DNA of 39,451 nucleotides from contig DAOWGJ010000297.1 in the NCBI GenBank assembly GCA_030637505.1, forward strand, positions 1 through 39,451, read 5' to 3'. Shown here piece by piece: positions 1 to 39,451 of the stretch. The DNA comes from Holophagae bacterium. GTDB lineage: Bacteria > Acidobacteriota > Thermoanaerobaculia > Thermoanaerobaculales > Sulfomarinibacteraceae. A program made the translations under genes and the position numbers. The stretch's first letter is position 1; the number at the start of each line of letters is the position of its first letter. The notes beneath the pieces were generated by a model. It saw only the letters and a program-made list of their open reading frames with translations, had not been told where the DNA came from and searched no databases.

Positions 1-104
1 CTAGTGTCGGGAGATGTCCTCCCTGGTTCCAACTCCGCCGGGTTGCTACACTTTGCCGACGTGGCGACCGGCCGGCGACTGGATTGCGGCGTGATGGAGG
101 CGGG

Positions 105-1337
105 ATGACAGAAACGATCCAACAGCAGATTCAGTTTTTGACCAAGGGTTGTGTTGACGTGGTGCCCTCGGATGCGCTGCGGAAAAAGCTCCAGCGGTCC
201 TGGGAAAAAGGCGAGCCTCTGACGATCAAGGTGGGCTTTGATCCTTCGGCCCCAGACCTGCACCTGGGTCACACGGTGATCATTCGAAAGATGCGGCACT
301 TTCAGCAATTGGGTCATCGGGTCGTCTTCCTGATCGGAGACTTTACCGGGCTGATCGGTGACCCAACGGGGAAGAACACCACTCGGCCGCAATTGACACC
401 GGAGGAAATCGAGACCAATGCGGCAACCTACCGCCGTCAGATCTTCAAACTCCTCGACCCCGAAACAACCGTCGTCGATTTCAACTCAAAGTGGTTGGGC
501 CGATTGAGCTCCGCTGAATGGATCAGGCTGGCGGCCAAGGTGACGGTCGCCCAGATGCTCGAGCGGGACGACTTCCGTACGCGGTACGAGGCCCAGAAGC
601 CGATCGCACTTCACGAATTCCTCTATCCCCTGGCTCAAGCGTATGACTCGGTGGTCCTGAAGTGTGACGTGGAACTGGGCGGTACCGACCAACTCTTCAA
701 CCTCCTGATGGGCCGTCATCTCATGAAGGAACATGGGTTGGAACCACAGGTCGCCATGACCCTGCCCCTGTTAGAGGGCCTGGACGGCGTGGAAAAAATG
801 TCCAAGAGCCTGGGCAATTACGTAGCCATTGAAGATCCACCGAACGAGATGTTCGGCAAGCTGATGTCGGTGTCGGACGATCTGATGTGGAAGTACTGGC
901 TCCTGTTGACCGATCGGACAGCCGAAGACATCGAGAAGATGAAGGCCGACGTCAACGAGGGTCGACGGCATCCGATGGAGGTCAAAAAGGACCTGGCCCG
1001 GTCACTGGTGGAAGAGTTTCACGGTGCGGATGCCGCCGAGTCGGCCGAGGGTGAGTTTGGACGGGTGTTTTCCGGGCGGAAATTACCGGCCGAGATTCCG
1101 GAGGTCGAGATCACCAGTGAGACCCCAACCATGCTGCTGTCCAAGGTCCTGGTCCAAGCGGGTTTGGCCGTTTCGAATTCCGAGGCGCGTCGGCTGATGT
1201 CGCAGGGGGGGGTCAAGGTCGACGGCGAGGGCGCCGGTGACCCAAAAATGATCATTTCTGCAATCTCGGGACAGTCTCTGTTGATCCAGGTCGGAAAACG
1301 ACGGATCGCCAGGGTATCGATTGTGAAAACCGACTGA
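105..1337 (+). CDS. tyrS: Tyrosine--tRNA ligase (class I aaRS with C-terminal S4-like domain)
   Basis: Class I signatures HLGH (PDLHLGH) and KMSKS are present, and the C-terminal part (ARRLMSQGGVKVDG) looks S4-like. The track ORF opens at TTG 84. ATG 105 follows GGAGG and is the likelier start. Confidence 0.93.
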   Translation: MTETIQQQIQFLTKGCVDVVPSDALRKKLQRSWEKGEPLTIKVGFDPSAPDLHLGHTVIIRKMRHFQQLGHRVVFLIGDFTGLIGDPTGKNTTRPQLTPEEIETNAATYRRQIFKLLDPETTVVDFNSKWLGRLSSAEWIRLAAKVTVAQMLERDDFRTRYEAQKPIALHEFLYPLAQAYDSVVLKCDVELGGTDQLFNLLMGRHLMKEHGLEPQVAMTLPLLEGLDGVEKMSKSLGNYVAIEDPPNEMFGKLMSVSDDLMWKYWLLLTDRTAEDIEKMKADVNEGRRHPMEVKKDLARSLVEEFHGADAAESAEGEFGRVFSGRKLPAEIPEVEITSETPTMLLSKVLVQAGLAVSNSEARRLMSQGGVKVDGEGAGDPKMIISAISGQSLLIQVGKRRIARVSIVKTD

Positions 1338-1368
1338 GCCGGAACCTCTTTGGTTCCGGCTCAGTCGG
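1330..1368. terminator. Perfect 17-bp stem / 5-nt loop hairpin between convergent tyrS and fur; probable bidirectional terminator
   Basis: CCGACTGAGCCGGAACC (1330-1346), loop TCTTT, GGTTCCGGCTCAGTCGG (1352-1368). The left arm includes the tyrS stop codon. There is no long T-tract on either side. Confidence 0.65.
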
Positions 1369-1422
1369 AAGCTGTTGACGAAAGGCTAACGGCTTTACCC
1401 AGTCCTTGCGTAGATTCTGGGC

Positions 1423-1887
1423 CTAAAAGAACGACGTCTCCTGTTCGACCTTTTGCCCTTCTTCACTCAGGCCTTGAATCTGAATTGATATGAAGGACGG
1501 CCGGAACTTGTGGTCGTGGCAGATGTGACGGAGGCGCTCATCCAGATCCGCATCCCAGAACTCGATGATCTTGCCGGTGGCCATGCAGACCATGTGGTGG
1601 TGTCCCCCACCCGGTTCCATCTTCTCGTAGAAGTAGTGCTCCCGGCCCAAGCGGCTCTTCCGGACCAGACCGCATTGCACCAGGAGGTCGAGTGTTCTGT
1701 AGACCGTTGCGCGGGAGACCTTGCGCTTCTTCACCTTCATTCTGGCCAGCAGATCGTCGGCGTCCAAGTGGTCACTGGTTGCAAAGATTTCATCCAACAG
1801 GGCCAGCCTCTCCTGGGTCACCTTGAGATTGTTCTCTCTCAGGTGCTGAATGAATAGCTTCTGGGCACGTTGCGCCAACTTGCTCAT
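1423..1887 (-). CDS. Fur-family metalloregulator (Fur/PerR/Zur subtype not resolved)
   Basis: Winged-helix segment SRATVYRTLDLLVQCGLV plus His-rich metal site (GGGHHHMVC, HICHDH). ATG 1887 (MSKLAQ...) follows GGGAG. The 178-aa track ORF extends upstream over the predicted promoter and is rejected. Confidence 0.85.
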   Translation of the reverse strand: MSKLAQRAQKLFIQHLRENNLKVTQERLALLDEIFATSDHLDADDLLARMKVKKRKVSRATVYRTLDLLVQCGLVRKSRLGREHYFYEKMEPGGGHHHMVCMATGKIIEFWDADLDERLRHICHDHKFRPSFISIQIQGLSEEGQKVEQETSFF

Positions 1888-1930
1888 GGTCACTCCCTCT
1901 AATCCAGACTCATTTTCAATGTCACCACAT

Positions 1931-1959
1931 ATGTTATGTCTCGATGCTCGACGTGTCAA
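1931..1959 (-). promoter_or_regulatory. Sigma70-type promoter for the fur-family gene
   Basis: Minus strand reads TTGACA (1954-1959), a 17-nt spacer, then TAACAT (1931-1936), about 40 nt upstream of ATG 1887. Confidence 0.5.
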
Positions 1960-2053
1960 GGGGAAGATGACACTGGATTCTGGGAGGCGCCGGTCGCGAA
2001 GGATCGGTTAGAGTGTCGTCAGAAACTTACCGGTGATTAGAGGGGGGGTATCG

Positions 2054-3586
2054 ATGGACTATCCAATCTGGGATTTTGCGATGGGCGGCGGTATGTTGAT
2101 GGCCTTGGTGGCCGTTCCCCATGTGATTGTGGCTCACTTTGCCGTCGGGGGCGGGTTGTTGATCGCGGTGACGGAAACCCTCGGAGTACGGCGGAATGAC
2201 CCGGAACTTCGAGAACTGGCCAAACGTTCCTCGCTGGTGTTGATTCTCGTATCCACCGTTTACGGAGCTATTTCCGGGGTCGGCATCTGGGTGGTTGCCG
2301 GTTTGATCTCTCCGGGGGCGATTTCCAGCCTGATTCACAATTATGTGTGGGGGTGGGCCATTGAGTGGGTGTTCTTTATTCTCGAAATCGTCGCTGCCCT
2401 GGTCTACTACGGCACCTGGGACAAGATCTCGAAGAAAGCACACATGTTGGTCGGATGGCTTTACTTTGTCGGAGCCTACGGATCACTGGTTGTCATCAAC
2501 GGGATCATCACCTACCAGTTGACCCCGGGGAAGTGGCTTGAGAGCCACGCCTTCTGGGACGGCTTCTTCAATCCGACCTATTGGCCCGCGACCCTGCTTC
2601 GGACCGGAGTCGCCTTGATGATGGCTGCCGCGTTCATGCTCTTCCCGGCGTCGAAAAGTCGGGAGGCCGGCACTAGGTTGGTGCGGTACATCGGCGGCTG
2701 GCTCGTGGCCGGCTCGTTGATTTCCTACGTCGGCTATCGCTGGTGGGAAGCGCAGCTGGGTGAGACGACGCGGGCCCTTTTCTTGGGAGAGTCCCCGACT
2801 TTGGCCTCTCTGGCGGCAACCCGATCATTCACCTTGTGGGCCTTGGCGGCGGCGCTGGTCCTGGGAATTGTGTTCCTGTTGATCGTCCCTCGAAGCATCA
2901 AGGCGATCGTGCCCGGCATCCTGGTTATGGTGGCGGCGTTTGCCTTTTTCGGTGGTTGGGAGCGGCTCCGCGAAGGTAGCCGCAAGCCTTTCCTGATTCA
3001 CTCACACCTTTTTTCCAACGGGTTGTTGGTTGAGGACATCGAACGGATCAACTCGGCGGGTCTTCAGGCCTATACCGGTTGGGCGTCGACCGGCGGCTTG
3101 GATGACCCTATCGAGGTAGGACGCCGGGTGTTCAAAATTCAGTGCGCCGCCTGTCACACCCTCGGCGGATACCGGAGCATCACCGAGGCCTTGCCGACCT
3201 TTCAGGAGATGCTGGCTGTCACCGCGAACGATCCACCAGGATCGGGCGCTGCGGCATTTGAGGCCGGCTGTGCCTCGTGCCATCGCGACTCCAATTTTGA
3301 GGAAATGGTGGAATTCATGCCAGGGGCCGACGAGATGAAGGAGGATCCCGAGATGGTCACAGACCTTCTGGTGGGCATGATCACGGGCACGCTCGAGCAA
3401 TTACGTGACATGGGGCAGGCATATGTTGATGCCGACCGGTCCGTTCAATTCGACACGCAGACCACCGCCTACCCGATGATGCCGCCCTTTGTCGGGAACG
3501 ACGAGGACCTCGAGGCCCTGGCGACGTTTCTGGGGACACTGACCCATGATGGCGCGTCTACAGTTTTGACTGGAGGTGGAGAATGA
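2054..3586 (+). CDS. CydA-fold (cytochrome bd subunit I-like) membrane protein fused to a C-terminal dihaem cytochrome c domain
   Basis: By-eye alignment to E. coli CydA: HVIVAHFAVGGGLLIAVTET vs HFLFVPLTLGMAFLLAIMET; AIEW..LEIV..GTWDK vs AIEG..LEST..FGWDR; GWERLREGSRKPF vs GWFVAEYGRQPW. About 8 predicted TM helices precede a soluble tail with CAACH (nt 3143-3157), CASCH (nt 3269-3283) and PMMPPF. ATG 2054 follows a G-rich RBS (AGAGGGGGGG). Confidence 0.75.
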   Translation: MDYPIWDFAMGGGMLMALVAVPHVIVAHFAVGGGLLIAVTETLGVRRNDPELRELAKRSSLVLILVSTVYGAISGVGIWVVAGLISPGAISSLIHNYVWGWAIEWVFFILEIVAALVYYGTWDKISKKAHMLVGWLYFVGAYGSLVVINGIITYQLTPGKWLESHAFWDGFFNPTYWPATLLRTGVALMMAAAFMLFPASKSREAGTRLVRYIGGWLVAGSLISYVGYRWWEAQLGETTRALFLGESPTLASLAATRSFTLWALAAALVLGIVFLLIVPRSIKAIVPGILVMVAAFAFFGGWERLREGSRKPFLIHSHLFSNGLLVEDIERINSAGLQAYTGWASTGGLDDPIEVGRRVFKIQCAACHTLGGYRSITEALPTFQEMLAVTANDPPGSGAAAFEAGCASCHRDSNFEEMVEFMPGADEMKEDPEMVTDLLVGMITGTLEQLRDMGQAYVDADRSVQFDTQTTAYPMMPPFVGNDEDLEALATFLGTLTHDGASTVLTGGGE

Positions 3587-4701
3587 CTCCTGATTTGATT
3601 CCTGCAGTTGACGCGGCCGGCCTCCCGGGCCCGGTCTGGCTCTTCCAGTTCTTGTTGGTTCTTACCTTTTTCCTCCACCTGCTGTTCGTGAACCTGACCT
3701 TGGGCGGGACCCTGATGGCGGCCATTTCCCACACCCTTGCCCGCGGCCGGGCCGATGACCCTCGGGGCGTGCTGGCCGGGCGGTTGATCGGGATCAATGG
3801 ATACGGTATTTCCTTAACGATTACCACCGGCGTCGCCCCGTTGCTGTTTATTCAATTGCTTTACCACCAATTTTTCTACACGGCCACCATTCTGATTGGC
3901 TGGATGTGGCTTTCTCTGTTGCTTTTTCTGACTGTCGGCTACTACGCCGTCTATCTCTACAAATTCAAGGGCGCCCCTGCTCGCGGCCGTGGTGGCGGTG
4001 TGTGGCTGTGGACGGCTGCAATCCTGTTCATGGTCATCGGTGCGATTCAGGTTGCCGTCAACCTCATCCATATGCAGCCGGGGTCCTGGGAAGCGCTTGC
4101 CGGCAATCCCTGGGCGATTCTCAACGACCCAACTTTCGTTCCACGCTACCTGCACTTCCTGTTGGCCGGAGTGGCCCTGTCGGCAATGGTCGTCACCTGG
4201 TGGGCCGTTCGGCAAGCGCGCCAGGGTATCGATCCGGACCTCAACGGCACGATTGCACACTTCGCATGGAAGTGGGTTCTGTGGGCCTCGGTGCTGCAGA
4301 TCGCCGACGGCCTGTGGTTGACGATGGCCCTGCCGAAAGATGTCCTGCTCGGCCTGATGAGGGGTGGCGGTGCAACGATGGGGCCGTTTACCGTCGGAGT
4401 CTTCTTCGGTATCGGCATCCTGGTGATGGTGGCCCGGTGTAGTGACCCGGTAACCAGACCTGCACTTGTGACAGCAACCCTTGGGACCACCCTGGCCACG
4501 ATGGCTATCATGGTGGTGACCAGAGACCAGGTCCGTTCGATCTACATGGGTTCATCGGTCGACTTGTCTCAGTTCGTCATCCGAGCACAGTGGGGGAACT
4601 TCTGGCTCTTTGCGATTCTGCTGGTCCTGGGGTTGGCCACCGTCTATTACATGATCCGCAGGGTTCTCAATGAACCAGCGGAGGGTGCGGACGCTGCCTA
4701 G
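3583..4701 (+). CDS. Polytopic membrane protein, second CydA-fold paralogue and probable partner subunit
   Basis: ATGA overlap with the upstream gene. About 9 hydrophobic segments. The TM1 motif FLHLLFVNLTLGGTLMAAISHT closely matches CydA YHFLFVPLTLGMAFLLAIMET. It has no CxxCH, and the acidic CydA residues are not conserved (FIQLL for AIEGL). Confidence 0.6.
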   Translation: MTPDLIPAVDAAGLPGPVWLFQFLLVLTFFLHLLFVNLTLGGTLMAAISHTLARGRADDPRGVLAGRLIGINGYGISLTITTGVAPLLFIQLLYHQFFYTATILIGWMWLSLLLFLTVGYYAVYLYKFKGAPARGRGGGVWLWTAAILFMVIGAIQVAVNLIHMQPGSWEALAGNPWAILNDPTFVPRYLHFLLAGVALSAMVVTWWAVRQARQGIDPDLNGTIAHFAWKWVLWASVLQIADGLWLTMALPKDVLLGLMRGGGATMGPFTVGVFFGIGILVMVARCSDPVTRPALVTATLGTTLATMAIMVVTRDQVRSIYMGSSVDLSQFVIRAQWGNFWLFAILLVLGLATVYYMIRRVLNEPAEGADAA

Positions 4702-4742
4702 CCCGTACTTCTCACCAAGTTTCGTCGCAAGGCAATCGAGTC

Positions 4743-4773
4743 AAAAAAGGGCGGCCTTCGGGCCGTCCTTTTT
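4743..4773. terminator. Bidirectional rho-independent terminator
   Basis: AAAAAAGGGCGGCC-TTCG-GGCCGTCCTTTTT: a GC stem with a TTCG loop, flanked by an A-run and a T-run. It sits between the convergent oxidase-like operon (+) and tatA (-). Confidence 0.75.
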
Positions 4774-4807
4774 AATCCTGATGAGATATCCGGGTTGGTT
4801 GGAGCGC

Positions 4808-4987
4808 TCAGTCCGACGATCCGTTGTCCTCAGCCTCGTCGTTTTTCCCGCTCTTGATCGAGTCTTTGAAGTTGCGGATGCCCTCACCGAGACCCTTGCC
4901 GAGCCGAGGGAGCTTGTTGACGCCGAAAATCAAGACGACGATCGCGAGAATAATCAGGAGTTCAGGGAGACCAAGGCTACCAAACAT
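4808..4987 (-). CDS. tatA: Twin-arginine translocase subunit TatA/E (59 aa; below the ORF-track cutoff)
   Basis: Hand translation: [59 protein letters not shown]. This shows the TatA hallmarks: an N-terminal TM helix, the FG hinge and an amphipathic helix. GGAGG lies 5 nt upstream of the ATG. Confidence 0.88.
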
Positions 4988-5948
4988 CGAAACCTCCAGT
5001 GGCTGCCAAGTCTAGCAGAAATGCCGTTGCCTCGGCGGGCGCTCCGATGTGTTGGGCGATTCCGGCAGCGGCCGAGGCAGTTTTGGGAACCCATCGATGG
5101 TAGTGGGGCAAGCCTTTCGCCGAGAGGAAGGCAAAGGTCCCCAGGACCTTGAGCGCGCGTTGAAGGGTCGTTTCTTCCAGGCGGCGTTCCCATCCGTGAG
5201 CGGCGCCGACACCCTCGGCCCAGGACTGAGCAATGGCGCGCCGCTCGGCACCGTTCAGTAGGTCGGGCATCGCGCGATCCCCGAGCAGACTGGCAAGATC
5301 GTAGGTGTCCGGCCCCCTTCGAAGGTCCTGAACATCGATGACCCCGACCCGGCCGTCGGCCCTCACCAGGATGTTGTTGAGATGGAAATCCCGGAAGCAG
5401 ATCGTCTGTGGGTGTCCGGAGACCGCTGCTGCGAGGTCGTCGAACCACACCTGAAGTACTGAACTGGCTTCCCGTCTTCTGCTCGACGGGCAGCTCCACA
5501 TCTCGAAACCGGCCAGTTCCCATCTGAGAAATGCCTGATCGAGTGAGGGGTTCCAGTCGGGGAGTTCCCGAGGAGGAAGTCTTGAAAGTTGAAAGAGGGG
5601 CTCGACCATGGCGGTGGCGCAAATGACTCGTGATGCTGGAGTTGTTCGTCTCAGGGTCTGTTCTCCGTCGACCCGGCCGAGGTCCTCCAGTAGAACCCAG
5701 GGCGACTGATCGTCACCGACCAGTATCTGAGGAACCGGGAGTCCCCGGTCCCGCAGCCAAATCAACACTTCAATGTCCCTTTTGACCACCGAGAGCCAGC
5801 GGTCGGGGTATCGGCACAGGACGGCAGTCCCTCCCGCTGCCAACACAACCCGCCAGTAGCGGCGGCCGGAGGCATCACCGGCGATCGGCTGCCAATGGGT
5901 GATCCTGTGGGACCCAATGGTGTCCGGGGGCTTAGGTATCGTCTCCAT
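4977..5948 (-). CDS. Aminoglycoside-phosphotransferase-fold kinase (AmgK/MurNAc-GlcNAc kinase-like)
   Basis: Motifs [11 protein letters not shown], catalytic loop [11 protein letters not shown] and [22 protein letters not shown] are typical of the APH/choline-kinase fold. The substrate is not assignable from sequence. The stop lies 11 nt inside tatA. Confidence 0.7.
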
Positions 5949-6007
5949 CCACGCTATTCTCTCCGAGAACGGCCATTATATCGAGTTCATTGGCCGCCGG
6001 AGAGTGC

Positions 6008-7057
6008 ATGAATCTGATAGGCAAGACATCCGCCGAGATCGCTCAGTTGCTCCAGAGCACCGTCGACCGGGATTTCCGCGGACACCAAATCGCCGGTTGG
6101 ATACACCAGCGTGCCGCGCGAACCTTCGAAGAGATGTCCAACCTTCCCAAGGCTCTGCGAGAGACCCTGGCGGCCGAATTCTCTCTGGCCGAGCCGGAGA
6201 TCCTTGAAAGGGTGGTCAGCAGCGACGGTTCCACCAAGTACCTCTTCGCGGTTGAAGATAGGGAGACGTTCGAGGGTGTCTCCATGCCCGACGGTGGCAA
6301 GGCAACCCTGTGTCTTTCGGCTCAGACCGGGTGCGCCGTCGGCTGCACCTTCTGCGTAACCGGCGCCCTGGGTGCAGGTCGGAACCTCAGTGCTACCGAA
6401 ATGGTCGGCCAGTATCGCCTGATGCGCCGGGATCTTCCAGATGAGGTCGAGAGGGTCAACCTTGTCTTCATGGGCATGGGGGAACCCTTGCTCAATACCA
6501 CCCACCTCGGTCAGGCCCTGGCGGTTTTGTTCGAGAGGGTCAGCCCGAAACGGATCACCATCTCGACCGCCGGAATTATCCCGGGGATACGGTGGATGGC
6601 CGAGTTGCCTCGGCGCCCCAAGCTGGCCCTGTCGCTCAACGCCCCCGACCAGAAGCGTCGTCAGGAGATCATGCCCATCACCAGGCGATACCCTCTTGAT
6701 CAATTGATGGCAACCGTTCGCGCGTTTCCTCTGGAACGTGGTCGGCGGATCACCTTCGAGTACGTGTTGATTCGGGACTTCAACGACCACATCTCCGATG
6801 CCGAGGCGGTGGCCCGACTGACCGAAGGCATTCCCAGCAAGATCAACGTCATCCCCTTGAACGAAGATGCGGAACATTTTCCAGAGCTCAAGCAGCCTTC
6901 AAGAGACGTTGTGGATTCCTTCGCCCGAGCCCTGAGAGATGCCGGTCGGGTTGTGACCGTCAGGTGGTCAAAGGGCGCCGATGTGGCCGCCGCCTGCGGG
7001 CAACTCAAGGGGCTCGGTTCCACCCAACGGAGCCGTCAGGTACAAGAACACAATTGA
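6008..7057 (+). CDS. rlmN: Dual-specificity 23S rRNA/tRNA adenine-C2 methyltransferase RlmN (radical SAM)
   Basis: Radical-SAM CxxxCxxC motif (CAVGCTFC). N-terminal FRGHQIAGWIH and C-terminal AACGQLK are characteristic of RlmN/Cfr. ATG 6008 is preferred over TTG 5990. Confidence 0.9.
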   Translation: MNLIGKTSAEIAQLLQSTVDRDFRGHQIAGWIHQRAARTFEEMSNLPKALRETLAAEFSLAEPEILERVVSSDGSTKYLFAVEDRETFEGVSMPDGGKATLCLSAQTGCAVGCTFCVTGALGAGRNLSATEMVGQYRLMRRDLPDEVERVNLVFMGMGEPLLNTTHLGQALAVLFERVSPKRITISTAGIIPGIRWMAELPRRPKLALSLNAPDQKRRQEIMPITRRYPLDQLMATVRAFPLERGRRITFEYVLIRDFNDHISDAEAVARLTEGIPSKINVIPLNEDAEHFPELKQPSRDVVDSFARALRDAGRVVTVRWSKGADVAAACGQLKGLGSTQRSRQVQEHN

Positions 7058-7074
7058 ACCGCAAAGGAAATTCG

Positions 7075-7680
7075 CTAATATTTCCTCAGCAACCCCACGA
7101 GAATTCCCTGGATCACAACCCTCGACGCAGGCATCACGATCGGCGACATGGCCGGATTGGCGCCCTGAAGCCGAACCCTTCCACCCGGTTCCGGAAAGAA
7201 CCGCTTCAATGTCGCCTCACCGTCAACCAGCGCTACGACCGTGTCACCCGGCTTGGCCTCGGGCACCCGTTTGACGACAATGTGGTCCCCATCGTGGATG
7301 CCGTCATCGATCATCGAAAGGCCACGGACCTGGAGGACAAAGTGATCTCCTTTTCCCACCATGTCCGGTGGAACGCTGGTCTCTTCAGACTCTCCAAAGT
7401 TCTCGATCGGGGATCCCGCCGCAACGGCGCCGACCAGAGGCAAAGTGACCGAAGGCGACGCAGGGGCCGCTCCGACAACTCTCAGGCCCTGTTTCTGGTG
7501 CTTATTCTTCTCCAAGAACCCTTTACTCACCAATAAATTGACGTGCTTTTGTGCCGAGGCCGTGCTGGAAAAACCAAAATGAGCGGAGATCTCCCGAAGG
7601 GTCGGCGCCACACCTTCAGCTGTAATCCGGTCCCTAATGAAATCCAAAACGTCTCGCTGCCGAGTAGTGAGAAAATCCAT
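7075..7680 (-). CDS. lexA: LexA repressor (SOS regulator, S24 autopeptidase)
   Basis: N-terminal wHTH (LTTRQRDVLDFI...PTLREISAHFGFSSTASAQKHVNLLVSKGFL). Ser/Lys dyad context (VRGLSMIDDGIHDGDHIVV ... ATLKRF). Confidence 0.93.
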   Translation of the reverse strand: MDFLTTRQRDVLDFIRDRITAEGVAPTLREISAHFGFSSTASAQKHVNLLVSKGFLEKNKHQKQGLRVVGAAPASPSVTLPLVGAVAAGSPIENFGESEETSVPPDMVGKGDHFVLQVRGLSMIDDGIHDGDHIVVKRVPEAKPGDTVVALVDGEATLKRFFPEPGGRVRLQGANPAMSPIVMPASRVVIQGILVGLLRKY

Positions 7681-7686
7681 GTGACT

Positions 7687-7715
7687 ATATTAGGCGAAAA
7701 TAAGGCATAAATCAA
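7687..7715 (-). promoter_or_regulatory. Putative lexA promoter positioned for a leaderless transcript
   Basis: Minus strand reads TTGATT (7710-7715), a 17-nt spacer, TAATAT (7687-7692), then AGTCAC and ATG. No Shine-Dalgarno sequence is present. Confidence 0.45.
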
Positions 7716-7828
7716 GGGTGGGGCCGGAGTGGGATCCAAACGTCGTCGTGGGCGCAATTGCTGGGGATGTGGCTGCTACGCTCCCGATAAGGCCGAGGAA
7801 CCACAGCCGCATGGCCACTAATTGCAAA

Positions 7829-7905
7829 TGGTCGGGGCGAGAGGACTTGAACCTCCGGCCTCACGGTCCCGAACCGTGCGCTCTACCAGACTGAGCTACG
7901 CCCCG
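7829..7905 (-). tRNA. tRNA-Pro (anticodon CGG), CCA encoded
   Basis: Reverse complement folds as a cloverleaf: acceptor CGGGGCG/CGCCCCG, D-arm GCTC-AGTCTGGTA-GAGC, anticodon arm CACGG-TTCGGGA-CCGTG (C34 G35 G36, G37), T-arm GGAGG-TTCAAGT-CCTCT, discriminator A, then CCA. Total 77 nt. Confidence 0.95.
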
Positions 7906-7916
7906 ACAGGTCGCAC

Positions 7917-7945
7917 AGTCTAAACCAGGCCAGGTCAAAACGCAA
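7917..7945 (-). promoter_or_regulatory. Putative promoter for tRNA-Pro
   Basis: Minus strand reads TTGCGT (7940-7945), a 17-nt spacer, then TAGACT (7917-7922), 11 nt upstream of the mature tRNA 5' end. Confidence 0.35.
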
Positions 7946-7965
7946 TCAGCCGCGTTCTTCCTGGC

Positions 7966-7995
7966 TTGACACCCTTACTTCGGGCCGGGTAGGGT
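7966..7995 (+). promoter_or_regulatory. Putative promoter for the NSS transporter gene
   Basis: TTGACA (7966-7971), an 18-nt spacer, then TAGGGT (7990-7995). GAGGA lies upstream of ATG 8014. Confidence 0.35.
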
Positions 7996-8013
7996 TCTCG
8001 ACGCGAGGACCCA

Positions 8014-9420
8014 ATGGATCATCAACAGTCAACAAAGTCACGGGCTCAATGGGGGAGCCGTTTGGGGTTCATCCTTGCGGCCGCAGGGAGCGCCGTCGGG
8101 CTTGGCAACCTGTGGAAATTTCCCTACATCACCTACGAGAATGGCGGTGGCGCCTTTGTTTTGGTGTATTTGGTGGCTATCGTCTTGGTTGGGGCCCCGA
8201 TTATGTTGGCTGAGATCATCCTCGGTCGAAAGACACAGTTAGGTCCGGTCGGCGCTTTTCGGCGCCTGGGACGAGATCGGCCCGGCGGTCGCGCCTGGGT
8301 CGGGGTGGGAATCCTTGGGGTCGTAACCGGGTTTGTCATTCTTTCCTACTACAGCGTGGTGGCCGGATGGACTCTCCGTTATATCGTGCTGGCGCTCTCG
8401 GGAAAATTGGGCCCTCTAGCCAACGATCCTGCGGCCCTCCAGACTTTTTTTGGTGGCTTCCTCTCGAATCCATGGCAACAGACCTTCTTCCACCTCTCTT
8501 TCATGGGTGCGACGGTCGGCGTTGTCTACTTCGGCGTTGGCCATGGGATCGAACGAGCCGCCAAGGTCTTGATGCCGGTCTTATTTACGATCCTCCTGGG
8601 CCTCATGCTCTATGTTGTATGGACTCCAGGTTTTAACCAGGCGTTGGCTTTCATCTTTCGGCCGAATTTCTCGGAGTTGACCAGCGGCGGGGTTTTGGAG
8701 GCGCTGGGACACAGCTTTTTCACCCTCAGTCTGGGCATGGGCGCGATGCTGACCTACGGCAGCTATATGGGGAAAAAGACCTCAATTCCACGCGCGGCTA
8801 TTACGGTCTGTGTCCTCGATACGGTCATCGCGGTGATGGCATGCATCATCATGTTCTCCATAATTTTCAGCTTCGATTTCGAAATCACCAAATCTTCGAC
8901 AATTCTGTTTACGACCCTGCCGGTGGTCTTTTTTAAACTCCCCGGCGGGGCGGCGATCAGCGCTCTTTTTTACGTCCTGGTTGCCTTCGCCGCCTTGACA
9001 AGCACCATCAGTCTGCTGGAAGTCGTCGCAAGTTATGCGATCGACGAGTTCGGTTGGGCGCGGCGCAGAGCTACCCTGATTATGGGCGGATCCATCGCAC
9101 TCTTCGGCATCCTCAACGCTCTGAGTCTCGGAGGGGTTCAGAGCCTTTCTGAGATCAATTTCATCGGTCGGCCATCGACAGCAGGCATCTTCGGGACCCT
9201 CGACTACCTCGCGAGCAACTGGTTTTTGCCGGTCGGTGGGTTCTTGATTGCTCTTTTCGTTGGATGGGCTTTGACCAAAGACGAGAACCTGCAGGAACTC
9301 GAAGCCGGCCATGGACCGATGAAGACCTTCGGGGTCTGGCGCTTTCTCCTTCGTTTTGCCGCTCCCCTGGCGGTCGGTGCGATCATCGTCAGCGTCATTC
9401 TGGGGGCGGAGTATCAGTAG
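8014..9420 (+). CDS. Sodium-dependent transporter, neurotransmitter:sodium symporter (NSS/SNF) family
   Basis: Canonical NSS N-terminus WGSRLGFILAAAGSAVGLGNLWKFPYITYENGGGAFVLVYL. Polytopic throughout. Confidence 0.9.
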   Translation: MDHQQSTKSRAQWGSRLGFILAAAGSAVGLGNLWKFPYITYENGGGAFVLVYLVAIVLVGAPIMLAEIILGRKTQLGPVGAFRRLGRDRPGGRAWVGVGILGVVTGFVILSYYSVVAGWTLRYIVLALSGKLGPLANDPAALQTFFGGFLSNPWQQTFFHLSFMGATVGVVYFGVGHGIERAAKVLMPVLFTILLGLMLYVVWTPGFNQALAFIFRPNFSELTSGGVLEALGHSFFTLSLGMGAMLTYGSYMGKKTSIPRAAITVCVLDTVIAVMACIIMFSIIFSFDFEITKSSTILFTTLPVVFFKLPGGAAISALFYVLVAFAALTSTISLLEVVASYAIDEFGWARRRATLIMGGSIALFGILNALSLGGVQSLSEINFIGRPSTAGIFGTLDYLASNWFLPVGGFLIALFVGWALTKDENLQELEAGHGPMKTFGVWRFLLRFAAPLAVGAIIVSVILGAEYQ

Positions 9421-9434
9421 ACCTTACCCGCGGG

Positions 9435-9512
9435 AAGGATCCTGAGGGACAGAGCCCGCCGGAGCGAGACCTAGCACGAGTTGGTCCACGGCCTCTGACC
9501 CTCAGGATCCTT
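9435..9512. repeat. Long inverted repeat (24-nt arms, 2 mismatches, 30-nt spacer) just downstream of the transporter gene
   Basis: Arm AAGGATCCTGAGGGACAGAGCCCG (9435-9458) against the reverse complement of 9489-9512, AAGGATCCTGAGGGTCAGAGGCCG. Confidence 0.7.
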
Positions 9513-9537
9513 TGGTGCGCTTCGCGCGGTAGGTAAT

Positions 9538-9565
9538 AAAAAAAAGCGGGCCCTGACGGACCCGC
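9538..9565 (-). terminator. Rho-independent terminator oriented for the minus strand
   Basis: Minus strand reads GCGGGTCC-GTCA-GGGCCCGC followed by TTTTTTTT (the plus-strand A8 run at 9538-9545). It lies about 200 nt downstream of the atpC stop. Confidence 0.65.
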
Positions 9566-9666
9566 TTACAAACATCCATTTTTCAAGAACTCAAACGGTG
9601 CGGTCGGCAGATCCAGTCTGGTCTGGCTGGTTCTGGAATAATCTCTACCCGGCGCGAAGCGCCACT

Positions 9667-9754
9667 ACCTATGGGCGTGGCCGGATTGGCCTATCACTCC
9701 GCCAATCAGCATTCTCGTGAATTCAAAAGGCCAATACGGACCGCGTCCATAGGT
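9667..9754. repeat. Imperfect 25/26-nt inverted repeat (long hairpin) starting 11 nt downstream of the atpC stop
   Basis: ACCTATGGGCGTGGCCGGATTGGCC (9667-9691) pairs with GGCCAATACGGACCGCGTCCATAGGT (9729-9754). There is one bulge and three non-Watson-Crick positions. Two of those are G-U pairs only if the plus strand is the RNA. Confidence 0.65.
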
Positions 9755-9765
9755 CCCACCAAGCC

Positions 9766-10166
9766 CTAGGCCTTTCCGAGAACCTCAAGCGCGGCTTCTG
9801 CAGACCGCAAACGCCCACTGACACTCTCAAAATCGTCGAAATCAACGGTCTTCAACTCTTCGTTCGCCTGGTCGCGCTCGCTGAGCTCCTGCTCTCGATC
9901 GATCTCCTCAAGCAGCCGCGCCTCTCGTGCCAGGACGGTCACCTTATCCGGCTGAATCTCGGCAAACCCGTCCCTGACCACCAGTTTGTACTCTCGGCCA
10001 TCTGAGGTATAAGCGACCCGCCCAATGGCCAGGGCTGTCAAGAGCTGCGTGTGCCCCGGAAGAATACCCAGCTCCCCCATGACCCCCGGCAACCGGACCT
10101 CGTCCACCTCAGCCTCCAAAACCCGTCGGTGGCGGGTCACGATCTCGAGGTGCAACCGCTCGCCCA

Positions 10167-10167
<1 letters not shown>
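9766..10167 (-). CDS. atpC: F1Fo ATP synthase subunit epsilon
   Basis: LHLEIVTRHRRVLEAEVDEVRLPGVMGELGILPGH is typical epsilon. ATG 10167 (GGAGG upstream) or GTG 10170; either overlaps the atpD stop. Confidence 0.92.
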
Positions 10168-14018
<3,851 letters not shown>

Positions 14019-14029
14019 CTACCCCTGTC

Positions 14030-14566
14030 TCACAGGGCCCCTCGGCCCAGTTGTTTCAATTGTCCGGCGAGGGACCCGTCAAAGAGCTTGGAACCCACCT
14101 GAAGCCGGAAGCCTCCCAGCAACTCGGGTGTTTCGATGAAATCGGCGACAACATCGGTGGCCAGGACCTTTTCTAGGGCGTCAATGAGGGCCCGACGCCC
14201 CGTTTCGTCGAGAACCGAAGCAACCTCGACCCTCGCGTGGACCCGGCCCAAAGACCGGTCAACCATTGAGCGAAAACCGGCTGCGATATCACTCATATGC
14301 TCCAGCCTAAAGTGGCTTTGCACAACAAAGATGAACCGCCGTACAGGGCCGTCGATCTCGAGGGCCTGCAACACCTGATCCAGGATCTTTTGCTTGACCT
14401 CCGGTGGAACCAGAGGCGAAACCATGGTCCGCTGCAGCTCCGGCACCAGACGAAGGATCTCCGCCACCTGATCGAGTGAATCTGTCATCCGATCGGCAGC
14501 GCTGCCGCTCCCGGCAACTTCAAACAACGCTTTGACGTAGGGGGCCGCCCTGAAACGTGACATCAC
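14030..14566 (-). CDS. atpH: F1Fo ATP synthase subunit delta (OSCP)
   Basis: YVKALFEVA at the N-terminus, and C-terminal LLGGFRLQVGSKLFDGSLAGQLKQL. ATGA overlap with atpF. Confidence 0.9.
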   Translation of the reverse strand: MMSRFRAAPYVKALFEVAGSGSAADRMTDSLDQVAEILRLVPELQRTMVSPLVPPEVKQKILDQVLQALEIDGPVRRFIFVVQSHFRLEHMSDIAAGFRSMVDRSLGRVHARVEVASVLDETGRRALIDALEKVLATDVVADFIETPELLGGFRLQVGSKLFDGSLAGQLKQLGRGAL

Positions 14567-15132
14567 CCCTCCTCGCCTGCGGGCCCAAGCGCCTGAACAC
14601 TTCGGTCCATCACTCTCTTCCGGTCTGCATCCGTCATGCCCTTCTGAAGAAGATCGTGCGCCAACCGGGCCGTCAATTCGGCGGTCTCTTTGGCGAGGAT
14701 CTCGCGCGTTTCTGTTTCTCGCTGGGAAATCTCATCGTTGACCCGACGAAGAAGACGTTCGGTCTCATCACGGCTTTCCGCCGCTATCCGATCGGCCTCT
14801 TCCTGCCCCAGGGCCTCGGACCGCCCGAGAATTTCTGCGACCTCAACCTCGACTTTGCTCAGGCGATCCAGGACCTCGGTCTTCAGGCGCTCCGCCTCCA
14901 CAAGGCGTTCTTCCGCCTGTTTGAGATCACCGGCAATTCCATCCTTCCTGGCCTCAAGAAAGACACTGACGGGTTGGCCCACAAACCGGGCCAATAGATA
15001 TAAGAACACTGTCAGGTTGAGGGCCAACCACAGAAAGACCGGCACACCAAGCTTGGTTTCACCGTGGTCCACCGCATAGGCCAAGCCCAAGAGGACACAG
15101 AAAACAACCACCCAGATTCCGAACGACTTCAC
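14563..15132 (-). CDS. atpF: F1Fo ATP synthase subunit b
   Basis: A single N-terminal TM helix followed by a long charged helix (A/E/R/L rich). Its position upstream of atpH fits. GTG start in a GTGA overlap with the b' gene. Confidence 0.85.
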   Translation of the reverse strand: MKSFGIWVVVFCVLLGLAYAVDHGETKLGVPVFLWLALNLTVFLYLLARFVGQPVSVFLEARKDGIAGDLKQAEERLVEAERLKTEVLDRLSKVEVEVAEILGRSEALGQEEADRIAAESRDETERLLRRVNDEISQRETETREILAKETAELTARLAHDLLQKGMTDADRKRVMDRSVQALGPAGEEG

Positions 15133-15560
15133 GGGTGTACCTCCCGCCCCAAGAGCCGTTGTACCAACTCTCGTGACAGACTCTCCGCCCGTTCTCGAAG
15201 TTCAACTCGGGCCTTTTCGGCATCCTGACTCAGGGCCTCCAGGGCGCTCTCGAGCTTCTTTTCAGCCTCTTTCCTGGCGGTGTCGAATTTCTGCTGTTTG
15301 TCCTGGTGGGCGCCGATGCGATAGGTCTCACGAGTCTTGGCAGCGGCTCGCGCTGCCTCAATCAATTCATCCTCGATTCGGCCGGTCGCCGAGAGTAAAT
15401 CTTCGTTCTTGGCGGTCCAGGCTTTTTCGGCGCCGTCTATTTGTTCATGGCGTTGCTCCAACACCGTATTGACAGGACGAATCAGAAACCGGTTCACCAA
15501 CCAGAGCGTGACCCAAAAACAGAGCATAATCAGAACTATGGATATATTTGGTGGGGTCAT
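15129..15560 (-). CDS. F1Fo ATP synthase subunit b' (second b-type stator subunit)
   Basis: Same architecture as b: one TM helix (ISIVLIMLCFWVTLWLV) plus a coiled helix. ATG 15560 (MTPPNIS) has GGAG 7 nt upstream. The longer track ORF (to 15656) would overlap the bactofilin gene. Confidence 0.8.
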   Translation of the reverse strand: MTPPNISIVLIMLCFWVTLWLVNRFLIRPVNTVLEQRHEQIDGAEKAWTAKNEDLLSATGRIEDELIEAARAAAKTRETYRIGAHQDKQQKFDTARKEAEKKLESALEALSQDAEKARVELRERAESLSRELVQRLLGREVHP

Positions 15561-15627
15561 TCGTCGCTCCAGAAGTGTTCCATATCCAACCCAGACAAGC
15601 TCATGGCACCAACGAGATTGGCGGCAA

Positions 15628-16008
15628 TCAAGACGATATCGCCTTTGTGCCGTCAACCGCTATCAAGCCGGGCTTTTTTTCCATTGTGACCTTTCCCTCG
15701 AGAAAAGCCCCCTCCTCCATCACCAGCGCGGCGGTGAAGATCTCAGCCCACACCTTGGCTGATGCATGCAACACGACTTGCTCCGCGGCCCGGATGGTAC
15801 CACGAACCTCGCCTCCTACAACGCACCTGCCGACGTCAATCTCACCTTCGACGCTCCCGGTCTCTCCCACGAGCAACTCCGACGAGGACTGGATGTGGCC
15901 CTCCACCCGTCCATCCAGGCGAAAGGTGTTCTTGAACTCCAACTCGCCACGGATCACGCACCCTATATCAACAAAACCACTCAAGGCATCTCCACTTCGT
16001 GCCATCAC
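15628..16008 (-). CDS. Bactofilin (polymer-forming cytoskeletal protein, DUF583 beta-helix)
   Basis: Repetitive beta-helical pattern (IRGELEFKNTFRLDGRVEGHIQSSSELLVGETGSVEGEIDVGRCVVGGEVRGTIRAAEQVVLHASAKVWAEI). The start (GTG 16008 or ATG 16005) overlaps the parB stop. Confidence 0.85.
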   Translation of the reverse strand: MMARSGDALSGFVDIGCVIRGELEFKNTFRLDGRVEGHIQSSSELLVGETGSVEGEIDVGRCVVGGEVRGTIRAAEQVVLHASAKVWAEIFTAALVMEEGAFLEGKVTMEKKPGLIAVDGTKAISS

Positions 16009-16865
16009 CCGTCTCCAATCAGCAGATCAAAAACATGAAGAAGCTCATCGTGGCTCGAACATGACACCACGATTCGCCCACCCTTTTTGTTTTTTATGAT
16101 CTCAACTTGAGATCCTAATTTGAGAGTAAGCTTTTTTTCCGCGCTCATTATATTTGGGTCTTTGGATTTAGTTGGTCTATTGCGACGAATCGGCTTCTTT
16201 TCTTCCTCGCGCACCTTTGCGGCGGCCCGCTCGAGAACCCGGACGCTCAAACCCTCCGCAACCACCCGATCGGCCCAAGTCTCCATCTCGTTCTCGGCAG
16301 CAAAGGCCAAGAGGGCCCGACCGTGACCTGCTGACAGCCGGCCCTCTTCGACGAGAAACCGGATTCTCTCTGGTAACTTTAAGAGACGAAGTGAGTTAGA
16401 GACGGTGCTGCGGTCAATGCCGACTCGCTCAGCAATCTGTGATTGCGAAAGGCCGCGGTCGGCACCGAGTTGCTCGTAGGCTCGGGCTTCTTCCAGCGGC
16501 GTCAGGTCGCGCCGCTGGAGGTTTTCCACCAGAGCCAACTCAAGCTCGAGTTGCCCGTCGACTTTCTCCCGAATGACGACCGGAATCCGGTCGAGGCCGG
16601 CCTTTTTGGCCGCTCTCCAGCGCCTCTCGCCCGCCACTATCATGTACCGGCCCGGCCCATCTTCACTGACCAGAAGTGGTTGAAGCACCCCGTGCTCCAG
16701 GATGGACGCCGCCAGTCCCTCAAGGGCCTCAGTTTCGAATCGCGTCCTCGGTTGTCGAGGGTTGGCAACCAGCCGGTTGATGTCAATCAGAGCAAAGCCG
16801 GCGTGGATCTGAGGCGCCTCCGGCAATAACGCCTTGAGGCCTCGTCCCAACACCTTCCTAGCCAT
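16005..16865 (-). CDS. parB: Chromosome partitioning protein ParB/Spo0J
   Basis: MARKVLGRGLKALLP N-terminus, the ParB box GERRWRAAKKAG, and an HTH (SQSQIAERVGIDRSTVSNSLRLL). ATG 16865 has GGAGG 6 nt upstream and overlaps the parA stop (ATGGCTAG). The track ORF's 41-aa extension is rejected. Confidence 0.93.
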   Translation of the reverse strand: MARKVLGRGLKALLPEAPQIHAGFALIDINRLVANPRQPRTRFETEALEGLAASILEHGVLQPLLVSEDGPGRYMIVAGERRWRAAKKAGLDRIPVVIREKVDGQLELELALVENLQRRDLTPLEEARAYEQLGADRGLSQSQIAERVGIDRSTVSNSLRLLKLPERIRFLVEEGRLSAGHGRALLAFAAENEMETWADRVVAEGLSVRVLERAAAKVREEEKKPIRRNRPTKSKDPNIMSAEKKLTLKLGSQVEIIKNKKGGRIVVSCSSHDELLHVFDLLIGDG

Positions 16866-17646
16866 GGAGGGCCTCCATTCGGCCCAGATACTCCCGGCCC
16901 AGGTGTAAATATGACTGCGCACCCCGACTTCTGAGGTCGTAGGCGTGGATCGGTCTCCCAAAAGAGGGGGCCTCCGCCAGTCGGACATTTCGTGGGATCA
17001 CCGTCTCAAAGACCAACTCCCCAAAAACGTTCCGGACCTCCTCCGCCACTTGTCGGGCCAGGTTGGTCCGGTCATCGAACATCGTGAGAATCACCCCATC
17101 CAATTCCAATGTTGGGTTGAGAAACCGCCTGACCTCTTCAACAGTCTTCATGAGTTCACTGACGCCCTCAAGGGCGAAATACTCACACTGAATCGGAATC
17201 AAAAGCCCATCAGCGGCCGTCAACGCGTTGATGGTCAACTGGCCCAAGGCCGGTGGGCAATCCATGAGGAGGAAACTGTAGCCCTCAATCTGGCGCAGTC
17301 CGTCCCGCACCCTGAACTCGCGCCCCACCATCCCAACCAGTTCAACTTCTGCTCCAGCGAGGTCCGGTGTGGCTGGAATAATCGAGAGGTGAGGGAAGCC
17401 GGTCGGTCTGACCATCGCGTTGGGGTCTGAACCATTGATGATCAGGCCGTAGCTGGTTCCCATGGCCTCGGTGACCCCCCGTAAACCAAGGCCGGAGGTG
17501 CAGTTGGATTGCGGATCGAGATCGACAATCACCGTGCGTTGTTCGTACGCGGCCAACGTTGCGCCAAGGTTGACGACAGTTGTTGTCTTTCCTACTCCAC
17601 CCTTCTGGTTGGCGACGGCGACGATTCGAGGTTTCACGTGGAACAC
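16858..17646 (-). CDS. parA: Chromosome partitioning ATPase ParA/Soj
   Basis: Deviant Walker A in VANQKGGVGKTTT. The start is GTG 17646, or GTG 17637 in a GTGA overlap with the rsmG stop. Confidence 0.93.
   Translation of the reverse strand: MFHVKPRIVAVANQKGGVGKTTTVVNLGATLAAYEQRTVIVDLDPQSNCTSGLGLRGVTEAMGTSYGLIINGSDPNAMVRPTGFPHLSIIPATPDLAGAEVELVGMVGREFRVRDGLRQIEGYSFLLMDCPPALGQLTINALTAADGLLIPIQCEYFALEGVSELMKTVEEVRRFLNPTLELDGVILTMFDDRTNLARQVAEEVRNVFGELVFETVIPRNVRLAEAPSFGRPIHAYDLRSRGAQSYLHLGREYLGRMEALHG
17629..17644. promoter_or_regulatory. parS centromere-like site (15/16 match)
   Basis: The reverse complement TGTTCCACGTGAAACC matches the canonical TGTTCCACGTGAAACA at 15 of 16 positions. It straddles the rsmG stop and the parA start. 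Confidence 0.8.
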
Positions 17647-18233
17647 ACCTTAAAAAAGATAAGACGGCCCCTCTCGAGGCCGAGAAGCGGCGAGCTTAAC
17701 ATAGACCAACCCGAGAGCCCACTCAGGCGACGGACATCATCAACGGTGCCCCAGATCGCCACCGCGCCCGAAGGTGCCACGTGGTCAACCGCCCACTCGA
17801 GGATTGCCTCGTGCCCACCAACAGCACGGACGGTCAACAGGTCAAACCCAGCCTCTTCCACACCCTCGTACCGGGCCCGAACAACCCGCGCCCGAAGCCC
17901 CAGTTCGCGCACGACCAGGTTCAAGAAGGCCCACCGTTTCTGCCGGGGTTCAACCAGGAGCCCAGACCACTGATCCATCACACACAACAGAGGCACCCCG
18001 GGAAGGCCGGCGCCGCTTCCGATATCAACCAGGCGGCCTTTTTCGTTGAGGTGTTCGATGGGGGCCAGTGATTCCAGGATGTGCCGATCAACCATCTCTT
18101 GGCGGTCGGACGCACTTACGAGATTATGCCGCTGAGCCCACCGTTCGAGAAGATCACCAAAGGCCGCGAGGCGCTCCACCGCCTCCTTCGGGGCTCTACC
18201 CTGGAGCAGGTTAGCGAATGACGGCCCGCTCAC
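17634..18233 (-). CDS. rsmG: 16S rRNA (guanine527-N7)-methyltransferase RsmG (GidB)
   Basis: SAM-binding motif LVDIGSGAGLPGVPL, and conserved synteny between mnmG and parA. GTG start 4 nt after the mnmG stop. Confidence 0.9.
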   Translation of the reverse strand: MSGPSFANLLQGRAPKEAVERLAAFGDLLERWAQRHNLVSASDRQEMVDRHILESLAPIEHLNEKGRLVDIGSGAGLPGVPLLCVMDQWSGLLVEPRQKRWAFLNLVVRELGLRARVVRARYEGVEEAGFDLLTVRAVGGHEAILEWAVDHVAPSGAVAIWGTVDDVRRLSGLSGWSMLSSPLLGLERGRLIFFKVCST

Positions 18234-18237
18234 CCAA

Positions 18238-20097
18238 TTACTCCCGTCTCGCGGCGCTCAAACGGCCTGCGATCAGTGCCATCGCCGCGGGGGTTATTCC
18301 CGCCAGACGCTCGGCCTCAGCGAGTGTTTTCGGACGAACCCTCTCCATCTCTTCCAAAACCTCCCGGGATAGACCAATAATCGCTTGATAGGAAAAATCG
18401 CCCGGGATCGGAATATGTCTCAACCGCTCGATCCGTGATCGCTCGCGACTGTGGCGTTCCACATACCCGGAATACCGGAGCTGTCCAACAACGATCGCCC
18501 GGTCTTCCGGCGACAACGCCCCAAGACCCGGCGCCAACGCCGCGGCCTGCCTGTCGTCAATGTCTTGCCTTCGGAGAATTCCCGCCCACGTGGTCGGGTT
18601 TCGAAGCTCGACACCGAGGCTCGCGCGGAACTGCTCCCTGGTCAACCGGTTCGGCGACAACGCGCTCGATTCCAACAGCAGCCCCACCCGGCGGCGGCGC
18701 TCCCATTTTTCCTGTTCCACGTGAAACACTCCGGTGGGAACCAGGCCCAAACGAACACCCTCGGCCATCAGTCGCTCTGTGGCGGAATCGACCCCCAACA
18801 AAAGCCGGTGCTCAGCCCGGGACGTGAATATTCGATAGGGTTCTCGGTGCTCTCGGTTGACGAGGTCATCTACCAGAACACCGATGTAGGCCTGCTCACG
18901 CCCCAACCGGAGGCCTTCAGCGCCAAGAAGCGATGCCGCCGCGTTGGTCCCGGCGATAAAGCCAAGGGCGGCGGCCTCCTCATAACCCGAGGTGCCCATG
19001 ATCTGGCCGGCCAGATACAGTCCGGGGACCGTCGACACCTGAAGGTCATGCCCAACCTGTTTCGGGGCCACCACATCGTATTCAACCGCGTAGCCATACC
19101 GAAGAAACCGCGCCTCTTCAAAGCCGGGAACCGCTCGAACCACCAACTCCTGAATATCGGCCGGGAGTGAGGTCGAGAGCCCGTTGACATACATGCTCGG
19201 GCCATTCAGCGTCTCCGGTTCCAGAAAAACCGTGTGTTCCTTGTGGTGAGGAAAGCGAACGATCTTGTCTTCGATCGATGGACAGTACCGCGGCCCCACC
19301 CCATCGATTCTCCCGCTGAAGAGTGGTGATCTGTCGAGGTTTTCCTTGATGATGTCCCGAATCATCTCCGGCGTGCGGCCCACCCAACAGACCGCTCGAT
19401 TGACCACCGAACGCGTTCTCCATGAAAAGGGCCGTGGATTGTCATCTCCTTCTTGGGTCTCCAGCTTGCTGTAGTCTATGCTCCTTCTGTGGAGCCTCGG
19501 TGGCGTTCCGGTCTTAAATCGACGCAACTCCAAACCTAAACCCCGAAGACTCTTTCCAAGGCCGACACTGGGGCGCTCTCCAAAACGTCCCCCTTCTTGC
19601 CGGTCATCCCCGGTATGAATCACCCCCCCCAAAAAGGTTCCGGTCGTGAGGATCACACATGCGCCCCGAATGACCTCTCCCGACGCCAACCGAACACCAG
19701 AAGCCCGGCCCTTTTCAATGACAATCTCTCTCGCTTCACCCTCGATAACGGTCATGTTTCGGGCTCGAGCCACGAGCCGCCGCATCAACTGGCTGTACCG
19801 TTCCTTGTCGCATTGGGCTCGAGGGCCCCACACCGCCGGCCCCCTGGAGGCGTTGAGTCGCCTGAATTGAATCCCGGATCTATCCGCCGCCCAGCCCTGA
19901 ATGCCGCCCAGTGCGTCTAATTCGATTATCAGATGTCCTTTACCGATGCCTCCGGCGGCCGGATTACAGGGCATCTGGCCGATGGTGTCTCGACTTAGGG
20001 TGACGATACACACCGTGGCACCCATGCGGGCCGTGACCATCGCAGCTTCGATGCCGGCGTGTCCTGCGCCGACCACAACAACATCCCATTTCCTCAC
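18238..20097 (-). CDS. mnmG: tRNA uridine 5-carboxymethylaminomethyl modification enzyme MnmG (GidA)
   Basis: FAD motif DVVVVGAGHAGIEAA and the family-typical PSMYVNGLSTSLP and GLYLAGQIMGTSGYEEAAA. The likely start is GTG 20097 (VRKWDVVVVG), 10 nt after the mnmE stop. The track ORF reaches 20160 but would overlap mnmE. Confidence 0.92.
   Translation of the reverse strand: MRKWDVVVVGAGHAGIEAAMVTARMGATVCIVTLSRDTIGQMPCNPAAGGIGKGHLIIELDALGGIQGWAADRSGIQFRRLNASRGPAVWGPRAQCDKERYSQLMRRLVARARNMTVIEGEAREIVIEKGRASGVRLASGEVIRGACVILTTGTFLGGVIHTGDDRQEGGRFGERPSVGLGKSLRGLGLELRRFKTGTPPRLHRRSIDYSKLETQEGDDNPRPFSWRTRSVVNRAVCWVGRTPEMIRDIIKENLDRSPLFSGRIDGVGPRYCPSIEDKIVRFPHHKEHTVFLEPETLNGPSMYVNGLSTSLPADIQELVVRAVPGFEEARFLRYGYAVEYDVVAPKQVGHDLQVSTVPGLYLAGQIMGTSGYEEAAALGFIAGTNAAASLLGAEGLRLGREQAYIGVLVDDLVNREHREPYRIFTSRAEHRLLLGVDSATERLMAEGVRLGLVPTGVFHVEQEKWERRRRVGLLLESSALSPNRLTREQFRASLGVELRNPTTWAGILRRQDIDDRQAAALAPGLGALSPEDRAIVVGQLRYSGYVERHSRERSRIERLRHIPIPGDFSYQAIIGLSREVLEEMERVRPKTLAEAERLAGITPAAMALIAGRLSAARRE
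18713..18728. promoter_or_regulatory. parS centromere site (16/16 match), inside the mnmG coding sequence
   Basis: The plus strand reads TGTTCCACGTGAAACA exactly. On the coding strand it encodes VFHVEQ of MnmG. Confidence 0.88.
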
Positions 20098-20107
20098 CGC
20101 GACACCT

Positions 20108-21448
20108 TCATTTACCAACACAAAAAGCCGAGAAGACGGCCTCGAGGACATCTTCGTCATCCACCTCGCCCAGCACCTCGTCCAGCACCATCATGCCCGA
20201 CCTAATCTCCAACGCAGCCACCTCTCGCGGCACGAGCAGAACGCCCTCCAGGTATTCACGAGCCCGCACCAGGGCATTGGCGTGGCGGGCGTTGACCGCC
20301 ACCCCGGCCGTTATCGACATCATGGGTTCCGAAACGCGCCGGTGGATCTCCTCCCGCAGCCGGTCCAGTCCTTCGCCGGTGACACAGGAAATGGCCAGGA
20401 TTCCATCCATTCGCTGATTGGCCAGATCTACCTTGCTGACAATGTCCAATCTTCGGTCTCCCACTTCTTGGCTCTGGGGCGCGCCCCCTTCGTCCGCGGC
20501 ATGAAGTGCCAGGATCACATCGGCTCGCGCCTCTTCCTGTTCAGCCCTTCTGATGCCTTCGGCTTCAGCAAGATCTGCCGCCTCCCTCAAGCCTGCCGTG
20601 TCCACGAGAATCACCGGAAGGCCCTCAATCTCAAGGTCGGCCTCGAGTACATCCCGGGTTGTGCCCGGTGCTGCCGTCACAATAGCCCGCTCTCGTGCAA
20701 GAAGGGCGTTGAATAGCGTCGACTTTCCGGAGTTTGGCGGCCCAACGATCACAACACGGGCGCCCTCGCGGACCCTAACACCAACAGCTGTGGTGTCCAG
20801 CAGCGCATCGATTCTTGATACACAGCCCTCGTGGGCCTTTCTGAGCACCTCCTGGTTGACCACGGCGCCCTGTTCCTCAAAGTCCAACGATCCCTCAATT
20901 TCGGCCAAGAAGACAATCAATTCTTCCTTGAGAGCCCCAAACTCACGCGACAAGGCCCCATGAAGCTGTTCCCTGGCCAACCGGGCCTGCCATGCGGTCT
21001 CTGCGTGGACAACCTCGTTGACCGCCTCGGCCTGAACCAGGTCCATCTTGCCGTTGGCAACGGCCCTTCGTGTGAACTCCCCAGGGTTTGCGTGCCGCGC
21101 CCCGGCCGAAATCATGGTCCCCACCACCGCATCGACGATCCATGGGGAGCCGTGGACCATCAGCTCCAACATGTCTTCACCGGTGTAACTTTTCGGCGCC
21201 CGGTAGGGGATCGCGACCGCGGTTTCCAGAAAGCCCCCACTCCTATCACAAAGACGAACTACGGCGGCCCGCCAGGGGGTCTCCATGTCGATCTTTGGAC
21301 ACAGAACCCGCGCCAACCGGCCGGTTTCTGGGCCGCTGACGCGAATCACGGCCAACGCGCAGGCGCCGGCCGCCGTCGCTCGCGCGACGATCGTGTCAGC
21401 GCCGCCCGAGAGGGCGGACGATAATCCGCTTGATGAATCCTTCACCAT
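20108..21448 (-). CDS. mnmE: tRNA modification GTPase MnmE (TrmE)
   Basis: G1 motif GPPNSGKSTLFNALL, DTAGLRE, and the C-terminal FCVGK tetrapeptide. The N-terminal DTIVARATAAG...IRVSGP segment forces a start at ATG 21448 or ATG 21475. Both overlap the 3' end of jag, and neither has an obvious SD. Confidence 0.88.
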   Translation of the reverse strand: MVKDSSSGLSSALSGGADTIVARATAAGACALAVIRVSGPETGRLARVLCPKIDMETPWRAAVVRLCDRSGGFLETAVAIPYRAPKSYTGEDMLELMVHGSPWIVDAVVGTMISAGARHANPGEFTRRAVANGKMDLVQAEAVNEVVHAETAWQARLAREQLHGALSREFGALKEELIVFLAEIEGSLDFEEQGAVVNQEVLRKAHEGCVSRIDALLDTTAVGVRVREGARVVIVGPPNSGKSTLFNALLARERAIVTAAPGTTRDVLEADLEIEGLPVILVDTAGLREAADLAEAEGIRRAEQEEARADVILALHAADEGGAPQSQEVGDRRLDIVSKVDLANQRMDGILAISCVTGEGLDRLREEIHRRVSEPMMSITAGVAVNARHANALVRAREYLEGVLLVPREVAALEIRSGMMVLDEVLGEVDDEDVLEAVFSAFCVGK

Positions 21449-21998
21449 CTGAACATGTTTCAACCGTGGGGTCATCGGCCAAGGCCATATGAATTTCTCG
21501 GCGGGCCGCTGGCGTGTATGGCCCGATCGTCACCGGCCCTCGCTGCTGCGTCGCCTTTTCGGCTGCCGCCTCCGCTTCATCTTGGAGCTTCAGGGCTCTC
21601 CACGCCTTGTAGCCGTCACCGTCGAGGTGGACCGGTACGTGATCTCGAAGCCGCCTATTCAATACGCGGTTACAGAGGTATTGCAGCGCATCCAACCCCT
21701 TGCCAAAACCCGACGTCAACGTCTTGAGGTCACTCCCGCTGAGTTCGCCCACCAAGGCGTCTGTGCCGTCGGACAACCTGACCTGAAGGTCCAACTGCCC
21801 AGCCACGAAGACCTCAGATAGAAACAGCCCCAGCACCGCTATGGGGTCAATCCGCGCTTCGACCGTTACCCCGGCGCCATCCTCTTCGACAATCTCGTAC
21901 TGAATCTCCCCTATATGGGCCCGGAGGCCGGCACACGCTGCCGTCAGGCTTTCGTCCAGGTTCACGCCACAAAAACGATGGTCTACGAGGTCGATCAC
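21396..21998 (-). CDS. jag: Jag/KhpB-type RNA-binding protein (KH + R3H domains)
   Basis: R3H-like region ARREIHMALADDPTVETCSDGEGFIKRIIVRP. Conserved position after yidC. GTGA overlap with the yidC stop. Confidence 0.85.
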   Translation of the reverse strand: MIDLVDHRFCGVNLDESLTAACAGLRAHIGEIQYEIVEEDGAGVTVEARIDPIAVLGLFLSEVFVAGQLDLQVRLSDGTDALVGELSGSDLKTLTSGFGKGLDALQYLCNRVLNRRLRDHVPVHLDGDGYKAWRALKLQDEAEAAAEKATQQRGPVTIGPYTPAARREIHMALADDPTVETCSDGEGFIKRIIVRPLGRR

Positions 21999-23650
21999 TT
22001 CTTCCCCTTCGGCGGCCGCTTGCCGCTCCCTGGTCTTTTTCGTTCACCGACGAGGTGTAGGGTCACCTCTTGTTGGAGTATAGAAACCACATTATTGGTC
22101 AACCAATACAACACCAAGCCGGCAGGGAAGCCGAGGAACATAATTCCAAAGACCAGGGGCATCATGCGCATCATGCGCATCTGATTGGGGTCTCCAGCCT
22201 GAGGCGCCAACCGCTGTTGCAACCACATTGTCGCCGTCATCAACACCGGCGTGATGTACAGCGGGTCTTTCGTGCTGAGGTCCGTGATCCACCAAATAAA
22301 CGGAGTGTGTCTGAGCTCAATCGCGTGTGCAAACAGTGTGTAAAGAGCAAAGAGGATCGGCATTTGTACCAGCATTGGAAGACAGCCGCCAACCGGATTG
22401 ACTCCCTCCTCCTTGTAGAGCGCCATCGTCTCCTGGTTCATTTTCTGCCGAACCTGTGGGTCGCTCTTGTTTTTCTTGTACTTCTCCTGGATTACCTTGA
22501 CCTTCGGCTGAACCTTCTGCATCCGGCGCATTGACACTGTCGACTTGTGCATCAACGGGAAGAGAGCCATACGAATACCGACCGTCAAAAGGACGATGGC
22601 CCAGCCCCAGTTACCGACATAGCCGTAAATCCAACGCAAGATCTTCAAGAAGAACACGGCAATCGGGTGAAAAATCCCAAAATGCAGGGTCTCTTCCAGC
22701 CCCCCGCCTTCTTTCTGCAGGAGTTCGTATTCTTTCGGGGCCGCGAAGAGCTCCCCCTGGAACAGGCCGGTGACTGATTCGAGATCGACGCGGAGGACCG
22801 GCAGCTCGATCTCCTCGCCCTTTTTGTCGGTCTCCTTCAGATTAAGCCCCTCGACCACAATGCGTGAAACGCCCTCTTTGACCCGAAAAACATTGAGGAA
22901 ATACGTATCTTCGAAGCCAACGTACCTCAGCCCGGAGGCGTCGAGCGAAAGGCGCTCTTTCACCTTTTCTCGCCGATACTCTTCCTTGTCCTCGATCGTT
23001 GCAACCGTCACGTCTCCCCAGGTCGCAAAACGATTGGCCCGTTCAACTGCGTCGGTGTCCCGCATGCCCGTCCCTAGACTGAGCACGCTCTCTCCACTAA
23101 ACCCGGTCGCCTCAACGGAAATATTCAGTCCGTAGCCCTCGGCCTCCATTGAATATTCCTTCACGATCGACCGTCCCGCGCCATCGGCCCAGGTGAACAC
23201 CAGGAACCCGGTTTCTTGAGTGACCTCGTACACTCTGTCGTCCAGGGCTCCGTCGATGACCATCTGAAGAGGAAGGGTTCTCTGGGGGTGAACCACCGTC
23301 TGAACCAGGTTCAGGGTCTCCCCGCGGGCATTGTCGAAACCAAGAAGATACAACTTTTCAATCGCGGCGCCCCGTGTATTGAATTCCAGACGCATCACAT
23401 CGTTGCCCAACTCGAGCGTACGCGCCTCTCCAGCGCTCGTCGCCCCGATGAGAGGTTTCGCTACCGTGTCGGCCGTGGGCTCGATGACCTTTATCGCCGT
23501 CTCGTCCAACGGCAGAACCATACCGGGCGTCGCCATCGTTTCAGTGGCCGGCGGACGTATCGGTTTCGGTGGAGGAAAAATAACGGACCATGCGGCAAAA
23601 ATGATGGCTGAAAGCACAAAGGCAATCAGAATTCGCTTTTCCATCGACAT
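21995..23650 (-). CDS. yidC: Membrane protein insertase YidC (long form with periplasmic P1 domain)
   Basis: N-terminal TM helix, a large periplasmic domain, then the conserved core (MRRMQKVQPKVKVIQEKYK, GVNPVGGCLPMLVQMPILFALY, GFPAGLVLYWLTNNVVSILQQ). Confidence 0.95.
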   Translation of the reverse strand: MSMEKRILIAFVLSAIIFAAWSVIFPPPKPIRPPATETMATPGMVLPLDETAIKVIEPTADTVAKPLIGATSAGEARTLELGNDVMRLEFNTRGAAIEKLYLLGFDNARGETLNLVQTVVHPQRTLPLQMVIDGALDDRVYEVTQETGFLVFTWADGAGRSIVKEYSMEAEGYGLNISVEATGFSGESVLSLGTGMRDTDAVERANRFATWGDVTVATIEDKEEYRREKVKERLSLDASGLRYVGFEDTYFLNVFRVKEGVSRIVVEGLNLKETDKKGEEIELPVLRVDLESVTGLFQGELFAAPKEYELLQKEGGGLEETLHFGIFHPIAVFFLKILRWIYGYVGNWGWAIVLLTVGIRMALFPLMHKSTVSMRRMQKVQPKVKVIQEKYKKNKSDPQVRQKMNQETMALYKEEGVNPVGGCLPMLVQMPILFALYTLFAHAIELRHTPFIWWITDLSTKDPLYITPVLMTATMWLQQRLAPQAGDPNQMRMMRMMPLVFGIMFLGFPAGLVLYWLTNNVVSILQQEVTLHLVGERKRPGSGKRPPKGKK

Positions 23651-23680
23651 CGGTCACCTCTTGGTTCCGGTCGGTTCGCC

Positions 23681-24031
23681 CTAGGGTCTCTGTTCTATCT
23701 CTTTTTTAAGGCGGGCCAGACACCGCGCATAGTCGCGCCAGATCTCTTGCCAGGATACCTCAGCACACCCCCGCCTGGCGTTCACCACAACGTCGATGTT
23801 ACCGATTGGCAACCGGTCTCTGTTACATCGATACAACTCCCGAATTCGCCGCTTACACCGATTCCGCGTGACCGCCGGTCCGATTTTCCGCGACGCCGTG
23901 ATACCCAACCGGTTCTTCGCGGTCGGTCCGACTACGGCAAACACCACGACAAACCGGCCGACGACCCGAAAGCCGTTCCGGTAGATCCTCTGAAAATCCG
24001 CCCTCTTCCGAAGACGCCTCGTTCGGGGCAA
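23681..24031 (-). CDS. rnpA: Ribonuclease P protein component
   Basis: Basic protein with LPRTRRLRKRADFQRIY and RLGITASRKIGPAVTRNRCKRRIRE (RNR motif). TTG 24031 is the proposed start; CTG 24046 is an alternative. The upstream part of the 168-aa track ORF is an out-of-frame read-through of rpmH. Confidence 0.8.
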   Translation of the reverse strand: MPRTRRLRKRADFQRIYRNGFRVVGRFVVVFAVVGPTAKNRLGITASRKIGPAVTRNRCKRRIRELYRCNRDRLPIGNIDVVVNARRGCAEVSWQEIWRDYARCLARLKKEIEQRP

Positions 24032-24042
24032 GCCCCGGCCGG

Positions 24043-24177
24043 TCAGGCCGAGACTGTCTTGCGTCCCTTCCTCCGTCGCGAATTGAGGATCTTGCGACCG
24101 TTGCGGGTCCGCATCCGAATGCGAAAGCCGTGTTTTTTCTTTCTTCGCCTGTTGTTCGGCTGGAATGTTCTCTTCAT
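24043..24177 (-). CDS. rpmH: 50S ribosomal protein L34 (44 aa; below the ORF-track cutoff)
   Basis: Hand translation [44 protein letters not shown] matches the universal L34 pattern MKRTFQP...HGFR.RM.T..GR.vl..RR.KGRK. Confidence 0.93.
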
Positions 24178-24210
24178 AACACATCACACTCCATATACAT
24201 AGGGCGGCAA

Positions 24211-24239
24211 ACCTTAACTCAGGTCCCTTCGGGTGTCAA
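24211..24239 (-). promoter_or_regulatory. Putative rpmH promoter
   Basis: Minus strand reads TTGACA (24234-24239), a 17-nt spacer, then TAAGGT (24211-24216). Confidence 0.35.
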
Positions 24240-24315
24240 GTCCGGCAGGGGCTGGAACGCTGGATTCCTTGGGGTGTGCTCTTCGAACTCGTTGATGGTA
24301 AGCTCTCCGTTAGCT

Positions 24316-25611
24316 ATGAATAGATGGTCCGAACTCCTGCCGCACCTTCGTCAAATGCTCGGCGATGAGGACTATGAAACCTGGGTTGCCCCCCTTGAGG
24401 CTCACGAGGAGACCGCTCGTTCTTGCGTTCTCACCTGCGACAATCCGATCGTGCTCGACTGGATCCGAGATCATCTCATCAATGATCTCGAGGCCGTAGC
24501 CCGGAGTCGGTTCGGTCGTCATTTCCAAATCCGTCTGGGTTCCGTCCAATCCACCATAAACGCAACCCATCCAAATTCCACTAGAAAGATACCCACACTG
24601 CCTCTGACCCCTCATTTTACATTCGACCGCTTCGTGATCGGCCCCTCGAATCAATTTGCCTGTGCCGCCGCAGTCGCTGTTGCCGAACGTCCCGGAGAAA
24701 CCTATAACCCCCTGTTTATTTATGGCGGCTCAGGGCTGGGAAAAACCCACTTGCTTCACGCAATCGCCCACAAGGCAGTCGAAAAGAACCGCGATGTTCG
24801 TGCTGTTTACCTGACCACCGAACAGTTCACCAATGAGTTTATTTTTTGTCTTCAAACCAAAGACCTCGATCTCTTTCGGCAAACCTTCAGAGATGTCGAC
24901 ATCCTCCTCCTCGACGACATTCAATTTATCGGCGGTAAGGAAGCAACCCAACAGGAGTTTTTCCACACTTTCAACACGCTCCAAAGTTCCGGACGACAGG
25001 TTGTTTTCACCTCCGACTGCAGGCCGGCAGACATCAAGGGTCTCGAAGAACGTCTCCGTTCCCGTTTCATGCAGGGGCTTCTCACCGACATTCAACCTCC
25101 GGACCTCGAGACCCGCTGTGCCATTTTGAAGGAAAAGGGACGCGCTCAGGGCTGGGACATTCCCGAAGACGTCGTGCTTTTTATTGCCCGCCAGGTTCAG
25201 AACAATGTCCGTGAATTAGAGGGTTGTCTCAATCGAACTATCGCCTTTTCCCAGCTGAGAAATGCTCCGCTGACAACCGATGTGGTCCGCCAAGCCTTGT
25301 TCGATATTCTCCCTGAAGAGCGAGAAACAACACCTCCCGACATCATTCGATTCGTCGCTCAACATTATGGCATCCGCGTTTCCGACATCAAGGGGCGAAA
25401 CAACCGCCGTTCGATTGCTCTGCCCCGTCAAGTCTCAATGTACTTGATTCGAAACCTCTTAGAGCTGAGCTTTCCGGAAATAGGTCGGCTCTTTTCCAAA
25501 CACCATTCCACGGCAATGTATGCCGTGGAGACCATTGGAAAAATGAGACGTTCTAACCCTGACTTCGACGCGACCCTCACTTCCTTCACGGACCACTTCA
25601 GTGTTTCCTAG
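24316..25611 (+). CDS. dnaA: Chromosomal replication initiator DnaA
   Basis: Domain I MNRWSELLPHLRQMLGDEDYETWVAPL, AAA+ Walker A GGSGLGKTHLLHA, box VII, and the domain IV HTH (FSKHHSTAMYAVE). ATG 24316 is preferred; ATG 24295 is possible. The track ORF start at 24130 overlaps rpmH. Confidence 0.93.
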   Translation: MNRWSELLPHLRQMLGDEDYETWVAPLEAHEETARSCVLTCDNPIVLDWIRDHLINDLEAVARSRFGRHFQIRLGSVQSTINATHPNSTRKIPTLPLTPHFTFDRFVIGPSNQFACAAAVAVAERPGETYNPLFIYGGSGLGKTHLLHAIAHKAVEKNRDVRAVYLTTEQFTNEFIFCLQTKDLDLFRQTFRDVDILLLDDIQFIGGKEATQQEFFHTFNTLQSSGRQVVFTSDCRPADIKGLEERLRSRFMQGLLTDIQPPDLETRCAILKEKGRAQGWDIPEDVVLFIARQVQNNVRELEGCLNRTIAFSQLRNAPLTTDVVRQALFDILPEERETTPPDIIRFVAQHYGIRVSDIKGRNNRRSIALPRQVSMYLIRNLLELSFPEIGRLFSKHHSTAMYAVETIGKMRRSNPDFDATLTSFTDHFSVS

Positions 25612-25871
25612 AGGCCCGGCCAGGCCTCTGATTTTCCACAGGCTCTTGTGGAATCGGTGTGTTTTGCCTGTGGGTCCCTGTGAACCGAGAGACCCATCCA
25701 CATACTTTCACAAGAAAAACACAGGAGAATACACAGGTATTATTGGTCTTATCTCGTTTAGAAAGAATACTTCCATAAGAAACACTACTTTTTCACCTCC
25801 TCGACGATAACGATGACTTATGTTAGTTTTTACACAGATCAAGGTATTGTTCTTCGTCGGAGGAGTCGTCG
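25612..25871. other. Putative oriC: DnaA-box cluster plus AT-rich candidate unwinding element in the dnaA-dnaN spacer
   Basis: Boxes scored against TTATCCACA: TTTTCCACA 25632-25640 (8/9); its inverted partner TGTGGAATC 25647-25655; CCATCCACA 25694-25702 (7/9); TTTTACACA 25828-25836 (7/9). Several weaker xxxxxCACA motifs lie at 25704-25735. The stretch around 25736-25835 is markedly AT-rich compared with the rest of the window. Gene orientation switches at rpmH/dnaA. Confidence 0.6.
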
Positions 25872-26978
25872 ATGGAAGTCAAACTACAGCGTAACCTCGT
25901 CCTCCAGGAGCTTTCAATTCTCCAGGGAGTTGTAGAACACCGAACCACGATTCCAATTTTGGCAAATATTCTCGCCGAGACAGTTGAGGACCGGCTTCGG
26001 TTGGTCGCCACAGATCTTGACCTGACCATTTTGACTGATTGCGCCGCCGCCGTTCATTCTGGAGGACGCGTGACTCTGGAGAGCCGTGTTTTTCAGAACC
26101 TGGTTCGAAACTTGCCGGCGGATGATTTTGTCCTTCGGTTGGATGGAGATTCCGTTGAAATAACCAGTGGCCGATTTCATTCGCGTATGGCCGTCACCGA
26201 TCCTGCCGAGTATCCAACGGTTCCTGAGGTTCCTGATTCCGGCGACTATCAACTCCCGCTGGATCTCTTTCAGTTGATGCTCAAGCGTGTTGATTTTGCT
26301 ATCACCAAGGACGACCCAAAATTTCAGCTCAATGGAGCGTTGGTCAAACTTCTACCGGGTGAGATTGAAATTGCTGCGACCGACGGGCATCGACTGGCGG
26401 TGGTCAGGGCGGCGGTACCGGACGATAATCCTCCATTTGAACAGCAGCTCTTTCCCCGAAAGCTCTTGACAGAGTTCGGACGCTTCTCCGATGAAAGCGT
26501 TCGAATTTCTGTAGGAGAAAACCACATGGGCTTTTGGATGGGGGATAGGACCCTGGTTTCTCGAATTGTCGATCTCCGTTTTCCCCAGTATGAGAGGGTG
26601 ATTGTACGAGATAACCCATTCAGGGCACGTGTCAATAGGCAGGAACTGTTGTCGTCTCTTCGCCGAGTCAGCTTGATGGCGCACGAAAAGGCGCGAGGCG
26701 TTCGATTCCGTTTTGATCCTGCGGCCGGGGAGATGATGCTGATGTCCATGGGATCTGAGAAGGGAAGCGCCGAAGAGATATTGACGATCTCATACCAGGG
26801 TGAACCAATCGACGTGGCGCTCAACGCCGGCTATCTCATGGACGTTCTCCAAGCACTTGATGTTGATGTTATAGAGCTTCAGATGAAGGACGGAAATACG
26901 CAGACGGTGGTTGTGCCGGTTGAGGATGATCCCCGTCTCGAGGAATACATCTACGTTCTGATGCCGATGCGGCAGTAG
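25872..26978 (+). CDS. dnaN: DNA polymerase III beta sliding clamp
   Basis: Length and order (after dnaA) fit. The N-terminal LSILQGVVEHRTTIPILANILAE and the C-terminal YVLMPMR are typical. Confidence 0.93.
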   Translation: MEVKLQRNLVLQELSILQGVVEHRTTIPILANILAETVEDRLRLVATDLDLTILTDCAAAVHSGGRVTLESRVFQNLVRNLPADDFVLRLDGDSVEITSGRFHSRMAVTDPAEYPTVPEVPDSGDYQLPLDLFQLMLKRVDFAITKDDPKFQLNGALVKLLPGEIEIAATDGHRLAVVRAAVPDDNPPFEQQLFPRKLLTEFGRFSDESVRISVGENHMGFWMGDRTLVSRIVDLRFPQYERVIVRDNPFRARVNRQELLSSLRRVSLMAHEKARGVRFRFDPAAGEMMLMSMGSEKGSAEEILTISYQGEPIDVALNAGYLMDVLQALDVDVIELQMKDGNTQTVVVPVEDDPRLEEYIYVLMPMRQ

Positions 26979-27008
26979 AACGCAGGAGCAGCAACGCTAC
27001 CGGCGATC

Positions 27009-30510
<3,502 letters not shown>

Positions 30511-30521
30511 CGGAACGACGC

Positions 30522-33020
30522 ATGAATGAAATTCACGACACGCCGCGAGGGCAACGCGTACCCATCACCATCGAAGAAGAGCTGAAGAACTCGTACCTGG
30601 ATTATGCGATGTCCGTGATCATCGGCCGCGCATTGCCTGATGTCCGGGACGGGCTCAAACCGGTCCACCGTCGAATCCTCTACGGGATGTGGGAAAGCGG
30701 AAGCACCGCCGGCCGGCCCTATAGGAAATCGGCGCGCATCGTTGGTGACGTCATGGGCAAGTACCACCCCCATGGTGATCTCGCAATCTACAACACCGCC
30801 GTCCGAATGGCCCAGACCTTTTCGATGCGTTACACCCTGGTTGACGGCCAGGGAAATTTCGGATCAGTCGACGGAGATGCTGCTGCTGCGATGCGCTATA
30901 CCGAGGTCCGGCTGACCCGGTTGGCGCATCAACTTCTCGGTGACGACATCGACAAGGAAACCGTCGATTGGAGCCCCAATTACGACGGGTCGATGAGTGA
31001 GCCGCGAGTGCTACCGGCCTCCTATCCCAACCTTCTGGTCAACGGGTCCACAGGCATCGCGGTGGGTATGGCGACCAATATTCCCCCCCATAATCTTGGA
31101 GAGATCATTGACGGCGCCGTGGCCGTCTGCCGAAGGCCGGAGGTGTCGTTTGAGGAACTGCTGTCCCTGATTCCCGGGCCGGACTTTCCGACGGCGGGGT
31201 TCATTCATGGTCGTCGAGGCATCGTCGATGCGTATCGGACCGGCAGGGGCAGTCTGCGAATGCGGGCACGCGTTCGCATCGAAGAGGCTGACGGCAAAAA
31301 ACGCCCCCGCATCATCGTTGAAGAGCTGCCCTACCAGGTCAACAAGGCGACCCTGGTCGAAAAAATTGCCAACCTGGTCCACACCAAAAAAATCGATGGC
31401 ATTGCCGACCTCAGAGACGAGAGTGACCGGGACGGGATCCGCGTCGTCATCGAACTCAAGCGGGATGCGATTCCCGAGATCGTCCTCAATCAACTCTACA
31501 AACAGACCCAGATGCAGTCTTCCTTCGGGATCATCCTCCTGGGAATCCTCAATAATCAACCCAAAGTCTTCACCCTGAAAGAGCTTCTTGGCCATTTCAT
31601 CGACCACCGAAAAGAGGTGATCGTTCGGCGCACACAATTCGACCTGGCACGGGCCAGAGAACGCGCCCACCTTCTCGAAGGTCTGGTCATTGCACTGGAT
31701 AACCTCGATGCCGTCATCAAGCTCATCAGGGCGGCGACGGACCCACCGGAGGCCAAGGCAGGCCTCATGGAGCAGTTCGGGCTTTCTGCAGTTCAGGCGC
31801 AGGCGATTCTCGACATGCGGTTGCAGCGCTTGACGGGATTGGAGCGCGACAAGATTCTCGAGGAGTACCGAGAGCTCCAGTCGACGATTGCCCACCTCGA
31901 GGAGATTCTCCAATCCGACGCCTTGATCGAGGACATCGTCGTCGAAGAGTTGGAGGCGGTCAAGGCGGCGCATGGGGATGCTCGGAAAACCGAGATTGTC
32001 GACGACTATTCCGATATTGAAATGGAGGACTTGATCGTCGAAGAGGACATGGTCATCACGGTCACTCGTGGGGGCTATATCAAGCGGACAGCCTTGACTG
32101 AATACCGGGCACAACGGCGGGGCGGACGGGGCAAGGTCGGCATGGCCACCAAAGAAGAAGACGAAATGTGGAAGCTCTTCGTCGCCTCGACACACGCAAC
32201 GATGTTGTTTTTCACCAATACCGGCAGGGTCTTTTCTCGAAAGGTCTACGAGTTGCCGCAGGTCGCGCCCAACGCCAGGGGGCGCGCGATGATCAATCTC
32301 CTCAAACTCGGGAGTGACGAGAGGATCGAAACCCTCTTGGCGGTGCGCAATTTTGACGACAAGGAAGACCAGTACCTCTTCTTCGCCACCCGAATGGGGA
32401 GGGTCAAGCGAACCCCTCTCAGTGACTTCGAAAACATCAGAACCAACGGGCTTCGTGCGGTCACGGTCAACGAGGGAGACGAACTGCTCACGGTTCACCT
32501 GACCGCGGGCAACAGCCATGTGTTCATGGGCACCCATCGAGGGCGGGCGATCCGCTTTCATGAAAACCAGGCACGCTCGATGGGCCGGACCGCCGCTGGT
32601 GTGCGCGGTATAACAATCGGGATCGATGATTGGGTCGAAGAGGTGGCCTCCTTTGAGGCAGAGTCCGAGGCAGATATTCTGGTAGTGACCGATCGAGGCT
32701 TCGGCAAACGAACACCTCTGTCAGAATTCCGGATCCAGGGGCGCGGAGGCAAGGGCATCATCCTTGTCCGCCTGACTGAAAAGAACGGCAAGGTTGCCGG
32801 AATCCGATGTGTCACCGAGGTCGACCAAGTCCTTCTTGTGACCGAAAAGGGTATCGTTATTCGGACCAGGGTCGATGAAATCCGGCAAGCGGGCCGGGCC
32901 ACGCAGGGCGTCAGGGTCATCCGTCTCGATGACGGGGACAGGGTCGTCTCGGTGGCCAAGGTGGTGGATCCGGAGGAGGACGAGGGTGACGACACCGACG
33001 TGATTCCCAGCGAGCCGTGA
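30522..33020 (+). CDS. gyrA: DNA gyrase subunit A
   Basis: [31 protein letters not shown], the QRDR segment [17 protein letters not shown], the active-site Tyr context [10 protein letters not shown], and a C-terminal beta-pinwheel with the GyrA box [10 protein letters not shown]. Confidence 0.97.
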
Positions 33021-33036
33021 GGATTTCTCAATCAGC

Positions 33037-33600
33037 GTGACGCAGCAGTTCACCGTTGAACCCAAGCCGATACGCGCTACGGCGTTACTCCACCAGGAGG
33101 GCATCTTGGCGGTTGTGGCTTTTGTCGGGCTCTTTTTCCGGGACCGGGCGGTGTTGACGGCTTTCCTGCCGCCCACCCCTTGGATTGAGTCACTCGGCGC
33201 CGGCGTCATCACCGGAGCTTTCGCTCTGGCGATTATGGGTGGTCTTCTGGTGATCCCGGCCGTCAGGGACCTCCAGCGATGGCAGGCCGGCATGATCCAG
33301 GGGTGGACCGTCGTCGATGCCGTGGCGGTCGCGGTCTTCTCGGGTTTGGCCGAAGAAGCTCTGATCAGGGTGCTGCTTCAGCCATGGATCGGTTTGGTGG
33401 CTGCCGCGATTCTCTTCGCCCTGTTGCACATAGTCCCTGATCGTCGTCTCTGGGTGTGGCCGGTGTTCGCTCTGGCTCTTGGTTTGGTGTTCGGATTGGT
33501 CTATGAAGGGTGGGGATATCCGGCGGCGGCGACGGCCCACATAGTCGTCAACATGGTCTCTCTCCTTCTCCTTCGCCGACGCACCACCAAGAAAATATAA
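33037..33600 (+). CDS. CPBP-family intramembrane glutamic endopeptidase (CAAX protease/Abi fold)
   Basis: Motif 1 EEALIR, motif 2 FALLH, motif 3 AHIVVN, all within hydrophobic helices. GTG start. Confidence 0.75.
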   Translation: MTQQFTVEPKPIRATALLHQEGILAVVAFVGLFFRDRAVLTAFLPPTPWIESLGAGVITGAFALAIMGGLLVIPAVRDLQRWQAGMIQGWTVVDAVAVAVFSGLAEEALIRVLLQPWIGLVAAAILFALLHIVPDRRLWVWPVFALALGLVFGLVYEGWGYPAAATAHIVVNMVSLLLLRRRTTKKI

Positions 33601-33677
33601 ACAAAAGACGAGTCCGGAACAACCGATGACTGACTGGAGCAGCCGTGGGTGTACAATGCCGCGGTTCGGAGGATGAG

Positions 33678-34565
33678 ATGAAAAATAACGAAGAAAAGTA
33701 CCGCGTAAAGGTTGGCTTGGCTGAAATGCTCAAGGGCGGCGTCATTATGGATGTCACCAATGCGGACCAGGCCAAGATCGCTGAGGATGCCGGCGCCGTC
33801 GCCGTGATGGCATTGGAAAGGGTGCCCGCCGACATCCGGGTGGAGGGCGGGGTGGCTCGAATGGCCGGCCTGGAGAAGATCCAGGAGATTCAAAAAACCG
33901 TTCAAATCCCGGTGATGGCAAAGTGCCGAATCGGCCATATCGCCGAGGCCCGCATCCTCCAGGCCCTCGAAGTTGATTTTATCGACGAGAGCGAGGTCTT
34001 GACGCCGGCTGATGACGAGAACCACGTCAACAAACACCTCTTCGACGTGCCCTTTGTCTGTGGCTGTAGAAACCTGGGCGAGGCACTTCGTCGAATCGGA
34101 GAGGGCGCCGCGTTGATTCGAACCAAAGGTGAGGCCGGATCCGGCGACATTGTCGAGGGGGTTCGGCACATGAGGGCAGTGCAACGAGGCATTCGCACAC
34201 TCGGCATCCTCGACCAGCACGAGTTAATGGCCCACGCCAAAGAAATCCAGGCGCCCTTTGAGCTCATCTGTTGGGTTGCGGAACACGGGCGACTTCCGGT
34301 TCCAAATTTTGCCGCCGGCGGTATTGCGACACCGGCGGACGCCGCGCTGGTCATGGAATTGGGCGCTGAGACCGTGTTCGTCGGTTCGGGCATTTTCAAA
34401 GCGACCGACCCTGAACCGCGGGCCAAGGCGATCGTTCAGGCCGTGACCCATTGGCAAGATCCGGGCAAGCTTCTGGAAATCTCAAAGGGGCTGGGTGAGG
34501 CGATGTCAGGCCTGGACTCCGGGAAACTGACCACCGAGGAGATGCTTTCCCGCCGTGGTTGGTAG
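33678..34565 (+). CDS. pdxS: Pyridoxal 5'-phosphate synthase lyase subunit PdxS
   Basis: [45 protein letters not shown] is near-invariant PdxS sequence. ATG 33678 follows GGAGGA. Confidence 0.95.
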
Positions 34566-35145
34566 CGGTGTCATCGGGGTTCTGGCCCTTCAGGGCGCAT
34601 TCGAAGCGCATCGTGAGGTCTTCCGCCGACTGGGCGTGGCCAGCGTTCCCATTCGAACCCCCCAAGAGTTGGAGGCAGTCGATGCCCTGGTGCTTCCCGG
34701 GGGCGAAAGCTCCGCGATGTTGCGCCTGATGGAACCCCAGGGCCTCTTGGACCGCATTGGAAAGAAAATTCAAGGCGGACTTCCTGTTTTGGCCACCTGC
34801 GCAGGGGTGATTCTCCTGGCCGTTGAGGTGACGCCCCATCAGAAGAGTCTCGGTGTATTGGATGTCGATATCCAGAGAAACGCATACGGCCGGCAGGTCT
34901 TTTCTTCGATCGAGCCCCTGATTTTTAACCCGGCATTCGATGGAACTGTGACCACCAAGGGTGTTTTTATCCGGGCGCCCCGGTTGACCCGGGTGGGCGA
35001 AGGCGTGGAGATCTTGGCGTGGCGGAAGGAAGATCCGGTTTTGGTTCGGGCCTCTGGAATCCTGGCGGCCACATTCCACCCGGAACTGGGACAGGGCTCT
35101 GGCCTTCACGAGTTCTTCCTCAAACACATGGATCGACCGGTTTGA
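34555..35145 (+). CDS. pdxT: Pyridoxal 5'-phosphate synthase glutaminase subunit PdxT
   Basis: [33 protein letters not shown] (catalytic Cys) and FHPEL. The GTG start overlaps the pdxS stop by 11 nt. Confidence 0.9.
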
Positions 35146-36134
35146 TGACTCGGGCCTCCGACCTGGTGTCGGCAGCGGGGATCGACCCCCGACAGGGGGC
35201 TGCAGAGGCTGCCGCATTGATGGTTCGCCGGCTGCCCTTGAGAATCAACGGCCGGCCCCAGGCCACGCCTGAGGAAGCCGTCGAAAATGGATGGTGTTCG
35301 GGCCTCGGTGGGTTTACAGATGTGATCGCGGCGGTGACCACATCTCCGTGCCGGTGGGGAACAGCTTTCGGAGGACGATGGCCGTGGTTTGAGGTTGGTG
35401 GCCATGTGGTGGCTCCGGGCATCCCGGTTCGGTTAGCTGCTGGGACCGAGGACGCCGGCCCCGATGGTGTTTACTCGGTAGACCGGGGCAGGGTCTACCG
35501 GGAGGCCGCTGGACGCCGAGAAGTCGTTTTGCACACCGAAGAGAGCAATTCCTCGAACGAACCGGATTTCTCTCTGCTCTGGTTCTCCGAAACCGCCCGT
35601 TTTCTCGTTCGGGGTGCGGTGTTGGAAATCGAGGATCTCTTTTCGAAGACCCTGTGCTCGGTGACCAAGAGGCAACTTGAACACCTCCTCGTGAGGGCCG
35701 GCAGGGTGAACGAAGATGTGATCGAGGGCCTGTCGTTTGAGGGTGATGCCCGGCCCACAGTTGTCGAGGTCTCTCGAAGTCTTGGGTTTTCAAAAACACC
35801 CTGGCGGGAACCCGTGGCCTTCCTCGAGAGCAGAATCGATGTAGAAGAAGTCAACGCCCGTGGAGATCGTATCTTTTTCAAAGATGTGCGCTCAGAGTCC
35901 GTCGAATTCCTGGTGACCAATCAGGACACAGGATGGACTCTGGAGAGGATGAAGGGACATTTTCCCCTTGAGGTGCTGAGGCTTCACAAAGAAGGTGAGT
36001 CTCTCGTTCTCAGGGCTACCCTCGCGCCCGAGCCCGACATTTTCTCTCCAGGTCTTCGCGGCCGGGTGGTCTTCGACCTCAACGCCGACCTCGGGGCCCT
36101 GCTGGCCCCCTCGGGCCGTTATCAGAAATCGTAG
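35145..36134 (+). CDS. Hypothetical protein (329 aa), no recognisable domain, soluble
   Basis: It is the longest ORF in the region. ATG 35145 overlaps the pdxT stop (TGATG). I recognise no TM segment, signal peptide or catalytic motif. The opposite-strand ORFs here are R/P/S-rich shadow frames. Confidence 0.6.
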   Translation: MTRASDLVSAAGIDPRQGAAEAAALMVRRLPLRINGRPQATPEEAVENGWCSGLGGFTDVIAAVTTSPCRWGTAFGGRWPWFEVGGHVVAPGIPVRLAAGTEDAGPDGVYSVDRGRVYREAAGRREVVLHTEESNSSNEPDFSLLWFSETARFLVRGAVLEIEDLFSKTLCSVTKRQLEHLLVRAGRVNEDVIEGLSFEGDARPTVVEVSRSLGFSKTPWREPVAFLESRIDVEEVNARGDRIFFKDVRSESVEFLVTNQDTGWTLERMKGHFPLEVLRLHKEGESLVLRATLAPEPDIFSPGLRGRVVFDLNADLGALLAPSGRYQKS

Positions 36135-36901
36135 ACCCGGTCCTGCTCCAACTCCTCGATCGGATGGAGCAGCGAAGTGGTTTTCAGCTCAGCCCTGATT
36201 TCATCGAGATACGGTGGCTTGAGGTGGTAGAGCAAAACACGGGGCCCACGGCGGAGTTTGGCCAACTCCTCGGCGAGAGTGGTCGGCGTCAGGTGGAGAC
36301 TGACGTTGGCAACGGCTTGAAGCCGGATCGGAAAGGAGCACTCGGTGATGACCGCCACCAAATCCTCGGTCTTGTTGGCGCGCTCCCAGAAGGCCTCGGT
36401 TGGTCCAGTGTCGGAGGTGAAGCCAACTGACGACCGGCCCTGTCGAAGCATCAACCCGACAGTCGGAACGATGTGGTTGACCGGAATTGGGGTGATCTCT
36501 AAATCCCCCCCCTTGAGCCCGCCGATGGTGAAGGTCTCTCCGGCAGTGATCTCGACAAAGCGCACCGAGGGGTAGAGGTGGTTGGGTATTCGACTGAAAT
36601 CCGGCCAGGTGTCATTGTTGAAGAGGTGGCGCTTGACGTTGGCCAAAACCCTGCGAGTCGAATATATGGTCACCGCCTCATCGTCGAATCCGAAGATATT
36701 CTCAATCAAGAATGGCAGGGTGGCCGTGTGGTCACTGTGTGTATGGGTGATGACTACGTGGCGAATGCGTCGCTGCTGGTCGATTTCGAGCGCCCGCGTG
36801 ATTGCTCCGGCATCGATGGCAACGGTGTCATCGATTAAAAAGGATGTCATTCGACAGGTAGGATCGTCACCGCCAAAACAACCGAGGACCTTGAATTTCA
36901 C
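36122..36901 (-). CDS. MBL-fold metallo-hydrolase, class-II 3',5'-cyclic-nucleotide phosphodiesterase-like
   Basis: HxHxDH motif (ITHTHSDH) in an N-terminal context (KVLGCFGG...SFLIDDTVAIDAG) that resembles class-II cNMP phosphodiesterases. GTG start. The 3' end overlaps the convergent orphan gene by 13 nt. Confidence 0.6.
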   Translation of the reverse strand: MKFKVLGCFGGDDPTCRMTSFLIDDTVAIDAGAITRALEIDQQRRIRHVVITHTHSDHTATLPFLIENIFGFDDEAVTIYSTRRVLANVKRHLFNNDTWPDFSRIPNHLYPSVRFVEITAGETFTIGGLKGGDLEITPIPVNHIVPTVGLMLRQGRSSVGFTSDTGPTEAFWERANKTEDLVAVITECSFPIRLQAVANVSLHLTPTTLAEELAKLRRGPRVLLYHLKPPYLDEIRAELKTTSLLHPIEELEQDRVYDF

Positions 36902-36996
36902 CGAGCCAGTATAACCTGCAAGTCGAATCGGTTGGCCTGTATTTCTCGCTACGGGCGGGATCTTTTAGGATTGGGGGGCTCGTAACGGAGGGGTTG

Positions 36997-38028
36997 ATGA
37001 AAAAAGGTCGAAAGATTTCGCGACTGGGGCTCTTGATGGCCGGGGGGGGCGCCAAGGTCCGCAGGATCGTTGCCGAGGTGGGCCACCAACAAGGGGAGCT
37101 CAGTCGAATTCTGGACGGCAGGGCGCCGAAGGCTCTGCTGGATGCTGCCGGGTCGGCGGAGGAGTCCGAGGTTCCCATGCTTTTGGAACGAGTCTCCCGA
37201 GGGGGGTGGCGCTGGATAAGTTCAGATTCACCGGACTATCCTCCGTCCCTGAACCACACGGCGGACCCCCCCTTGGGTCTTTTCGTTAAAGGAAGTCTGG
37301 ACCGGAGGCCGGCGGTCGCGATCGTCGGATCTCGCCGGGCGACCCCATATGGTATTCAGGTTTCCAGATTCTTGGCGGAAAGTGTCGGCCGGGCCGGCGG
37401 AACGGTCATCTCTGGAATGGCGCGTGGCGTGGATGCCGCTGCCCACGAGGGGGCACTCAGCGTCGGCGGGAAAACCTGGGCTGTCTGGGGGTGTGGACCG
37501 GACCGGGTCTATCCTCCGGAACACACGGAATTGGCCGAGAAGATCGGCGAGACCGGGGCTCTTGTGACGGAGTATCCCCCCGGATCACTTCCACGCCGGC
37601 ACCATTTTCCCGAAAGGAACCGGATCGTCGCCGGACTGGCTTCGGTTGTCGTGGTTATCGAGGCTGCTGCCCGTTCCGGCGCGCTCAGCACGGCTCGGCA
37701 GGCCTTGGACGAGGGTCGAGATGTTATGGCCGTGCCGGGCAGCATCTTCTCTGAGGTGTCGGTGGGACCCAATGGCTTGTTGAGGGCCGGGGCCCAACCG
37801 GTGACCTGTCCAGGTGATCTCCTTGATGCCCTGGGACTGGAGGCAGGGAGCGTTCCGACGAATGAATCGGAGGTGATGCACCTCGAGCGCGGGGAGGCCG
37901 TCACTGCGGACGAGTTGGCCCAGAGGATGGGACAGACCGTGGATGTGGTTCAAGTGAAAATTGTAGAAATGGAAATCCAGGGCATGGTCGAACGAGGGGC
38001 AGACGGGTTGATTCGGAGGCGGAGATGA
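36997..38028 (+). CDS. dprA: DNA processing protein DprA (Smf)
   Basis: Rossmann-like DprA core: VAIVGSRRATPYG, ISGMARGVDAAAHEGAL, TWAVWGCGPDRVYPPEH, FPERNRIVAGL, VVIEAAARSGALSTA. ATG 36997 follows GGAGGGG. Confidence 0.9.
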   Translation: MKKGRKISRLGLLMAGGGAKVRRIVAEVGHQQGELSRILDGRAPKALLDAAGSAEESEVPMLLERVSRGGWRWISSDSPDYPPSLNHTADPPLGLFVKGSLDRRPAVAIVGSRRATPYGIQVSRFLAESVGRAGGTVISGMARGVDAAAHEGALSVGGKTWAVWGCGPDRVYPPEHTELAEKIGETGALVTEYPPGSLPRRHHFPERNRIVAGLASVVVVIEAAARSGALSTARQALDEGRDVMAVPGSIFSEVSVGPNGLLRAGAQPVTCPGDLLDALGLEAGSVPTNESEVMHLERGEAVTADELAQRMGQTVDVVQVKIVEMEIQGMVERGADGLIRRRR

Positions 38029-39371
38029 TCGGAATGTCGGATCTGGGAACGGAGGCCGTCGAGGATTCAATCCCTGTTGTTGGTGCAGGTCTTGCGGGTT
38101 GTGAGGCGGCGTGGCAGTTGGCCGAAGCGGGTGCGTCCGTCCACCTCTTCGAGATGAGGCCGACGCGTCAAACACCGGTACACACAACCGAAAAATTTGC
38201 CGAACTGGTCTGTTCAAACTCACTTCGGGGAGATTCACCAGGAAACGCCGTGGGTTTACTGAAGAGGGAGATGGAGCAACTGGGATCCCTGATCATACGG
38301 TGTGCCCGGGAAACAGCCGTGCCCGCCGGTGGCGCGCTGGCCGTTGACCGCACGCTCTTCTCGGAGAGGGTCGGCGAAAGGATCTCCGACCATCCCTTGA
38401 TAACGGTGGAGCGGACCGAGGTCATCGACATCCCGGAAGGACCGGCGATTGTTGCCACGGGCCCCCTGACGTCGCCGGCACTCCACCGGGCGTTCCAGGC
38501 ACTACTGGGAGAGGAGGCTTTGAGTTTCTTCGATGCGATTGCACCGGTTGTGGCCGCAGATTCTCTGGTTCACGATCGGCTTTTCAGGGCCTCCCGCTAT
38601 GACAAGGGAGAGGGAGCGGACTATCTCAATGCTCCTTTGAGCCAAGAATTGTACGAGGCCTTCATCGACGAACTCCTGGCTGCAGAGCGAGTTGAGTTCA
38701 AGCAGTTCGAAAAGGAGGACATCTCCTTCTTCGAGGGGTGTTTGCCGATCGAGGTGATGGCCGAGAGGGGTCGGGAAACCCTACGATTCGGGCCGATGAA
38801 ACCGGTTGGCTTGATCGATCCAGCGACGGGATTGCGGCCCTGGGCGGTCGTTCAACTACGTCAGGACGATCTGGCCGCGGACCATTGGAATTTGGTTGGT
38901 TTTCAGACCAAGCTCAAGCAGGCAGACCAGAAACGGGTTCTTGGAATGATTCCCGGTCTTGAAAAAGCCAAATTCGCACGGTTTGGTATGGTGCATCGAA
39001 ACACCTATCTCAACGCCCCGACTCACATCGATCCATTGCTTCGCCTGGTCAACCGGCCAGCCGTTCGGGTTGCCGGGCAGATGACGGGCGTCGAGGGTTA
39101 TGTCGAATCGGCCGCAACGGGCCTGATGGCCGGCAGGACCCTCGCGGCGGAGATGCGGGGAGAGCAGCCGGGGCCGCCACCTCCGGAGACCGCCATGGGG
39201 GGTCTGATTCGCCACCTCACAGAACGAACGCCGGCGAATTTTCAGCCCTCGAACATCACGTGGGGACTGATCACCTGCCCCGAAGATTTGAGGCGGATCC
39301 GGTCCAAGAGAGAACGGAGGGTAGCCCAGGCCGAGAGGGCGCTTGAGGCGATTGGTCGGTGGGGTCTGTAG
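38025..39371 (+). CDS. trmFO: Methylenetetrahydrofolate--tRNA-(uracil54-C5)-methyltransferase TrmFO (Gid)
   Basis: FAD motif VVGAGLAGCEAAWQLA, TEKFAELVCSNSLR, and GQMTGVEGYVESAATGLMAG. ATGA overlap with dprA. Confidence 0.92.
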   Translation: MIGMSDLGTEAVEDSIPVVGAGLAGCEAAWQLAEAGASVHLFEMRPTRQTPVHTTEKFAELVCSNSLRGDSPGNAVGLLKREMEQLGSLIIRCARETAVPAGGALAVDRTLFSERVGERISDHPLITVERTEVIDIPEGPAIVATGPLTSPALHRAFQALLGEEALSFFDAIAPVVAADSLVHDRLFRASRYDKGEGADYLNAPLSQELYEAFIDELLAAERVEFKQFEKEDISFFEGCLPIEVMAERGRETLRFGPMKPVGLIDPATGLRPWAVVQLRQDDLAADHWNLVGFQTKLKQADQKRVLGMIPGLEKAKFARFGMVHRNTYLNAPTHIDPLLRLVNRPAVRVAGQMTGVEGYVESAATGLMAGRTLAAEMRGEQPGPPPPETAMGGLIRHLTERTPANFQPSNITWGLITCPEDLRRIRSKRERRVAQAERALEAIGRWGL

Positions 39372-39393
39372 GGGCACGGCACGCCGTGCCTCT
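39370..39393 (+). terminator. GC-rich hairpin after trmFO (possible terminator, no T-tract)
   Basis: AGGGGCACGG-CACG-CCGTGCCTCT: a 10-bp stem including one G-U pair. It is followed by ACCGCC rather than a run of Ts. Confidence 0.35.
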
Positions 39394-39451
39394 ACCGCCG
39401 CCGAGACCTGGGGTGGCTCTTTCGATGGACTGTCATCAGGTGGGCCAGGTC

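Follow-up and report, generated by a model that had tools for sequence, protein, structure and literature searches.

The 39,451-nucleotide window that we analysed, a stretch of DNA from a Holophagae bacterium (contig DAOWGJ010000297.1), encodes two adjoining membrane proteins, denoted P1 and P2, which match the published OR-C1a and OR-C1b proteins of the bd superfamily feature by feature and are not new in kind. Together they probably form a two-subunit bd-superfamily oxidoreductase of the OR-C1 type, in which haem c would replace the quinol/b558 entry. The OR-C1a/OR-C1b family was named in 2021 from genome comparisons, in silico only (Murali, Gennis and Hemp; bioRxiv 10.1101/2021.01.16.426971); our search of the literature found no purification, assay or later biochemical study of any OR-C member. 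A preliminary description of this DNA had proposed a non-canonical bd-superfamily enzyme, for which sequence, profile, fold and topology now all speak, and had stated that cytochrome-c-fused bd clades are noted in comparative surveys, none being known to be biochemically characterized; the family concerned is OR-C1a/OR-C1b.

Features of the P1/P2 locus. Coordinates refer to the window; residue numbers refer to the respective protein.
Feature	Coordinates	Strand	Remarks
Fur-family regulator gene	1423..1887	-	154 aa; divergent from P1; Pfam FUR (PF01475) 92.8 bits
Conserved block TAATCCAGWCTCATTWTCA in fur leader	1900..1918		23/23 aligned spacers; 136-154 bp upstream of P1 start
Sigma-70-like fur promoter	1931..1959	-	TTGACA-17-TAACAT; 10/12 positions matched
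P1, OR-C1a-type CydA homologue	2054..3586	+	510 aa; 8 membrane helices and predicted periplasmic dihaem c tail
P1 membrane core, residues 1-310	2054..2983	+	H23 2120-2122; E104 2363-2365; E111 2384-2386; H130; S144; L182/R183 2597-2602
P1 ERLREGSRKP motif	2960-2989	+	periplasmic end of TM8
P1 cytochrome c region, residues about 350-496	3101..3541	+	Pfam cytochrome c matches
P1 CAACH, residues 364-368	3143-3157	+	first haem c motif
P1 CASCH, residues 406-410	3269-3283	+	second haem c motif
P1 PMMPPF, residues 474-479	3473-3490	+	class-I-cytochrome-like; includes M476
P2, OR-C1b-type CydA paralogue	3583..4701	+	372 aa; 9 predicted helices; no CxxCH
P2 residues		+	H32 3676-3678; H191 4153-4155; MVVTRDQVR 4510-4536
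GC-rich, terminator-like hairpin	4752..4765		T-run on minus strand; between convergent P2 and APH-family kinase genes

P1 is homologous to CydA and keeps the four-helix catalytic core. Its reading frame and that of P2 lie where the preliminary description had placed them, and genes called independently on a second contig encode the same products of 154, 510 and 372 amino acids. The P1 start, MDYPIW, is kept in homologues, with GAGGGGGGG upstream of it. The Pfam model Cyt_bd_oxida_I (PF01654) matched residues 15-195 with 38.2 bits (gathering cut-off 26.2; E 8.6e-10; profile positions 5-192 of 418), and the cytochrome c families Cytochrome_CBB3 (PF13442; 36.2 bits, cut-off 27) and Cytochrom_C (PF00034; 32.3 bits, cut-off 21.3) likewise scored above their thresholds. 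A profile search of the PDB matched P1 to residues 12-163 of Geobacillus CydA (5doq_A), and Foldseek with the P1 model returned the same chain as the best match (E 1.8e-5), the top ten comprising CydA chains only. The family is large, with more than 2547 homologues; it occurs in more than 2500 protein clusters and at least 459 species representatives, many of them sediment Acidobacteriota that have been described as probable anaerobes; the homologue from a Thermoanaerobaculum MAG shows 48% identity to P1 over residues 1-508.

The hallmark residues of CydA map onto P1 at the three segments at which the two proteins had previously been aligned by eye. In E. coli numbering, His23 corresponds to H19, and Glu104 and Glu111 correspond to E99 and E107; the P1 sequence REGSRKPF at residues 306-313 pairs with AEYGRQPW at 444-451, and Glu307 hence corresponds to E445. 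Six residues lie between the two channel glutamates, a spacing like that of qOR2/3. Across 54 P1 relatives from several phyla (33-88% identical), residues His23, His28, Glu41, Glu104, Trp105, Glu111, His130, Ser144, Arg183, Glu303, Arg306, Glu307, Arg310 and Pro312 are invariant, and with them the complete E445-type motif, E303-x2-R306-E307-x2-R310-x-P312 (ExxRExxRxP).

The AlphaFold model of P1 comprises eight membrane helices followed by a soluble tail of 200 residues. Lysine and arginine residues number 11 on the cytoplasmic loops but 2 on the short loops of the periplasmic side, and in the acidic tail 31 Asp and Glu stand against 10 Lys and Arg; this charge bias assigns both the N-terminus and the tail to the periplasm. 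The model thus agrees with the earlier count of about eight helices with a soluble tail instead of the ninth, and charge bias and helix number agree with its proposed periplasmic location, a cytoplasmic CxxCH domain not being indicated. The TM6-TM7 loop is ~20 residues long compared with ~150 in E. coli CydA, and P1 therefore has no Q-loop, again as had been noted. At the position of the haem b558 ligand H186, P1 has Leu182/Arg183 instead of a histidine, and methionine is missing from TM7, so that neither b558 ligand (H186/M393) is kept. The H186 register was based on the NP anchor and the table of the OR-C1 preprint, because local-mode hhalign against the single E. coli sequences was reliable only over TM1-4 of P1 and TM1-2 of P2. 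The register given for this site in the preliminary description was probably off by one residue; its conclusion that the histidine is missing is unchanged. Run in global mode against the single CydA and CydB sequences of E. coli, hhalign produced meaningless alignments, which were discarded.

The binding of haems b and d and the covalent attachment of haem c in P1 are predicted from motifs. CAACH, CASCH and PMMPPF were all found in the tail, as noted before. The first putative haem c site, made up of Cys364, Cys367, His368 and Met476, is invariant in 54/54 relatives; the second CxxCH motif is present in 15 of the 54, within a clade-specific insertion of ~55 residues. The best sequence matches of the tail are class I cytochrome c domains of the CcoP type. 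The dihaem subunit CcoP of cbb3 oxidases is likewise a membrane-anchored haem c protein feeding a terminal oxidase; the cbb3 catalytic subunit, however, belongs to the unrelated haem-copper superfamily, whereas P1 combines the catalytic subunit and the haem c domain in one polypeptide. Relatives from Desulfuromonas, Desulfobacteraceae and one Bacteroidetes MAG carry eight CxxCH motifs, and the eight-haem variants in Desulfuromonas-like genomes resemble electron-export modules more than oxidases, which counts against the favoured reading of P1/P2 given below.

P2 is a diverged CydA paralogue that occupies the place of CydB. Its start overlaps the end of P1 by 4 nt (ATGA). Pfam, which the preliminary description had named as a check on both proteins, recognized P1 and left P2 unmatched: no Pfam or NCBIfam model, including PF02322 (CydB), matched P2, and the P2 family (1760 clusters at 50% identity) is for this reason annotated as hypothetical throughout. 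Profiles built from close homologues were shallow; A2 against A1 reached a probability of only 12%, and a search of the PDB with the A2, A3 and A4 profiles found no CydA chain by sequence. The link between P2 and CydA therefore needed broad alignments, a BLASTP intermediate and fold comparison. With broader alignments built from the 80 related loci described below, hhalign joined the P2 family to the P1 family at a probability of 97.2% (E 3.1e-11, 313 columns). A P2 homologue from Kryptonia matched P1 at 5.9e-10 in BLASTP, and Foldseek with the P2 model retrieved 5doq_A (E 6.7e-7, TMq 0.79), CydA chains (E 7e-7 to 1e-4) ranking above CydB chains (E at least 2.5e-3). Nine helices are indicated by hydropathy as well as by the AlphaFold model, and the ninth (residues 338-359) is kept in the family consensus. 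The TM1 segment HLLFVNLTLGG holds His32 at the H19 position, and Gly106 and Leu113 align with Glu104 and Glu111 of P1; the channel glutamates are missing. The hhalign and Foldseek results and these two positions substantiate the initial view of P2 as CydA-like, not CydB-like, and devoid of the acidic CydA residues.

His191 and Met310 are among the invariant residues of 66 diverse P2 family members (25-44% identical to P2), and His32 is retained in at least 90% of members. His191 corresponds in position to H186, the haem b558 ligand of CydA, and Met310 is located one to two turns ahead of R314-D315-x2-R318, which pairs with the E445 motif in the alignment. Given the invariance of His191 and Met310, P2 may have retained a low-spin, His/Met-ligated haem b that P1 has lost. 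We tentatively raise the possibility, which we hold to be somewhat doubtful, that P2 is a second haem-binding subunit and not a passive CydB-like scaffold, with electrons passing from haem c through a P2 haem b to the di-haem site of P1. If so, the electron path would cross subunits, a layout of no solved bd oxidase.

P1 has in common with OR-C1a its homology to CydA, eight helices, the lack of a quinol site, a C-terminal periplasmic CxxCH domain, and the retention of H19, E99 and E107 with a short Glu-Glu spacing; P2 has in common with OR-C1b that it is an adjoining CydA paralogue without the glutamates. As published, OR-C1 occurs by itself in the genome, is frequent among Acidobacteria and contains 1 to 8 haems c, and the OR-C1a members listed include Thermoanaerobaculum aquaticum EG19_10715 (bioRxiv 10.1101/2021.01.16.426971). 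Other cultured carriers on that list are Chloracidobacterium thermophilum, Desulfovibrio vulgaris, Sulfurospirillum multivorans, Chitinophaga pinensis and Lysinibacillus sphaericus. The two accounts differ in several details. The OR-C1 reference from Desulfovibrio senegalensis is listed without an E445 equivalent, whereas ExxRExxRxP is invariant in our 54 relatives; the equivalents of H126 and S140 are variable according to the preprint but invariant here; and the position of the second haem of P1 in a clade-specific insertion is unlike the OR-C1 description. OR-C1b 'typically' has eight helices according to the preprint and P2 has nine predicted ones, a descriptive detail by which membership is not excluded.

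Canonical CydAB, as represented by E. coli bd-I (6rko) and Geobacillus thermodenitrificans (5doq), displays the same fold in both subunits (TM-scores 0.5-0.8), and shares with P1 the TM1-4 catalytic core, the proton-channel residues and the E445-type motif in TM8. It differs in having a Q-loop, the H186/M393 b558 site, nine instead of eight helices, no fused haem c, and CydB in the place of a CydA-like partner. Two CydA paralogues are likewise found in CydAA' (qOR4a/qOR4b) of Caldivirga maquilingensis, the second subunit of which is a product of gene duplication without proton-channel residues; unlike P1/P2, this archaeal enzyme oxidizes quinol, has no haem c and belongs to a different clade.

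Of 80 related loci, drawn from many phyla, 78 have the two genes side by side, and the remaining two are cut by contig ends. No neighbour other than the P1/P2 partner is conserved. A third conserved gene (electron donor, cydX-like, maturation factor or regulator) was sought among the neighbours with a crude ORF caller, antisense artefacts being set aside and short ORFs at the locus falling outside the screen, and none was found; the recurring neighbours encode unrelated housekeeping functions (SpoIIE phosphatase, FadL, GDSL lipase, M16 peptidase, patatin, GntR and class V aminotransferase). Neither cytochrome c maturation genes nor a candidate electron donor were found within the window. The hairpin downstream of P2 delimits the two-gene unit. 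In these sediment Acidobacteriota, the pair occupies a core chromosomal locus at a distance of ~20 kb from the region of the replication origin; E. coli-type DnaA boxes were not enriched near dnaA.

In the favoured reading of P1/P2 as an OR-C1-type oxidoreductase, electrons would enter from a periplasmic donor, for instance a soluble cytochrome c or some other redox protein, and would travel via the fused haem(s) c of P1 in place of the quinol/b558 entry to a di-haem site in TM1-4 plus TM8, where O2 or a related small oxidant would be reduced. Protons would be drawn from the cytoplasm via the Glu channel of P1, and the outcome would be bd-style charge separation with no proton pumping. Entry through haem c is what we infer here and what Murali, Gennis and Hemp inferred before us, with cytochrome c as the OR-C1 electron donor (bioRxiv 10.1101/2021.01.16.426971).

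The same architecture could also be read in the opposite direction, namely as a reverse or non-oxidase redox module that links periplasmic acceptors to the quinone pool or to the cytoplasmic side. Haem c would then be the exit, much as in the multihaem quinol dehydrogenases of organisms that respire metals and sulfur. The close relatives with eight CxxCH motifs and the hosts, which are sediment anaerobes with sulfur metabolism, are in line with such a module, and the loss of the Q-loop would be compatible with a different quinone site. However, the invariant residues are those of the O2-reducing core and the proton channel (the H19, E99, E107, H126, S140 and E445 equivalents), which would be superfluous for a simple conduit, and the known quinol-site elements, that is the Q-loop and both b558 ligands, are missing. 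We therefore regard this reading as unlikely.

A possible regulatory context for the pair is offered by the Fur-family gene, which, as the preliminary description had it, is divergently transcribed across a 166-bp spacer (1888-2053) and possesses a near-consensus promoter. The Pfam match of its product covers profile positions 1-119 of 121, comprising the winged-helix and dimerisation domain. The NCBIfam subtype models all scored far below their cut-offs, with 58.5 bits for PerR, and 57.8 and 58.1 bits for Fur, and do not tell Fur from PerR. The gene adjoins the pair in 22 of the 80 loci, exclusively in the Thermoanaerobaculia/Sulfomarinibacteraceae clade and mostly in the whole TyrRS-Fur-P1-P2 order, and its product is 90-100% identical across these 22; three of them have no detected TyrRS flank. 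Three pairs at 53-66% identity and those of all other phyla have no Fur gene nearby. Both the -35 box of the fur promoter, GTGTCAAG, and the leader block are kept in 23/23 aligned spacers. The block occurs a single time in the window, with none expected by chance, and is possibly an operator or a 5' UTR element. The only strongly conserved spacer element thus lies at the fur promoter/leader, at the fur end of the spacer. A search for a Fur/PerR box common to the fur and P1 promoters yielded only this fur-end block, with no clear palindrome and no recurrence in the window; the region near the P1 start showed no operator, and an Rfam scan of the spacer returned nothing. Metal or peroxide control of P1/P2 by this regulator, as suggested by their adjacency, is no more than a possibility.

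Canonical bd oxidases handle H2O2 and NO, and P1/P2 might accordingly be a stress enzyme within the regulon of the adjoining Fur/PerR-like protein, with peroxide, nitric oxide or O2 as its substrate for reduction, and not a respiratory oxidase. The 22 Fur-flanked loci, including the three without a detected TyrRS flank, and a PerR score as high as those of the Fur models fit this explanation. We nevertheless consider it improbable, since Fur adjacency is confined to one clade, the conserved spacer element is fur-proximal and occurs once in the window, and an operator near the P1 start is missing. That the genes are a degenerate canonical cydAB operon, a quinol oxidase misread through divergence, is hardly credible: some databases do label homologues 'cytochrome ubiquinol oxidase subunit I', but there is neither Q-loop nor His/Met b558 ligand, a haem c domain replaces TM9, the partner is more CydA-like than CydB-like, and the architecture is strongly conserved in at least 459 species.

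As a probable OR-C1-type oxidoreductase, the P1/P2 pair described here provides a clean, compact example, a two-gene unit with a dihaem tail at a core chromosomal locus, and the comparison identifies targets for mutagenesis and structure determination: ExxRExxRxP and Arg183 in P1, and His32, His191 and Met310 in P2. In sediment Acidobacteriota, the enzyme may serve micro-oxic respiration or O2 removal; the carriers include organisms that have been described as likely obligate anaerobes, and O2 may therefore not be the physiological substrate. Having no relation to the haem-copper oxidases, the OR-C enzymes would as a family add a third type to the terminal oxidases that depend on cytochrome c.

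The preliminary description placed a translationally overlapping gene pair at 2054-4701, and the ORF coordinates agree: the stop codon of the gene for the CydA-like protein (denoted P1) and the ATG of its partner (denoted P2) overlap as ATGA. Homologues share the P1 start, MDYPIW, upstream of which lies GAGGGGGGG. The same three products, including the Fur-family protein, came from a separate gene call on another contig that encodes the identical protein.

Features of the locus and its surroundings
Feature	Coordinates	Strand	Remark
Fur-family gene	1423-1887	minus	ORF call
fur promoter	1959-1931	minus	TTGACA-17-TAACAT
P1	2054-3586	plus	510 aa
P2	3583-4701	plus	372 aa
APH-family kinase gene	4977-5948	minus	convergent, after P2
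tRNA-Pro (CGG)	7829-7905	minus	between lexA and SNF-family transporter gene
rnpA, yidC, jag, mnmE, mnmG, rsmG, parA, parB, atpF'FHAGD	within 10167-33020	minus	atp genes: part of F1Fo ATP synthase operon
dnaA, dnaN, recF, gyrB, gyrA	within 10167-33020	plus	
ORF	35019-36134		371 aa

P1 is homologous to CydA and carries a haem c tail. In the hmmscan check three Pfam families passed their gathering scores: Cyt_bd_oxida_I (38.2 bits against 26.2; residues 15-195 on profile positions 5-192 of 418), Cytochrome_CBB3 (36.2 against 27) and Cytochrom_C (32.3 against 21.3). A profile built from 30 homologues matched Geobacillus CydA (5doq_A) at residues 12-163 (E 2.7e-4), aligning H23 to the axial histidine (E. 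coli H19) and E104 and E111 to the channel glutamates. These two correspond to E. coli E99 and E107, with 6 rather than 7 residues between them. Further equivalences, taken from motif positions, pair E. coli H126 with H130, S140 with S144, and E445 in AEYGRQPW with E307 in REGSRKPF, so the CydA hallmark segments recognized earlier by eye do map to the E. coli protein. The AlphaFold model (pLDDT 78) contains eight long helices and is soluble from about residue 311; its ten best PDB matches are CydA chains throughout, with 5doq_A at the top (E 1.8e-5).

The loop between TM6 and TM7 measures ∼20 residues, compared with ∼150 in E. coli, and the long Q-loop is therefore absent, as had been proposed. 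The position of the b558 ligand H186 is occupied by L182 or R183, depending on the register. The earlier observation that it holds no histidine stands in either case; its R183 register is less favoured than L182, to which the preprint alignment (see below) and an NP anchor point. TM7 contains no methionine. Judged from its sequence, P1 is a protein from which the quinol/b558 entry module is gone, since Q-loop, histidine at the H186 position and TM7 methionine are all missing.

Given a CydA-like, outward-facing N-terminus, the eight helices would bring the tail of P1 to the periplasmic side, on which haem c is attached. The predicted topology, already put forward in the preliminary description, is consistent with loop charges counted on the model helices: K+R number 11 in the cytoplasmic loops versus 2 in the short periplasmic loops, and the 200-residue tail carries 31 D+E versus 10 K+R. 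The first haem c probably has M476 as its sixth ligand, since even single-haem members keep this residue. The second CxxCH motif (406-410) and M418 lie inside an insertion of ∼55 residues found in 15 of 54 relatives, which form the clade of the window; in other two-haem relatives the second motif lies ∼80 residues past the first. Invariant among the 54 are H23, H28, E41, E104, W105, E111, H130, S144 and R183 of the core, E303, R306, E307, R310 and P312 of the E445-like motif, and C364, C367, H368 and M476 of the haem c part; P478 is conserved in 52.

For P2 and 30 relatives, neither Pfam nor NCBIfam models nor PDB sequences gave a match. A shallow-profile comparison reached a probability of only 12%. 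Deeper P1 and P2 alignments (42-53 relatives, 25-88% identity) gave 97.2% in hhalign (E 3.1e-11, 313 columns), pairing P2 residues 15-367 with P1 residues 2-354, and a P2 homologue from a Kryptonia MAG matches P1 directly by BLASTP (5.9e-10). The P2 model (pLDDT 82, pTM 0.81) matches 5doq_A (E 6.7e-7, TM 0.79), and CydB chains rank below CydA chains. P2 is thus a CydA paralogue and, as first proposed, not CydB-like. H32 stands at the H19 position, and G106 and L113 replace E104 and E111 of P1, in line with the reported loss of the acidic residues. Nine helices are predicted. G41, W109, R188, H191, G243, M310 and R314 are invariant in 66 diverse relatives, and at least 90% of them retain H32 and R318; the invariant His191/Met310 pair suggests that the partner subunit may bind haem. 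The P2 family comprises 1760 clusters at 50% identity (E ≤ 1e-3) and is annotated throughout as 'hypothetical protein'.

At the cluster level P1 has over 2547 homologues; at least 459 species genomes encode relatives, mostly those of Acidobacteriota (Thermoanaerobaculia, Sulfomarinibacteraceae, Holophagae, Terriglobia); further carriers include NC10, Desulfuromonas, Desulfobacteraceae, Krumholzibacteria, Kryptonia, Ignavibacteriales, Calditrichia, Verrucomicrobiota, Fibrobacteres and Zixibacteria. A P2 homologue adjoins P1 in 78 of 80 fetched loci, the remaining two being cut by contig ends, and no other neighbour in these loci is conserved across lineages. Four loci from Desulfuromonas, Desulfobacteraceae and Bacteroidetes MAGs (L065, L070, L075, L076) have the reverse order, P2 before P1, and their P1 proteins are 876-891 residues long with 8 CxxCH motifs. 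In several Sulfomarinibacteraceae loci (L006-L008, L013) P2 is followed by genes for a GntR/FCD regulator and a class V, cysteine desulfurase-like aminotransferase; the window lacks both and has the kinase gene instead.

The divergent Fur-family gene, its 166-bp spacer and its near-consensus promoter were all confirmed. Fur adjoins P1 in 22 of the 80 loci (L001-L017, L021, L024, L034, L042, L074), each with a P1 at least 50% identical. Inherited gene order is the simplest explanation, because most of these loci keep TyrRS upstream and APH-kinase and RlmN genes downstream. Three (L010, L015, L016) retain Fur-P1-P2 with TyrRS undetected on that flank, and related pairs without Fur occur in L018, L045 and L067. 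Across genera the Fur-family protein is 90-100% identical, compared with about 72% for the flanking TyrRS and about 62% for P1. Alignment of 23 spacers revealed one strongly conserved block, TAATCCAGWCTCATTWTCA..GTCTC (23/23), plus the -35 box, both at the fur end as promoter/leader; the block has no clear palindrome and occurs once in the window. Longer spacers of relatives carry a separate promoter-like block, TTG...TGnTAnnnT, near P1; no counterpart was identified in the window, where the spacer is shorter than in the other 22 loci and the alignment gapped and unreliable. NCBIfam scores do not separate the Fur from the PerR subtype for this protein (PerR 58.5 bits, Fur 57.8 and 58.1 bits, all far below the cut-offs). 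Regulation of P1 and P2 by the Fur-family protein is possible but unsupported, because the conserved elements lie at the fur end.

The window is an entire contig lying around the replication origin region. Between 24 and 26 kb GC drops to 0.52 and the GC skew reverses its sign; DnaA boxes of the E. coli type show no enrichment (5 found, 3.9 expected). Among the annotated ORFs of the window none encodes a further oxidase, a soluble cytochrome c or a cytochrome c maturation protein. At E ≤ 1e-5 nothing in Pfam matches the 371-aa ORF, which may be spurious.

The cytochrome-c-fused bd clades mentioned in the preliminary description are published, in silico, as OR-C1a/OR-C1b by Murali, Gennis and Hemp (2021; bioRxiv 10.1101/2021.01.16.426971), who divide the bd superfamily into qOR, OR-C and OR-N. 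OR-C1a lacks the quinol site, OR-C1b is its adjacent paralogue, and E99 and E107 are retained in the 'a' but not the 'b' subunits. Their supplement lists H19, E99 and E107 as conserved and H186 as replaced, marks M393 and E445 absent in the reference sequence, gives 1 to 8 haems c, and names Acidobacteria among the main carriers and Thermoanaerobaculum aquaticum among the members; cytochrome c is the donor by the authors' inference. The classification is cited in a structural paper of 2026 that contains no OR-C biochemistry, and a full-text search for 'OR-C1', in a literature collection that is not exhaustive, returned no other relevant paper; a subscription journal may hold a characterisation. 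The window pair shows every testable defining feature of OR-C1a/OR-C1b except that the predicted helices of the b subunit differ in number, and its interpretation as a non-canonical, haem c-fed bd-superfamily enzyme matches what these authors inferred in silico. Taken together, the pair is a further member of a family that is known but biochemically uncharacterised, and it brings modest additions: for P1 the invariant E445-like motif, the invariant R183 and a second haem c from an insertion, and for P2 the nine predicted helices and the invariant His191/Met310 pair.
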